Source: Mytilus edulis
Taxonomy: Eukaryota
DNA: 64,000 nt
Direction of reading: 5' to 3'
NCBI RefSeq assembly: GCF_963676685.1
Contig: NC_092348.1
Location: 90,644,001-90,708,000 of the forward strand
The notes under the pieces were generated by a model. That model made no database searches, was not told the DNA's origin, and worked only from the letters and a program-made list of their open reading frames with translations. The position numbers and the translations under genes were made by a program. Positions 1 through 64,000 of this stretch are shown piece after piece. The number at the start of each line of letters is the position of its first letter. The first letter of the stretch is position 1.

Positions 1-984
1 AGCTGTTGGGTTCTACCAATCTCACATTAAGAATAAAACAGACCCAATGAATGAATCCTTATAGCAGAAACTTGCCCATCTGTTGGCATTGCTTAGAAAA
101 CTTAAGATGTAAATTAAGGCATAATTTTCTATCTTAAAAAGAACATCCAAACTCCTTTTGCTTTCATGATTGGAATATATATGTATAATTTGACAGTGAT
201 TCCCATATAGTGAGGGTAAGATAGTCTCTTAAGTCTTACGTTATCACCTCTTTTTTGTGTACTCAAAACAAAACAGAATTAGTACATATTATATTTAATA
301 AATGCATTGGCAATGTACACTCTGAATTATGTAATCAATATATAAGCCATTACCTTGAATGAGTCTTTGTGAAATGCATCATGGCATCCCCTAAACTCTT
401 TATTCAATAGACAATCTAATGTTTACATAAAAACATATAAAAGCCTTTGTTTCCTTACTGCCGACAAAAACAAACAATTGGTTATAGCAGTTCATACTTA
501 TAATATTCATGTTCTTCTTGTCATAAGTAAACTGACCATGAAATTTAATATTAGTAAAAAGAGTTGTCACAAGCTATCAACTGTATTTAGAACAGTGCTC
601 CATTCTTACTGTCTCCATGTCTGTTAGAGCATTGGAGAATTATTTATCAGTAAAAAAATAATTAAATATTTACAGCAATTTGCTGTTCTGGAAAAATATT
701 TCAGGCTTCTAGAATTACTGTCCTGATTTAAACTGGACATATTTAAAAGAAGTATGTATTGGTATGCTTAAACTACAATCACATTTGTATTGTACTAGAT
801 AACAATGTATCATTTTAGTGTCTTTAATATCTGTCTTGACTATTTCCAGACACTTGTTCAATATATTTTCAATATGAGCAAATATGTTAATTGACTAAAC
901 TGTTGGTTCATCACAAAAAACAATGTGCAACCAAATATTAGCTATGCTTGTGTTGTTTTAAAATATAATAAAAGTATTAACATA

Positions 985-1857
985 ATGTTCCCTGGGTGGA
1001 AGGATGTCTAGAAAAGTCAGATAGACCTGGACTTAAATTCACTAGTCTGATTCTAATTTATTTTATTTGCAACAATCATCCACGTGCAATTCTATGCTCC
1101 ATAAATATCAATGTGCAATCAATAAATAGTTATGATTTAATTTTATGTATGATATCAAATCTGTATTTTATTAGAATGAATGCAACTTATAGATTCTAAA
1201 TCATGCATGTTGTTCTAGTTCCTATGTTTCCTGTATGAAACATGTCAACATTAATCAAATAGACTTGGGCAAAATCCCTATTCTATTTTAAGTCTATAGT
1301 GATCCATTGAGCACGTTTTATTTTCAATAAATATGGTTTATGTTCCCTGAATGGAAGGTTAACCAAAAAAATATCATCAGTTGTGGGCAAAATCCCTATT
1401 CTGATTGTGATGTATTTATCAACTGTTAAAACAGTATCACTGTTGGTCTACGCTCCCTGTATGGAACGTTTTCCAAATAAAACAATCAGAAATGGGCAGA
1501 TTCCCTTTTCTGATTGAAATTTATTGAACCAATTGAGGTTCTAGTCACAATAGTGGTATACGCTCCCATACGGACGTTATCCACATTAAAATAATCAGAT
1601 CTGGTCAAAATACCTATTCTGATTTAATAGTTATGTGTTTACACAGTCTCGTGTACCAGGTGTACACGTAACAGACTGCAAATTGTAAACAATCGAACCA
1701 ATTGAGGTTCTAGTGACAATAGTGGTATACGCTCCCATACGGACGTTTTCCACATGAAAAACAATCAGATCTGGTCAAAATACCAATTCTGATTTTAATA
1801 TAGTGATGTGTTTACACAGTCCCGAGTCGTGTACAGACTGCAAATTGTAAACAATCG
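985..1857. repeat. Degenerate tandem array of ~6 units with a conserved ~65-nt core
   Basis: Core TAYGYTCCC...GGA..G....C....AAA..ATCAG...TGG.CAAAAT.CCTATTCTGATT recurs at ~985, 1222, 1339, 1449, 1559 and 1728. The last two units belong to a recent ~169-bp duplication. Confidence 0.7.
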
Positions 1858-2472
1858 ACTTTATCCAAACTTTACACTCGACCTGTTTCGTAGCATTGCT
1901 CTAATGCAGTGAAAAATCCGGTCAGCTAAGCGTGAAAAAAGAAATAAACATCCGTTTAAAAATATATCTTTTTAAAAACGTAGCACTCACGTAACATGTC
2001 CGATTTTGACAGCTAAATTCTGCCTTTCCTCGGACCCGATTTAATGTTTGAAAATGGCGGCTAAACAAAGGTCATTTTCTATGTTGTCGTATTTCCAGAC
2101 TCGTAAGCTGTAAAAATGACGAAAACGTGCATATCAGAAACTTGGCAGAAGCGCTGTATTCTGATTCACATTAAATTAATCGTATACCGAAATTCCGAAA
2201 ACAAATAATGTCTTTTATAAAACATAAGGATTTTCAACAGTAAACTGTTAAAAATCCTTGCCGACGAGAAACATGCGTTCTCTTGAACGCAAAAATTAAA
2301 ACTAAAGCTAGTGTATGTTACACAGGTGAACTATGACGTAGGTGAGTACATCTCATGGATGTAATTTTTAATCACCTAGTTAATTGCGATGAGAACATGT
2401 TGTGAAAGCAAACATATTCTATATAATATAAATGTAATTTCATGGTAAGTATATTTAACCAAATTCATATAA

Positions 2473-2632
2473 AATGTATGATTCTTTCGAAGGCAGATTG
2501 TGAGCGTAAATGAACGGTGACCCCATTTTTTTATTTCATTTTTCTATTTAGTATAAGATAAAGTTTATTTATAGAAAAATATAGCGAAATCCTATATTAA
2601 ATAAAAAATTTGATTTAGACCCGCGAGCCCCC
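2473..2632 (-). mobile_element. Terminal ~160 bp of a Kolobok-like DNA transposon, body probably extending leftward
   Basis: Reverse complement of the start of the 2637-3192 element; ends exactly at TTAA 2633-2636. Confidence 0.6.
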
Positions 2633-2636
2633 TTAA

Positions 2637-3192
2637 GGGGGTTCGCGGGTCTAAATCATTTATATAGGATTTCTCTATATTTTTCTATAAATGAACTTTA
2701 TCTTGTAGTTAATAGAAAAATAAAATAAAAAAATGGGGTCACCGTTCATTTGCGCTCACAATCTGCCTTTGAAAGAAGCATACATCTTTGTAAAAGTGTT
2801 TTTTTTTCTGTTGAACTAATAGGAGAAATAAATGTAATATCGAAATAAAAAAGAAGAAATTTATTACAGAAATCGCCCAAATTTTTAAATAATTTAGTTT
2901 AAGTACAGCATATATCGAAATTATATTAAAAAATATAGGTCACCGATGAGTTAAAAGAGATATTTCAATTTTAAAGCCAAAAAATGGCATTTTTCCACCA
3001 AAGGGAGATAATTTGGAACTTTTTCAATGATGTTTACATTTTAAAAGTCATCTGAAGCCAACACGAATTAATTGTTTTGAATGTTTTTTGTACCATATGA
3101 TAAAATAACAACTACAAAAGGTTATAAATAAAATTTGTAATGAAAAACAAATGTTTAATTTTTTTCTGAAATTTTTATACCCTCGAGCCTCC
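2637..3192. mobile_element. Non-autonomous Kolobok-like element, 556 bp
   Basis: TTAA at 2633-36 and 3193-96; imperfect TIRs GGGGGTTCGCGGGTCTAAAT / TTTTATACCCTCGAGCCTCC. Confidence 0.75.
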
Positions 3193-5225
3193 TTAAGCCT
3201 TATATTTAGGACTATCAACATAAAATCAATGATCAGTAAAGCAGGCCAGACATTTCAGCGTGTGGGCTCTTGTTATTTCCGTATCAGGCATTCAATGATT
3301 CAAACCACAATTAGTGTTGTCAAACAAACTGAAATATTATGGTAATGGAGACTACACTTTCAAAATCAGTAGATCTTTTTCCAATAGGTAGGTATTGGGT
3401 GCAACTAAAAATCGGTAGATTTGGCATGAATGAAAACAATGTAACTAAGGTTAAGTAGAATACAGACGGTTTAAATCATTCCGACATCCTTGGAAGTGAA
3501 TGGCTGTTAATCTGTACAATTTTATAAAGACTCAGAAGTATTGACAAAACCTATATAAGATGGTCTGCAGACTTCCTATTGACAAAACCTATATAAGATG
3601 GTCTGCAGACATCCTGTATTAAGTTATAGGACGATAGATATTTTCATCAAATCATAGTAATTTTACAAACTTCATAAAAGTCTGTCTTTTATCAATATAT
3701 TCACCTAACAAGGATGTATGACGTTATATAGGATATTGTCTTGTCAATGGACAAAAATTGCACTCGATTTCTTACCATTTTTATCAGACTTTTATACTGG
3801 AAAAGATATTATTAATTCTATATATAGTCTAACAAAGGTTACATTTTTGTAAAACTACATATTCCAGTGCTATTTTGGGTCAAATACTTCATTTTATTTT
3901 AATTTAACTTTTAATTTTACAGAAACAAAATGGTAATATTTTTTTGTCTATTCAAGATGATGAAATTGAGAAATTCAACATGGAACAGTTTGTATGCCCT
4001 TGTCATAGCAGAGGGGGCACTGAGTTTTATCCTTGTCTGTCTTTACATCTATACGTCCCAAAGTGGGTTTCTGTTCTCTAACTTTAGTTAGTGTTAACCA
4101 AATGTTTTGAAACTTGTACATAGTGCTTACTTTCTAAAAACACAGATCAAGTTTGAAAATTTGCTTCACTTTTACCGTTCTAGAGTTATGACCCTTTTTT
4201 TCGTTTTCTTTCTCTTAACTTAAGTTTGCCTCAACCAAATGTTATGAAACTGATGTCCCTTTATAACAACATATATGAAAATGTGGGCATCATCTGTGTT
4301 TGATGGACTCATTTATGTTTAGGATGTTATCTGTGCGAAAGGCTTTGTCCTGTCCCATTACCATTACCGTTAAATGTTACTTACCAAATTATAGTTTGAA
4401 TTCACCTCTACAAATTGATCAAATGTAAAGAATTTCAGCTCATTGCTTCAGTGAAAGGTTGTTAATATGAAGCAAGAACAATTTAATAACAATTACCCTT
4501 ACCATCTAATTCCAGTAATTGCCTGTCTGGTGACCAGTTTGTAGAGTGAATTTAAACTAATAATGTCAAACAATTCACCAATTGGTACTGTCAAATGACA
4601 AAAACCTTTTGATTTTAATAACATGCGGGTTAAATTGTTCCTAATTTACTATATGAACCTTTTACTAATGTAAGAAACTGTACTGCCTTTAATTCTGACT
4701 AGAAAAGGTCAATTAGACAATGAAGTACACCCCTTTCAATTTATGTCTTTCACTGAAAACTTATGTACGCCTTTATAAAGTCATTTCCCAGATAGAGGGG
4801 AACACCTGTATCCCTGCAATATTAAAATTCACCAAGCTTCTTCATGATTGTCATAATGCAGTATAAACTAGAAATAATGTTTGTTTTGTAAGTACTTAAT
4901 CACAATTTCCAAAGGACAGCAGTGCTGATTATCAATTATAAGAATTATATCTGCCAAAGATTATTTGTGCAATATAGCATCATATTTTTTCAACCACTCA
5001 CTCAACATGGAAAGGAAGAGACGATACCCCTAAACGCCTGAATGATATTCACTAAAACCAAAGTTTATGACAGAAAGGCAATGAACTTGAAAGTTGTCTT
5101 TTAAGATAACATGAAAACAACTCAATCTTTTAGTTTCGTAGTGCTGTTTGATTCCTTTTTGCAGAGACTTAAAATAGTTGAAATATTGAAATATTGCAAA
5201 TGTTTGGGGTTTTTTTTCTTTTCAG

Positions 5226-7699
5226 AATGGGATTGGCAATATCTCTTGTTGGAACTGTCAAAGAAAAGGTTTGTTTGAATAATATATACACTCTTTATAG
5301 TATTAGAGATACATTTGTAGTTATAGCAATAGATGATTTTCATTTGCTAACTAACAAAGGGTATTTGTCTTGCATGCATATTGCTTCTTTCAAATTACTT
5401 TTACATTGACTTTCTTTAAATAGCTTTGCTGTTCTCTATATTAAGTAGAACACCACAGATGGAATTATAATCTGTATTATGAAAACTAAAAATAATTTCC
5501 TTTGGGATCCATTCTTTTAAAAAGTTGTCTGCAGCAATTTTTATTTTCTGGACACAAAAGATAAGTATGGTCAGATCATGTTTTCTTACTTCATATGAAT
5601 TCGTAATATGCATACTTTTTCAATGGAAATTGTGAGGTCACATGCATTTTTTTTTTTTTTTAACTTTTGATATTTTTATTTCCAACAATTACAACATATA
5701 CATGACATACATACAATATAATACATATAAGATAAATACAATGTCATTTTTATAAATAAATCTTAATTGGAAATATTTTACATTTTCTATTAAAAAGATA
5801 AATAGATAAAAAAAAGAAATAAAGAAGGAAAGCAAAACACAAAACGATTATCCAGTTACATCCCTATCTATATTTTAAATTTCACATAATTATGTTGGAA
5901 AAAAAATATTTTCAAAATTAATGAGACATATTCTTTCGTAACAGCCATCAACACAGATCAAGTACATAACATGACAATAATATTTTCTTTAAAATAGATC
6001 ATAATTAAATAGTCATAAGTAATTGTAACCAAAAAAAAAAGACATTAGCTGGTATTCAATAAAAGTTTTTCAAAAACATTCCATACATTGTCAAATTCAG
6101 TTATCTTTTTATTTTTTACAGCTATCATACTCTCTAATTTATACATATCTTTCAGCTTTATTATAATTGCTTGCAATGAGAGATTCTGTTTAAAGCATCT
6201 AGAATTATACACATATTGTTTAATATAAAGAAAAATCTTGTTATATGGGTTGTTGGGGAATATCTTGGATAAGTCTCCAAAAAGAAAGTTTAATTTATTC
6301 TTTGGGAGACTTATTCCACCGGAAAGGAACCAGTTATCAATATCCTGTAGAAAATTGTGTACAGTATTGCAATTCCAAAATATGTGTTCTATAGACTCTT
6401 TATCTGATTTACAAAATGTACATAAAGGATCATCGGTCACATTTATTTTAATTAAATACTGATTTGTGGCAATAATGCAATGGTTAATCCTATATTGCAA
6501 CCACTGTAATTTACTATTTTAGTAACAGCAAAAGGCAGTCTGAAAATCTTTTTCCAGTTTCTGTTCACCTAAAATTTTAACCCACTTTTAAAAGCGGTCC
6601 AATAGGAATAACATAATTTCTTGTCAGTACAGAATACATATCTTTTGATCCTTTACAATGTTTTAAAAATATGATCCATCTCAATAGAACTTAAACCCAT
6701 GAGAAGAAGATATATTTTGCAAATTTCAATACTAAGTTCTGTAATTTAAAGTCCGTCATAGCACTTTTTATTATACATGGAACACATTCACTTATATATT
6801 GACTTTATTAACTGTTCCAATAAAGTAAAAAAAGTTATATACTAATCTGTTACCTTGGATAATAAAACTGGAATGATAATTGAGGACAGTATTACACAAT
6901 ATAAGAATAAGGAGATGTGGTTTTATTGCCAATGAGACATCTATATATCCATAGTTCAAATGAAGCAACTATGCAACCAGGTTTTTCCAATGTTGTTGTT
7001 TGCATTTCTTATTTGCTTAATATGGAATTAATGTATTTCAATTCTCTCTAACAATATAGCTTAAGGAGTTGGTTTTCAAAATCTTTCTGTTTCCTTATTT
7101 CCATTTGTTTTGAGCTTTATTTTGAGAACAAATATTCTGAATTAGATGAGAAAGCTTTCTTTAGTTCCAAGGTTACATTTCTCTAATCTGTGTAACGTGT
7201 AATATTTGTATTGCTTGAACTAATTCGTTCTGAAAGCAGGATTCATCTGTCAACATAACAACTAAGCGGATCATATAATTAAATTATATTTATTCTCTTT
7301 TAATTATTTAATTTCCTTGTTTGCACAATATTGTGTAAGTTCATTGTCGCCATTACTCACCCACGACAACTTGTACTCTAATTAGATTTTCTTCATCCTT
7401 CTTTAGCTCAAGAACGTAGAATTTGTTACAATTATCTGCCATATTAGCAGGTTTTTCGTTCTCAAAATGTACTTCACAATTAATTTCCTTATTCCATATG
7501 ACATGGTTAGGAAAATTAATAGCATTTGCAAAAGGACAATATTTATTTTATTGGGAACATAAAATAATTTATTATTTGTATTTTAATTTCTATTTTGTAT
7601 TAAGAAATTATCTCTAGAAAAAATAGTTTTCCTTTGAAATTGATTAAAAGGGTACACTATAAAAGAGATGAAATCAGTACCACTTTTTGTTTGTAAACT

Positions 7700-7730
<31 letters not shown>

Positions 7731-10108
7731 CAACAAAAAAAACACTTAAGGTACATATTAATGTATCTTCATAAATTTGTGTATACCATATGTTGACTTC
7801 TGCAGAATCTTTTGTTTTTATCTCTGAAAATATTTTTTAAGAAGGTAAATAAACACTGAAGCAATAAATGTAAGTTAGAAGACAAATTTCCTCAAGAGTC
7901 CATATAAAGCAAATATTTAAAAAAAAAAACTATAGGTCACTTCACTGTACAGCTGCCAACAATGAGCAAAACCAATACTACATAAAATCTGTAAAAGGCT
8001 CTGACATGGCAAATGTATAATACATGTAGTTCAATCAATAAACTTAAGTCTGAATATGTGCACAAAAACAAATCAAAACTGATGCTGTCATGTTTTTGCC
8101 ATTGATAAAACATCTGAATTTAAAGTATATCTAAATAAGTGTCTTCCTTGTTTTGACAGGTATGGTACCATTCTAACTGTAACACCCGAGGGAAAGGATG
8201 TTATAACACAAATCTAACTGATTATGGGGGATGCTGTATATGGTATGATGAACCTAAGGTATTTATTAGTATATGGCAGGAAAACAGGTTTTATTAAGTT
8301 GAAATAGCTTTATTTTGAAATATTGTGAACAATGTACATCATTATATAATCCCTTTCCAAAGATGATATACACTGCTTTGCCCATTGTCTGTCCGTATTC
8401 TTTCAATTAATCCTAAATACTTCCTATCAATATGTTAAAATCTCAGTAACTACAAATAAGATCTCCCTGAAAATAGTAATCAAGCTGTATTTGAACATAC
8501 TAAACAGTTTGGTGTGCTTTCACATTCATTTTTATTAGCTTCCTGTTTGCTAAATATTTATGGAGGAGATATCTTTATGTTAAATTACAGTAATTGTTTA
8601 CATAGTTGACAATGGGAGCCTTTTTGGGTCCTTTGTTTGCACTATAAAAAATCTGTTGATAAAAATGACAAAATTTTGAATTATCAACACCTTTGTAAGA
8701 AAACCACTGCAGCGTTTTTGATGGAAAAGGACATTTTTTAAGGTTACTCAACTGTTTCGGAATTTTTGATATAGCATGAATGAAGTAGACTGTTTTCCAA
8801 TTTTATTCTGTCTGTTACAGCTACTATCTGATATACAGGAGCACCTTGATATCACCATTGATTCAGTACAACCTGATATGAAAGTGGCTATTAATGAATT
8901 TGATGGTAAAGTAACATATGGTCAGAGAAGGAAAGTTGGAGGTAGGTTCAAGATTTCGGGGTCAGGAATCCGCACAAAACCTGTATCTATAATAGTCTTC
9001 CTGATCTGTTTCACTATAGCAAAGTAATTTGACTTTGAAAATGGTTCAACGATCAGTTACCTGAAAAGAATTTAATTTTGGATGTAACACGTCTTTTGAT
9101 TGGCTGACGTCATTTTGTTTATCCTATCAGACACAATTTTGTCATTTGACCATGACGTCATCAATGTTTTTTCATGATTTACACCACTTTAGAACAGAAT
9201 TTAGAATTAAATTATAAGAAATAACTGTAATATTTTGTCAGTCTATCTGAAATAACATAGAAAATGTGGTGCACACTGTAAAATAACATGCTACACGCAT
9301 TATTCTGTGTGCGTCACATTTTTTATGTTATTTCTCCATAGACAGAAAAAATATTACAGTCATTCTTTGAGTAATGTTGCTGATAAAATTTAGAATCAAA
9401 AGGGAAATATGTCAAAGAGACAACAACCCAACCCAAAAGCAGATACCAGATGAAGGCCACCAATGGGTATTTAATGCAGAGTGAAAATCCAGCACCCTGT
9501 CCCAGAGGTAGGCCTCAGCTGGCCCCTAGATAAAAATGTGTACTAGTTCAGTGAAATGGATGTCATACTAAACTCCAAAAACATACAAGACTTACAAAGA
9601 CCAGAGGCTCCTGACTTGGGACAGGAGCAAACATTTGGCAGAGTAAAACCATGTTTCATGAGATCTCTTCTTCTGTTAAATGTACATTAATAACATTTGT
9701 AGTGAAAGGGAAAACATTCTAGATTACAACTTCGGTATCACTTCTTTTTGTAAGTGAAATTTCTACTTAGTCAAAAATAAAAGGTTTTCAAAATCCTATG
9801 TGGGACCCATGCTCTATAGATATTTTTGGTTATTCAAATACAATTACACAACTATATTCCTAATGTATGCTTGAATACATTATAATTACCTATTAGACTA
9901 GTGCTATTAATGATGACTGATTTTCAGTTTTATAATATGCAATTAAACATGTATTACAATATCTATTATTATTTGTCTTACAGGTGGGTCATACAAAGGT
10001 CACATAGAAACATTGGCTCCATCTGTTAAAGAATTAGCAGAACTAGAAAAGAGAGCTCAGACGTCATTTATAGATCTTAAATACAGGAAAAAGTTCATGA
10101 CTAGATAA
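5226..10108 (+). CDS. DDX1: ATP-dependent RNA helicase DDX1, last four coding exons (5' part lies upstream of the window)
   Basis: Exons 5226-5268, 8160-8258, 8821-8941 and 9984-10108, all AG/GT bounded with consistent phases. They give [15 protein letters not shown]|[33 protein letters not shown]|[40 protein letters not shown]|[41 protein letters not shown], which matches the DDX1 C-terminus. AATAAA at 10204. Confidence 0.95.
5647..6870 (-). mobile_element. 3' end of an L1/Tx1-type non-LTR retrotransposon
   Basis: ORF 6045-6500 carries the zf-RVT motif QYRINH..IATN..L.KI....DPLCTFCK...[16 protein letters not shown] and a poly(A) tail lie at ~5647-5680 on the minus strand. The upstream frame is disrupted. 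Confidence 0.8.
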
Positions 10109-10486
10109 TTGGATATATATTTTTAGATCCACAGTAATCGTGATGTTAACTAGTCCTTAGGTCCTGAGATTATGTTTATATTAAGCTTTAACATTTTCAA
10201 TTTAATAAACCTGACTGTGGAGGTATTCAGACATTCATTGTTGTGCAGTTAAATATGAATGAAATCCTTTATTAATGCTTTTTGGTGCAATTGTTATGTT
10301 AAGAATATAAATATAGGGGATTAAAGTATAAAAAAATAAAGGGAATAAGTACATTATTATGGATTCTGTTGTTGTTAGTTTCACCCTGTTCACACTACAT
10401 TTTTATTCGGCAATGTTCATAGATTTACTTTAAAATAATGTTCACATATTAAAAGAGATCTGGAAAGATTTATGATAACAAAGCAG

Positions 10487-11760
10487 AACCAGGTGCTCTG
10501 CAGGGCGCAGCTTTATACGACCGCAGAAGTCCAACCCTGAACATGGACACAATATTCAAGCTTGATACAGCTCTGAATTTTGATTGCGATCAAATTTTTG
10601 ACATAATATGAGTTTCTGACACAAAACAAGTGTCAAGAGATTACAAATCTATTGCGCAATATTGTGCAATTAAAGATTTCTACTTTTCAAAAATTTGAAA
10701 TTTTAGAAATTTGAGAAAAAAAATTGAAAACAACTACCACCCTCTTTTATTTGGCAATTAGTCCAAAACCTGACATTTCTTTATATATAATATACAAGTA
10801 ATGAAGGGAGGTAAATCCAAACATACCCAATATTGTATGTTAAATGTTTTTGAATTACCTCCCTTACACTGCTTTTAAATTGTCTTAATTGTCCATTGAC
10901 CAGAAATACCTAGCTTTTCCCCTTTTTTGTCCCTAATTCCGAAATAGTTGAGCCATAACCCCCATATGTTAATACTAACCATTCCTTCATGGTATGGAAA
11001 CTTGAGGTTTAATTTCAAAGAAATTCATACACTAAAACACAAGTTATTGTTTGAAAACTACAAAAATGATTATTTTGGGTCCCTTTTTTACCCCTAATTC
11101 CAAAACTGTTGGGACCATAACCCCCAAAAATCAATCCCAACCTTCCTTTAGTGGTATTGAACCTTCTTATAAAAATTTATGGATCCATACACTTTAACAC
11201 AAGTTATTGTTTGTAAACTAGAAAAATGCTTCTTTTTGGCCCCTTATTCCTACATATTTGGGGAAATTAACCCCAAACTGAAACCCAGCCTTCCCTGTGT
11301 TATAAGGAAACTTGTGGTACAATGTCATCTAGAGATCCATACAGTTACAAACAAGTTATTGTCTTGAAACTAGAAAATGCTTGTTTTTGGCCCTTAATTC
11401 CTAGACTGTTTGCCCAATAACCCCTTAAAATAAATCCCAACCTTCTACTTATGGTATTAAACATTGTGGTACAATTTCAGAACAATTGAAATACTAATAC
11501 ACAACTTTTTATCCTGAAACTAGATAAATGCTGTTTTTGGCCCCTTTAGGCCCCTATTTCCTAAACCTTTGGGACCATAACCCCCAAAATCAATCCCAAG
11601 CTTCCTTTTGTGGTTATACACATTGTATTAAAATTTTACTGATTTCTTATTACTTATTCAAAAGTTATTATCCGGAAACAATCCGTCTTCCGACGAAGCT
11701 GATGACGACATGATACCAATATACGACCAAATTTTTTTAAATGTTTGCGGTCTTATAAAA
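10487..11760. mobile_element. HINE/Helentron-like non-autonomous element with internal ~150-160 bp tandem core repeats
   Basis: Subterminal TATACGACC(GCA) motif near both ends, terminal hairpin at ~11720-11757, and about five diverged core repeats at 10900-11680. Confidence 0.6.
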
Positions 11761-12069
11761 ACCATTATAGGTCGAAGTATGTCTTCAACACAGAAACTTG
11801 TTTCACACTGAACAGTAAGCTATTAAAGGGCCCCAAAAATGACTAGTGTAAAACCATTTAAACAAGAAAACAAACAGTCTAATCTATATAAACAACTAGA
11901 AAAGAGAAGCACGTATGAACCACATCAATAAGCAACAACTTCTGAACATCATGTTCCGGACTTATGGCAGTTACAAACAAACGCAGCAGGTTTAAATGTT
12001 AAATAGGTACCAACCTAGACTCTTAACAATGATACAATTGTTTTCAAAAATAGATATGCATTTTGTCCT

Positions 12070-13300
12070 GCCTGTGATGTAAACTGTGTGTATGAAAACT
12101 TAATATTTCAGAGGGTACTTCTACTTGTTATCAATAGTAGGATAACCATATTTGGCATATGGATCCTGGACCTGATATCTAGGATCAATAATAAAGGTTA
12201 AAATTACGTGATTAAGATCTTTTTCTCAGAAACTAAAAGTGGTAGTAAAATATATGTGGTGTATGTCTCAATATGAAATTGAGAAGATGTTGCAGGTATA
12301 ATTGCCAATGAGACAAATCTCCACCAGAGACCAAATAACATAGAAATTAACAATTATTGGTCACTGTACTTCCATCAACAATGAAACATTCTGCATAGTC
12401 AGCTAATAAATTGCTCAAAACGACAAATGTAAAACAATTCAAACTAGAAAACTAATGGCCTGGTAAAGCTTAAACAAACAATGAACGAAACACAATTCTG
12501 ATATGAAATGAAGGAACAAACAACAACCACTGATTTACAGGCTCCAGACTTGTGTCAGGCACATACAGAATGGCAGGTATTGTCAGTCATGGACCTCATT
12601 TTCACAGTACTCTGTCAAATATAAGTTTTAGTGGATTGGTTCTTTTCCCGGATACTATAAGCAATAGGTCAACTATATGCAAAGTTAGAAATAATAAAAA
12701 GGTGTACATGTCTGTTTCCTGATTCATCTGACCAATACCCCATTTTCATGGTTCCTTTGTTGGTGTCAAGTTTTCCTGGTCTATTACTTAATTCTCATGG
12801 TTCCTTTGTTAGTGTTAAGTTTTCCTGGTCTATTACCCAATTATCATGGTTCCTTTGTTAGTGTCAAGTTTTTGTGAGTTTTTATGAGTTTTTGAACAGC
12901 GGTATACTTCTTTTGCCTTTATTTCCAGGGTAGGTTTTGATTCTTAGATACTTTAAAAAATAAGCGAACCATATTGAATGCATGAATTGATTCTAAGGTA
13001 AACATGTCTGTCTGACATGTATCATATGACCTTGACCTCATTTTAATGGTTAATTGGTCAATGTTAATTGTTTGTGGATAGGTTTGTTTCTAAGATACTT
13101 CAAGCAGTAGGTCAACTATATTTTGGTATTAAATGATTGTACGGGGAAAATGTCTGTCTGGCAGGTTTGATCTGAGCTCGACATTGACCTCACTGTCATA
13201 GGTCATCGATAATGTAGTTTATGTGATACTTGTATTAAAATTTAAAACTAGACATTTGACATCAAATCAATCATGGTCAGTAAGGAGACATTTAAGAGTG
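12070..13300. repeat. Degenerate core-repeat (HINE-like) tract; related tracts at ~17700-18290, 20300-20770 and 36340-37430
   Basis: Recurrent GACCTTGACCTCATTTTCATGGTTCATTGG...TAGGTCAACTATATT units, including a 49-bp local tandem at 12743-12870. Confidence 0.55.
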
Positions 13301-15535
13301 TATTAAAATTATTAAATGCTTGTATATTCATTGGGTGGTGTGTCTAGATTAATTGGGTAATGTCATTCGTGAAAAGTGAGCTTTAAATTTATTCACCGTT
13401 TCTTAGATATCTATCTTGAACTTGTTATGTTGGCCTTAGTCACCCATTTATAATGTTTAGGACGTGTTTTTGTCTTTGCACAGTCCTTATGTATCCAGCA
13501 ACAACCAGTGCTTACCTGTGCACTCTGCAAAACGTTGATGTATTCTACTAATGCACTGCTATTCATGTGCAATGTCTGTCCCGTTACGCCAGTGCACTCT
13601 GGTTTACTGGTGCACGTATTTACCTGTGCACTATAACCGCACAGTCTCCTATGATCCTATTACCCAGTGTGTATGTTCAACTTATATACTCCTGCAACCT
13701 TGTTCAGGTACGCAGTATCTTATTAAGAATCTACTTTGTTTTATAAAGTGTAAATAATTACCTTTTTGCTTCAAGAAATCTTGACTACTAGTATCCAATA
13801 AGCGACTTTTTTTTATGGTGGAAGTGTTTGACAACCCTACTGGCTATACAGCCTTCTCTTTTTCTGACAGATGATGATGGAAGTTTAGCAACCTTGACTG
13901 ACTAAACCGCCCTCGAACCTTCGTACGTTCGTGTCGGTTTGATAGTCCGGCTATCCAAAGGATATCGCGGACTTACTTCTACCTATTGTACGGTTACAGA
14001 TCTGTTGACCGTTTTGCTCTAACCTTGCATCAAGGAGTATGGTATGGAGTATCTGGCCGTTCCAAGATCGACACTGCTGTTGTTTCTGCCTTTGGAGATG
14101 ACATTATTAGTGGCGATGTGTGTGGTGGTGTCCGGAGGAACTTGGGATAATCTAGGTCAAATCTCTCGTCGTAGTCAATCCGACATCGCTTGCCTCTGTC
14201 TTTGGTTGGTTAAAGATAGTATTGGCGATATCATGCCTTCCTGGGGTTGAACGGACTGATGACTATGTCCGTTTTGATGACGATACGCTTGGGTTCACCT
14301 TGGTATTTAGTAGATGTTATCTCCTTGTTTCCCTCTAGCGATGTTTCAGCTTCTGTTTCCTGATTCTGGTCTACGCTGGTGGTTGATATCGTACCTCAGC
14401 CGATGTTGCAGCAGAGCTTTTGCCCTGCACCCACTGGTCATAATCCCTTCTCCTGGTGGATGGTGGTTTGTTCTTTTTCATTTTCAGAGCCGGCTTGGGT
14501 TTACTGAAGGATGCCTCTGGTTCCTTAGCCTTGTTCGATATTAACTGTACTGTCACCTGGTCAGTACTTGCCGAAAACTTCAAAACAGGTTCTTTACCAG
14601 ACACGTTCATGGCTGCTAATTAAGATTTCAATCCATCAGGGATTTCCATAATATTTTGTCCAAGAAGTGAGTTGTGTTGTGAGCTGTGATCAGTATAGTA
14701 AACTATGAAACCCTCGCACTTTCTAACAGCGCATCGGATTTTCTACTAAGTATTGGACCATACCATTTACTTTTGACGTAACCAAATATTTAATTCCTAT
14801 GAGTGTGTAGAATACCGACACCTTCTTGCTTTTGAATGACGGCCCTTATTTTTACAACTACGGGTTGAAATATTTCCGGGTTTGCTAACCATAAACTGTC
14901 AGTTTCTAAATATTATAAATTGCCATAGCAATGCATAAACAACAAAAAAAGTAGCCAAACATTCACTTTCCAAAATAAAAAGAGTTCGTATAACAATGTG
15001 TTTACTTGATAATAGTCATAATAAGTTGAGCCCCAGTAAAAGAAACAGGTGACCTATTTTCATCATATTTCCGACAATCCGACGTCTCCAGAAAATGCGT
15101 CCCCGCATTTACCGATATCATCTGAGCACGTCTACATCAAGTGGGCATTTTTCAGTCCCAAACGCTATCCGGGTATTGCCTCGAGCCATGTCATTAAAAG
15201 ACCATAAATCTAAATATCATAAAACAACTGTTACTTCTTCAGTAACTAAACACAAGAACAACTTGAAAGTGTATCTACCCCACATGACTATATTCCAGCT
15301 CAACTGTATACTAACATCGGAGGAAACATTTAACATAGGCATCAACTTTACCCTAAGAACCCTTAGTCGATTTATATCTATTTCAAATATGCAAGCTGAC
15401 CGATTTTTGAGCCCCCAATTTTTAACCATCAAAACCAACAAGCCAATTAGTGAATTTGAAAACCATCGAAAACCGGTATGAAATAACTTTGCCTAACAAC
15501 CAGCTACTTATGGACCTCTCAAAGAGCTGGTTGAG

Positions 15536-15610
15536 AGGGATCTTTAACGTGCACAAAGCGTGATACTCCCTGAACACGGGACTTCGGATTCAACGTCCCC
15601 ATCCGAAGGA
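15536..15610 (-). mobile_element. Deu/Nin-domain SINE remnant
   Basis: Minus strand reads GTCCTTCGGATGGGGACGTTGAATCCGAAGTCCCGTG...GCACGTTAAAGATCCC, resembling the conserved Deu/Nin SINE central domain. Confidence 0.6.
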
Positions 15611-15989
15611 CATATTAATTAAAATACTAGTATACAATAAGATAACATTTATAGTAGTGATTGCCTCACTTTTGATTACATATTAAACTGTCTTTCAAAC
15701 TAGACTCATAAAAACTTGTATACGTTTCCATCTTCCTACTTATGGCGTGCACTAAATATACATGATAAAGAATATAAATATACAACAATCAGATCCACGT
15801 CATCTAACAAAATCAAGCAGCCATGCCGGTAACCCTGCACAGACTCTGTCTGTAGTCTGACTCATCCCTTGAATCACTTGGATCAATTATGTTGTCCGCA
15901 CTATCATACATCTCTACTTCTCCTTTCAGATGTTGGCCCTTGCACAATCTCGTTCTATCTACATGTATAACTTATGGTCTACTACGCCT

Positions 15990-17150
15990 TCCACAATTAA
16001 TGAGACAATTAACATCAGAGTATTTTTTGAGAACTCGAAAAGGCCCACGCTAGAAGGATGTGAAATTGAGTGAATGACCAATTTTTCAAATTGGAAAGAA
16101 TATGTATACCTGGTCGCCTTTCATGAACTTGCTCCAGTTGAACTGTTTATCACAATACTTTTTTCTGCATAACATTTCCTGCCCTGCATGTTTTTGAACA
16201 AAGTGGTGAGCTTCTGCCATTCGTTCTTGAAGTTCCCACGCCCATTTTTGGTGGAAATTTTTTAAAATAATCAGGTACCTTGTACATAAGGTCGACTGGT
16301 AGTTTCATGTTGAGCTGATATTTATGCCATCATAACGTAGGGCAGTAAGCAATCCCAATTTGAATGGTGTTCATCAAACTCTAAGCAGTCTATATTTTTG
16401 CCAATGTGTCATTAAATCTCTCTACCATTCCGTCACACTGCGGATGATAGGGCGTGGTATTAGTTTTGTCTATCTGTAGTAATTGACACATTTCTTGTTA
16501 TGATTCGCTCTCAAATTGCGCGCCTTTGTCAGAGTGAACTACAGTAGGCACGCGGAAACGTGTAATAAACTATGATCTAATATATGGGCTACAGTTGACA
16601 CAGGCATGTTAGGCATTGGGAAGCTTTCAGTCTATTTGCTGTAATAGTCGCTTTTGACAACGTTTTTACGCGTTACTACATACCCAAGAAAGATAACTTT
16701 CTTTGCAAATGGTGTGCACTTTTTGGGCTTAAGCTTTAGGCCAGACCCCTTCAGCTTATCAAAAACCGATCGAAGATTTTTTATCATCTCCTCAAAGAAC
16801 TGATAAATGACAATTACATCGTCCTGATAAATTAGATATATACTCAACTGTTGTCTTTCCAATACCCTTTCCATCATTCTGTCGAAGGTTGCTGGTGTTC
16901 AGGCTAGACCGAATAACATCTGTCGAAATTGAAATAGTCCCGGTCGGGTAGAAAATACAGTTTTCGGGCGATCTTTCTCTTTATTTTCCACCTGCCAGAA
17001 CCCCGAACACAGGTCTACAGTAGAGAACCATTTATTTTCGAACCATTACTCCAATGAGTCGTCGATGCAGGGTAATGAATATGTGTCTTTTACTGTTATA
17101 TCGTTAAACTTGCGACAATCAATGCAAAAGCGTGTAGTACCATCCTTTTT
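15990..17150 (-). mobile_element. Decayed Ty3/Gypsy pol (RT and integrase fragments)
   Basis: KKDGTTRFCIDCRKFN..TVKDTYSLPCIDDSLE, YQDDVIV (degenerate YLDD), GLKLKPKKC; integrase VHSDKG..FES and TTPYHPQCDGMVERFN. Multiple stops, frameshifts and deletions. Confidence 0.85.
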
Positions 17151-17189
17151 GTGACCTACCGAATTAGACTTTTTACCGGATTTTTTATA

Positions 17190-17410
17190 ACATGAGCAAC
17201 ACGACGGGTGGCACATGTGAAGCAGGATCTGCTTACCCATCGAGAGCATCTGATATCACCCCCAGTTTTTGGTGGGATACGTGTTGCTTTTTCTTTAGTT
17301 TTCTATATTGTGTCATGTGTACTATTGTTTGTCTTTCTTTATTTTTAGCCATGGCGTTGTCAGTTTATTTTCGATTTATGAGTTTGACTGTCCCTCTGGT
17401 ATCTTTTACA
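17190..17410 (+). mobile_element. 3' terminal segment of a Penelope-like element family
   Basis: Closely similar to the reverse complement of 20820-21060, which lies downstream of the PLE RT at 21059-21700. Confidence 0.65.
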
Positions 17411-18764
17411 TTGGACGATACCAAATATATTATTTCTATGAGTGTTTGTAGAATACATAAACCTTATTGCTAAAACGTTTGAATGCGGCTCTTGTTTTAC
17501 AACAAACCACAACCCGTCAGTTTCTAGTTCTAAATTTTATAAATTTTCATAGCAATGCATAAACAAACAAAACTCGAAAGTTCAATTTTCAAAAAAAAAA
17601 GAGTTCGTATAACAATTTTTTAACTTGATACAAGTAATAATAAGTTGAACCCTAGTAAAATAAAACAGGTAAACTATTTTCATCACAGTATTAGTTTGTG
17701 ATTATGTCATTTCAAGGGGAACCATTAGTGGTAGGCCAATGTTATAGTTGGTATTCAGTTCTATAAGCATTGGCATATCCCATTTCAATGGAGAATATTT
17801 GTCCCCGTCTCCTAGGTCATGGTTTATCGCCTTCGGAACATTTTTCTTAGTTTGCATGTATTAGTTTGTGATTAGATCAGTTAAAGTCTTAAGGATGAAC
17901 TGCTAATGGTGAGTCAATGATATTTGGTATGCAAAATTATTGACACATGCAAGTATTGTTTCCGTGGAGATTGTATAGCCTTACCCCCTCTTCATGGTTC
18001 ATTGACTTTGAAACTTTGACATAGTTTACAAGTTTATGTTTGTGTTCAGGTTTGTTTAAAAAAAAACTTATAATAAGTCAATGGTATTTAGTATGCAGTT
18101 GTATTAGCATATTAGCACATCTTTTTTACATGGAGATTGTTTAGCCATGTATCTCAGTCATGGTTCATTGACTTTAAATATTTGCATAACTTGTGTAACA
18201 TATTATAAAAGTATTGCTATTTTTTTTTCAACATAGCATAATAAAAATTACATAAAGTCGAGACATATCTCTGAGATAACAGCTTATGTTATTACAGCAA
18301 CAAATTTGATTCGGTGTAATGCATTTTTCCCTAAAAAAAGAATTTAAGAAAATCTTAAATGTCATATTTAAAGTAACATGCAGTGACGTAAAAGTATGAA
18401 CCGATTACAAACCAATAGAAATAATTCTAAAACGATGGTAGCTAAGATACTGCTTCCAATCACAATTCAATTATAATTTAATTGTTGAAAAGGGTTCAGC
18501 TTTAAACCTTAGAATACTGTAGTAATCTTCAGTCTAAACTTTGAGTAGCAAAATGGAATATAACATAAATTAATTGAATGAGTTGACAATTGAAAGGCAT
18601 GAAAAAGGAAATGAGACATTTGTGTCTCGCCTTCGACAAAATTCACAAAATGCAAGTCGCAGAGATTACTAAAAGGCGTAAATTATTTTTAAAGTGCACA
18701 TCAGACGACATTTTCCACTCCATAACAACTATTTTTTCCCCGCAACTGAAGCCCCAGACTGCAT

Positions 18765-19055
18765 AGTTTTTGTGCTGACATGAATTGTCATTGATATGGT
18801 TATATTTCTAAATTCACTGTGTACAAATTTTTGATTTTTTTTAAAATACTAAGGCTTTTCTACCTCAGGCATAGTTACTTTAGCTGTATTTGGCAAAACT
18901 TTTAGGAATTTTGGTCCTCAATGCTCTTCAACTTCGTACTTTATTTGGCCTTTTTAACTTTTTTGGATTCGAGCGTCACTGATGAGTCTTTTGTAGACGA
19001 AACGCGAGTCTGGCATATACTAAATCTAGTCCTGGTATCTATGATGAGTTTATTT
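18765..19055 (+). mobile_element. Retrozyme / Penelope-associated ~300 bp repeat unit carrying the hammerhead
   Basis: Non-coding unit containing the hammerhead; recognised from memory as an abundant mussel repeat. Boundaries approximate. Confidence 0.55.
18972..19016 (+). ncRNA. Minimal type I hammerhead ribozyme motif
   Basis: gcgtca-CTGATGA-gtct(tttgt)agac-GAAA-c-gcga-GTC-tggcat: conserved core, 4-bp stem II, 2-bp stem III, GUC cleavage triplet at 19008-19010, weak stem I. Confidence 0.75.
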
Positions 19056-19539
19056 ATGTTGAAAACACATTACTTAAACTGCTTACTTGAATAGAATAAT
19101 TAGGTGTTGACAATTTACCTGGAAACTAAACACATATACCCCCACGACACTTAACATAGAGGAAATAGTGAATTATCATAGGTCTAATAATTCTGCGTTC
19201 CTTTTTGGAATGTCGAACGTTCAAAGATGAATAACTATATCTTCTTTCACTGCATTGGATTTTTAAAGTTACATAAGTGTCTTGACAAACATCTTTATAC
19301 TGTTGAATCTGCAAAGATCTCCACTAAACCTCTTTATAATTAATGAATAACCCGTGCTTTGGTTATTGTGAAACTAATACTCTTGGGTCAGTGTGAATCA
19401 GATATGAATACTAGTACTTTAAAAATAAATATGTTAGAGTACATACTAACGATAAGTGTATTTCTTCTTGCAATAGTATTAAAATCTTTGACTTTCCTTT
19501 AACACAAGTACTGTCCATTCTAAACTAAAAGACAAATTG

Positions 19540-20240
19540 ACAGAATGATGTCATCTCACTGAATATAACAATTTTGGTTGACCCTATTTCATCGAACTTG
19601 AAATAAACAGATAGTCTGTCGAATATTTTGGCGTCCGACTAGAAATTGACAATGAGGAGTCATTTGAGAAAAACCTTTACTACAGAACACATCATTTCAC
19701 CTTCCCAATTGTAAACTTTCCATTTTTATGTAGCAGCATTCCAGTAACGCCTGCATATTGAGTATATATTCTATGATTGCATTTCTTATCATGATTTCCG
19801 TGATAGAGGATTGCTGCTATTAACGAAGTTCAAACGGAGAAGTTAAAATCTTTAATTCGAAAATTTCACAAACTTCATGATGAGTTGGTTGAGGCTGTCA
19901 TGAAACAACGGTTTCACAGGTTATGATGGATATGTTCAAATAATCGTAATTGCAATCACGTCCTGTTTTCCTCGAATGCGACCTAGCAAATTAGCTAGAT
20001 TAATAATCGTGTTTTTACCTACATGAGTTAAGGAAAGCAGGATATGTTTATCTTTCACATCCCCCCACGTTTTTGTTCTTGGATTCGTGTTGCTCGGTCT
20101 TAGTTGTCTTTTGCTGTGTTCTCTTGTCTATTCTATGTTCTTTGGGCGTGTTTTCATGTTGTTGTTTTCACATTGCATTGTACGGTTCGCCTACTAAGTA
20201 CTGAGTTTGAACATCCCTTTTGTATCATCTGCCTATCTTT
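19540..20240 (+). mobile_element. Decayed Penelope-like RT fragment plus 3' tail
   Basis: FPIVNFPFLCSSIP..PAY and YHDF.DRGLLL motifs, with frameshifts. Confidence 0.65.
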
Positions 20241-20812
20241 TAAATTTCAAAGTGTAGGATACCTGGGTGATTCATTCTTATTTACAGATGCGAAGTTTCC
20301 AGATGCTATATATTCTTTGTCCTTGGTCTCATTTGTATGTGCATGTCTGTCTGGCAAGTTTAATCTGACCTTAATCTCAATTTCATGGTCCATTGGTTAA
20401 TGTTAAGTTTTTACGATTTTGTCCCCTTTATCAGATTCTGTTAAGCAATATGGCTTTGGTGTATTAAAGTATTGTAACTTTTAAAAGTTGTAATTATGAC
20501 TGTCTGGTGAGGTTTATCCTCATTTCCACCGGTTATTAGTCAGTCTTAAGTTTTCATGGTTATGTCTGTTTCTCAATTATACTATAAGAAATAGTTCAAC
20601 TCAACTTGTGTATGAAATTATTGCAGGGTGTACACGATTGTCTGGCTAGGTTCATTTTACCTTGGACTAATTTTTTGTGTTTATTAGTTGTCATATGCAT
20701 GGTTCATTTGCTAAAATGTTTAATTTTCGAAATAAGGTGTATTTCATATTATAAGCAATATGTTACCTACAATGTATATTTATATATATATATAAATATG
20801 GCGTATGGCATG

Positions 20813-21700
20813 ATTCAAAAAGAGGGACGAAAGATACCAGAGGAACAGTCAAACTCATACACCAAAAATAAACTGACAACACCATGTCTGAAAATAAAAA
20901 TACAAACAGACAAATAATAGTACAGAAGACACAACATAGAAAACTAAAGACTAAGCAACACGAACCCCATCAAAATCTGGGGGGGGGGGGGGGGGTTATA
21001 TCATGTGCTGCGGGAGGGTAAGCAGATCCTGCTCCACATGTGGCACCCGTCGTGTTGCTTATGTTATTACAAATCCAGATTTCATGAAAAGGGAGGGATA
21101 TTGCAGTAAAGACATGAGGAACATATCCGATATCATCTGTGAAACGGTTATTCCGTCAACAAACTCGTGATGGCGTCCGTAAAATTTACGAAGGGATGAT
21201 TTCAACTTCATCATTTGGAACTCTTGGTTTAATAGCTTCCTTGTGAGCAGCAATCCTCTATAAAGGAAATCATGATAGGAAATACAAGCCCGGAAATATC
21301 GTATCAATTGGGAGATATGCAGGCGCTGCTGGAATGTTGTTACATAGAAATGGAAAGTTCACAATTGGGAAGCTGAAATCATGTCTTTTGTCGTAAAGTT
21401 TTGTTTTCTACCGACCCTCATTATCAATTTCAAGATGTAAGTCAAGATATGAGGCAGACTTAACTGTATCTGTAGTATCTTTTATCTCCAGTTCGATGGA
21501 TATTTGTTCAACATAGTCATCAAATTTTGTATTATTTAATGAGGGAACATCATCTATATAGCGAAACTTAATAATTAAAGTATACTGCTAACTTCTTATC
21601 TTTCTTCCTAAGAAGTTCCCGTATGAAGTCAGCCTCGTAATAATAAAGAAACAAGTCGGCAAGAAGAGGGACACAACTGGTTCCCATTGTAATTCCGACA
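20813..21700 (-). mobile_element. Penelope-like element RT fragment plus 3' tail
   Basis: MGTSCVPLLADLFL, FRYIDD, SASYLDL, LYDKR.DFSFPIVNFPFL and SQLIRYFRAC...KLKSSLRKFYGRH motifs; disrupted. Confidence 0.8.
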
Positions 21701-22136
21701 GGTCACATGAATCATTGATTATGGTCAGTAAATCCTGCATATTACAGACATGCGAAATAGACTGGTCATGATAGGTAAAAAAGGGTATTTTTTCAGATTT
21801 TTATCCTGATAATATAAATAAACAAATTAAGCGATATCACTTTTTTTTTTAAATATATAACAGATAATATATCCAGTAATAGATTTTGTAGTTGTGTTTG
21901 TAAAACATATATATGTACATGTATATGGATGTTTTAACCACCAATGCTGTATATCATATTGCACTAAGCTCAAATAAAGAATTTGTCTAATATTCGGCAA
22001 TTCTTCAACAACACGTTGAAGTCAATGATAAAAACAAGTCCCTGATAAAGCAAACAAGCACCTGTGGCTAATAACGCCACGTGAGTGACCAACTTAAAGT
22101 CTTTCAATAAAACAATTATTACAAAATTTCGTTGTT

Positions 22137-23643
22137 TTACGTTTGCATATTAGTTTCAACATTATTTTTCAGTTTTTCCATAGTTCTAGTAAAGTGTTCC
22201 TGAACTTTGTCTGGGTTGTACTCGTAATGTCCATGTGGGTTTTTGCAGATGGGTTTATTACACCGACAAGGGAATGAGTCGTCCTCCACAAAGCATTCGA
22301 TACCTGCCAAACTACATGCACATGTGTTTGGGTCGCACATGTGCTTACAGTTACACCCACTTTTTCTCCTTGAATCTCGAATGTCCTTGCAATCGTCTGC
22401 TTCACTTCGATCTACGTTAACTAAGCTTGATTGTCGTAGAAGTAAACGCCGCTGAGCAGGTGTCAATCTGTGTTCGGATTTTAAACGTTTTGTAGAATAG
22501 TACCAATCTTCATCTTCCAGCTTGTTTATTTCATCTGTCTCACATTCTTCATCTTCCATCGCCGAATCTCCTAATGCCGCGTGGTATGACCTTTTTCTCA
22601 TTTTAGCATGATCGGCCAAAGAATATGTATCGGAGTCTGTATGGCCATACGACATTCCTGCAACAGTTTCAAAGGAGTAAATTAATAAAAATACAAAAAT
22701 AAAAAAAATAGGATAGCACACCTCACATAAGTATGCATGTTGCTACCCGTTAAAACTTCATACATCATACAAAATTATAATGTTCCTTGTCCATGGACTC
22801 AATCATTTCAAATTCTTAGACTCTCGGGTCGCTCTATGGTCTTATCTGCGAAGCTCATTTTTACTTTTTATCATAGTATTTTATCTTGTGGTCACATGCA
22901 ATATGATAAAGGAATTTTGACTTTTAAGGGATAAATTTTCAGCAAAATATGTTGAAACTCTATCAGAGTTGGCAAATTCAGTTAAACAAGACCAGGCAAG
23001 TCAGTTTCATAACAGCATAGACAACCGCAATACTTAAGTTGGTAATAATACTGAATCATTTACCTTTAGCTTATTGCAAAAAAAAAAAGCAACTGAGAAT
23101 TTATCATAGATTTGCTTCGACATAGTACATAGACGTTATTAAGCATCTCAACCTAATTTAGATATTCCTGATTCAAATATAGTCGGTTATGAAATTACTC
23201 GAAGGGGAAAATATGCCCATCATATAAAAAGATCTAGACTATAAGTAGGCATGTGGCTCATCTTGACCGATTCTGTTCTTTAAAGTTCAAGAAGTTGCGA
23301 TTTAAGATTAATGATGATCAAATTAAAAAGTTGAAATAAAACATATAGCCTTCATAGTTAAACAAAATTAGTAGAAATAAAACAAATTCAGAGAAAAATA
23401 TTTAAGTAACGAAGTAGAATATTAAGTCTTGCAAGAATCGAAAATTATTTCGAAGTAATTAATGATTTTTATTAGTATCATAATTCCAGATGTTTCATGG
23501 TAAAAGCTGTGTGACGAGTTATCTACCTTACCTAATGTTGAACCTCCTTCGTGGGGTACAGATGTAAATCCTTGTTCTCTCGGGAAATAATACACAGTGA
23601 CATCTTTAAATCTAACATTCTTTTCATCCTTGGATATATTCAT
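22137..23643 (-). CDS. CSRNP: Cysteine/serine-rich nuclear protein (CSRNP/Axud1) family, short ~210 aa form
   Basis: Exons 23532-23643 (acceptor at 23649-50, so an upstream exon exists) and 22137-22657, joined in phase 1. [29 protein letters not shown]|M...QRRLLL...[30 protein letters not shown]...FPCRC...CKNPHG...NPDKVQEHF is the CSRNP_N domain. Start codon is uncertain. Confidence 0.85.
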
Positions 23644-23736
23644 GTCGTCTAGATAAGAATTAAGATTCAATAATAATTTTGCCGGCAACAGATTCAGCGG
23701 ATAATACATACATGTTTAGATGTCATATAAAATGAA

Positions 23737-23916
23737 TAGTCCTATAACATATGACCTCGGGGGCATTATTTACTATTACTATTTACTGTTCTGATATTTT
23801 TTGTTTAACTATCCGAGGTCATATCGCGATAGGCAAAATAAAAAAAAAAAATGAAAATATCAGTATAAAAACGTTAAAAATTGAATAAGAATGCGAAGTC
23901 ATATGTTATAGGACTA
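23737..23916. mobile_element. MITE with TAG..CTA ends and 10-bp TSD (Academ-like)
   Basis: TIR TAGTCCTATAACATATGAC; ATAAAATGAA duplicated at 23727-36 and 23917-26. Confidence 0.8.
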
Positions 23917-26095
23917 ATAAAATGAAATCAACGATATCTGAGGGAAATATTTTTTTTCTACAGATTCACGTTTTCTCGATTTATAATTTTGTATTAGTTC
24001 CGAGATATTGCGAACATGTGAATTTAACTACCATACGTATATTGTAAAACTTCACACTGCAACTAGATGGTGAATATGTGAGATCATATGAAGTTCTTTA
24101 TTTTCGTTACAGCGAAGTTTAATGTCTTTATTCTGTTAAACATGGGCTCACGTTCATTGTATGAGACAAATTCGTCTTTATTTAATAATGTTTCAATGCA
24201 TAGATGCTTAAAATTCTAGTTGACCTTCGTTCCAATCTTGTTTCACTTTCAGTGTATGGTGAAATGCATTCTTGTTAAAGTACTGATTATGTTGCGCACG
24301 TGAAAGACGGTATGCAAACTATACAATCCGAATATTGTATCTACATTTATCATGTTTATTGCCATCAGAGACAATAAAACATGTCTCTGTTGCCATCTTA
24401 TGTATTTAGATTCTCAAACTTCGATCAATCTCTTGCTGTATATTGAATTTAATTGGATAGTGTGCTCTTCGAATCTGCTACTCCGTGACTTTTTTTACAA
24501 CGCAACTTTATCACTGACTGCAGCCAGGTGACTGCATTGGTATCGCTATGGCATAATGGAATTGGACTAAAAGATTCATTGCCCTTGGTTAAAGAAAGTA
24601 TTTTCCGTTATAAGATGAATGCATTATGTTTGAAAATCAATAAAATTGCCCTTAGTTGCTATTTCATAGTTATTTCATATAAAAAAAAAATGTACAGTAT
24701 TGGATTATTAACAATGATAGACAGGGATTACTCTTCTTGGCTGAAATGTCAGTAACACATCGACAAAATGTGTTGCTATAATTTAATTTTATTGATAATT
24801 CAGTGTAAATATTTTAGGATTCATGACATGCAGATCAAAGCTTGACATTCATGACATTTGAGTTTTACATGAAATCAAATGTTAAATGGGCATAAGCTAC
24901 GAATTTCAACGAAAAAAATGGAAGCAAAAATTTTTGAAAACAAAAAAATAATAATATTTTGCTTTTGAGCAATTTCGTCCATACTATCCATAAAAAAATA
25001 ACATCACCGACTTTCAATTCGGCAGGTCAATAATTCATCTCAGTTTTTAATTCGACGTATTACATTGTATTAAGGCAACCTTAATGTTGACCTTTTTGCA
25101 TTGTATTCAGCAAGTGATAAGCAGCCTGTTCATTCATTAAAAAGGAAAGTATGTGATTGTCAATAAATGCAAAGTAAAAGAATTGAAGGCCGCTCGAGTT
25201 GAAGAGAAACACTAGGAATAACCATTTTAATGACTAGTACGATACACAAAAACATTCTTATTGCAGCTAAATCGATGATTTATATGTTTTAACCTAAAAC
25301 GCGAAATCGAACAAATAAAGGCAACAGTAGTATACTGAGTTCAAACTCATATAAAATCCATGGACAAAAGACAAAATCGGGGTAACAAACTAAAACTGAG
25401 GGAAACCTAGACAAATAAGATTGCACGTGCTCGCTATCTATTCAGTTATATCTACAGCCTTAAAGCTTAACTTTTGAGCCCAAAAGCCAGATGCCCCTTT
25501 TTTTAATTCAGTTGGATTCTCTTGGCTTGTAGAGATGAATAATACAAGCCCAGTAATCTGTGGTCATTTAAAGAGAAGGCCAGTTACTCAGTGCCAGTTG
25601 GCTTCTAGTTCTACTGTCGTCTGCTCATGGTCTCAGTAAAGTCAGTCTGATATTTTTCTTACATTCGCTTACCTCTATAACGTTCTAAAAATCCCAGTGT
25701 AACTTACCTAAAGAAGCCATACAATTATCCATTCCCAAGTCCATCAGACATACGGAAGTTTAACTCTGTAGTCAGTGTATATTAACACTATTTTCAGCTC
25801 AGAGTTGCAGTTACATACTACGGCTTTGCGAGCGAAAGCAAGTCATTTAGGCCTCATGTTGATGTTTATGTTAATTTCGCTTTTTTAAGACAAAAGGTGA
25901 CGGGCAATTTTTTAGTGTATTTACGTGGATTTAGACAACCGGATGTTTTAAAACTTATAGACCTGTTTGTCATTCGCGTCGGCGAATGACTATATAAAGA
26001 TAGACAAGACTTTACTTTGAAAATATAATCTTTAAAACGTTTAAAGTGACGAATTTCTGTTTAGACGCTTGATTTTGTCTCCTGTCAGGGACGTT

Positions 26096-26563
26096 GAAGT
26101 GTTGGTGATAAAAACAAAAATGTTAATATGATGACAAATTGGCACAAGATAAGGAAGTGGAAACAAACTTTTGTATAAACAAGTATAATTGATAAATATA
26201 AATTATATTTTATGTGAAAAAGTATCTCATTAGTTACATTTTATTTCGAAGTTGCATGTGTTGACATTGATGTAAATATACACTTTATGTTGTCTCATGA
26301 CCTACTAATGAAAGAAAAGATGGTGAAGTGTTGATGATAAAGAATACTTTATACAAAAACGGTAATATGATGACAATTTGGCATACGATATGGAAATGTA
26401 AAAATTCTTTTATATAAACAAGTTATAATTGATAAATATAAATTATATTTTATGTGAAATACTGAATCATTAGTTACGTTTTATTTCGAAGTAGCATGTG
26501 TTGACAATGATGTAAATATACACTTTACGTTGTCTCATGACCTACTAATGAAAGAAAATATGG
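26096..26563. repeat. Two-copy tandem duplication, ~230-240 bp unit
   Basis: 26096-26322 is closely similar to 26323-26563. Confidence 0.85.
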
Positions 26564-26867
26564 GTATTCTGTTTCTGAGCTTCTAAAAACAAATTTGTTT
26601 TAAAATGTAAAAAATGCGTTGAATTTACGACATATTTTTATGAATAAGAATCTTTTTATCTAATCAACATGTTTTCGCTATGAAAAGATTGTTTTTGCCA
26701 AGATTGTTCTTTCACTTTCGTGCAATTTATTTTGATTTTGAGATGGTCCCTATAAAGCTTTAATCATACCTGGGGTTTACATTTGCACAATCACGGTTGT
26801 TTTCGCCTTTTAATATTGCATTGTGGGATCGCGCACAGCTATCAATTTACCTGTTTACCGACATTAG

Positions 26868-27392
26868 CGTTTTAAATCGAGTGGTGTCCTTGACATCAGG
26901 TTACATGTCAAACCAACTGAAACGTATCAGTACCTCCCAATTACAAGTGCACATCCTAAACATACTTTTAGAAGTATTATTACAGGTGAAACAATTCGTC
27001 ACATAAGAAACAATAGCAACGAAACTGATCTCAACAAACATCTTCTGACTTTGGAGAATAAACTTATAGATAGAGGCTATGATAAGTTGGAAACGGCAAA
27101 AAACATTAAAGATGTGAAATACAAGATTAAACGATGCAGTACTCTGTCAGATAATTTTAGACAAAGGGAAATTCCACTTACACTAGTAACTAAATATAAC
27201 CCTACAGTTATAAATCTTAACAGAGCTATTAAGAAGCATTGGCAAATTTTGCAAAGAGATGAATATTGTAAAACAATATTCAAACAGATGCCTATCATTG
27301 CGTATAAACGCAGTAAAAATTTAAAAGAGCACCTAGCAAAAACTAGACTTTTAAATAGGGAGACTTTTGAGAAGGGACCCTTGCTAAAATAA
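26868..27392 (+). mobile_element. 5'-truncated Penelope-like element fragment (RT thumb / linker region)
   Basis: Open frame LDIRLHVKPTETYQYL...SAHPKHTFRSIITGETIRHIRNNS...LIDRGY...KHWQIL...PIIAYKRSKNLKEHL. Confidence 0.75.
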
Positions 27393-28205
27393 AACTTAGC
27401 TAAAAAATCCCGAAACATCGTTAAGTAATTATACATATATTTCTAGTAAAAAAAAGGCAATTAGTCATTACGACTCTATAAAAACGGTGTCAAGTCTTGA
27501 GGTTTAAAAATGTATGTTGGTGATGGGAATCTTTGCATTTGTGGAAAGTTTACCCAAATGTTTGTTAATTTGATTTAAAGGTCATAGGTCAAGGTGATAT
27601 GAAGGTATCAATGGTGTTTGACACACCATCTCAATTTAATACACCTACCAAATATGATAAGTCAATGTCAAAGGATAGATTTATACCCTGGACAAAGCTG
27701 TATGAGAAGAAGAAAAACTACTAAAACAGTATGACTCCCTTCATCTGAAGGGAAGACATTATAACAATGCAAAACATTGAGAAATGACAAAAAATAATAG
27801 AACAAAAATTACAAAACAATGCAATAACCATTGAAGGTCCAACATTTACTCTCAGAAAAACAAATATAACATTGGGTGGGCTGGAAGGGTAAACATGTGA
27901 AGATGACAACTTAAAAACTTTTTTAAAAAACATTTCTAAAACACATATTTTTAAAATAATTATCATTCGTTTATTCACAAAATGCCAATCGAATGACCTC
28001 AGCTTTTTTAAAAAGCTAATCTTGTAGATAATATTTTGGAATTTTACGGGAATCTGTTGTGGCTATTCCGTATCTGATTTATGGTAATTTTGATAGATCA
28101 CACGAACGTTTGGAAGTATATTATAAGTTAGCAGGAAATGTAGCATGTAATCAACATTGACTGAGAAAAAATAAATAAAAATGTGGTGACTTTGAAAATC
28201 AAATT

Positions 28206-29893
28206 ATGGCATCATCGAACATTAGGAGATTCTTAATTGGCCAAGTAATAGCAAAGGGTTCAGAAAGAATACCCTCAGTTCAAGTCCGTGTACCAAAAAT
28301 GGTTCTAGATAAATATCTGTTAATGGTAAGTTATTTTTTTAAGGTTCATGTGGACCCTTTGGTTAAAATGGCCGTATTTTTACCTCAAAATTTACTCCGA
28401 GTACAGACAAACCTGTGCATCTGTAAAAAAATTCCGGCATAGTATGCTCTAGATAAATAAATTTCAAATATGTTTTATGTTTAAGAAAAATAAAAACTTA
28501 CCAAGTTTTTGCAGTGCACTTTTTTTCATTCAAAATAAACTAAGTTGGGAAACAGGTTTGAGAACTTCCCCACAGGTAATAATTAAAGTGAGCGTTTTTA
28601 ATTGACATGGACATTAGATTGACAATAGATACCTGACAATAATTGGTGATTTAAACTGTGTACCTGAGTGGACCATATCAAGGGAAACTCAACTGTTTAT
28701 TAATTTCATCATCTTCTGCAGGGACGAAAAAAAGTACACATCAAAATCCAGTTAAGTTATGAATTTTCTAAATCATACAATGCATTTGAATTCTATTTAA
28801 CTAGGGCATGCTATGCCTCAAAACTTTTCCAGATGCACAGGTTTGTCTGTACACAGAGTTAATTTTGAGGTGAAAATACGGCCAATTTAGCCATAGGGTC
28901 CACATGAACCTTAATTATTTAGATGCAGGTGTTGTAATAAGCTGCTGAGCTAGTCCAAATAATCATGACGTCTAGAAAGGCAATTATATTTTTTTGCTTT
29001 GACTCCTTACATGTACATCAACAGGAAAGCATCAAAGCAAAAAATTAAATAGCCTTCCAAGACATCATAATTATTTGGACTACTGCTGAGCCTGAATTAC
29101 ATGTAATAACAATACTCCCTCTTTCCAAATCGCCTCAATTTTCTGCTAAGACGCCCCACTTTCAACCAACTCACCACACTTTTGAAAAAGTTTCATCTAG
29201 TCCAAATAATTATGAGTCTTGAAAGGCGTCACAGAAAAAAAGATAGCCTTCAAGATGTTGTAATTTTTAGGATTAAGTTTTATTCTGCTAAATTTTGGCA
29301 TAGCACTAAGCAGTAGAAAATATTTCTACCTCTCATATGTAGACCTAGGGTATGAACAGCCCAGTACAGTAGCCAGTACTTAATTACTGATAAGAAGTTT
29401 ATCTAGCAGGAAATCAATCTTCATGAAGCACACTTAAAATGCATGTTAGTGATTAAATATTAATCTAGTTTCTCAATCTAGTCATGCATGTTAATGCTGT
29501 AAAGTATTTACACTACATATAGACTGTCATAACACTTAATTTTGTGACTAAAAAGAGCTGACCCATATTTTTCATCTGAAAATTTTACAAATTATATGTA
29601 TAAATTTATTGTTTATTTGTTCCTTTCAGTATTTCAATCATCCAGACCAGTTCTGGGCAGCAGAAACTCCAGAAACACAAAGTAAAGTGGGAGATATAGT
29701 TAAAATACAAGAACTTGAAGAAAGAGCTAGTCCAACAATAACTCATCAAGTGCATGAACATGTGTTTAAAACAGGAGAAATAAGAGATCCTGTTACTGGG
29801 AAAAGGTGTCGTGGCATGAAATATGTAGACGAAGAATTCAGGGACGCTGTTCAATCCAAAATAGAAAATGAAACCGGAAAATGGTTCTCTTGA
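28206..29893 (+). CDS. MRPS17: Mitochondrial small ribosomal subunit protein S17 (uS17m), 127 aa
   Basis: Exons 28206-28325 and 29630-29893, phase 0, GT-AG. ...IGQVI...VRVPKMVLDKYLLM|YFN...KVGDIV...HVFKTGEIRDPVTGKRC matches MRPS17. Confidence 0.92.
28343..28910. mobile_element. MITE with ~85-bp TIRs and TTAA TSD (Kolobok-like) in the MRPS17 intron
   Basis: GGTTCATGTGGACCC...GGGTCCACATGAACC flanked by TTAA (28339-42, 28911-14). Confidence 0.85.
28951..29082. mobile_element. MITE with TAG..CTA ends and 9-bp TSD (Academ-like)
   Basis: TIR TAGTCCAAATAAT; CTGCTGAGC duplicated at 28942-50 and 29083-91. Partial relatives at ~29198 and ~49466. Confidence 0.8.
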
Positions 29894-32800
29894 CGGTTTT
29901 TAACATAAATAAAATCATCAAACACAATGCACATTATTTAAAAGGCATGAGTTCTAAACTTTTGCTTTCTATTTACTAATTATAACCTTACCCCAACCAG
30001 TTCTATTATGTCCTGTCTATGATGCATGTTGTAGAGTAGCATTATATTTTCTTGTCTGTGCATCCACTGAACATGGACATAAGATGTGTGATTGAGGGCA
30101 TAATTTTGTCCAAAAAAGGGAATATAAAAATGATGATTGGTGAAATTATGTAATTTGTTTTATGGTTGCACTTTGATTTCTATCAAGATGAAATAAAATT
30201 GAAAATGGAAATTGGGAATGTGTCAAAGTGACAACAACCCAACCAAGGAGAAAAAAAAACAGCTGAAGGTCGGCGCCAATAGGCATTCAACACAGCAAGA
30301 AAATTCTTCACCCGCAAGCAGACTTCTGCTGACCCCTAAAGAAAAATGTGTACTAGTTCATCAGTGAAAATGGACGTCAGACTAAACTTCAAAACATATA
30401 AATGAACTAAAAAAAAAAGATTTACCAGACTAACAATGACAAGAGGTTCCTGACTTGGGACAGGTGCAAAAATAAAGCATACATGACATACATGTACATG
30501 TAACATATGAAGATTCTGAAGAAAAAAATCAGTTTTTAACTTTAGAATGTAGCATATGAAGTGTTTTTCTTTTACTGGTACATGTAGTTTTGAAATAATG
30601 GAATGAAACACCATAATGGGGACATTACAATTTGTTTGTAAGGTTAGTTCTGCGGCTAAGTTAAATACAGAAGGATGCCAGTTCTATCTTGAATAGTTTT
30701 AGAACATCTTTGAGATTAGTGGTCATTTTCAGACTTTATTTGGTCCCTCTTCATACTTGACATTATTATTACCTTTATATCTTTTTACCTGTATTAAACT
30801 AAGTGTAATGTTCTTTACTCATGTTATAATAAGAGTTGCTATGAAAAAGTAGCTGCTTATGATGTCAACCAATATTCATTTATTTGTTCACTTGATTTTA
30901 AATAAATAATGTTTGCAGTGTAATTTTAAAGCTGTTTGAAGTCAGTGATATAATACAAGTAAATTTAATATTGCAAAGTTGATAGTCCACATTTTTTTGC
31001 CTTTCTACTCTTCTTGAAAAGTCCAGTTCACAGGGAAAATATATTTTTGCCAAGTTTTCCAAACATTCTTTATGTTAGAAAAAAAAACATGTACATGACG
31101 TTATCTGCAGTATAGTTGTGCTCCAAAACTTATCAAACTTATTGATCAGACAAACATCGAAGCTGGACTATGTGCAAACATTGTGAGAATGATTCAAGAT
31201 GAATGTGTAAAAAATGTACCATTCCTGCTTGTTCCAGTTTCTATTGACGTCTTTAAAGAAGATTGGGGATGATCATCTGTTTTTGCATATAAATAACAAG
31301 AATTCATTCTGGAAACCTTTTGAATTGTGGCAAAACAACCTTGACATATTTAGAGGAAGAACTCTTACACTTTGGACCAAGTTGTGCAAATATTAACAAA
31401 ATTAGACTGGAATCGTAACTCTTTTTCCATAGAAAAAATATCTGGATTTTTAATTTGTACTTGCTGCAATCAGGCTACATACATGTATGTATAAATGTGG
31501 TGTTGCAAATATTATTTTATGGTCAATGGTGTTCGTATTATAAATTACACTATAGTATGTCCAATGTAGTGTTGTATTCATTAAAGATGTCACACATTAA
31601 ACATAATCTGTTATCAGTAAAGAAAACTGAATATTTTTTTTGTAGAATCAATGGATTCCTGTCTCCAGGCTAAACACATATTACTGAAAATTATGACTCC
31701 TACAAGATATCACAAGAGGTTTCAGAATCTCATTTTAGATTGGAACAATTTTGCCCACTATTAAGTATTCCTCATATCTATATAAACTGCACATCCAGAA
31801 GAGGAAACTGAGATAAGAAGACAAATGTTCTGCTGTTGTTTAAAACGTTAAAAAAAATGTCATGGTGATGCACGTTTTGTATTCTGTGCCAACTAAACAG
31901 CTGCAAACTAAAGATGTAACCTGTTAAAATTTTAAACTTTGATTAATTTGATCACACTCAGTAGAGCAAGGGAGACATTGAAGAGTGTCAAAATAGAGTG
32001 TTACCATGTATTTCTATAGTCCTGAACATGCATGAAATGTTTGTCACTGGACGATAAGCAACGTCATTTAATCAAATAATTCCAGACGAGTTTTGTTACA
32101 CACGCTTCCAAGAACTTCCATCAGAATCAAATTTTTCCAAGTCAATAAATTAATCGACATCCAATCTCCCAAAAACGAAAAACAATGTTCTATTAGACGA
32201 AGTTCCACTCTTCGGACTGGTACGCTAAAATGTGGTGGGGTTAAACCAGTACTTGGAATATAGATTTCCCTCGTTTTTTGTCGCGATTAGTAGATTTACG
32301 AAAGAAGTATTAACTGAACTCCCAGATAAATTTAAAGAGGAGGAATTCCATAAAAACTGCCAAATAAAACTTTATCAAATTAATAAAGTAAGTCAAAGTA
32401 AATGTTTATTATAGTGACATGTGTAATAACAGTTTAACAAAATACAAATATTTTAGATAAACAATAAAATACACCCGACCCATTGGGTCTATAAGTCACT
32501 TAATATAAACTAATGGAAAACATCTATCATATTCCTGACTTGTACAGGCATTTTAGCGGATTAAACCTTATTTTCATATCTAGCAGAACTTCCCACATGC
32601 ATTATAGGTGCATGTGTGTAGTTCTGTTGTGTTGACAATTTGTCTGAGCAAGCAAAACAGATAGAATTTGTATATGTTTCAACAGTTAAAATCCACAAGT
32701 TAAACTGAATAGACATGCATCCCAGACATACAACACATCTGACTACAAATTTTATACAAACTTTGAAAGAAATTTCACATAGAAACAACCAAACAAATAA

Positions 32801-33479
32801 GCATTGCAGTTGGTTGTAAACCTCACAGAGACGTTAACAAAAAATGGTGTGTGGTGATAGCAAATTGGAAGACCCAAACAAACAAGATTTTGTAGTTTAT
32901 CTGACAAAAAAACCCAACTCAAGAGCTTTTGTATTCAAAATTATGTCCAACTGAAATTGCATTTTGTTTTAAAAAAAAAAATGTTCAACTGTTTAGAAAC
33001 ATTTAATGTTAACAAACTGCTATAGAAAACCACGTGAAAGTGTAAGGTGATAAAATAAAGCATACTTACATTCATATAAGACTTCAATTCCACTTCAATA
33101 ACATGAATAATGTTAGAAAAAATCACTGAGTCAACAATTTTATACAATTTTTAGTGTACTAATCGTAATTTTGAATTGATATAAGAATGTCTAAACTAAA
33201 CTTTCATTAATGCATTTTCTTTCGAGATGTCTTCTATATTCGGAAGAATCAGACATAATTTGAATTAAAATTTTTACATTCAGCAAACTACTAATTTATC
33301 AGTGACTGCTGTGGATAGGCTTGAGTAAACTTGGAATTTAAAGCAGGGACGGATCCAGGATTTTGAAAAGATGGGGCGAAGATTTTCTAAAATATTTGGA
33401 CCTTTTTATGGCTAAAAAATATAAAATAAGTGTAACATGCACTTTTTAAACGGTCCTTGACGTGGGACATGTATATTTT

Positions 33480-33644
33480 CAGGGGCGGATCCAGCCATTT
33501 TAAAAAAGGGTGGGGGGGTTCCTAACCCAGGACAAAGGGGGGTTCCAATTACATGTCACCATTCAAATGCATTGATCGTCAAAAAAAAGGGGGATTCCAA
33601 CCCCCGGAACCCCCCCACCCCACCCCCCTCTGGATCCGCGCCTG
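33480..33644. mobile_element. Short GC-rich MITE; relative at ~36954-37094
   Basis: Inverted ends CAGGGGCGGATCCAG / CTGGATCCGCGCCTG. Confidence 0.65.
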
Positions 33645-36600
33645 ATTTTATATAGTTGCTGTAATGTGTAAGGGTTTGATATTTTTATGCTGTATTCTCT
33701 CTATTAATTGTCTATCATTAGATAATAGTATAGATCCAAAGTTATGTACTGATATATCAAGTTGACTTGTCAGTTAAAAATAGACATGGAAAATTCTCGT
33801 TTGTTGTATGTTAAGTTAGCAGAACCTCACAGATTTCTTGATGTAAACAAGATATATAAGCCGGGCTGGGCTATTCGATGAAAAATACAATACGACCGAC
33901 ACGAGTTAAAAAAGACAAAATAGCAATTTTATCCAAATTTCCGGTTGACATGTTTCACCCAACAAAATGAAGGGAAGTGAGGGATTCCAAATCAACCAAA
34001 AGCTACGAATGTGTCTGAAATGACAACGAATTTATGAATGACGGCCGACAAATGGAGACATAAAGGCCTCATGCAGCAGGCAGGTTGCAGTCTGGTCTTG
34101 AAAGAAGTATTCAATAAAAAATAAAAAAAAATCAACATAAGAAAAGAAGACACAGATTTCGCAAATCTATGCTATTGCGAAGACAACATGTTTACAGTTT
34201 GTTTTAAAGGTCTTTTAACAGAGAAATATGGGTTAAACAACGAACCTCTGAGATAGTTTTGCTGCTATACATGCGCATACGTTATTTTCGATTCAATCGT
34301 ACTAGTTTAAACCGATCTCTGCGTTCACATCTAAAGTAAGATCGGTTTACTTTAGATCGATTCAAACTAAACTACCTCTTTTGGTGTTTTAGTTTAGACC
34401 GATTGAAGATCGATTCAATGCGTTCACATAAGCTCTTAAACCGATCTAAAGTGAACCGGTCTAGTTTAAATCGATAAAATGTCCTAGTGTGAACGGGGTC
34501 TAATGCATATCTTTTCTTCTACTGAATTCATATATGTGCTTATTCAATATTTAAGCTGCTATATTTAACTGTATTATGTACTTAATGTTGTATGTATTTT
34601 TGTCCGTTTTCTATTTGTATGAATAGTTTTTGAAGGCCTCATGGAAGATTAACATGTAATTGTTAAATGTGTTACCTTCGTTAAATAAAGAATTTTATTA
34701 TTATTATTAATATCTCAGGTCGGCGAAACATACATTCTGGTCAATAGATACTTCCAGGTATTTTTGTTTTTAGGCAAAAATCATAATCAGATTTTTTTCT
34801 CTCAAATATCTCACACTGCCTTCTCAAATTAAATGGTTCGTACCTTAGACTTTAAATCTATCTAGAGCTTATACTGACTGGGGATCATTATTCAGCGATG
34901 TCAATTTCTTACGGCGGACAAACAAGGAACACATGCATAGTAATGATTTTATATTAGAAAAGGAAAACTTGGTCGACTCCAAGAGGGGCCATTTTAGTAT
35001 ATTTGGCCATGAAGGCACATCGGACATATAGCCTCCTTTTTATTTGGTGTTGCAGTTGTTTGTGTTATAAAATTTGCTTAATATTTCATTTTATACATGC
35101 TCTCATGCTCTTACATCCTCCCCGAAACAATCTTTTGATTTGTCGACTCTTTTCCTCTTATGCATGGTTTCCACCGCAATTATTGTAAAATGGAATTGAC
35201 AAGAGAGCGAACACTCTAAATATTAATAAGGGAACATAAGTTGCTAAATTAAACAATCTACATTCTTTCCACTATTATAGTTTCATAACACAGCAAAAAT
35301 AGCTCGGTGAGTCCATGACCACATGTGCGACGATATTGGCATTATCCAGAACAGATAGTGACGTTGTCGTCTTTTTGATTGTGTCGTACTGTAACCTTGA
35401 CGTTGACTCTATGGTGTATGAGAGGAAATCTCTGTCGAACGTTTTCAGCATGTAAGTAATGTCTATATAACACTAATAATAATGACAAATTCTTTATTTA
35501 AAGAGGGTAATGCCTTTCTTTGTTCTACTTTTGATAAACACTTACGTTTTAAAGGTATACAGATTCGATTTTATATTAAAAAGCAATTCAAACAAAGATA
35601 TCGGATCTTTTTCCTATTAACTACGATAATTTGGGGGATTTTCTTGGACAATATAAAAAAAAATGATTTGAAGAGATGGTAAATAAACAAGTTTGGAACA
35701 AAGATACAAGTTTGGCTAAAGTAGGAAATATAAAAATTGCCTCTTCACAGCCATTCTTTTTTATTTTCCATTGTTGGGTTGCTGTCTCAATGACTCATAA
35801 TTATGTTTCCTTTGTTGATATGTAACACAATTTAGTGTTATATTTTTAAAATTAATCAACTTGGGCCTTTTTAAAATGTTTTAACAACATGTCATAGGAG
35901 TTGCATATCTTAAAGAGTCAGTGTAGCATCTGAATTTTTGACGATATTTTTAGAAGATTGATTCGAAGAAACTACTTTCATATAACCAGAAATGTAAACG
36001 TATATGAAATTAAGGATTTGTATAGTAAGCAAGTACTTGTACAGTAATCCTTGTTGAAGTTATCGCAAATATACTGCTTTTAATATGTGCAGAATAAATT
36101 TGTAGTATGTAGTTTCATTGTATCTCTGACGCATGATTTTGATTGCTGGTATAATAGTTGAAAATATCATTGTCATTTCGTTCTCACCCTAAATAGGTTT
36201 GAAATATTTGCCACTGGACGTCAAGCTAACAATAGTTAACCACATTCTTAAAAGCAGAGATAGTTGAGAACTGATATGCATATTTAAATTTTAATGAGTA
36301 AACCCAAAACCCTTATTAATTACCCACTTTAGATTTAGATTTTAGCTTGTCATTGTCGAGCCTGCAATTTCGAAAAAGCTTAATATTTCAGAAGGTAGAA
36401 GACCTTGATTCTTTCTTTTTTGTATACTGATGCCTTATGTTACAGAAAATTCCGTCTGTCATATGTCCATTGTCCTTGACCTCATATTCATGATGTTCCA
36501 TGATTACTTGAAAAAAAAGTTAAGATTTTGAGTATTTTGACTTCAACCACATTTCATGGATCAATGAACAAGGTTACGTTTTCGTGGTTAATTCCATTTC

Positions 36601-38365
36601 TCGGATACTATAATCAATAGGTCTACTATATCATTTGGTGTATGGAATGATTGTGAGGTGTACATGTCCAACTGACTTCGACCTCATTTTCATGGCTCAA
36701 TGATTATAGAAAGAGTTTTTGTGTTTTGATCTGTTTTTCTAACATTGTTCGCAAAAGGTCAACTATATCTAGTGTATGAAAATATTTTATGACTTACATG
36801 TCAGTTTGGCATGTTTTATTTGACCTCGACTTCATTTTCATGGTTCATTACTCATGTTAAGTTTTTGGTTATGTTTTTTCTTGTAAGTAATAGGTCAACT
36901 ATATTAAGTGTATGGAATGATTGTAAGGTTTATATGTTTGTCTAAATATTATCCAGAGGCGGATTTAGGGGGGAGCCCAGGCCCCCCCTTTTTGGGAAAA
37001 AAATTGGTTGCTTATATAGGGAATCTTTGAAGCGTGCCCCCTCTTAGGTCAGTCAGTGGGCCCCCACTTATGAAAATTTCTGGATCCGCAACTGTTATCA
37101 TCTGACCACAGCCTAATTTTCATGGTTCATTGGTCAACCTCAAGTTTTCCTGATACTATACACAATAGGTCAACTATATTTCAAGCATGTGATGATTCTA
37201 AGGTGTGCAGGTCTGTCTGGTAGGGTACATCTGACCTTGACCTCATTTTCATTGTTCATTGATCAATGTTAAGTTTTTGTGGTTGAGTTTGTTTCTTAAT
37301 ATACAATGTGCAAAAGGTCAGCAGTGTTTAAAGCACATTTTTGTATGGAATGATTGCAAGGTGTACATGCATTTCCAGTTGGTTTATCTTATCTTGACCT
37401 CATTTTCTTGAATAATGTTAAGTTTGCTATATATACTGTTACAGCACTGTCCTAGGTTCTGGAAAGGAAATGGGTGCTAGCAAAAATGTTCAACTCTGCC
37501 ACATTCAGTATGCGCCTATCCCAAGTCAGGAGCCTGTAAATCAGTGGTTGTCGTTTATTGCTGTATATTACATTTAGTTTTTTTTCTTTTGTTTTGCACA
37601 TACATGTAACTCAGGCCCTTAGTTTTCTGGTTTGAATTATTTCACATTTGTCATTTTGGTGCCTTTTATAGCTTACAATGTGGTGAACGATAGATGTGAA
37701 CTGTTACATCTTGGTTTCTTGTGAAGAGTTGCCTGATTGGCAATCATACGACATTAGATTTTATATTATTCTTTACTGCCACACACTGCCAAGAGAACAC
37801 TTCCAACAACCAAGTAAAATATGATATGAATTCAAACCCAGTACATTAAATTTGATGGGCTACGAATTCAGTTTACATGCATCAGATTCAGCTATGATCT
37901 TGATTATCATATAACTTACTAGGTATCAATTTATTTCTTATAATTACATGGACAATTGCTTATATTACAGCAGGTACTATTAAATTATTGCCTTGCAAAA
38001 AATAAGAATGACGGATATCATCGATATAGTGATTGTATATACTGGTGCATATACATGTACATGTATTTCTTTTTTTCATCCAGAAATTGTGGAAAAACAA
38101 ATAAATACCCAAATGAACACTTTATCCTTTATTACAATGTATACAAGTTACTACAGATCTTGTATTCACATAACTTGTGGTTCAACAAAACAGATATGTC
38201 CTTTTTTTTGGACAAGCCTCAAAAACAGATGTGTACATTCACATTTTAAGGTTTCTGTTTTTATTAATTCAAAGCTGCCTTCACTGTAGTTCAACAGACA
38301 TTAAAGTTTTTTTTCTGTGTTTTAATTACTGCTGACCATAGTTCTATATAATTATTCCAACAGAA

Positions 38366-41300
38366 TCAAATAGCCAGTGCATCACTTTGTATTTCATGAC
38401 TGAGTTGGGTTTGTAGATCACTGAGTTTTTTCTTCAGCACGGATAACGTTGAAAACATAATATTCTCAGGTCTCAGTGAACCACAGGATTCAACATTGTA
38501 GAAAAATTTGTTTGCTTTCCCAAGAGGATTTGGTTCTGCTTGTACTGAAACAGAAAAAACAAAATTATTGAGATTTAAATTTAGATGTACTAAATTACAA
38601 TGGAGAGAGAAAAACATATTGGGTTTAATGCCCCTTTTTATACATACTAGAAGACAGTCATTGGAAGGTGAATATAATTATATGTTTATTTTCGTATTAC
38701 ATTTCTTAATAACACTATTTGTCAGTAATTAACGCCACAAGAAACTCCTTCCATATTTGTTTTAAAATAATTTTTTTAAGTGTTATACAAATTTTATTTT
38801 GATAACTTTCACTGTGATGTGATGTGACTTTTTGATTTGTTTTTGGTCAAATTTTAAGTCATTTTAGTATATACATGTACACTCTAGTATATTATTTTTT
38901 AGATCTGTTGTTTTAATATGAAAAGTTCTTTCTAGAACATTATTGTAACTCCAGACGAGTCAGTCTTAGCTCGTTCCCCCGTGTGTTGGGCAGAAAACAG
39001 CAAATACAAATAATAATGTCTTTGATTAGACCTCCTAACAGATTAAAATACTAGACTTTTGTCATCTACAAGTATTTCACACTGAGAAAACTGTACAAAA
39101 CTACATATTAAGGTGGTACCCAACACTTTAACTAAAATTAATTTGGCTCGTTTAATTTTCTTCAAATTTTGAAAAAGTATTTACTTTGACCCTTTAACAA
39201 AAATATAAAAAAAATCAAAATATTTGAACCAACCGTTTTAACAGAAAAATTACACTGGTTATATAGCAGTTTGACAAAAACTTATTTTGATCTTTGAAAA
39301 GCTTGATTTTCCCTCAACAACACAACGTCATTAAAACGTTTAGCTGATTTTACAGAGTTCTCTCCCTGTAGTGTTAGGTACCACCTTAATGAAGTTTGAT
39401 ATTATACATACTTTCGTCTTCTTCAAGTTCTGTGTACTCACTCTTTGGCCTGTAATAATCATAGTGATTCAATTAATGTCAATTATAAAAGTATTTAATG
39501 TGATTATGCTATGAACTTTTACTTGAACAGGTCATAGCCTTTTTCTTAAAACTAGATACTAAACTGAGAATTCAGAAATTATTGAGGGCATTTATTATTG
39601 CTATTTTTCGAAAATGGAAAAAAATATGAGATCAATTATTGTGATTTTAGAAAAATCTACATACAGATCTATCGTAAGGTATAGAAATGTGAGTTCTTTT
39701 TATTACAATACTCACTTGAGTTGCATTATTTGCATTAATCAAAACCTCGCAATCATTTCGGAATTTACTGTATATAAATGGTTTAATGTGACTGTGCTGA
39801 ACTTTTATTTAAACAGGTAATAGCCTTTTTTTTTAAATGGATACTATACCTAAAGACTGGCAGTGTGTAATAATTTTCAGTACTGTAAATTCAGAAATTA
39901 TTGCGTCCTTTTATTATTGCCATTTTGTCATTTTAATCTTTATGATTGTGCCAAAAATCCTGTTTAATTCATATAAAATATTTCAAAAAGCAGGTTTAAA
40001 TTATTGCGTTTACAACTCTGTCGCATTTTTCGCAATAATAAAAACCTCGCAAAAATTTCTGAATTTACAGTACATGAAATTTTTTGTGGAAATACACCAA
40101 CCAGATTAGATATCTATATGTTTAAAGTAAAATTACTTTGATGTTAGAATACTTAACATTTTTGTATGAAAAGTTTTGGTCCTATAGAATTAAACGAGGT
40201 TCATGATGGACCATTTTAGGTCAATTTTTTACAAAATCATATATAGATATAGTAAGATGTGGTGTGAGTGCCAATGAGACAACTCTCCATACAAATAACA
40301 ATTTAAAAAGTAAACCATTATAGGTTAAAGTACGGCCTTCAACACGGAGCCTTGGCTCACACCGAACAACAAGCTATAAAGGGCCCCAAAATTACTAGTG
40401 TAAAACCATTCAAACGGGAAAACCAACGGTCTAATCTATATAAACAAAACGAGAAACGAGAAACACGTATATATAACATAAACAAACGACAACTACTGTA
40501 CATCAGATTCCTGACTTAGGACAGGTGCAAACATTTGCAGCGGGATTAAACGTTTTAATATGACTATTACAGAAATAAGAATTGACAGTCTTCTTACATG
40601 AGATTTATATTGGTATACTATTATTTGGATATACCTACCATTCTTCTGGTTTTGGATAGATTGTATGTCTCAGTGCATTATCTGGATCATACTCGAAGGC
40701 TACACCACAGGTTGGATTCCACTTAGCATGCTCCTTGGCAAATCCTTTCCTGGCAAAGGCTCTAACTTTCAATTCCTGTCCTTTTCTTAATTTGACTATT
40801 AAGATATCTATAAAAAAAATAAACAATTCCTATTGATGAGAAATTGCTCAGGTGTACTTATGTATGGCCAAGGTGAAGTCTATTAAAGAAATCGCTTGAT
40901 TGTGTATTGTTTATATTGACAAAGTAGGTTTTATCTGGATAGTCCTGCAACGTTATTGTTGTGTTATCTTGGCTGTTGAAGCACATTTATTTATGACATT
41001 TTGAACAATATGCATGAATTATCATTGATTGCAGTAACTTTGTCCTTCTGACCTCTCTTTAAGTAAAATTAATGATATTGTGCTCTTTGAATACTGTAGT
41101 AGAAAATCTGTGACATATTCATTAGGATAGGCGTCAATATTTTCTTTTTGTGTTCTGATGTTTGTGTTCTGATGTTTGTGTTCTTATGTTTGTGTTCTGA
41201 TGTTTGTGTTCTGATGTTTGTGTTCTTATGTTTGTGTTCTTAGGTTTGTGTTCTGATGTTTGTGTTCTGATGTTCATAGTCAATTTTAACTTACCATCTG

Positions 41301-44300
41301 TTTCTTCATATTCACTTGCTTCTTCTTTTCTTTTAGATGTTACCTAAGGATATAATAACATAGCATGAGCTTTTAGATGTTACCTAAGGATATAACAATA
41401 ATATAGCATGAGCTTTTAGATGTTACCCAAGGATATAACAATAATATAGCATGAGCTTTTAGATGTTACCTAAGGATATAACAATAATATAGCATGAGCT
41501 TTTAGATGTTACCTAAGGATATAACAATAACAGCATGAGCTTTTAGATGTTACCTAAGGATATAACAATAATATAGCATGAGCTTTTAGATGTTACCTAA
41601 GGATATAACAATAATATAGCATGAGCTTTTAGATGTTACCCAAGGATATAACAATAATATAGCATGAGCTTTTAGATGTTACCCAAGGATATAACAATAA
41701 TATAGCATGAGCTTTTAGATGTTACCTAAGGATATAACAATAATATAGCATGAGCTTTTAGATGTTACCCAAGGATATAACAATAATATAGCATGAGCTT
41801 TTAGATGTTACCTAAGATATAACAATAACAGCATGAGCTTTTAGATGTTACCTAAGGATATAACACTAATATAGCATGAGCTTTTAGATGTTACCTAAGG
41901 ATATAACAATAATATAGCATGAGCTTTTAGATGTTACCTAAGATATAACAATAACAGCATGAGCTTTTAGATGTTACCTAAGGATATAACAATAATATAG
42001 CATGAGCTTTTAGATGTTACCCAAGGATATAACAATAATATAGCATGAGCTTAAAATGCTTTCATTACTTAGATGAAATGCTGTAAACGGTTTATGAAAT
42101 ACTATCACACTATCTTGAAATTATTATATATCTATACAATACAGTTGTGGTGTCAGCAAACTATAGGGTGACTTAACATATGATTTTATACTTGGCCTTG
42201 AGAGCATGAATAGCCAAAATTTATCAAAAAATATATTGGAGTCTTATGCATGCTCAAAGTTGTGGACTTTAGTTATGTTTTTGTATAAATCAGTTCATAT
42301 ACTCATGGAACTTCTACCTAGATTACTCTAAGTTAAATTTGAAAAGGTTGATGAACCCTGTATTTCTAATATCCATTTACAGTTTTGTATTTCTACTTTC
42401 TGTTTACAACTTCACATTTCTACTTTCTATTTACAGAAAATGGAAACCCTATGAATTGACCCATCATGTCTGAACAATTTAACCCTTTAACAAAGACAGT
42501 CAGTAGAACTGTTCCAGTGACTAATCCACCTAGTTTACAAAGTATCTGTAGGAATACCATTCTACATGCTATTACACTCAAAAGGATCAAACAGGTAAAT
42601 ATTACACCATCATGAGCATTCAGAGGTTTTGGTGATGAAAAAAACCCACAAAAATTCCTTTTTAAAGTTTTACAATAGCATGTTTTTTTTGGCCTCATAT
42701 GATGTAAACTTCTGAATTAGGTAGTAGTCACAAAGCTAATAGGTAAGTCACAATCTCTAGAACATATTCTACATTAGAATTCAGTACTAAAACAATTGGG
42801 AACTAACAAACTGTAAATTTGTTCATAAGAATTTCATCCTTTAACAGAATAAAATTTTATTCAATCCTTTTCATTCCCAAAAAAGAGTTGATTTCATGAT
42901 CCACCCATCAAATTAACACAGTTATCTTCATTAATCAATACAACAAAGAACTTCTTTTCTGTTGTGTTACACAGGCACTATTTTTTTTCATTTTTTTTTC
43001 ACATGTACGTAACATCATTAACTTGTACATGACAAATTAAGAGTAATGTATATTAAACAGAGTTCTCGAAATCTTTATTTGCCTAGTGGTCCTTGAAGAA
43101 AATATGCAGGTCCTCACTATCATTTCTATTGAAAATTGTAAAAACCAAAATTGTGTTGGTTCTTCTCAAAAATGTGGTGGTCAAATCCCTAGGACAACCA
43201 CTTATTGAGAACTCTGTATATATTCAGATACAATTTTTACTAGTTTTTTGACTCCATAAGAAATGCAATTTGTACAGATAATAATGTAATTTTCTGTTTT
43301 ATCATTTTTAGGCTGACGAGTCACTTCCCTTGCCTAAACCTCTGATGAGAACAGTCAGTGTTCTCAACTTGAAGGATTTTGTCATCGATGCAGAAAAATT
43401 AGAACCTACTAATCACCTGAGAGAAAGCTACCCAGCTACATGTATCTTTGATGGGATCCCATGTATCATCAAAGTCAAATCTAAAGGTATTCCATACAAA
43501 TTTACCGTACATTTTCCATTTAAAAATATTTAATACTGAATGTTGTCATTTTTTTGAGGTGTTGGAAATTCATTTATGTTCTTAAAGCATAAATCAAGCC
43601 GTTAACGTTGTTTTTCACTTTTGAATTGTTAATTTGTCATTCTGAGGCATTTAATATCTCACTATATCAAGGGGTTTGTTCATTGTTGAAGGCCAAACAA
43701 TATCCTTTAGTTAACATCCAGTTGATATATATTTGTCTCCTTGCCAATCATACCACATCTCTTTATTTTCATATTAATAAATGTTTTGCCTTTGTCCTAC
43801 AGATAGTAAGCCAGAATTAGATAACCCAAGCTTCATGGCATCGTTTGAAGACAAGAACTCTGTCTGTTGTGTTTATGAAGTAACAGATACTCTTAAAGAT
43901 AGAATTGTACAATGCAAACTCCAAAACACCAGATTCCAAGAGGTTTTTATATGGCGTTTAGCAAAGACACTTTTGGAGTTCGCACTAAATGAAAAGATAA
44001 CTCTGTCTACAAAAGTAAACAGTACCATGATACATTTTTACGGTCCAAAAGGAACGATATTTCTTGAAGCCACTGATAATCCAATGACCGAGATGATGGG
44101 AGCTGATTCAGCCATCTACGAGGCTCCGGAGGTTTTAAGACAGGAAGAACCAACTAACCAAGCGTTTTCATGGACTGTTGGGTGTATCATTTATGAAATG
44201 TTGGCATTGGAACCTGCCTTCTTTGACAGAACTGGTACTAATCCATTTCAAGTATTTATGGACATGATGCAAGGCATACTACCCCCTGAACCTACAGAGG

Positions 44301-47300
44301 GTAGTCCAGAAATAATAGAAATAATGTGGCACTGTTTTAAAACAGATCCTGCTAAAAGAATTCCTCCAGAAGATTTGCTTAGATTTGCAATAGCCCATTC
44401 AGAATAAAGCTTCTTTTATATAACATATCAAATGTTTAGCTCGAAAACAGCTTGGTTATTTTGTTAAGAATCTCTATTTGATTGCTTTTTACCCTATTAA
44501 TGATTCATTTATTATACCTCTCTTTTTATAAAAATAAATGTCAAATTTTATCAATCTCTTTTAAATGTAAAAATGCACTGACTGATTTTAATCCCTATCA
44601 ATGTTTTATACAGATTGTATGTTTTATCAATAAAGTATTATTATACATGTAATCAGTAATAAATTCAATTAATCCGTTACACAGCTTTTAACAAACTTGA
44701 TACATCATGGCTGTCATTTTTTTAAAGGTGGAGGAAGCTAGATTACTTAGAAAGAACCACTGACCTTCCACAGTTAAACTGGAAATCCAAGTCAATTAAG
44801 ATCAAAGTCAAACCCATCTTGCCATATTGACAGGCCAGGGTTCACTGTAGAGAACTTGACCACAACTAGATATGTTTTTGGCCCCACTATTTCAGATTCA
44901 TTTAATTGCCTACTTTCTCATATTGTGCCTTTGATGAAAGTATAATGGAATAAAAATAATGAATTTGTAAAATTTCTTTAATTTTATCTAATCTCAACTC
45001 CAATATCAAATACAAGGAATACATGTATTCCAAAAATTGAAATTTGGTATAGTCAAAACAACTTTACACAACCATTCTGTGATAGCAGATGAGAAAAATT
45101 TCACTTAGAATTTGTTATGTTATCAAGGAAGAAGTGATCAAATTTACATACACTATCAATGAAAATATATCCAGTACACATCCACCTCTCAACAATCAAC
45201 ATACCTCACCAAAACATCATTACAGTATTCCACCTTTAAAAAAGTGCATCACATTTAAGGTTTAAGAAGGTTCCAACTTGTCATTTTACCAAAAGCAATG
45301 TGATTTGATTTGAATTGATTTTTGGTGTTTTATCGCCCCTTTTTAGCACCACATTTAGGCAAATTCGTGGCAGCCAGTATTTTTTGGTGGAGGAATTTGA
45401 GTGCCCTAAGAATACCATGACCTTCGATAAGAAAAACTGACAATCCTAGTCTATTAAGATTGGACATGAGTGCACCTGCAGGAGCGTGGTTTGAACGCAC
45501 AACCTCAGTGTTGACTGGCTAGTGATTCAATAGTAACCACTTATACCTCTCGGCCACCCAGGCCCCAAACAGCAATGCGAGAGGTAGACAGATACTGTAA
45601 ATGACAAAAGTACCGTGGATTACTTACAGGAACACATTTAGGATTACTGGAGATGAGATGTGCACTAGTTACGTGGGTGGTCTGGTCATCGTTACATTTC
45701 ATATCCAATGTGAACTCTACTGAACACTCCGGACAAAACTCTTCACAAGTACAATCCTGAAAACAAATGTGCAAATAATTATTTATATACTGGAAATTCC
45801 ACAAATTTACACATGCATTTATATTCTTCTAAAAAGTAAAAAGAAATCAAAGTTGCTACATTTATTTTATAAAATACTACAAACAAATAGTGCTATTTAA
45901 ATTTAAAATTCTTATTAAAACCTATCTTGTCACAATAATAAAGACTTTTTTTATTACCAGCTATCAAGTAAACCTTAAAACTGTACAATTTGTTTTGACC
46001 AACCCCATTATATAAAACACATAACTTCTTTAAATCAAAGTGATGGATATCACTCATGGAAAGATTGGAGTAGTTTGAATAATTTCATATCAAGGTATGG
46101 TGGGGACAAAAAAGAACATTAATAATATTGAAGCACTAATGCTGAAAATTACATTAACAGCCGGTCTTTAGAAGGAAAAGTGCTTTTCCAGTATGAATAT
46201 AAAATGAGCTCAAATTAAATAACATGGGTCTAAAAAAATTGCAAATCTAAAATTTTCCTAGTTAATTTCACCAACAATGTTGATTAGTAATGAGGTCAAT
46301 TTAATTCGCAGTTAAGGAGGTGGGCAAAGTAATTAAAGGTCCACCTTGTCTCTGATTGTTTGGTGATAATGACAGTTGTCAATCATACTAGTATTGTATC
46401 AATACTCAATTAATTATGCAAACTAATTAAAAAGCCTGCACATGAACACACCCTAATGACATACATTCTTAAATGAACCGCTCCAAAAATATACCCATTT
46501 TTTCACAATTATATGTGTATTCTGTGCACATACATGAGAACTATATGAGCTATATTTCAGTGCAGTGAATACATTTAGTAGCTAACCAGTCGTGTTGTTA
46601 AGGAGGCCAGTGCCTTAAGAAAGATTTAGAACAAGTTCCAATCTTTCCAAAAACCCATCAACTTCCTCAGAAAATAAAACCATATTCACTTTCCCCTCTG
46701 AGTTTTCGGTACCAAAAATGAACAACATATAAAATATCACATATATATATAATCTTTAAGTAGCTATCATAGCAACTCAAAGATTATATGCATGTGATTG
46801 TATGGGTTGTTAACAAATAGAATGATATGTTTTCATTAAAAGTCGAGAAATACAGTAATTATACACACAAGATGATTTGTTCAAATTCCACCACAGCTGG
46901 TGAATAGTGAATCCCATTAAAACAGGATAATTGGTGATAATTAAAAGAGTTAGAACAATCAGATAATATCTAATGAATAAACAAACAGTATACACATTTC
47001 ACATTGTTGAAGGCTATACCATGGCCTACAGTTGCCAACATCCATTTTATTAAAGCTCTAAAGGTAACTCTTTGGCAATCATACCACATCTCCTTATTTC
47101 ATACAATCATAACCATTCGATCATTGTGAAAATTCACAAGAGTTATAACAAAGTGAACATAAATTTCGGCTGTTCGGAGTGAGTTGAAGGCCGTACATTG
47201 ACCTATAATGGTTTACTTTTATAAATTTTTATTTGGATGGAGAGTTGTCTCATTGGCACTCACACCACATCTTCCTATATCTATATAAAGTGAACACATT

Positions 47301-50300
47301 GTGAGTACTCTTAGATGATATATAAAGTACATATTCAACTTTTAATACTTTACTCTACTTTGATAAGTAATCACATATGCATGCTTGAAATTATTTAAAA
47401 CAGATTTTTTATTCAAACTGCTGTTGCCTTCAAACATGAAGTAGTCTATTTTTTATCATTTTTATCTGCTGACGATTGCAACACTTGTTTTAAAATAATA
47501 ACACCATCTGTATAAGACCTTTAGCCAATTGTGTGTGCCCTTTTTAAAAATGGTTGATTAAAAAAGCTCAGTATCTCATACTTTATAAAGTCTGAAATGT
47601 TATAGAGTACACCCACAAAATCCTTTTCTGTTGATTATAATCTTACTCTGGAATACTGCATCCTGTCCACTATTTCATCACTGGTCAGTGGTATTAAACC
47701 TATTCTGTGGGCCAGAAACTCATCAAATAACACTGTAGAATTGGATTCCATCTGTACCCAATCTATTGCTGAAATTCATAACATAAACATCACAAACATA
47801 GGGAGATTTAAATAAAAGGACTAATATTGTAAAAACATTATGTTTTACATATTTACCTTATCAAAATGCTTATTGAGAATGTAGACTTGTGTAATAAATT
47901 GTCCGTTCAATTACTTAAGACAAACTGTGTGACAGGGTTATACATATTTCAACCCTCTCTCTGACTTGCAACAGACTGAAAAATGACATTCAAAAAAATT
48001 GTTACTGTTACCTGTTTTTTTCCATATCATTAAGGAAAGTTCACTAAGGAGTTAGGCTGTTTTCTTTGTAGTTTTAGTGAAAAATAAAACTTCAATCTAC
48101 GTGCATGTTTTTTCAATATAAAATACCATACTTATAAATGTTATATAATTTCCTATCATATTTACCCATGGTTGGAACTTCAGCTATGCATACTCTTCTA
48201 ACAGCATTTGCAACACTGTAAAACAAATAAAATGAAATATAATCAGTATTAAATGTATAGCTATAGAAGTTCATTCCTTCAATCTTCAAGGCGGAGGTAC
48301 AAAATGTATAGAAACTATAAACATAATTTTTCATCATGAAAAAAACAAAATATTTTCGTCCTCGTCACAATCAGTAAAGAATTATGTTTTTAAAAGTAAT
48401 ATTGAACTATTATTTTTTTCAGAAATTTCAACCAATGTAAATTTCAAATGTCTGTTACTGTGTATTTTTTTCCAAATACCATTTGTTTTTAATACTCATA
48501 CATACATTTTTACATGTATATCTAATTAATCAAAATACTTCAATGTTAGAATGAAGTTACCTGATAACATTGAACAAATCCTTTGATCACATTAAAATTA
48601 ACAATATATAAGAATACCAAAATACCATGACCTACATGATGACAATTTCTCTTTTTTTTGTAAAGCAAAACACTATACACCATTAATATCACTGTATACT
48701 TGTCCATCATTGATTGACAGAAGATTTGAATCTATTCATATACATTTGTACCTAAGCTTTTTAAAGTTCTAGTTTATCAATAGTTGATACCATTAGAGGG
48801 ATAGGGGGAATTAAAAATAAATTAAAGGTCTAAGAAAACTAGACAAAACCATGTAAAAGATAAACAAAAGTCCAATTAAAAATCCAGAGAAAACAACATC
48901 TAAACATTACAAATACCATAATACCAGCTCAATCTAAAATACGATTGAACACCTACATGTATATAGTGCCCTACACTGCAACTGTGATGGTTACAAACCA
49001 ATCCAGTCATGCTAGTGCTATTCCATAAAATAGTATAGCAATTTACTCTAAAAAAAACTTATTATTACAAGAAACACTTATGAACCACATCAACAAAAGG
49101 ACAACTACTGAACAACAGTTCCTGACTTGATTAAGACATGTGCAAACAAATGCAACCGTTGAACCCTTACCTGAACCAGAAGAATAACATTACAATTTAA
49201 AACATAAAAAAACACATTTTATTAAATTAATGTTATGTACTAAAACAGATGTACTGAAACATAATGTCTATAATGATAACGTATACCACCATTTAGTATC
49301 AGACAATCCCTCAAGTGAATGGATAAACAAATTATTGAGTTATTATAAGATTTAAACCTCTATCCCATAAAGAATACAGATATCAAACTGAAAGTCTATA
49401 TGTATTTTAAATATGCACTATTTAAATAATTCTCTGGCACTAATAGGTGTAAATAGAGCTTGATCTAGTCCAAATAATTACAATGTATGAGTCTTGAAAG
49501 GCCATTATAATTTTTTTCTTTCATGCCTTAACTTGATCATGATTTTTACATTTCGGTATATATTCTTTGTTTTTTAAGATTTTTAACATAAAGTTGGCTC
49601 CAAGTTTTCAAGAACTGGCGACAAAGTATAGAAGCTATCAATTTGTCTGGCTCCAATTTTTTGTGAGCCAGAGCAGCCCCTGCTTTGTAGAGAAGAAGTT
49701 CAGTTATGTCTTCTTCTTCTTCCGAATACGTGAGTAGACACCTAGGTAGGAGTGTAAAACTTCCCGGAACTTGTGTGCTATGTACATATGGACTTAATTT
49801 AAAAATAATATGACAAAGAAAAATCGTTAACAATAACATATATACATTATGTACAGTGGCTTTGTAGTTCAATAAGTTGTTGTGGATCCTTCAAATGTTA
49901 GAGTGGATATGCCACTTTTGAAGGATTCCAGGGTGTCAGACATACCTATTGCTTCAGGTAGTGAGTTCCAGTCCGAAATAGTGCGAGGATAAAATGAGAA
50001 TTTATAGAAATCTTTATTTGTTGATATTTGCCTAAATTTATGTTTCCCCCTAGTACGTCTATCAGATATTGTAAAATTGTCCTTAGGAACTTCAACTAAC
50101 CCCCCAATTTATTTTAAATAGCATAGTTAATCTAGCTTTTTTCCTTTTTATTTCTAAATTTTCGGAATTCCCATTCCAATGATTTAATTAAATTTGAAAC
50201 TGCTCCAGGTGATCTGTCTTTATAATCATTGAAGACAAACCTGGCTGCCTTACGCTGTACCTGCTCAACCTGAGTGATGTGTTGTTTTAGTACGGATCCC

Positions 50301-50854
50301 AGACAAGGGAAGAGTATTCGACGACTGGGCGTACAAGTGATGTGTACATAGGGTTTTTAACCTTATGTGTTCAGTTTTTCAAGTTCCTACGAAGAAAATC
50401 TTACGTTTTATTTGCCTTACAGGTAATATTGTTTATATGTGTTCCCCAATCAAGATCATGGCTTATAGTTACGCCTAAATATTTACTGTTTTTACTGCTT
50501 CTAAAACATGATTGTGCAATATATATATAATCAAATAAGGTCTTATGATTATTTGATCATTTTTTCTTTGGCAATGTCATTAAACCATTTACAAATCGGT
50601 GTTGCAGCAGTAATAAGAATTCGAAGTATCTAGTTTAAAGAGAAAAAAAACAGTTATGTTTATTTCATAATTTTTAAAATCACTTTATATTTTCACCACA
50701 TGCAGCACCTGTATCAGAATCTTAATGTTAGAGGCATAGCAGATATGTTAACTTAGTGTTTATGTAACCTCAAATCAGTATCTTCAAGTGTAAATTTAAG
50801 ATTCTCGTCTGTTAGTTCTGTTAATGTTACAGTAGGTTGATTAGCGTAAGGCAT
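38366..50854 (-). CDS. POLR2C: RNA polymerase II subunit RPB3, complete, 8 coding exons, 273 aa
   Basis: Exons 50769-50854, 48166-48215, 47647-47768, 45628-45756, 41295-41343, 40639-40807, 39412-39449 and 38366-38544 (822 nt, phases consistent). MPYANQPTV...[13 protein letters not shown]...[18 protein letters not shown]...KLRKGQEL...KEHAKWNP...[18 protein letters not shown]. Confidence 0.97.
39112..39385. mobile_element. Kolobok-like MITE, 274 bp
   Basis: TIR GGTGGTACC(C/T)AACACT, TTAA on both flanks. Confidence 0.8.
39883..40070. mobile_element. Tc1/mariner-type MITE; older copy at ~39563-39770
   Basis: TA-flanked TIR CTGTAAATTCAGAAAT. Confidence 0.75.
40245..40558 (+). repeat. Abundant interspersed ~300-bp repeat (AGATGTGG...GCCAATGAGACAACTCTCC family)
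   Basis: Related copies or fragments at ~6915, 11760, 12286, 37490(-), 43650(-), 47190(-), 49075, 55160(-), 58140 and 60540. Confidence 0.7.
41147..41273. repeat. 14-bp minisatellite (TTTGTGTTCTGATG) x~9
   Basis: Directly visible tandem array, ending ~20 bp from the POLR2C exon 5 donor. Confidence 0.9.
41331..42050. repeat. 43-bp minisatellite x17 spanning the POLR2C exon 5 splice acceptor
   Basis: Unit TTTTAGATGTTACC(T/C)AAGGATATAACAATAATATAGCATGAGC, with 40-41 bp variants. Confidence 0.95.
42466..44407 (+). CDS. Nested gene: N-terminal SOCS-box / NEK-like pseudokinase protein, 302 aa
   Basis: Exons 42466-42594 (acceptor at 42435-36, so an upstream 5' UTR exon is implied), 43312-43486 and 43803-44407; phases 0 and 1; 909 nt open. 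It contains [12 protein letters not shown]...LPLPKPL (SOCS box), [22 protein letters not shown] and DPAKR, but no GxGxxG, HRD or DFG. AATAAA at 44403, 44533 and 44629. Confidence 0.8.
45301..45566 (-). mobile_element. tRNA-derived SINE
   Basis: Minus strand head GGGGCCTGGGTGGCCGAGAGG (A box) ... GTTCAAACC (B box), a body, and a short (ATCAA)n-like tail. Fragment of the same family at ~44725-44800. Confidence 0.7.
49709..50520 (-). mobile_element. 3' fragment of a CR1/L2-group non-LTR retrotransposon
   Basis: [29 protein letters not shown] and [16 protein letters not shown] motifs; (GAA)n tail at 49709-49722. Confidence 0.75.
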
Positions 50855-51179
50855 TTTTTCTCGATTGTGTCTTTCAAAAAATCCTCACATCATAAACCGG
50901 AAATAAAACCGTCCTGTCCCATTGAAATTTTTAGGGGTGGGCAGGTTACAAAAAAATCTTTGAAATCAGTTTTATGCCGAGATCTTCACAAATACTTCTT
51001 AATGAAAGAACAAGCTCTTCGTTTTGAACAATAAAATACTTAAAGATTGACATTGCTAGGCATATAATATGTTTTTTTTTATAAAAATATCAAACATACC
51101 CTACAGCAATTTATTTGACACATCTTGTTTACTTCCGGTTTCGGGACAGCTGTGGTCCTCAGAAACAAACAGCATAAAC
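50855..51179. promoter_or_regulatory. Probable bidirectional promoter shared by POLR2C and RPRD1
   Basis: Divergent ATGs are 325 bp apart. ETS/GABP-type cores CCGGAA (50897-50902) and ACTTCCGG (51131-51138) each lie close to one start codon, in opposite orientations. Confidence 0.7.
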
Positions 51180-54100
51180 ATGTCTTCATTTACAGATAGC
51201 AACTTCGTAAAGAAATTAAGCGAACTGAACAACACACAGCAGAGTATTCAGACGTTATCATTATGGCTGATTCACCACAGAAAGCATTCAAAAACCATCA
51301 CCCAAGTATGGCTGAGAGAATTGCAAAAAGGTCAGTATACCTGTCCACAAATCTTATACACAGAACAGCACGTGTAACGTGTCTAAAATGTCAAAATTGT
51401 ATATCTCTGATGAAGATAAAACTTACAACATTGAGTTGACATTCTGCAATGCTAGCTAGTAACTGCCATTGTCTGTAAAGGTGCACTTGCAAGCCACAAA
51501 AGAAGTTTTTGTCTCAAGAAAAGGTTAGGACCAGCTACATGTACCTGAATGAGTTAAACATACATGAACCATAAGGAAGCAGGACAAATCGCCCCACTGG
51601 CAAATCGCCCCACCCCTAATCGCCCCACTTCTTCACCAACTCGCCCCACTTTAAAAAAAAACGCCCCAAACTGATTCACCAAATCGCCCCACATTTTTAA
51701 AAATCGCCCCACATGTGAAATGTGTTAAATCCTGTTAATATTACTCCTGCCAACTCGCCCCACTTAATAGAAAACGGTAATATCTAGATTAATATATAAT
51801 TTTCATGTCTGCCAACTAGCCCCACTTTAATGAAAACTAATCTACACAAAATACAAACAAACTGAAAATTTATGTTATTTCTATTATTGATATACTGGAA
51901 TTATAATTCTAAATATAATTTTCGTATTGTTGGAGAATAACTGTATTCTTGTAATCTTAGTTATTTGCCAATTGAAAAGAAACCTGTTATATTAAACATA
52001 TCAAAGGATTTCAATTAACAGCAATTTTGTTATCATAGCAATTACTGGATTGGTTACTTTTGTCTCTGAATTAAGAATAATTCAACACTAACGAGCAATC
52101 AGAAAATGATGTTCCTAACCTTATTTCTGTTTTATTTCAACTATGCAGAAGAAAGTACAAAAAAAAAGAAGCATTTCAAACGTTCTCATAAGTGGGACCA
52201 ATTGGAAAGCCAACACACATTCATGACATTACAGTTTAATTATTTTATTCGTAAGTGGTGCTAGTTGGAAGCCTTTAACTCTATTCATACTTGTACTTTT
52301 CATAAGTGGGGCTAGTTGGCATAAATCAATTCATCAGGATTTTTCTATTTTTCACAAGTGGAGCGAGTTGACATTCACGTTATCAAAATACTAAAAAAAA
52401 ATAATCACTTCTTACTGCTATTTAAAAAAAAAGGAATAACATATATATATGTTACAGTAAATAGGTGAAATTAGGAATTACACGTAATTACTAAACATTT
52501 CAGTAAATACCTGTAATCACTAGTCAATTTAGTAATTACATGTATTTACTTGTTGTTTCAGTGATTACAGGTATTTACTGATTTTTTTTGTCATTTTTAC
52601 AGCTATTTACTAACTTGATATTTCTCTTTAAAAATTAAAGACATAATTCAAGATGTCAAATAAGAAAGTAAGGGGTAGGGATTTTTAGGGCTTACTTAAG
52701 GATCAAGGATGATAAGGCACATAAAAAGTGCATACTCTTCAGTGTTTGTAAATTGAAACTGGAAAATGGTTGTTTTATAAGTTTTGAAACTCCCTAAAAA
52801 TCATTTTGAACATGCAAGACAATGATATCAATCCAAAATTGAGAAAAACATTTTTGAGAAATTTATAGGCAACTTAGCCAGCTATTTAATTGTTAAGATA
52901 GACATTAGATTATGGCAAACTTGGTTAAATGATCTTTATAATTCTTAAAATCTCATAATTTTGTTATATTAAAATCTTCATCAGGCATACTCTGCATATC
53001 AACTCGGCCAATAACATGAGTTAAATTCCTTTTACAAAACAGGTTTAACTACGACTTCTTTTGTCAGACATTTGCGATGAAGCTGACATTCTTCACAAAC
53101 AAATTTATACAAATTGATGGCGTAAAGAGTCACATTTTCATATTTCCGTGTTTTTATGAGTTCTTCAAGACCTCAAAACTTAAGCTATATATCTCCAACA
53201 AAATTTTATCATCGTTTCTTCCTGTATAAGAATGATCTTTTTGTGGATTGAAAAAGTAAACTAAATGGTCCATCCCTTTTGTTTTACTTTCAATGTTGAC
53301 ATTTCTTTTCCTTTTCATCGAGCCTCTGTTTTTTTTTGTCGCAAAAGCGAGACATAGCGAACCAACCTAACAATTCCGTCGCCAGCTGCGTCCACAAATA
53401 TTCGCTCTGTGGTTATATTTTTTAAATTTTGATAAGTTTCTCAAATTATCCTGGATTTCTACCAAACTTGAACAGAAGCTTCAGTTGTTTATGATCAAAA
53501 GATACATTTCCAGAAGTAAATTTTGTAAAAAAAAAATTCCGTATTTTACTTATAAAGGGACTTAGTTTTTATGCCAGTTAACATTACATTCACACTGTGG
53601 TTAACTTTTAAAAAATTTAATAACTTCTCAAAATATCCTGGATTTCTGTCAAAATTGGATAGACGCTTGTTTATGATCATAAGATAATATCTAGAAATAA
53701 AGTTTGTAAAAAAAACTATACTTTTTGGTATATTTCTTATTTAAACGGACTATTTTTTTCCAGTTAACATAACATACACTCTGCAGTTAAAGATTAGATT
53801 TCATAAACCATCCTGAAATTTTAACAAATTTTGATAGAAGATTCTTACAGAACTAGTCAAAAGATAGTATCTAGAAGAAAATACAAAATATTTTTTTTCC
53901 TTTTTTGTTGGGCCTGCGACTCACAGCAAAAGTAGGCGAGACACTGGGTTCTGCAAAACCCTAAAATTTTGATAGCTGAATACTCAATGATTTTCTAATT
54001 AGTATTACCATAACTTTTGATCAGTGGACCATATTACAACATTGTTTTAACAGTTAGTAAATAGGTGTAAAAATTCAATTTAATTCAGTAATTACTGGTA

Positions 54101-57100
54101 ATTACTGGGCAGTTTTAGGAATTACTTGTATTTACTAAGTGCATCGGGAATTACATGTAATTCCTAAATTTTAGTAATTACATGTAATTCCTAATTTCAC
54201 CTATTTACTGTAACATATATATTAACAGGATTTAACCCATATACAACGGGATAACATCTTTTTCCATAAGTGGGGCGAGTTGGCATTACTAAATTCATCC
54301 TGGTTAATATAAATATATTTATCTAGATTTTACCGTTTTCCATTAAGTGGGGCGAGTTGGCAGGAGTAATATTAACGGGATTTAACACATTTCACAAGTG
54401 GGGCGTTTTTTTTTTAAAGTGGGGCGAGTTGGTTAAAAAGTGGGGCGATTAGGTGTGGGGCGATTTGCCAGTGGGGCGATTTGTCATGGATTCAACCATA
54501 ATATAACTGGTCGGGAAACATATCAAATAGTAAATAAGGATATGAATATTATTAAATGTAAAGAGTTTTAAATTTTATGAAATATGTGCATGATGTGGTG
54601 GGTCTCATTGGGGTCTAAGCATTTTTAGCATGAAGCAGGATTGCGGATTTTTTGTAAGCATGACATGTGAAAGTCAAATTATTTTGCCGTAATAACGGGA
54701 AATGAATTCTTGCAGGACATTGGAAATCACAAAAAAATGAGAATTGCTTACATACATAGCGCAAGAGTGATAAAGGAATCTGACAAAACAGTAAGGGGTA
54801 TCTGGGATTAGAACCCCCCAATGAGACCCCCGATGTGAGTAAGCACATGATTACTTTTCTTAACTATTCATGCATACTCTGACATCCTACGGTTGTTTTG
54901 CCAGACAATGTGCAGCCGTGGGACATCAGAGCTTGTCCCATATTATAAAGTGGATATTTACCGGACCAAAACCAATGCATTAATTTTGCTTTGTTGCTTC
55001 TGGAGCTGACTGAGGGTCTTAATTTTTCATTTATCTCTTCATTTATTAAGTTTCATCTATCTGCCACCCTTTATTTTCTTATATTTGGACAGTTTCACAT
55101 TTGAACAGCTTTACATTTGTCATTGCAGGCCATTTAACAAATTGTAAAGCTGACAAATGGGAATGGGCTTTGCTCATCGTTGTCTTATAAGGCCACACAG
55201 TGACCTACATTGTATTGCTGTTAATTTCTGTGCCATTTGGTCTCTTGTGGATATTTTCTCATTGACATTCATACCACATCTTATTTTTATATATACATAC
55301 AAATGTACAATGTACATGTATATAAACATATGTTTCTATAATTCTTATCTGATTCATCCTTTTTTTAACCAGTTTAATGATTATATCTATTTACATATTT
55401 TGGTCTCAAATTTTCTTTGATCTACAAATTTCCTATTGTGATGTCTTAGAAGAAACAACAATGCATGTTGAAATCACATAGAAATAAATTTTTTGTAGAT
55501 CTTTGAAAAGCAGGATTGAGTGTCTGCATATTGTCTTAAAGGTGTCATACCACCAATTAAAAGTCCCTATCTGTTCAACCAAATTTTGCAATTTTCACAG
55601 CTTTCTAAATATTTTACCTTAAGTTTAACTTCATAGAAACTAGGTATATCCTGAATTGTACAGGTGTCACCTTTCTGCATGCCAATTTTCAGTATACATT
55701 CTAAATCATATAAGAAAGAAGAGAGCTTCCGAAAGGAGGTACCACTAAAAATAACCCCTGGTTTTCTGAAAATCTTAAATTAGTATACCATGGAGTGTAT
55801 TAATCCTCAATTTTAAATGCAAACTCCTAGACAGATAAAATTTGGCTCAAAATGGTCTTGATATATTTCTCTTTCAACCAAAGTTTTATTTCTGCAAATT
55901 TTTTGGTTAGTTTAGGTGAACAATGACATCAAATGCACTATTTTTTGTCCGAGTAGGCCTACTTTCACATACGTTCTAAATTTGAGGGAGTAATTGGTGG
56001 TATGACACCTAAAGAGACAAAAAAGTAGATTAGAAATCTTTTGTTTTGCTTTATTCTTAATCCTTAGTCAATTTGAAGTTAAAAACAGCCTTTCTGAGCA
56101 TAATGCAACTTATATTAAAAATTTCACAGCTCAATTTAAACTGACTGTAATGTATGACTTTGATAGAAAATACTTGAAAATTTCATTTTGGGCTACAGGA
56201 ACATAAACTTTCAATATCAAGATCAGTTTTTGCTTATTTTTCCTTGTTTGTTCTACTACTTTAAAGACTTTCAACAGTTTTCGCAATGAATTTAGTAAAA
56301 AATCCAAGGTATTGAAGTGTCATGGAATATTGACCCCCCTTTTTTTCATCTGGTGTCAGTAAAGTACTACAAATTGATCAAAAGTGCAGTCATGGTCATT
56401 AAACTGTTTTTATTTACATCAGTTAATAAAATTTAAGATATAAAAATTTCATTTGGAATAATAAATGGTATTTTTGTGAGTTTCTGCAGTGTTTACATTA
56501 GGCTATGCTATCTTCCAAGTAAATAGTATGACGCAATGAAATAAGGGGTAAAAATCAAATAATTTCATTAAATCTGCATAACAAAATTTTTTGGGGGTAG
56601 TAAATAACCTATGTTTTAATGTTTAACACCACAGATACAACTTTCTGTGCATTTATAACAATTTAGGACATTTTTTTATATTAAAGCATATTGTCAGGGT
56701 GAGAAAAGCTAAAAATAGCACAAACTCAAGTTTTAGGCTCTAAATATGCAATATGTGACATTTTGCCCCCAAAAAGATTGAAATGTGCCTAGTATTATTT
56801 CAAAATATCAGTTAAGACAAAAAAAATCAATTGTTTTCTGAATTTGATGTATCACCGCATTTCGCTTAAAGGTGTCATACCACCAATTAAAAGTCCCTAT
56901 CTGTTCAACCAAATTTTGCAATTTTCACAGCTTTCTAAATATTTTACCTTAAGTTTAACTTCATAGAAACTAGGTATATCCTGAATTGTACAGGTGTCAC
57001 CTTTCTGCATGCCAATTTTCAGTATACATTCTAAATCATATAAGAAAGAAGAGAGCTTCCGAAAGGAGGTACCACTAAAAATAACCCCTGGTTTTCTGAA

Positions 57101-60100
57101 AATCTTAAATTAGTATACCATGGAGTGTATTAATCCTCAATTTTAAATGCAAACTCCTAGACAGATAAAATTTGGCTCAAAATGGTCTTGATATATTTCT
57201 CTTTCAACCAAAGTTTTATTTCTGCAAATTTTTTGGTTAGTTTAGGTGAACAATGACATCAAATGCACTATTTTTTGTCCGAGTAGGCCTACTTTCACAT
57301 ACGTTCTAAATTTGAGGGAGTAATTGGTGGTATGACACCTAAAAATAATTAGAGAAACAGATTCTACAGACTACATGTACATGTACATGAATATTGATAT
57401 GATCTACATGTACATGTATGATATCAAGTTGAACAAGGCCACACTTAAAAATATTTTGGTTTGCCCAAACCCTACCCAAAGGTTTTGACAGTGGGTAGGT
57501 AGGTATTCATTTTCTTTTTTTTTTTTTTCAAAAAAAAGAAATTGAAGTATCAGATGTTTATTTGTCTTTATGCCTATTTGATTAAAAAAAAAACTTCTAC
57601 AAATCAGGACAATAAAAGAATTTGAGTAGGCAGCTTTTTTCTGGGTAGGTAGCTTTGGGCAAACAAACCTATTATTTATTATGGCCCAATGTTGAAGTGG
57701 TTTCTACATGTATCTTATCTGAAAGCTAGTAAGACAAGTCATATTTGCTCTAAAGACTACGGTACCGTACTTGTGGTAACAAAATGTTATTGACAACAGA
57801 CCTTTTAAGACCATTTTGAATATTGTATACTGCATGCACATGAACGATTGATGTATTAACCATTGTTAACCTTTCATGTATATAAACTATTTAAAGAATG
57901 GATTATTATTTTTTTTATTGTTTTCAGTTCGTCCTTCAATGAGACTGATATATATGTACCTAGCTAACGATGTTATACAGAACAGTAAGAAGAAAGGACC
58001 TGAATTTACCAGAGACTTTGCTACTGTAATGACAGATGCATTTGCTTCGGCTACAAAGTAAATATAAACCTGAGATATTGCAAAAAGCTGTTATACTATT
58101 ATGTATATTTTAATATATTTTAAGTACATTCTATAGATATAATAAGATGTGGCAATGAGATAACTCTCCATCCAAGTCACAATTTGTGATTTCAAATTAA
58201 CCATTATACAGTACTACCTGTGACTTTATCTTATTAATGGTGGCCATAAAAAATATGTTCACCATGGTGGCCCCATATGTTCATCATCATACCCCCTGTT
58301 GCTTTTTTAATACACAAGGTATTAATCAAAAACTAGTCAAGGATTAAAGGGAAATCTTGAATGCATTGAAGTGTTAAAATTATGTAACTTACAGGTCATG
58401 TGTCTCAGGTAAAATATACATGTATGTGTTTGTCAAATTTATTAACTGTGATTATGACAAGAAATTCAAAAATTAAATGAAATAATAAAACTAGTTGAAG
58501 TTGAACAAATAGCTTAATAAGAAAAGAATTTGTCTCATGACTATTAGTTTGATATTATATCTTTTATATAATTTTTAATCAATTTAAGTTATTTTTTATA
58601 TGTATTAAGTCTATTTTTTGGTAAGTGAAGAATAAATGAATATCATTTTCAAATATAACTGCAAACATTTACAATGCCTGCCTTTTTCTATTGAAAAGGT
58701 GTTTCTCAAATTAATTTTCTAAAATCAAAATGGTTTATTATTGTAGATAGACTGATCTGCATTCAACATTGTTTAGCATATGTTTAAGATTGTCTTTAAG
58801 ACTTATGCTAAATAAAATTTAGGCAATTCATTATTTCTCTATTGAATAAAATATAAATATTAGAAATATTCATCACAGCAAAATTTGATAGTATTTTTAT
58901 TGGCAAATGATATTTTAAACATGATCCATGTTTTAGGGTTTAAGCATTTCTTTTACTTTTTGTTCTTGGGTACGAGCAATGATTTGTATAGTCTTACTAT
59001 ACAAATCCTTGGGTAAGAGACAATATTATGAGAAGGTAAATGATTTTCAAATAGATTATCTCAAAGTTGTTTTGTTAATTTACAATCAAGGAAGGAGTGG
59101 TCTTCATTCTCCAGCAAGTGGCACAGTTTACATATTCTATCCTTTCTAGGAATTTTATATTGTCCACTATTTTCTATTTCTAAATTATGACCAATAATTC
59201 TCTACCTATTGACACAATCAAGTTTACAGTTTTTATCATAAGTTTTTATTCTTAGATTTTTCTTTAAATTCATTTTTTATCAAGGACTTTAAAAGTATTC
59301 AAGTCCCTGCAATTATTAACTTTATCTAAAAGGCCTAGGTTGAGTGAAATATGTTTTGTAAATGTATACCAAGAATATGTATCATGCCAGTCCAGCACTT
59401 TTGACAATATAATACACCGGAAAAAAATATGATTTAAATAATAGCCCATAAAAGTGTCACCATCTTTAGAAGTGCACTTTATTTTTTCTGGAGACAAATT
59501 TTGACAGAAATTATCCAAACTGAAGATAACATATTTGATAAGTTTCAAGACAATTTCTGTAAATAATTTCTTTTCATAAGATTCACTTTATTCAGATATA
59601 AGAACATTTTTCATTATGATTAGCATTTTTAATGAACATTTATCAAATTTTGATGATAACTAGGTGGGCATTTGGAAAATAAAGCTTTTCAGTGATTGTT
59701 TGTGCACAACTCTTGTTTTTGAGATTTGAAAAAAAATTAGATAAACAAAATTAGTTTTTTCCTAAACCATATAATGATACTTGTAGTTTTCCAGAATAAT
59801 ATCACATGTATTAGATTTTATCAAAATTTATTGTAAAAGGATTGATATTGATCATCTTATTTTGTTAAGAAACTGACTTCCTTTCTCAATTTTATTGTTT
59901 AATTCCTTTCATTTTTTTTAAATGTCATTTTTGCATGATTATTAGTTATTATTAATAGTAATAATTCATTTACTAATGCAAACAAACAATTGAATACAAT
60001 GTACATCATGTACATTAACCTTTTACTTAAAAAACAATAATTAAAAGTCTGCTTATTTCAAATGCTTGTCAATAACTTTATCTTTGGCCTTTTGCCATTT

Positions 60101-62584
60101 CTACTAAAGATTCTTACCAAGAAGAAATTAAAATAATAAGAAACAAAAAAGTAATGAAAACAAACCATATAAAAATGAAAAAAAAACAATTAAAAAATTA
60201 AATGAAATTAAAGACAAAGAAAAATAATAATAAATTGACAGAGTAAAACAATATTTTATTCTACAATTTCAAAAAAAGGTGAAATGTCAATTTTAAAAGA
60301 AACTTTAATAGTTACCTGTACAGGTAAATTTTAATGAAACATACCACCTAAAAACTTCAACCCTGATTGATTTTAACAGGTAACATAATTAGATAACACA
60401 TCTACCATGTTTTATGACCCCCAATAAATGGCCAACATCTCAAGATTGAATACCCCAATAAATGTTCACCATTGGATGTTGACCATGCAAGAGGGTGGAC
60501 ATAACTAAGAGGATGTCACAGTGTTGTAGATCAAAATGCGGTCTTCAACATGGAGCCTTGGCTCACATCGAAAAGTACGCTTTAAAGGGCCCCTAAAAAT
60601 GACTAGTGTAATACCATTCAAATGGGAAACCCAAGTCTGAAATATCTGTACTCGACTGTACTGATTTTTACTTGAACAGTCTGCATTGATCTAACTTTTA
60701 CTTGACATTACTCGACCCCAGCATTCGTCCAGTCTGAACCATACTAGACTGTACTGAATTGTACTACAAACTACAAAATATTTGAGGGTACACTTTGATT
60801 ATATAATTTGTGTGCATGTGTTGAAAGAACACACATTATATTATTCAAAATATATATCCTGTATATATGCAATTGTTCTGAAAAAAAAAGAGATAGTAAA
60901 TAATTTTATTGCGTTTATATTATAGAGATGCTGAGGAAAAGGTGAAGAAATCAGTGGATAGAATATTAAATATATGGCAGGAAAGAGGTGTTTACAGTAA
61001 AAACACAATAGATAAAATAAAAAGTGGCACAGGTGAGTGTAAACAAATGGGTCATACTTAGATGCAACAAACCCAGGCATAGAAGTTTCCTACATGTGTA
61101 CCACCATCTTTGAGTTTGTCTGCCATCTAAGAAAAATAAAATGTTTTCAACTAATTTTTGGGGATCACACATGTATATGTCACAACAAAATATGTTTTCA
61201 TCAATAGGTCAATTGGCACAGATATTTTTTGGTTTATACCGGGAGACTAAAAGCATAAAGCATTATTATTCTTTTCATTCTTTATTTAAGCAGATTCATC
61301 ATTTGAATGAATTGAAATCAAATTAGTGGTTCATCTAGGATATAGATGTTTGAAAGTTACATTTGATCTTCTAGGAAACCTTATACAACGGTTAGATTTT
61401 TTGTTTGGCACAAAACTTATGTTTCATTATTTGTTTTAAATAGATATTGTTTGTAGACGAAGAAACATATATGTCACTCTCTTAAGAGTATAAGCTTTAT
61501 TACATATTTAATTTTCAGGAAACCAAATTATTCACAAAAGTGGTGAGTATGCTATCAATTTCAGTCTTAGCTTGTCTGGAACTCTGTATATACATTTTGT
61601 ACCATCATCCATATTGTATGTGTTTGAAGTCTCAAAATTATTGTTTCAGTGTTTTGTATTCAAAGAGCACTCTATGGTAAACTAAATATATTGCAGTTGT
61701 TATGGTAGCCATTGAAGAAAATAGGAACATTTGAAATTTCAAAATTATTCAGATTAAAGAATTAATGTAATGTCACTTCAAAACATGTTTATTTTGAGAA
61801 TGACTTTTTTGGGGAAAATCTCAATAAGATTGATTGTCTGCAAGAATGTTAATTAACTGTTGAGTGCTCTTTAAGGTAAGTAATAAATAGAAATGGTATT
61901 TGGTTGCCTTGGCAAACAGATTTCTGGTATTGGACTGTATTTCTCAAATTTGCATACTGCTAATCAAATACAAAAAAAATCTCTTAATTCTAAAGAATAT
62001 TGGTTTGAAAATGTTATTAATTATTTATATTTAATTTTATGATAAATTTGAATGTTCATTTGTTTTATTGCCATAGGCAGATAAAAAGTTAATAAATAAA
62101 AAAAAACATTGCTATGAGATTTAAAACCTGAAAAAAATCTTAATTTGAGCCTCAAATTTTGAGGACTGAATTTGAGAAATACAGATACTGTGTGGTGTTT
62201 GCACTTACATGCTTGCTTGCAATTGCTGTATGTTGTGGTGTGTCTTTCTATTGTAGCCCTTCAAGACATTACAGAGAGGAGGAAGAAAAAGATTGAAGAA
62301 TATATACCAACCTATAAAAAAGGTGAAATTTGTGTAGTGTGTTGAGAGGTGCAAGGGGGAGGGAACCTAATATTACTTATAAGTCATTTTCATCTTAAAT
62401 AACATCAAAATCATTCATTTTAAATATTATATGTTGCCAGGTCAGTTTTAGATATTTTCAGAAGATTTCTAGAACAGATGTTTTATTTTTACAGCCATAT
62501 CAGATATAGCAGCTGAAATAAACTTAAAAAGAGGAAGAGACAAGAAAAAAGTAGAGGAATATGTACCTGTCAATAAGGTCAAAG
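51180..62584 (+). CDS. RPRD1B: Regulation of nuclear pre-mRNA domain-containing protein 1 (RPRD1A/RPRD1B family, CID domain), 5' part; continues beyond the window
   Basis: Exons 51180-51330, 57928-58057 and 60926-61032 give MSSFTDSNFVKKLSELNNTQQSIQTLSLWLIHHRKH...YLANDVIQNSKKKGPEF...RILNIWQERGVY (CID). Probable further phase-1 exons at 61519-61542, 62257-62322 and 62495-62584 are lower confidence. The A versus B paralogue name is not resolvable in an invertebrate. Confidence 0.92.
52449..54216. mobile_element. Nested TIR element inserted in (TA)n
   Basis: TIR GTTACAGTAAATAGGTGAAATTAGGAATTACA at both ends, with (AT)n flanks. Confidence 0.75.
53315..53970 (+). mobile_element. HINE-like element nested inside the two elements above
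   Basis: Starts TCGAGCCT...GCGAGACATAGCGA, has ~3 internal ~180-bp core repeats, and ends GCAAAAGTAGGCGAGACACTGGGTTCTGCAAAACCC (terminal hairpin). Confidence 0.6.
55541..57339. mobile_element. Two identical 469-bp TIR-bounded direct repeats (55541-56009, 56871-57339) around an 861-bp spacer
   Basis: Each copy has TIR GGTGTCATACCACCAATTA and TAAA on both sides; the copies appear identical by eye. Confidence 0.85.
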
Positions 62585-63190
62585 GTTAGTATAGAAAATA
62601 GTACAGGAATATGTACCTGTCAATAAGGTCAAAGGTTAGTATAGAAAATAGTACAGGAATATGTACCTGTCAATAAGGTCAAAGGTTAGTATAGAAAAAG
62701 GTACAGGAATATGTACCTGTCAATAAGGTCAAAGGTTAGTATAGAAAAAAGTACAGGAATATGTACCTGTCAATAAGGTCAAAGGTTAGTATAGAAAATA
62801 GTACAGGAATATGTACCTGTCAATAAGGTCAAAGGTTAGTATAGAAAATAGTACAGGAATATGTACCTGTCAATAAGGTCAAAGGTTAGTATAGAAAAAA
62901 GTACAGGAATATGTACCTGTCAATAAGGTCAAAGGTTAGTATAGAAAAAAGTACAGGAATATGTACCTGTCAATAAGGTCAAAGGTTAGTATAGAAAAAA
63001 GTACAGGAATATGTACCTGTCAATAAGGTCAAAGGTTAGTATAGAAAAAAGTACAGGAATATGTACCTGTCAATAAGGTCAAAGGTTAGTATAGAAAATA
63101 GTACAGGAATATGTACCTGTCAATAAGGTCAAAGGTTAGTATAGAAAAAAGTACAGGAATATGTACCTGTCAATAAGGTCAAAGGTTAGT
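62551..63190. repeat. 50-bp minisatellite x~13 spanning a predicted RPRD1 splice donor
   Basis: Unit GTACAGGAATATGTACCTGTCAATAAGGTCAAAG|GTTAGTATAGAAAA(T/A)A. Confidence 0.95.
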
Positions 63191-64000
63191 GCTATCAAAG
63201 GTCACTCTTAATGATTTTGTTTGATTCATGCTTTGCAAAACTCATTAAACTTGAAACTTCTCAGATCTTAGACATTTATTGTTGTATTGCTAAAAAAAAA
63301 ACATGGTGTTTTTGCTTGGCATATTTAAAACAATGTAAAGCTACTATGAACACAACATTCAAGGGAAGACTGCAGTTATTTGTGGATGTAGGGTATTATT
63401 GTCTTTAGGATAAAAAGTAATAAAGTAACAAAATCAGTACAATCTGTTCAATAAGATGCAATTCAAAAAAGGCATCAGGGGAAGTAACTTATTTAACATC
63501 ATTCAATATGAATGATTTTAGCATTCTATGGGAAAATCACAGGTTTTTTGTACTATCATAAAATTAAAATTTTTCACTATCTGTGCTTTTATTAAAGATC
63601 AGTTGGAAGCTACTTTCATGGATATGAGCTAGCCATAAATTTAGATTTTCAAAAGAATTATAACTTCTAATTAATATGTAGAAAAATTGGTGCCCACCAA
63701 AATAAATGAATCTACAGTATTTATGCCATTAAGTAATCTAAGAACATGATACATTGTCATTAATTTTATTAGAAAGGTAGATAGGTATAATAAAGATTAA
63801 CCTATACTTTGGGATTTTTTTTCTGATTTTGACATTTTCCTGAAATCAAAAGCAAATGCTCGCAGTCTGATTTTGAAAGTCATTTATGACAAATTTGCAT
63901 TTGTTCTCAATGTCCATAGGTTAATAAAAAAAATTAAACAAACTAAAATAAATTCCAACTACACACCTATATTTCTCAATCAGGAAACAGTAAACATACA

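Follow-up and report, generated by a model that had tools for sequence, protein, structure and literature searches.

A stretch of 64,000 nucleotides of Mytilus edulis DNA (the window) carries a short plus-strand gene inside an intron of the RNA polymerase II subunit gene POLR2C, raising the question of what protein this gene encodes, what the protein does and whether its position matters. The preliminary description of the window had read it as a hidden gene whose three GT-AG exons splice in frame to a 302-aa protein. The exons and all quoted peptide strings are present, and their translations are 100% identical, at offsets 0, 43 and 102, to the RefSeq protein XP_071175978.1 (P0195 in our analyses; M. 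edulis, 302 aa), which is named Nek7-like. Since RefSeq already annotates the identical 302-aa model, the gene is not hidden; the family to which it belongs is uncharacterised.

Structure of the gene and its product

The three exons total 909 nt, corresponding to 302 codons and a stop (Table 1), and the gene is present as a single copy in the 1.37 Gb genome. Besides the BC box, exon 1 encodes a conserved F-N-P-x-T hairpin motif at the N-terminus. Intron 1 interrupts the SOCS box, with the BC box on one side and the Cul5 box on the other. Exon 2 contributes the LPLP Cul5 box, the third SOCS-box helix, a degenerate Gly-loop remnant and strands β2/β3 with K97. The codon split by intron 2 (G/AT) gives D102, the same residue as in P0195. 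Exon 3 encodes the remaining kinase-like domain, in which Y-E-A-P-E, αF to αI and the αH-I Arg are kept and the αC helix, HRD and DFG are absent. Full-length analyses used P0195 or P0001, its 92%-identical cluster representative.

Table 1 Features of the gene and of its host intron, in window positions
Feature	Position	Strand	Details
Small POLR2C exon, acidic linker, downstream border of host intron	41295-41343	-	16 codons + 1 nt; inferred from sequence
Host intron of POLR2C	41344-45627	-	between the two POLR2C exons
Exon 1	42466-42594	+	129 nt, 43 codons, ATG start; 43/43 residues as in XP_071175978.1
BC-box string S-L-x3-C-x3-I	42532-42561	+	residues 23-32
Intron 1	42595-43311	+	717 nt, GT..AG, phase 0
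Exon 2	43312-43486	+	175 nt, ends in phase 1; 58/58 residues as in XP_071175978.1
LPLP (Cul5 box)	43324-43335	+	residues 48-51
β3 Lys, K97	43471-43473	+	exon 2
Intron 2	43487-43802	+	316 nt, GT..AG, phase 1
Exon 3	43803-44407	+	605 nt, TAA stop at 44405-44407; 200/200 residues as in XP_071175978.1
AATAAA polyadenylation-type signal, putative	44533-44538	+	~126 nt past stop; read from sequence
POLR2C/RPB3 exon, zinc-loop region, upstream border of host intron	45628-45756	-	Pfam RNA_pol_A_bac E 1.1e-5; AG/GT borders

An N-terminal SOCS box predicted to dock on Elongin C

As judged from profile matches and structural models, residues ~20-60 are a canonical three-helix SOCS box, the N-terminal placing of which is unusual. 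The Pfam SOCS_box profile (PF07525) matched residues 20-55 of P0195 over profile positions 1-35 of 39, with 26.0 bits against a gathering cut-off of 23.5, and the exon 1 translation alone reached 21.1 bits (E 3.6e-4). The BC box, S23-L24-Q-S-I-C28-R-N-T-I32, agrees with the consensus (A/P/S/T)-L-x3-(C/S/A)-x3-(A/I/L/V) (PMC3365428), and the Cul5 box, L48-P49-L50-P51, lies 15 residues past I32 and has the LPxP core. In an alignment of 44 sequences, conservation is among the highest at L24, C28, R29, L48, P49 and P51 (0.90 for L24, 0.87 for C28, 0.97 for L48, 0.83 for P49 and 1.00 for P51), showing that both motifs are conserved across the family. An AF2 model built from 44 sequences (pLDDT 91.7, pTM 0.87) places helices at residues 24-36, 41-47 and 52-59; it supersedes an earlier 7-sequence run, in which the N-terminus was poor (pLDDT 70). 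All ten ESM Atlas structural neighbours of residues 1-66 belong to SOCS-box families (Rab40, SOCS5, WSB1/2, NEURL2, TULP4, ASB15). A phmmer search of the PDB with exon 1 alone returned a single match, a Kelch-type designed repeat (E 0.73), which was taken as chance.

The structure prediction with Elongin C that had been proposed for this protein was run, using a full-length non-mussel invertebrate Elongin C (P0240) as the sole partner. In the resulting model, L24, C28 and I32 of the BC box are predicted to contact Elongin C residues 80-119, with an ipSAE of 0.66 against 0.00 for the best control. At least 90% of contacts were common to the runs, and the partner pLDDT was at least 56. Of 78 solved complexes, 51 attain the ipSAE mark, as do 2 of 108 mismatched pairs; among eukaryotes, the figures are 39 of 65 for solved pairs and 2 of 126 for unrelated ones. 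The score of this model may reflect memory of look-alike solved complexes between SOCS boxes and Elongin BC. An Elongin C gene is present in the same genome. The Pfam match, the Atlas neighbours and the complex model all bear out the earlier reading of this region as a SOCS box with a BC box and an LPLP Cul5 box.

A NEK-like fold without catalytic motifs

The NEK-like fold recognised in the rest of the protein was likewise supported, NEK7 being the top match by sequence and by fold. Among the best 60 of 97 phmmer matches in the PDB, the closest solved relatives were NEK7 (E 2.2e-7), NEK1, ULK and MAPKAPK2, and NEK7 was also the best Foldseek match of the predicted fold (E 5.5e-13, TM 0.57-0.66). 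Searched as a whole, the protein matched nothing in the ESM Atlas beyond generic kinase and tribbles clusters. Pfam Pkinase matched P0195 with an E of 2.8e-11, the aligned part being the C-lobe only (profile positions 160-258).

To describe the catalytic motifs, 23 family members were aligned to three active NEK6/7-like references. GxGxxG, the αC Glu, HRD, the catalytic-loop Asn and DFG are absent from all 23, and the APE motif and the αH-I Arg are kept. The αF Asp is also missing. Residue identity at the β3 position varies, with K in 15 members, R in 5 and E or Q in 2. The earlier account of a lost Gly loop, HRD and DFG and a retained β3 Lys therefore holds for the mussel protein, in which this Lys (K97) is the only catalytic motif left, but the Lys that it stressed is variable across the family; the αC region that it called shortened is missing altogether from the mussel protein, the mussel branch being without any αC helix. 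The protein has the fold of a NEK, but because the catalytic motifs are absent from 23 of 23 members it should be filed as a NEK-derived pseudokinase rather than a NEK kinase. By these sequence criteria, residues ~61-302 are a NEK6/7-derived kinase fold incapable of phosphotransfer. The dead domain has retained the APE-Arg pair, a structural feature, and an αF/αG face of high conservation, and in the 44 sequences the most strongly conserved surface is the APE/αF/αG docking face, not the nucleotide pocket.

Distribution of the family

The layout of a SOCS box followed by a NEK-like pseudokinase was found in at least 24 cluster representatives, and a profile word-search with alignment A3 added one further member. 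Twenty of the 24 match SOCS_box at an E of 0.01 or better (best E 6.4e-13). P0002 (16.6 bits) and P0161 (18.2 bits) fall below the profile's cut-off, and P0018 from Owenia had no SOCS_box match at an E of 0.01 or better. Named members come from bivalves, gastropods, one annelid and two cnidarians, indicating that relatives extend well beyond Mytilus and that the protein is no mollusc oddity. Vertebrates, insects and nematodes contributed no named member to the matches, perhaps the reason why the family has escaped notice. In a tree built on the kinase columns only, a branch with an SH-aLRT of 100 separates the 24 SOCS-bearing rows from the 58 other NEK-type kinases that scored best in the profile search; the monophyly rests on this quick build, in which the pseudokinase branches are long. 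The tree label 'GDLGLGR' is a sequence signature, not proof of NEK6/7 orthology, and we draw no sister-group conclusion from it.

The architecture had not been recognised at first, and searches of the literature found no description of the family and, NRBP1 aside, no report of a NEK-like or other pseudokinase that carries a SOCS box; NRBP1 does, however, provide a precedent for a pseudokinase that has both a BC box and a Cul5 box (PMC3365428). "Nek7-like" transcripts differentially expressed in Mytilus (PMC12488463) and in the Manila clam (PMC7430831) cannot be tied to the present gene. Chances appear about even that the family represents an undescribed, pre-bilaterian class of SOCS-box proteins, in which NEK6/7-derived pseudokinases with an N-terminal box serve as Cul5-Elongin BC substrate receptors, are retained in cnidarians and spiralians, and maybe use the dead C-lobe to capture former NEK6/7 partners for degradation.

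Proposed function and alternative explanations

The reading of the protein as a SOCS box joined to a NEK-like pseudokinase is thus supported, and docking on Elongin C is predicted in silico; that the protein actually binds Elongin BC and Cul5, works in a ligase and has a substrate is what we infer. The two-module protein is probably a Cul5-Elongin BC substrate receptor that recognises its targets through the dead kinase C-lobe. The BC-box helix would dock on Elongin C (with Elongin B), the LPLP box would recruit Cullin-5/Rbx2, and the C-lobe would offer the substrate-recognition surface, making the whole protein a receptor subunit of a CRL5 ubiquitin ligase. Partners of NEK6/7-type C-lobes would be the obvious guess for its substrates.

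The same features would also suit a scaffold or allosteric regulator, in which the NEK6/7-like domain binds and modulates a partner and the SOCS box serves only the turnover of the protein itself or the titration of Elongin BC. NEK7 licenses NLRP3 without needing its kinase activity, pseudokinases can regulate active paralogues, and SOCS boxes can alter the stability of the proteins that carry them; the closeness of the domain to NEK7 and the concentration of conservation on the docking face rather than the nucleotide pocket are consistent with such a role. However, the Cul5-box residues (L48, P51) match the BC box in strength of conservation, as expected if cullin recruitment matters beyond Elongin BC binding, and we consider a scaffold unlikely.

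The position of the gene raises a further alternative. Minus-strand POLR2C exons lie on both sides, the smaller of them an open stretch flanked by AG..GTAAGT and in the phase that the exons on either side of it demand, so the plus-strand gene lies antisense in the POLR2C intron, as originally described. Elsewhere in the window, a CID-domain gene (Pol II CTD-binding type) starts at ~51.07 kb on the plus strand, opposite to POLR2C. The nesting might be functional, the gene being co-regulated with POLR2C or acting on POLR2C/Pol II by antisense interference or by ubiquitylation of the Elongin-Cul5 type. The antisense location and the nearby CID-domain gene would fit this explanation, as would the ubiquitylation of stalled Pol II by Elongin A-Cul5. 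Yet position is its sole basis, large invertebrate introns often hold nested genes, and no single nesting event is likely to be nearly as old as the family. Functional nesting is accordingly very unlikely; the position is taken as an ordinary nested-gene arrangement, and a functional link to Pol II is pure speculation.

Across the family, database names are Nek6-like or Nek7-like, and some UniRef entries read 'non-specific serine/threonine protein kinase'. Such names would be right if the protein were an atypical active kinase using non-canonical residues, as in WNK or CASK, and K97 in the mussel protein could be cited in their favour. This is extremely unlikely given the loss of the Gly loop, the αC helix, the HRD Asp, the catalytic-loop Asn and the DFG Asp in all 23 members, the variable β3 position and a Pkinase match confined to the C-lobe. 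The active-kinase labels are very probably wrong, and in bivalves and cnidarians they could distort counts of the kinome and misguide studies of expression.

Orthologues of 302 aa occur in four Mytilus species. Intron-free contigs from a congener, 1.06-1.26 kb in length, carry the same exon joins and encode 302-aa products; they are shorter than the 1.94 kb genomic locus and are therefore spliced, and their cDNA size fits the position of the AATAAA signal. Both exon joins also agree with the identical RefSeq protein. A chance set of open reading frames or a decaying intronic pseudogene has a negligible probability and is already refuted, as far as sequence evidence allows, by the intact frame, the product identical to the RefSeq model, these orthologues and spliced contigs, and an architecture kept across phyla at 65% down to 20% identity. 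The same evidence shows the locus to be a genuine protein-coding gene that is conserved.

Comparison with known systems

NEK6 and NEK7 are the closest solved relatives by sequence and fold, are likewise ~300 aa long and are collinear with the mussel protein in the β2/β3 and αF-αG segments. In contrast to them, the mussel family lacks the Gly loop, the αC Glu, HRD, DLG/DFG and the αF Asp, and the mussel protein carries an N-terminal SOCS box, which is reported for no NEK.

SOCS-box proteins are classed by their recognition domain into a handful of classes. SOCS/CIS-SH2, ASB-ankyrin, SPSB-SPRY, WSB-WD40, Rab40-GTPase, NEURL2 and TULP4 have the same box, BC-box and LPxP consensus and three-helix fold as the mussel protein, and are built in the same modular way, a box being combined with a domain for recognition. 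These classes carry the box at or near the C-terminus, whereas that of the mussel protein is N-terminal, and its recognition domain, a dead protein kinase, belongs to none of them. A dead-kinase class with an N-terminal box would, if true, widen the ways in which Cullin-5 ligases are wired.

Tribbles proteins (TRIB1-3), found among the Atlas neighbours and the fold matches (5cem), are also pseudokinases acting as E3-ligase substrate adaptors, but they recruit COP1 via a C-terminal tail motif rather than through a SOCS box, Elongin BC and Cul5, and belong to a different, CAMK-like kinase lineage.

NRBP1 has its BC box on the C-terminal side of the kinase-like domain; in the mussel protein, a full Pfam SOCS box lies on the N-terminal side. 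The two share a BC box and a Cul5 box on a pseudokinase, a likeness that is functional only: there is no homology beyond the common kinase fold, sequence homology does not place the mussel protein in the NRBP family, and no NRBP chain was among the best 60 of 97 PDB sequence matches (phmmer). The pseudokinase NRBP1 has a CUL5 site and a BC box that is functional, and CUL5 co-precipitates with it only when Elongin B/C is present (PMC3365428); NRBP1 is reported to be related to the WNK kinases (PMC12266122). If the mussel protein is indeed a substrate receptor, its family would, independently of NRBP1, be the second example of a pseudokinase that has become a ligase receptor.

Gene structure and nesting within POLR2C

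The preliminary description had proposed a three-exon GT-AG gene encoding 302 aa, and reading and exon-wise translation of window 42300-44600 matched this model exactly, the exons summing to 909 nt (Table). Its remark that the ORF list misses the first exon holds at the default length; a 49-aa first ORF appears once the threshold is lowered. Each exon was searched separately, and full-length analyses were run on database proteins. The exon 3 search returned P0001, a 302-aa cluster representative with 92% identity, and further relatives. The 90% cluster of P0001 contains four 302-aa RefSeq models, from M. galloprovincialis, M. edulis, M. californianus and M. trossulus, all named Nek6-like or Nek7-like. 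The M. edulis model, XP_071175978.1 (P0195), is the same as the one proposed, so the gene is not hidden as had been stated. In a script comparison, P0195 was identical to the exon translations at 43/43, 58/58 and 200/200 residues (offsets 0, 43 and 102), and the codon split by intron 2 encodes D. Five more 302-aa members of the P0001 cluster lie on contigs of just 1.06-1.26 kb, which are intron-free and of cDNA type because the genomic locus needs 1.94 kb, indicating that both exon joins are used in a Mytilus congener. The second junction reads G-I in these contigs and in M. californianus versus D-S in the window. The 1.37 Gb assembly contains one copy of the gene.

Table. Features of the nested gene and its host gene
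Feature	Position in window	Strand	Remarks
Exon 1	42466-42594	+	43 codons; read and translated from window
Intron 1	up to 43311	+	GT..AG; read from window
Exon 2	43312-43486	+	58 codons + one base
Intron 2	up to 43802	+	GT..AG; read from window
Exon 3	43803-44407	+	TAA at end
AATAAA	44533-44538	+	read from sequence
POLR2C exon	45628-45756	-	splice borders read from sequence
POLR2C small exon	41295-41343	-	acidic, 16 codons; AG..GT-flanked open stretch in required phase; GTAAGT donor
POLR2C exon	40639-40807	-	splice borders read from sequence

The Rpb3 Pfam families RNA_pol_L and RNA_pol_A_bac matched minus-strand ORFs at 48113-48337, 45541-45804, 40635-40826 and 38366-38617. The two POLR2C exons with splice borders read from the sequence have phases incompatible for direct joining, and a phase-matched AG..GT scan between them gave one candidate, the small exon. 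These exons place the nested gene, in antisense orientation, within POLR2C intron 41344-45627, in agreement with the nesting proposed earlier. Within the same intron, a minisatellite (41134-42050) lies between the 5' end of the nested gene and the small exon, and in one minus-strand frame it reads as repeated T-Q-T-S-E-H-K. In addition, ORF 51069-51377 (+) carries a CID domain of the Pol II CTD-interacting type (PF04818, E 5.9e-12) and starts ~2.7 kb past the most upstream POLR2C exon identified (48113-48337, -); thus two Pol II-related genes would be head to head.

Directly 5' of the start codon, a 27-nt unit with the core ATTTCTAnTnTCnnTTTACAG is repeated three times in tandem (42359-42440, +). 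Two copies terminate in TTTACAG, resembling a 3' splice acceptor, and the middle copy in TTTACAA; the copies could mark an acceptor site in the 5' UTR or be repeats of a promoter element. They are followed by a 4-codon uORF with its ATG at 42441.

An N-terminal SOCS box

The predicted SOCS box, comprising a BC box and an LPLP Cul5 box, was borne out by several lines of evidence. Pfam SOCS_box matched exon 1 alone (E 3.6e-4) and residues 20-55 of full-length P0195 (26.0 bits; gathering score 23.5). The BC box, S-L-x3-C-x3-I, conforms to the published consensus (PMC3365428), and LPLP lies 15 residues downstream. AlphaFold2 with a 44-sequence alignment (pLDDT 91.7, pTM 0.87) modelled a short hairpin followed by three helices (24-36, 41-47 and 52-59). 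The exact P0195 protein is present in the ESM Atlas, where all 10 structural neighbours of residues 1-66 belong to SOCS-box families (Rab40, SOCS5, WSB1/2, NEURL2, TULP4 and ASB15); the feature scores of 0.76-0.80 serve as leads only.

In most members the SOCS box is preceded by an F/Y-N/D-P-x-T/S motif (P0195 residues 3-14; 42472-42507). The model confidently predicts this motif to be a beta-hairpin (pLDDT 86-90), which may contribute strands to the kinase N-lobe.

A NEK7-related pseudokinase domain

The proposed NEK-like fold agrees with both sequence and structure searches. The closest solved relatives by sequence are NEK7 chains (E 2.2e-7), with N-lobe beta-2/beta-3 aligned too, and NEK7 is also the closest by Foldseek (E 1.5e-11 and 5.5e-13 for the first and second models; TM 0.57-0.66). 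Pfam Pkinase aligns to the C-lobe only (residues 204-294, profile positions 160-258).

An alignment of 23 family members to three active NEK6/7-like references showed that none of the 23 has GxGxxG, the alphaC Glu, the HRD Asp or the DFG/DLG Asp, which extends to the family the loss of Gly loop, HRD and DFG described for the mussel protein. The alphaF Asp is retained in just two; at the beta-3 position 15 members carry K, 5 carry R and 2 carry E or Q. The alphaC region, noted as shortened, is more reduced still in the mussel branch, which lacks any alphaC helix since only ~11 residues separate beta-3 and beta-4. Retained elements are the Y-x-A/P-P-E motif, the alphaH-I Arg and a strongly conserved alphaF/alphaG face. 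Across the family the most conserved stretches are the helix of the BC box, the LPxP box and the segment from APE to alphaF, and the least conserved are what remains of the catalytic loop and of the activation segment; this pattern is that of a protein-binding pseudokinase, not an enzyme.

Distribution of the family

An exhaustive profile search against 1.84 billion representatives returned 24 proteins with E-values of 1e-30 or lower, and about two dozen proteins of 300-460 aa matched from the SOCS-box positions to the domain end. By cluster names, members come from bivalves (Mytilus, Pinctada, Tegillarca, Saccostrea and Dreissena), gastropods (Patella, Bradybaena and Elysia), an annelid (Owenia) and two cnidarians (Rhopilema and Actinia). 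SOCS_box was matched independently in 20 of the 24. All automatic names are Nek6-like, Nek7-like or hypothetical, and those implying an active kinase are probably wrong.

In a tree restricted to the kinase-domain columns, a branch with SH-aLRT 100 separates the 24 SOCS-bearing rows from the 58 best-scoring other kinases. A single origin of these proteins is thus supported but not proven, because the tree search was quick and pseudokinase branches are long. Spiralian members without alphaC form one subgroup, and members of the cnidarian-containing group retain an insert of alphaC length that has a conserved Trp and no Glu. The family profile also matched 4-19 separate stretches in each of four predicted proteins of 1953-3510 aa (P0038, P0040, P0044 and P0055), which points to related pseudokinases that are arrayed in tandem or joined in fused gene models.

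Predicted Elongin C docking and function

The mussel genome contains an Elongin C gene, whose first coding exon (G000:C1:110976757-110976861; L007:1474-1674, minus) terminates in ...M-L-S-G-P-G before an intron. Skp1 lies at G000:C7:58855108-58856339. P0195 residues 14-66 were modelled with P0240, a full-length invertebrate Elongin C, not the mussel's own. The complex scored 0.66 versus 0.00 for the best control, a value indicating likeness and not proof that this copy binds, because SOCS box-Elongin BC complexes have already been solved. Among solved complexes, 51 of 78 reach this mark, versus 2 of 108 mismatched pairs (in eukaryotes, 39/65 solved versus 2/126 unrelated pairs). The runs shared at least 90% of contacts, with partner pLDDT of at least 56, and the predicted contacts place L24, C28 and I32 on Elongin C residues 80-119.

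The best reading of the motifs and models is a CRL5 substrate receptor, in which the BC box would bind Elongin BC, the LPLP box would recruit Cul5/Rbx2, and the dead kinase C-lobe would offer a recognition surface for substrate. The strongest competing reading is a scaffold or regulator in which the box governs only the protein's own stability; however, the Cul5-box prolines are as strongly conserved as the BC box, which leans against it. An atypical but active kinase is very unlikely, given that the catalytic motifs are missing from every aligned member. A functional connection between the nested gene and its host, POLR2C, is speculative.

Relation to known systems

Public databases already contain the sequences and this exact gene model, and SOCS_box is among the precomputed Pfam labels of some members. 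Full-text literature searches turned up no account of a protein that joins a SOCS box to a NEK-like pseudokinase. The family would represent a variation on SOCS-box CRL5 receptors, in which the recognition domain is new and the box sits, unusually, at the N-terminus. Its functional analogue is NRBP1, a pseudokinase that combines a BC box with a CUL5 site and co-precipitates CUL5 only if Elongin B/C is present (PMC3365428). The kinase lineage of NRBP1 differs from that of the present family. NRBP1, like Tribbles, is a conceptual precedent.
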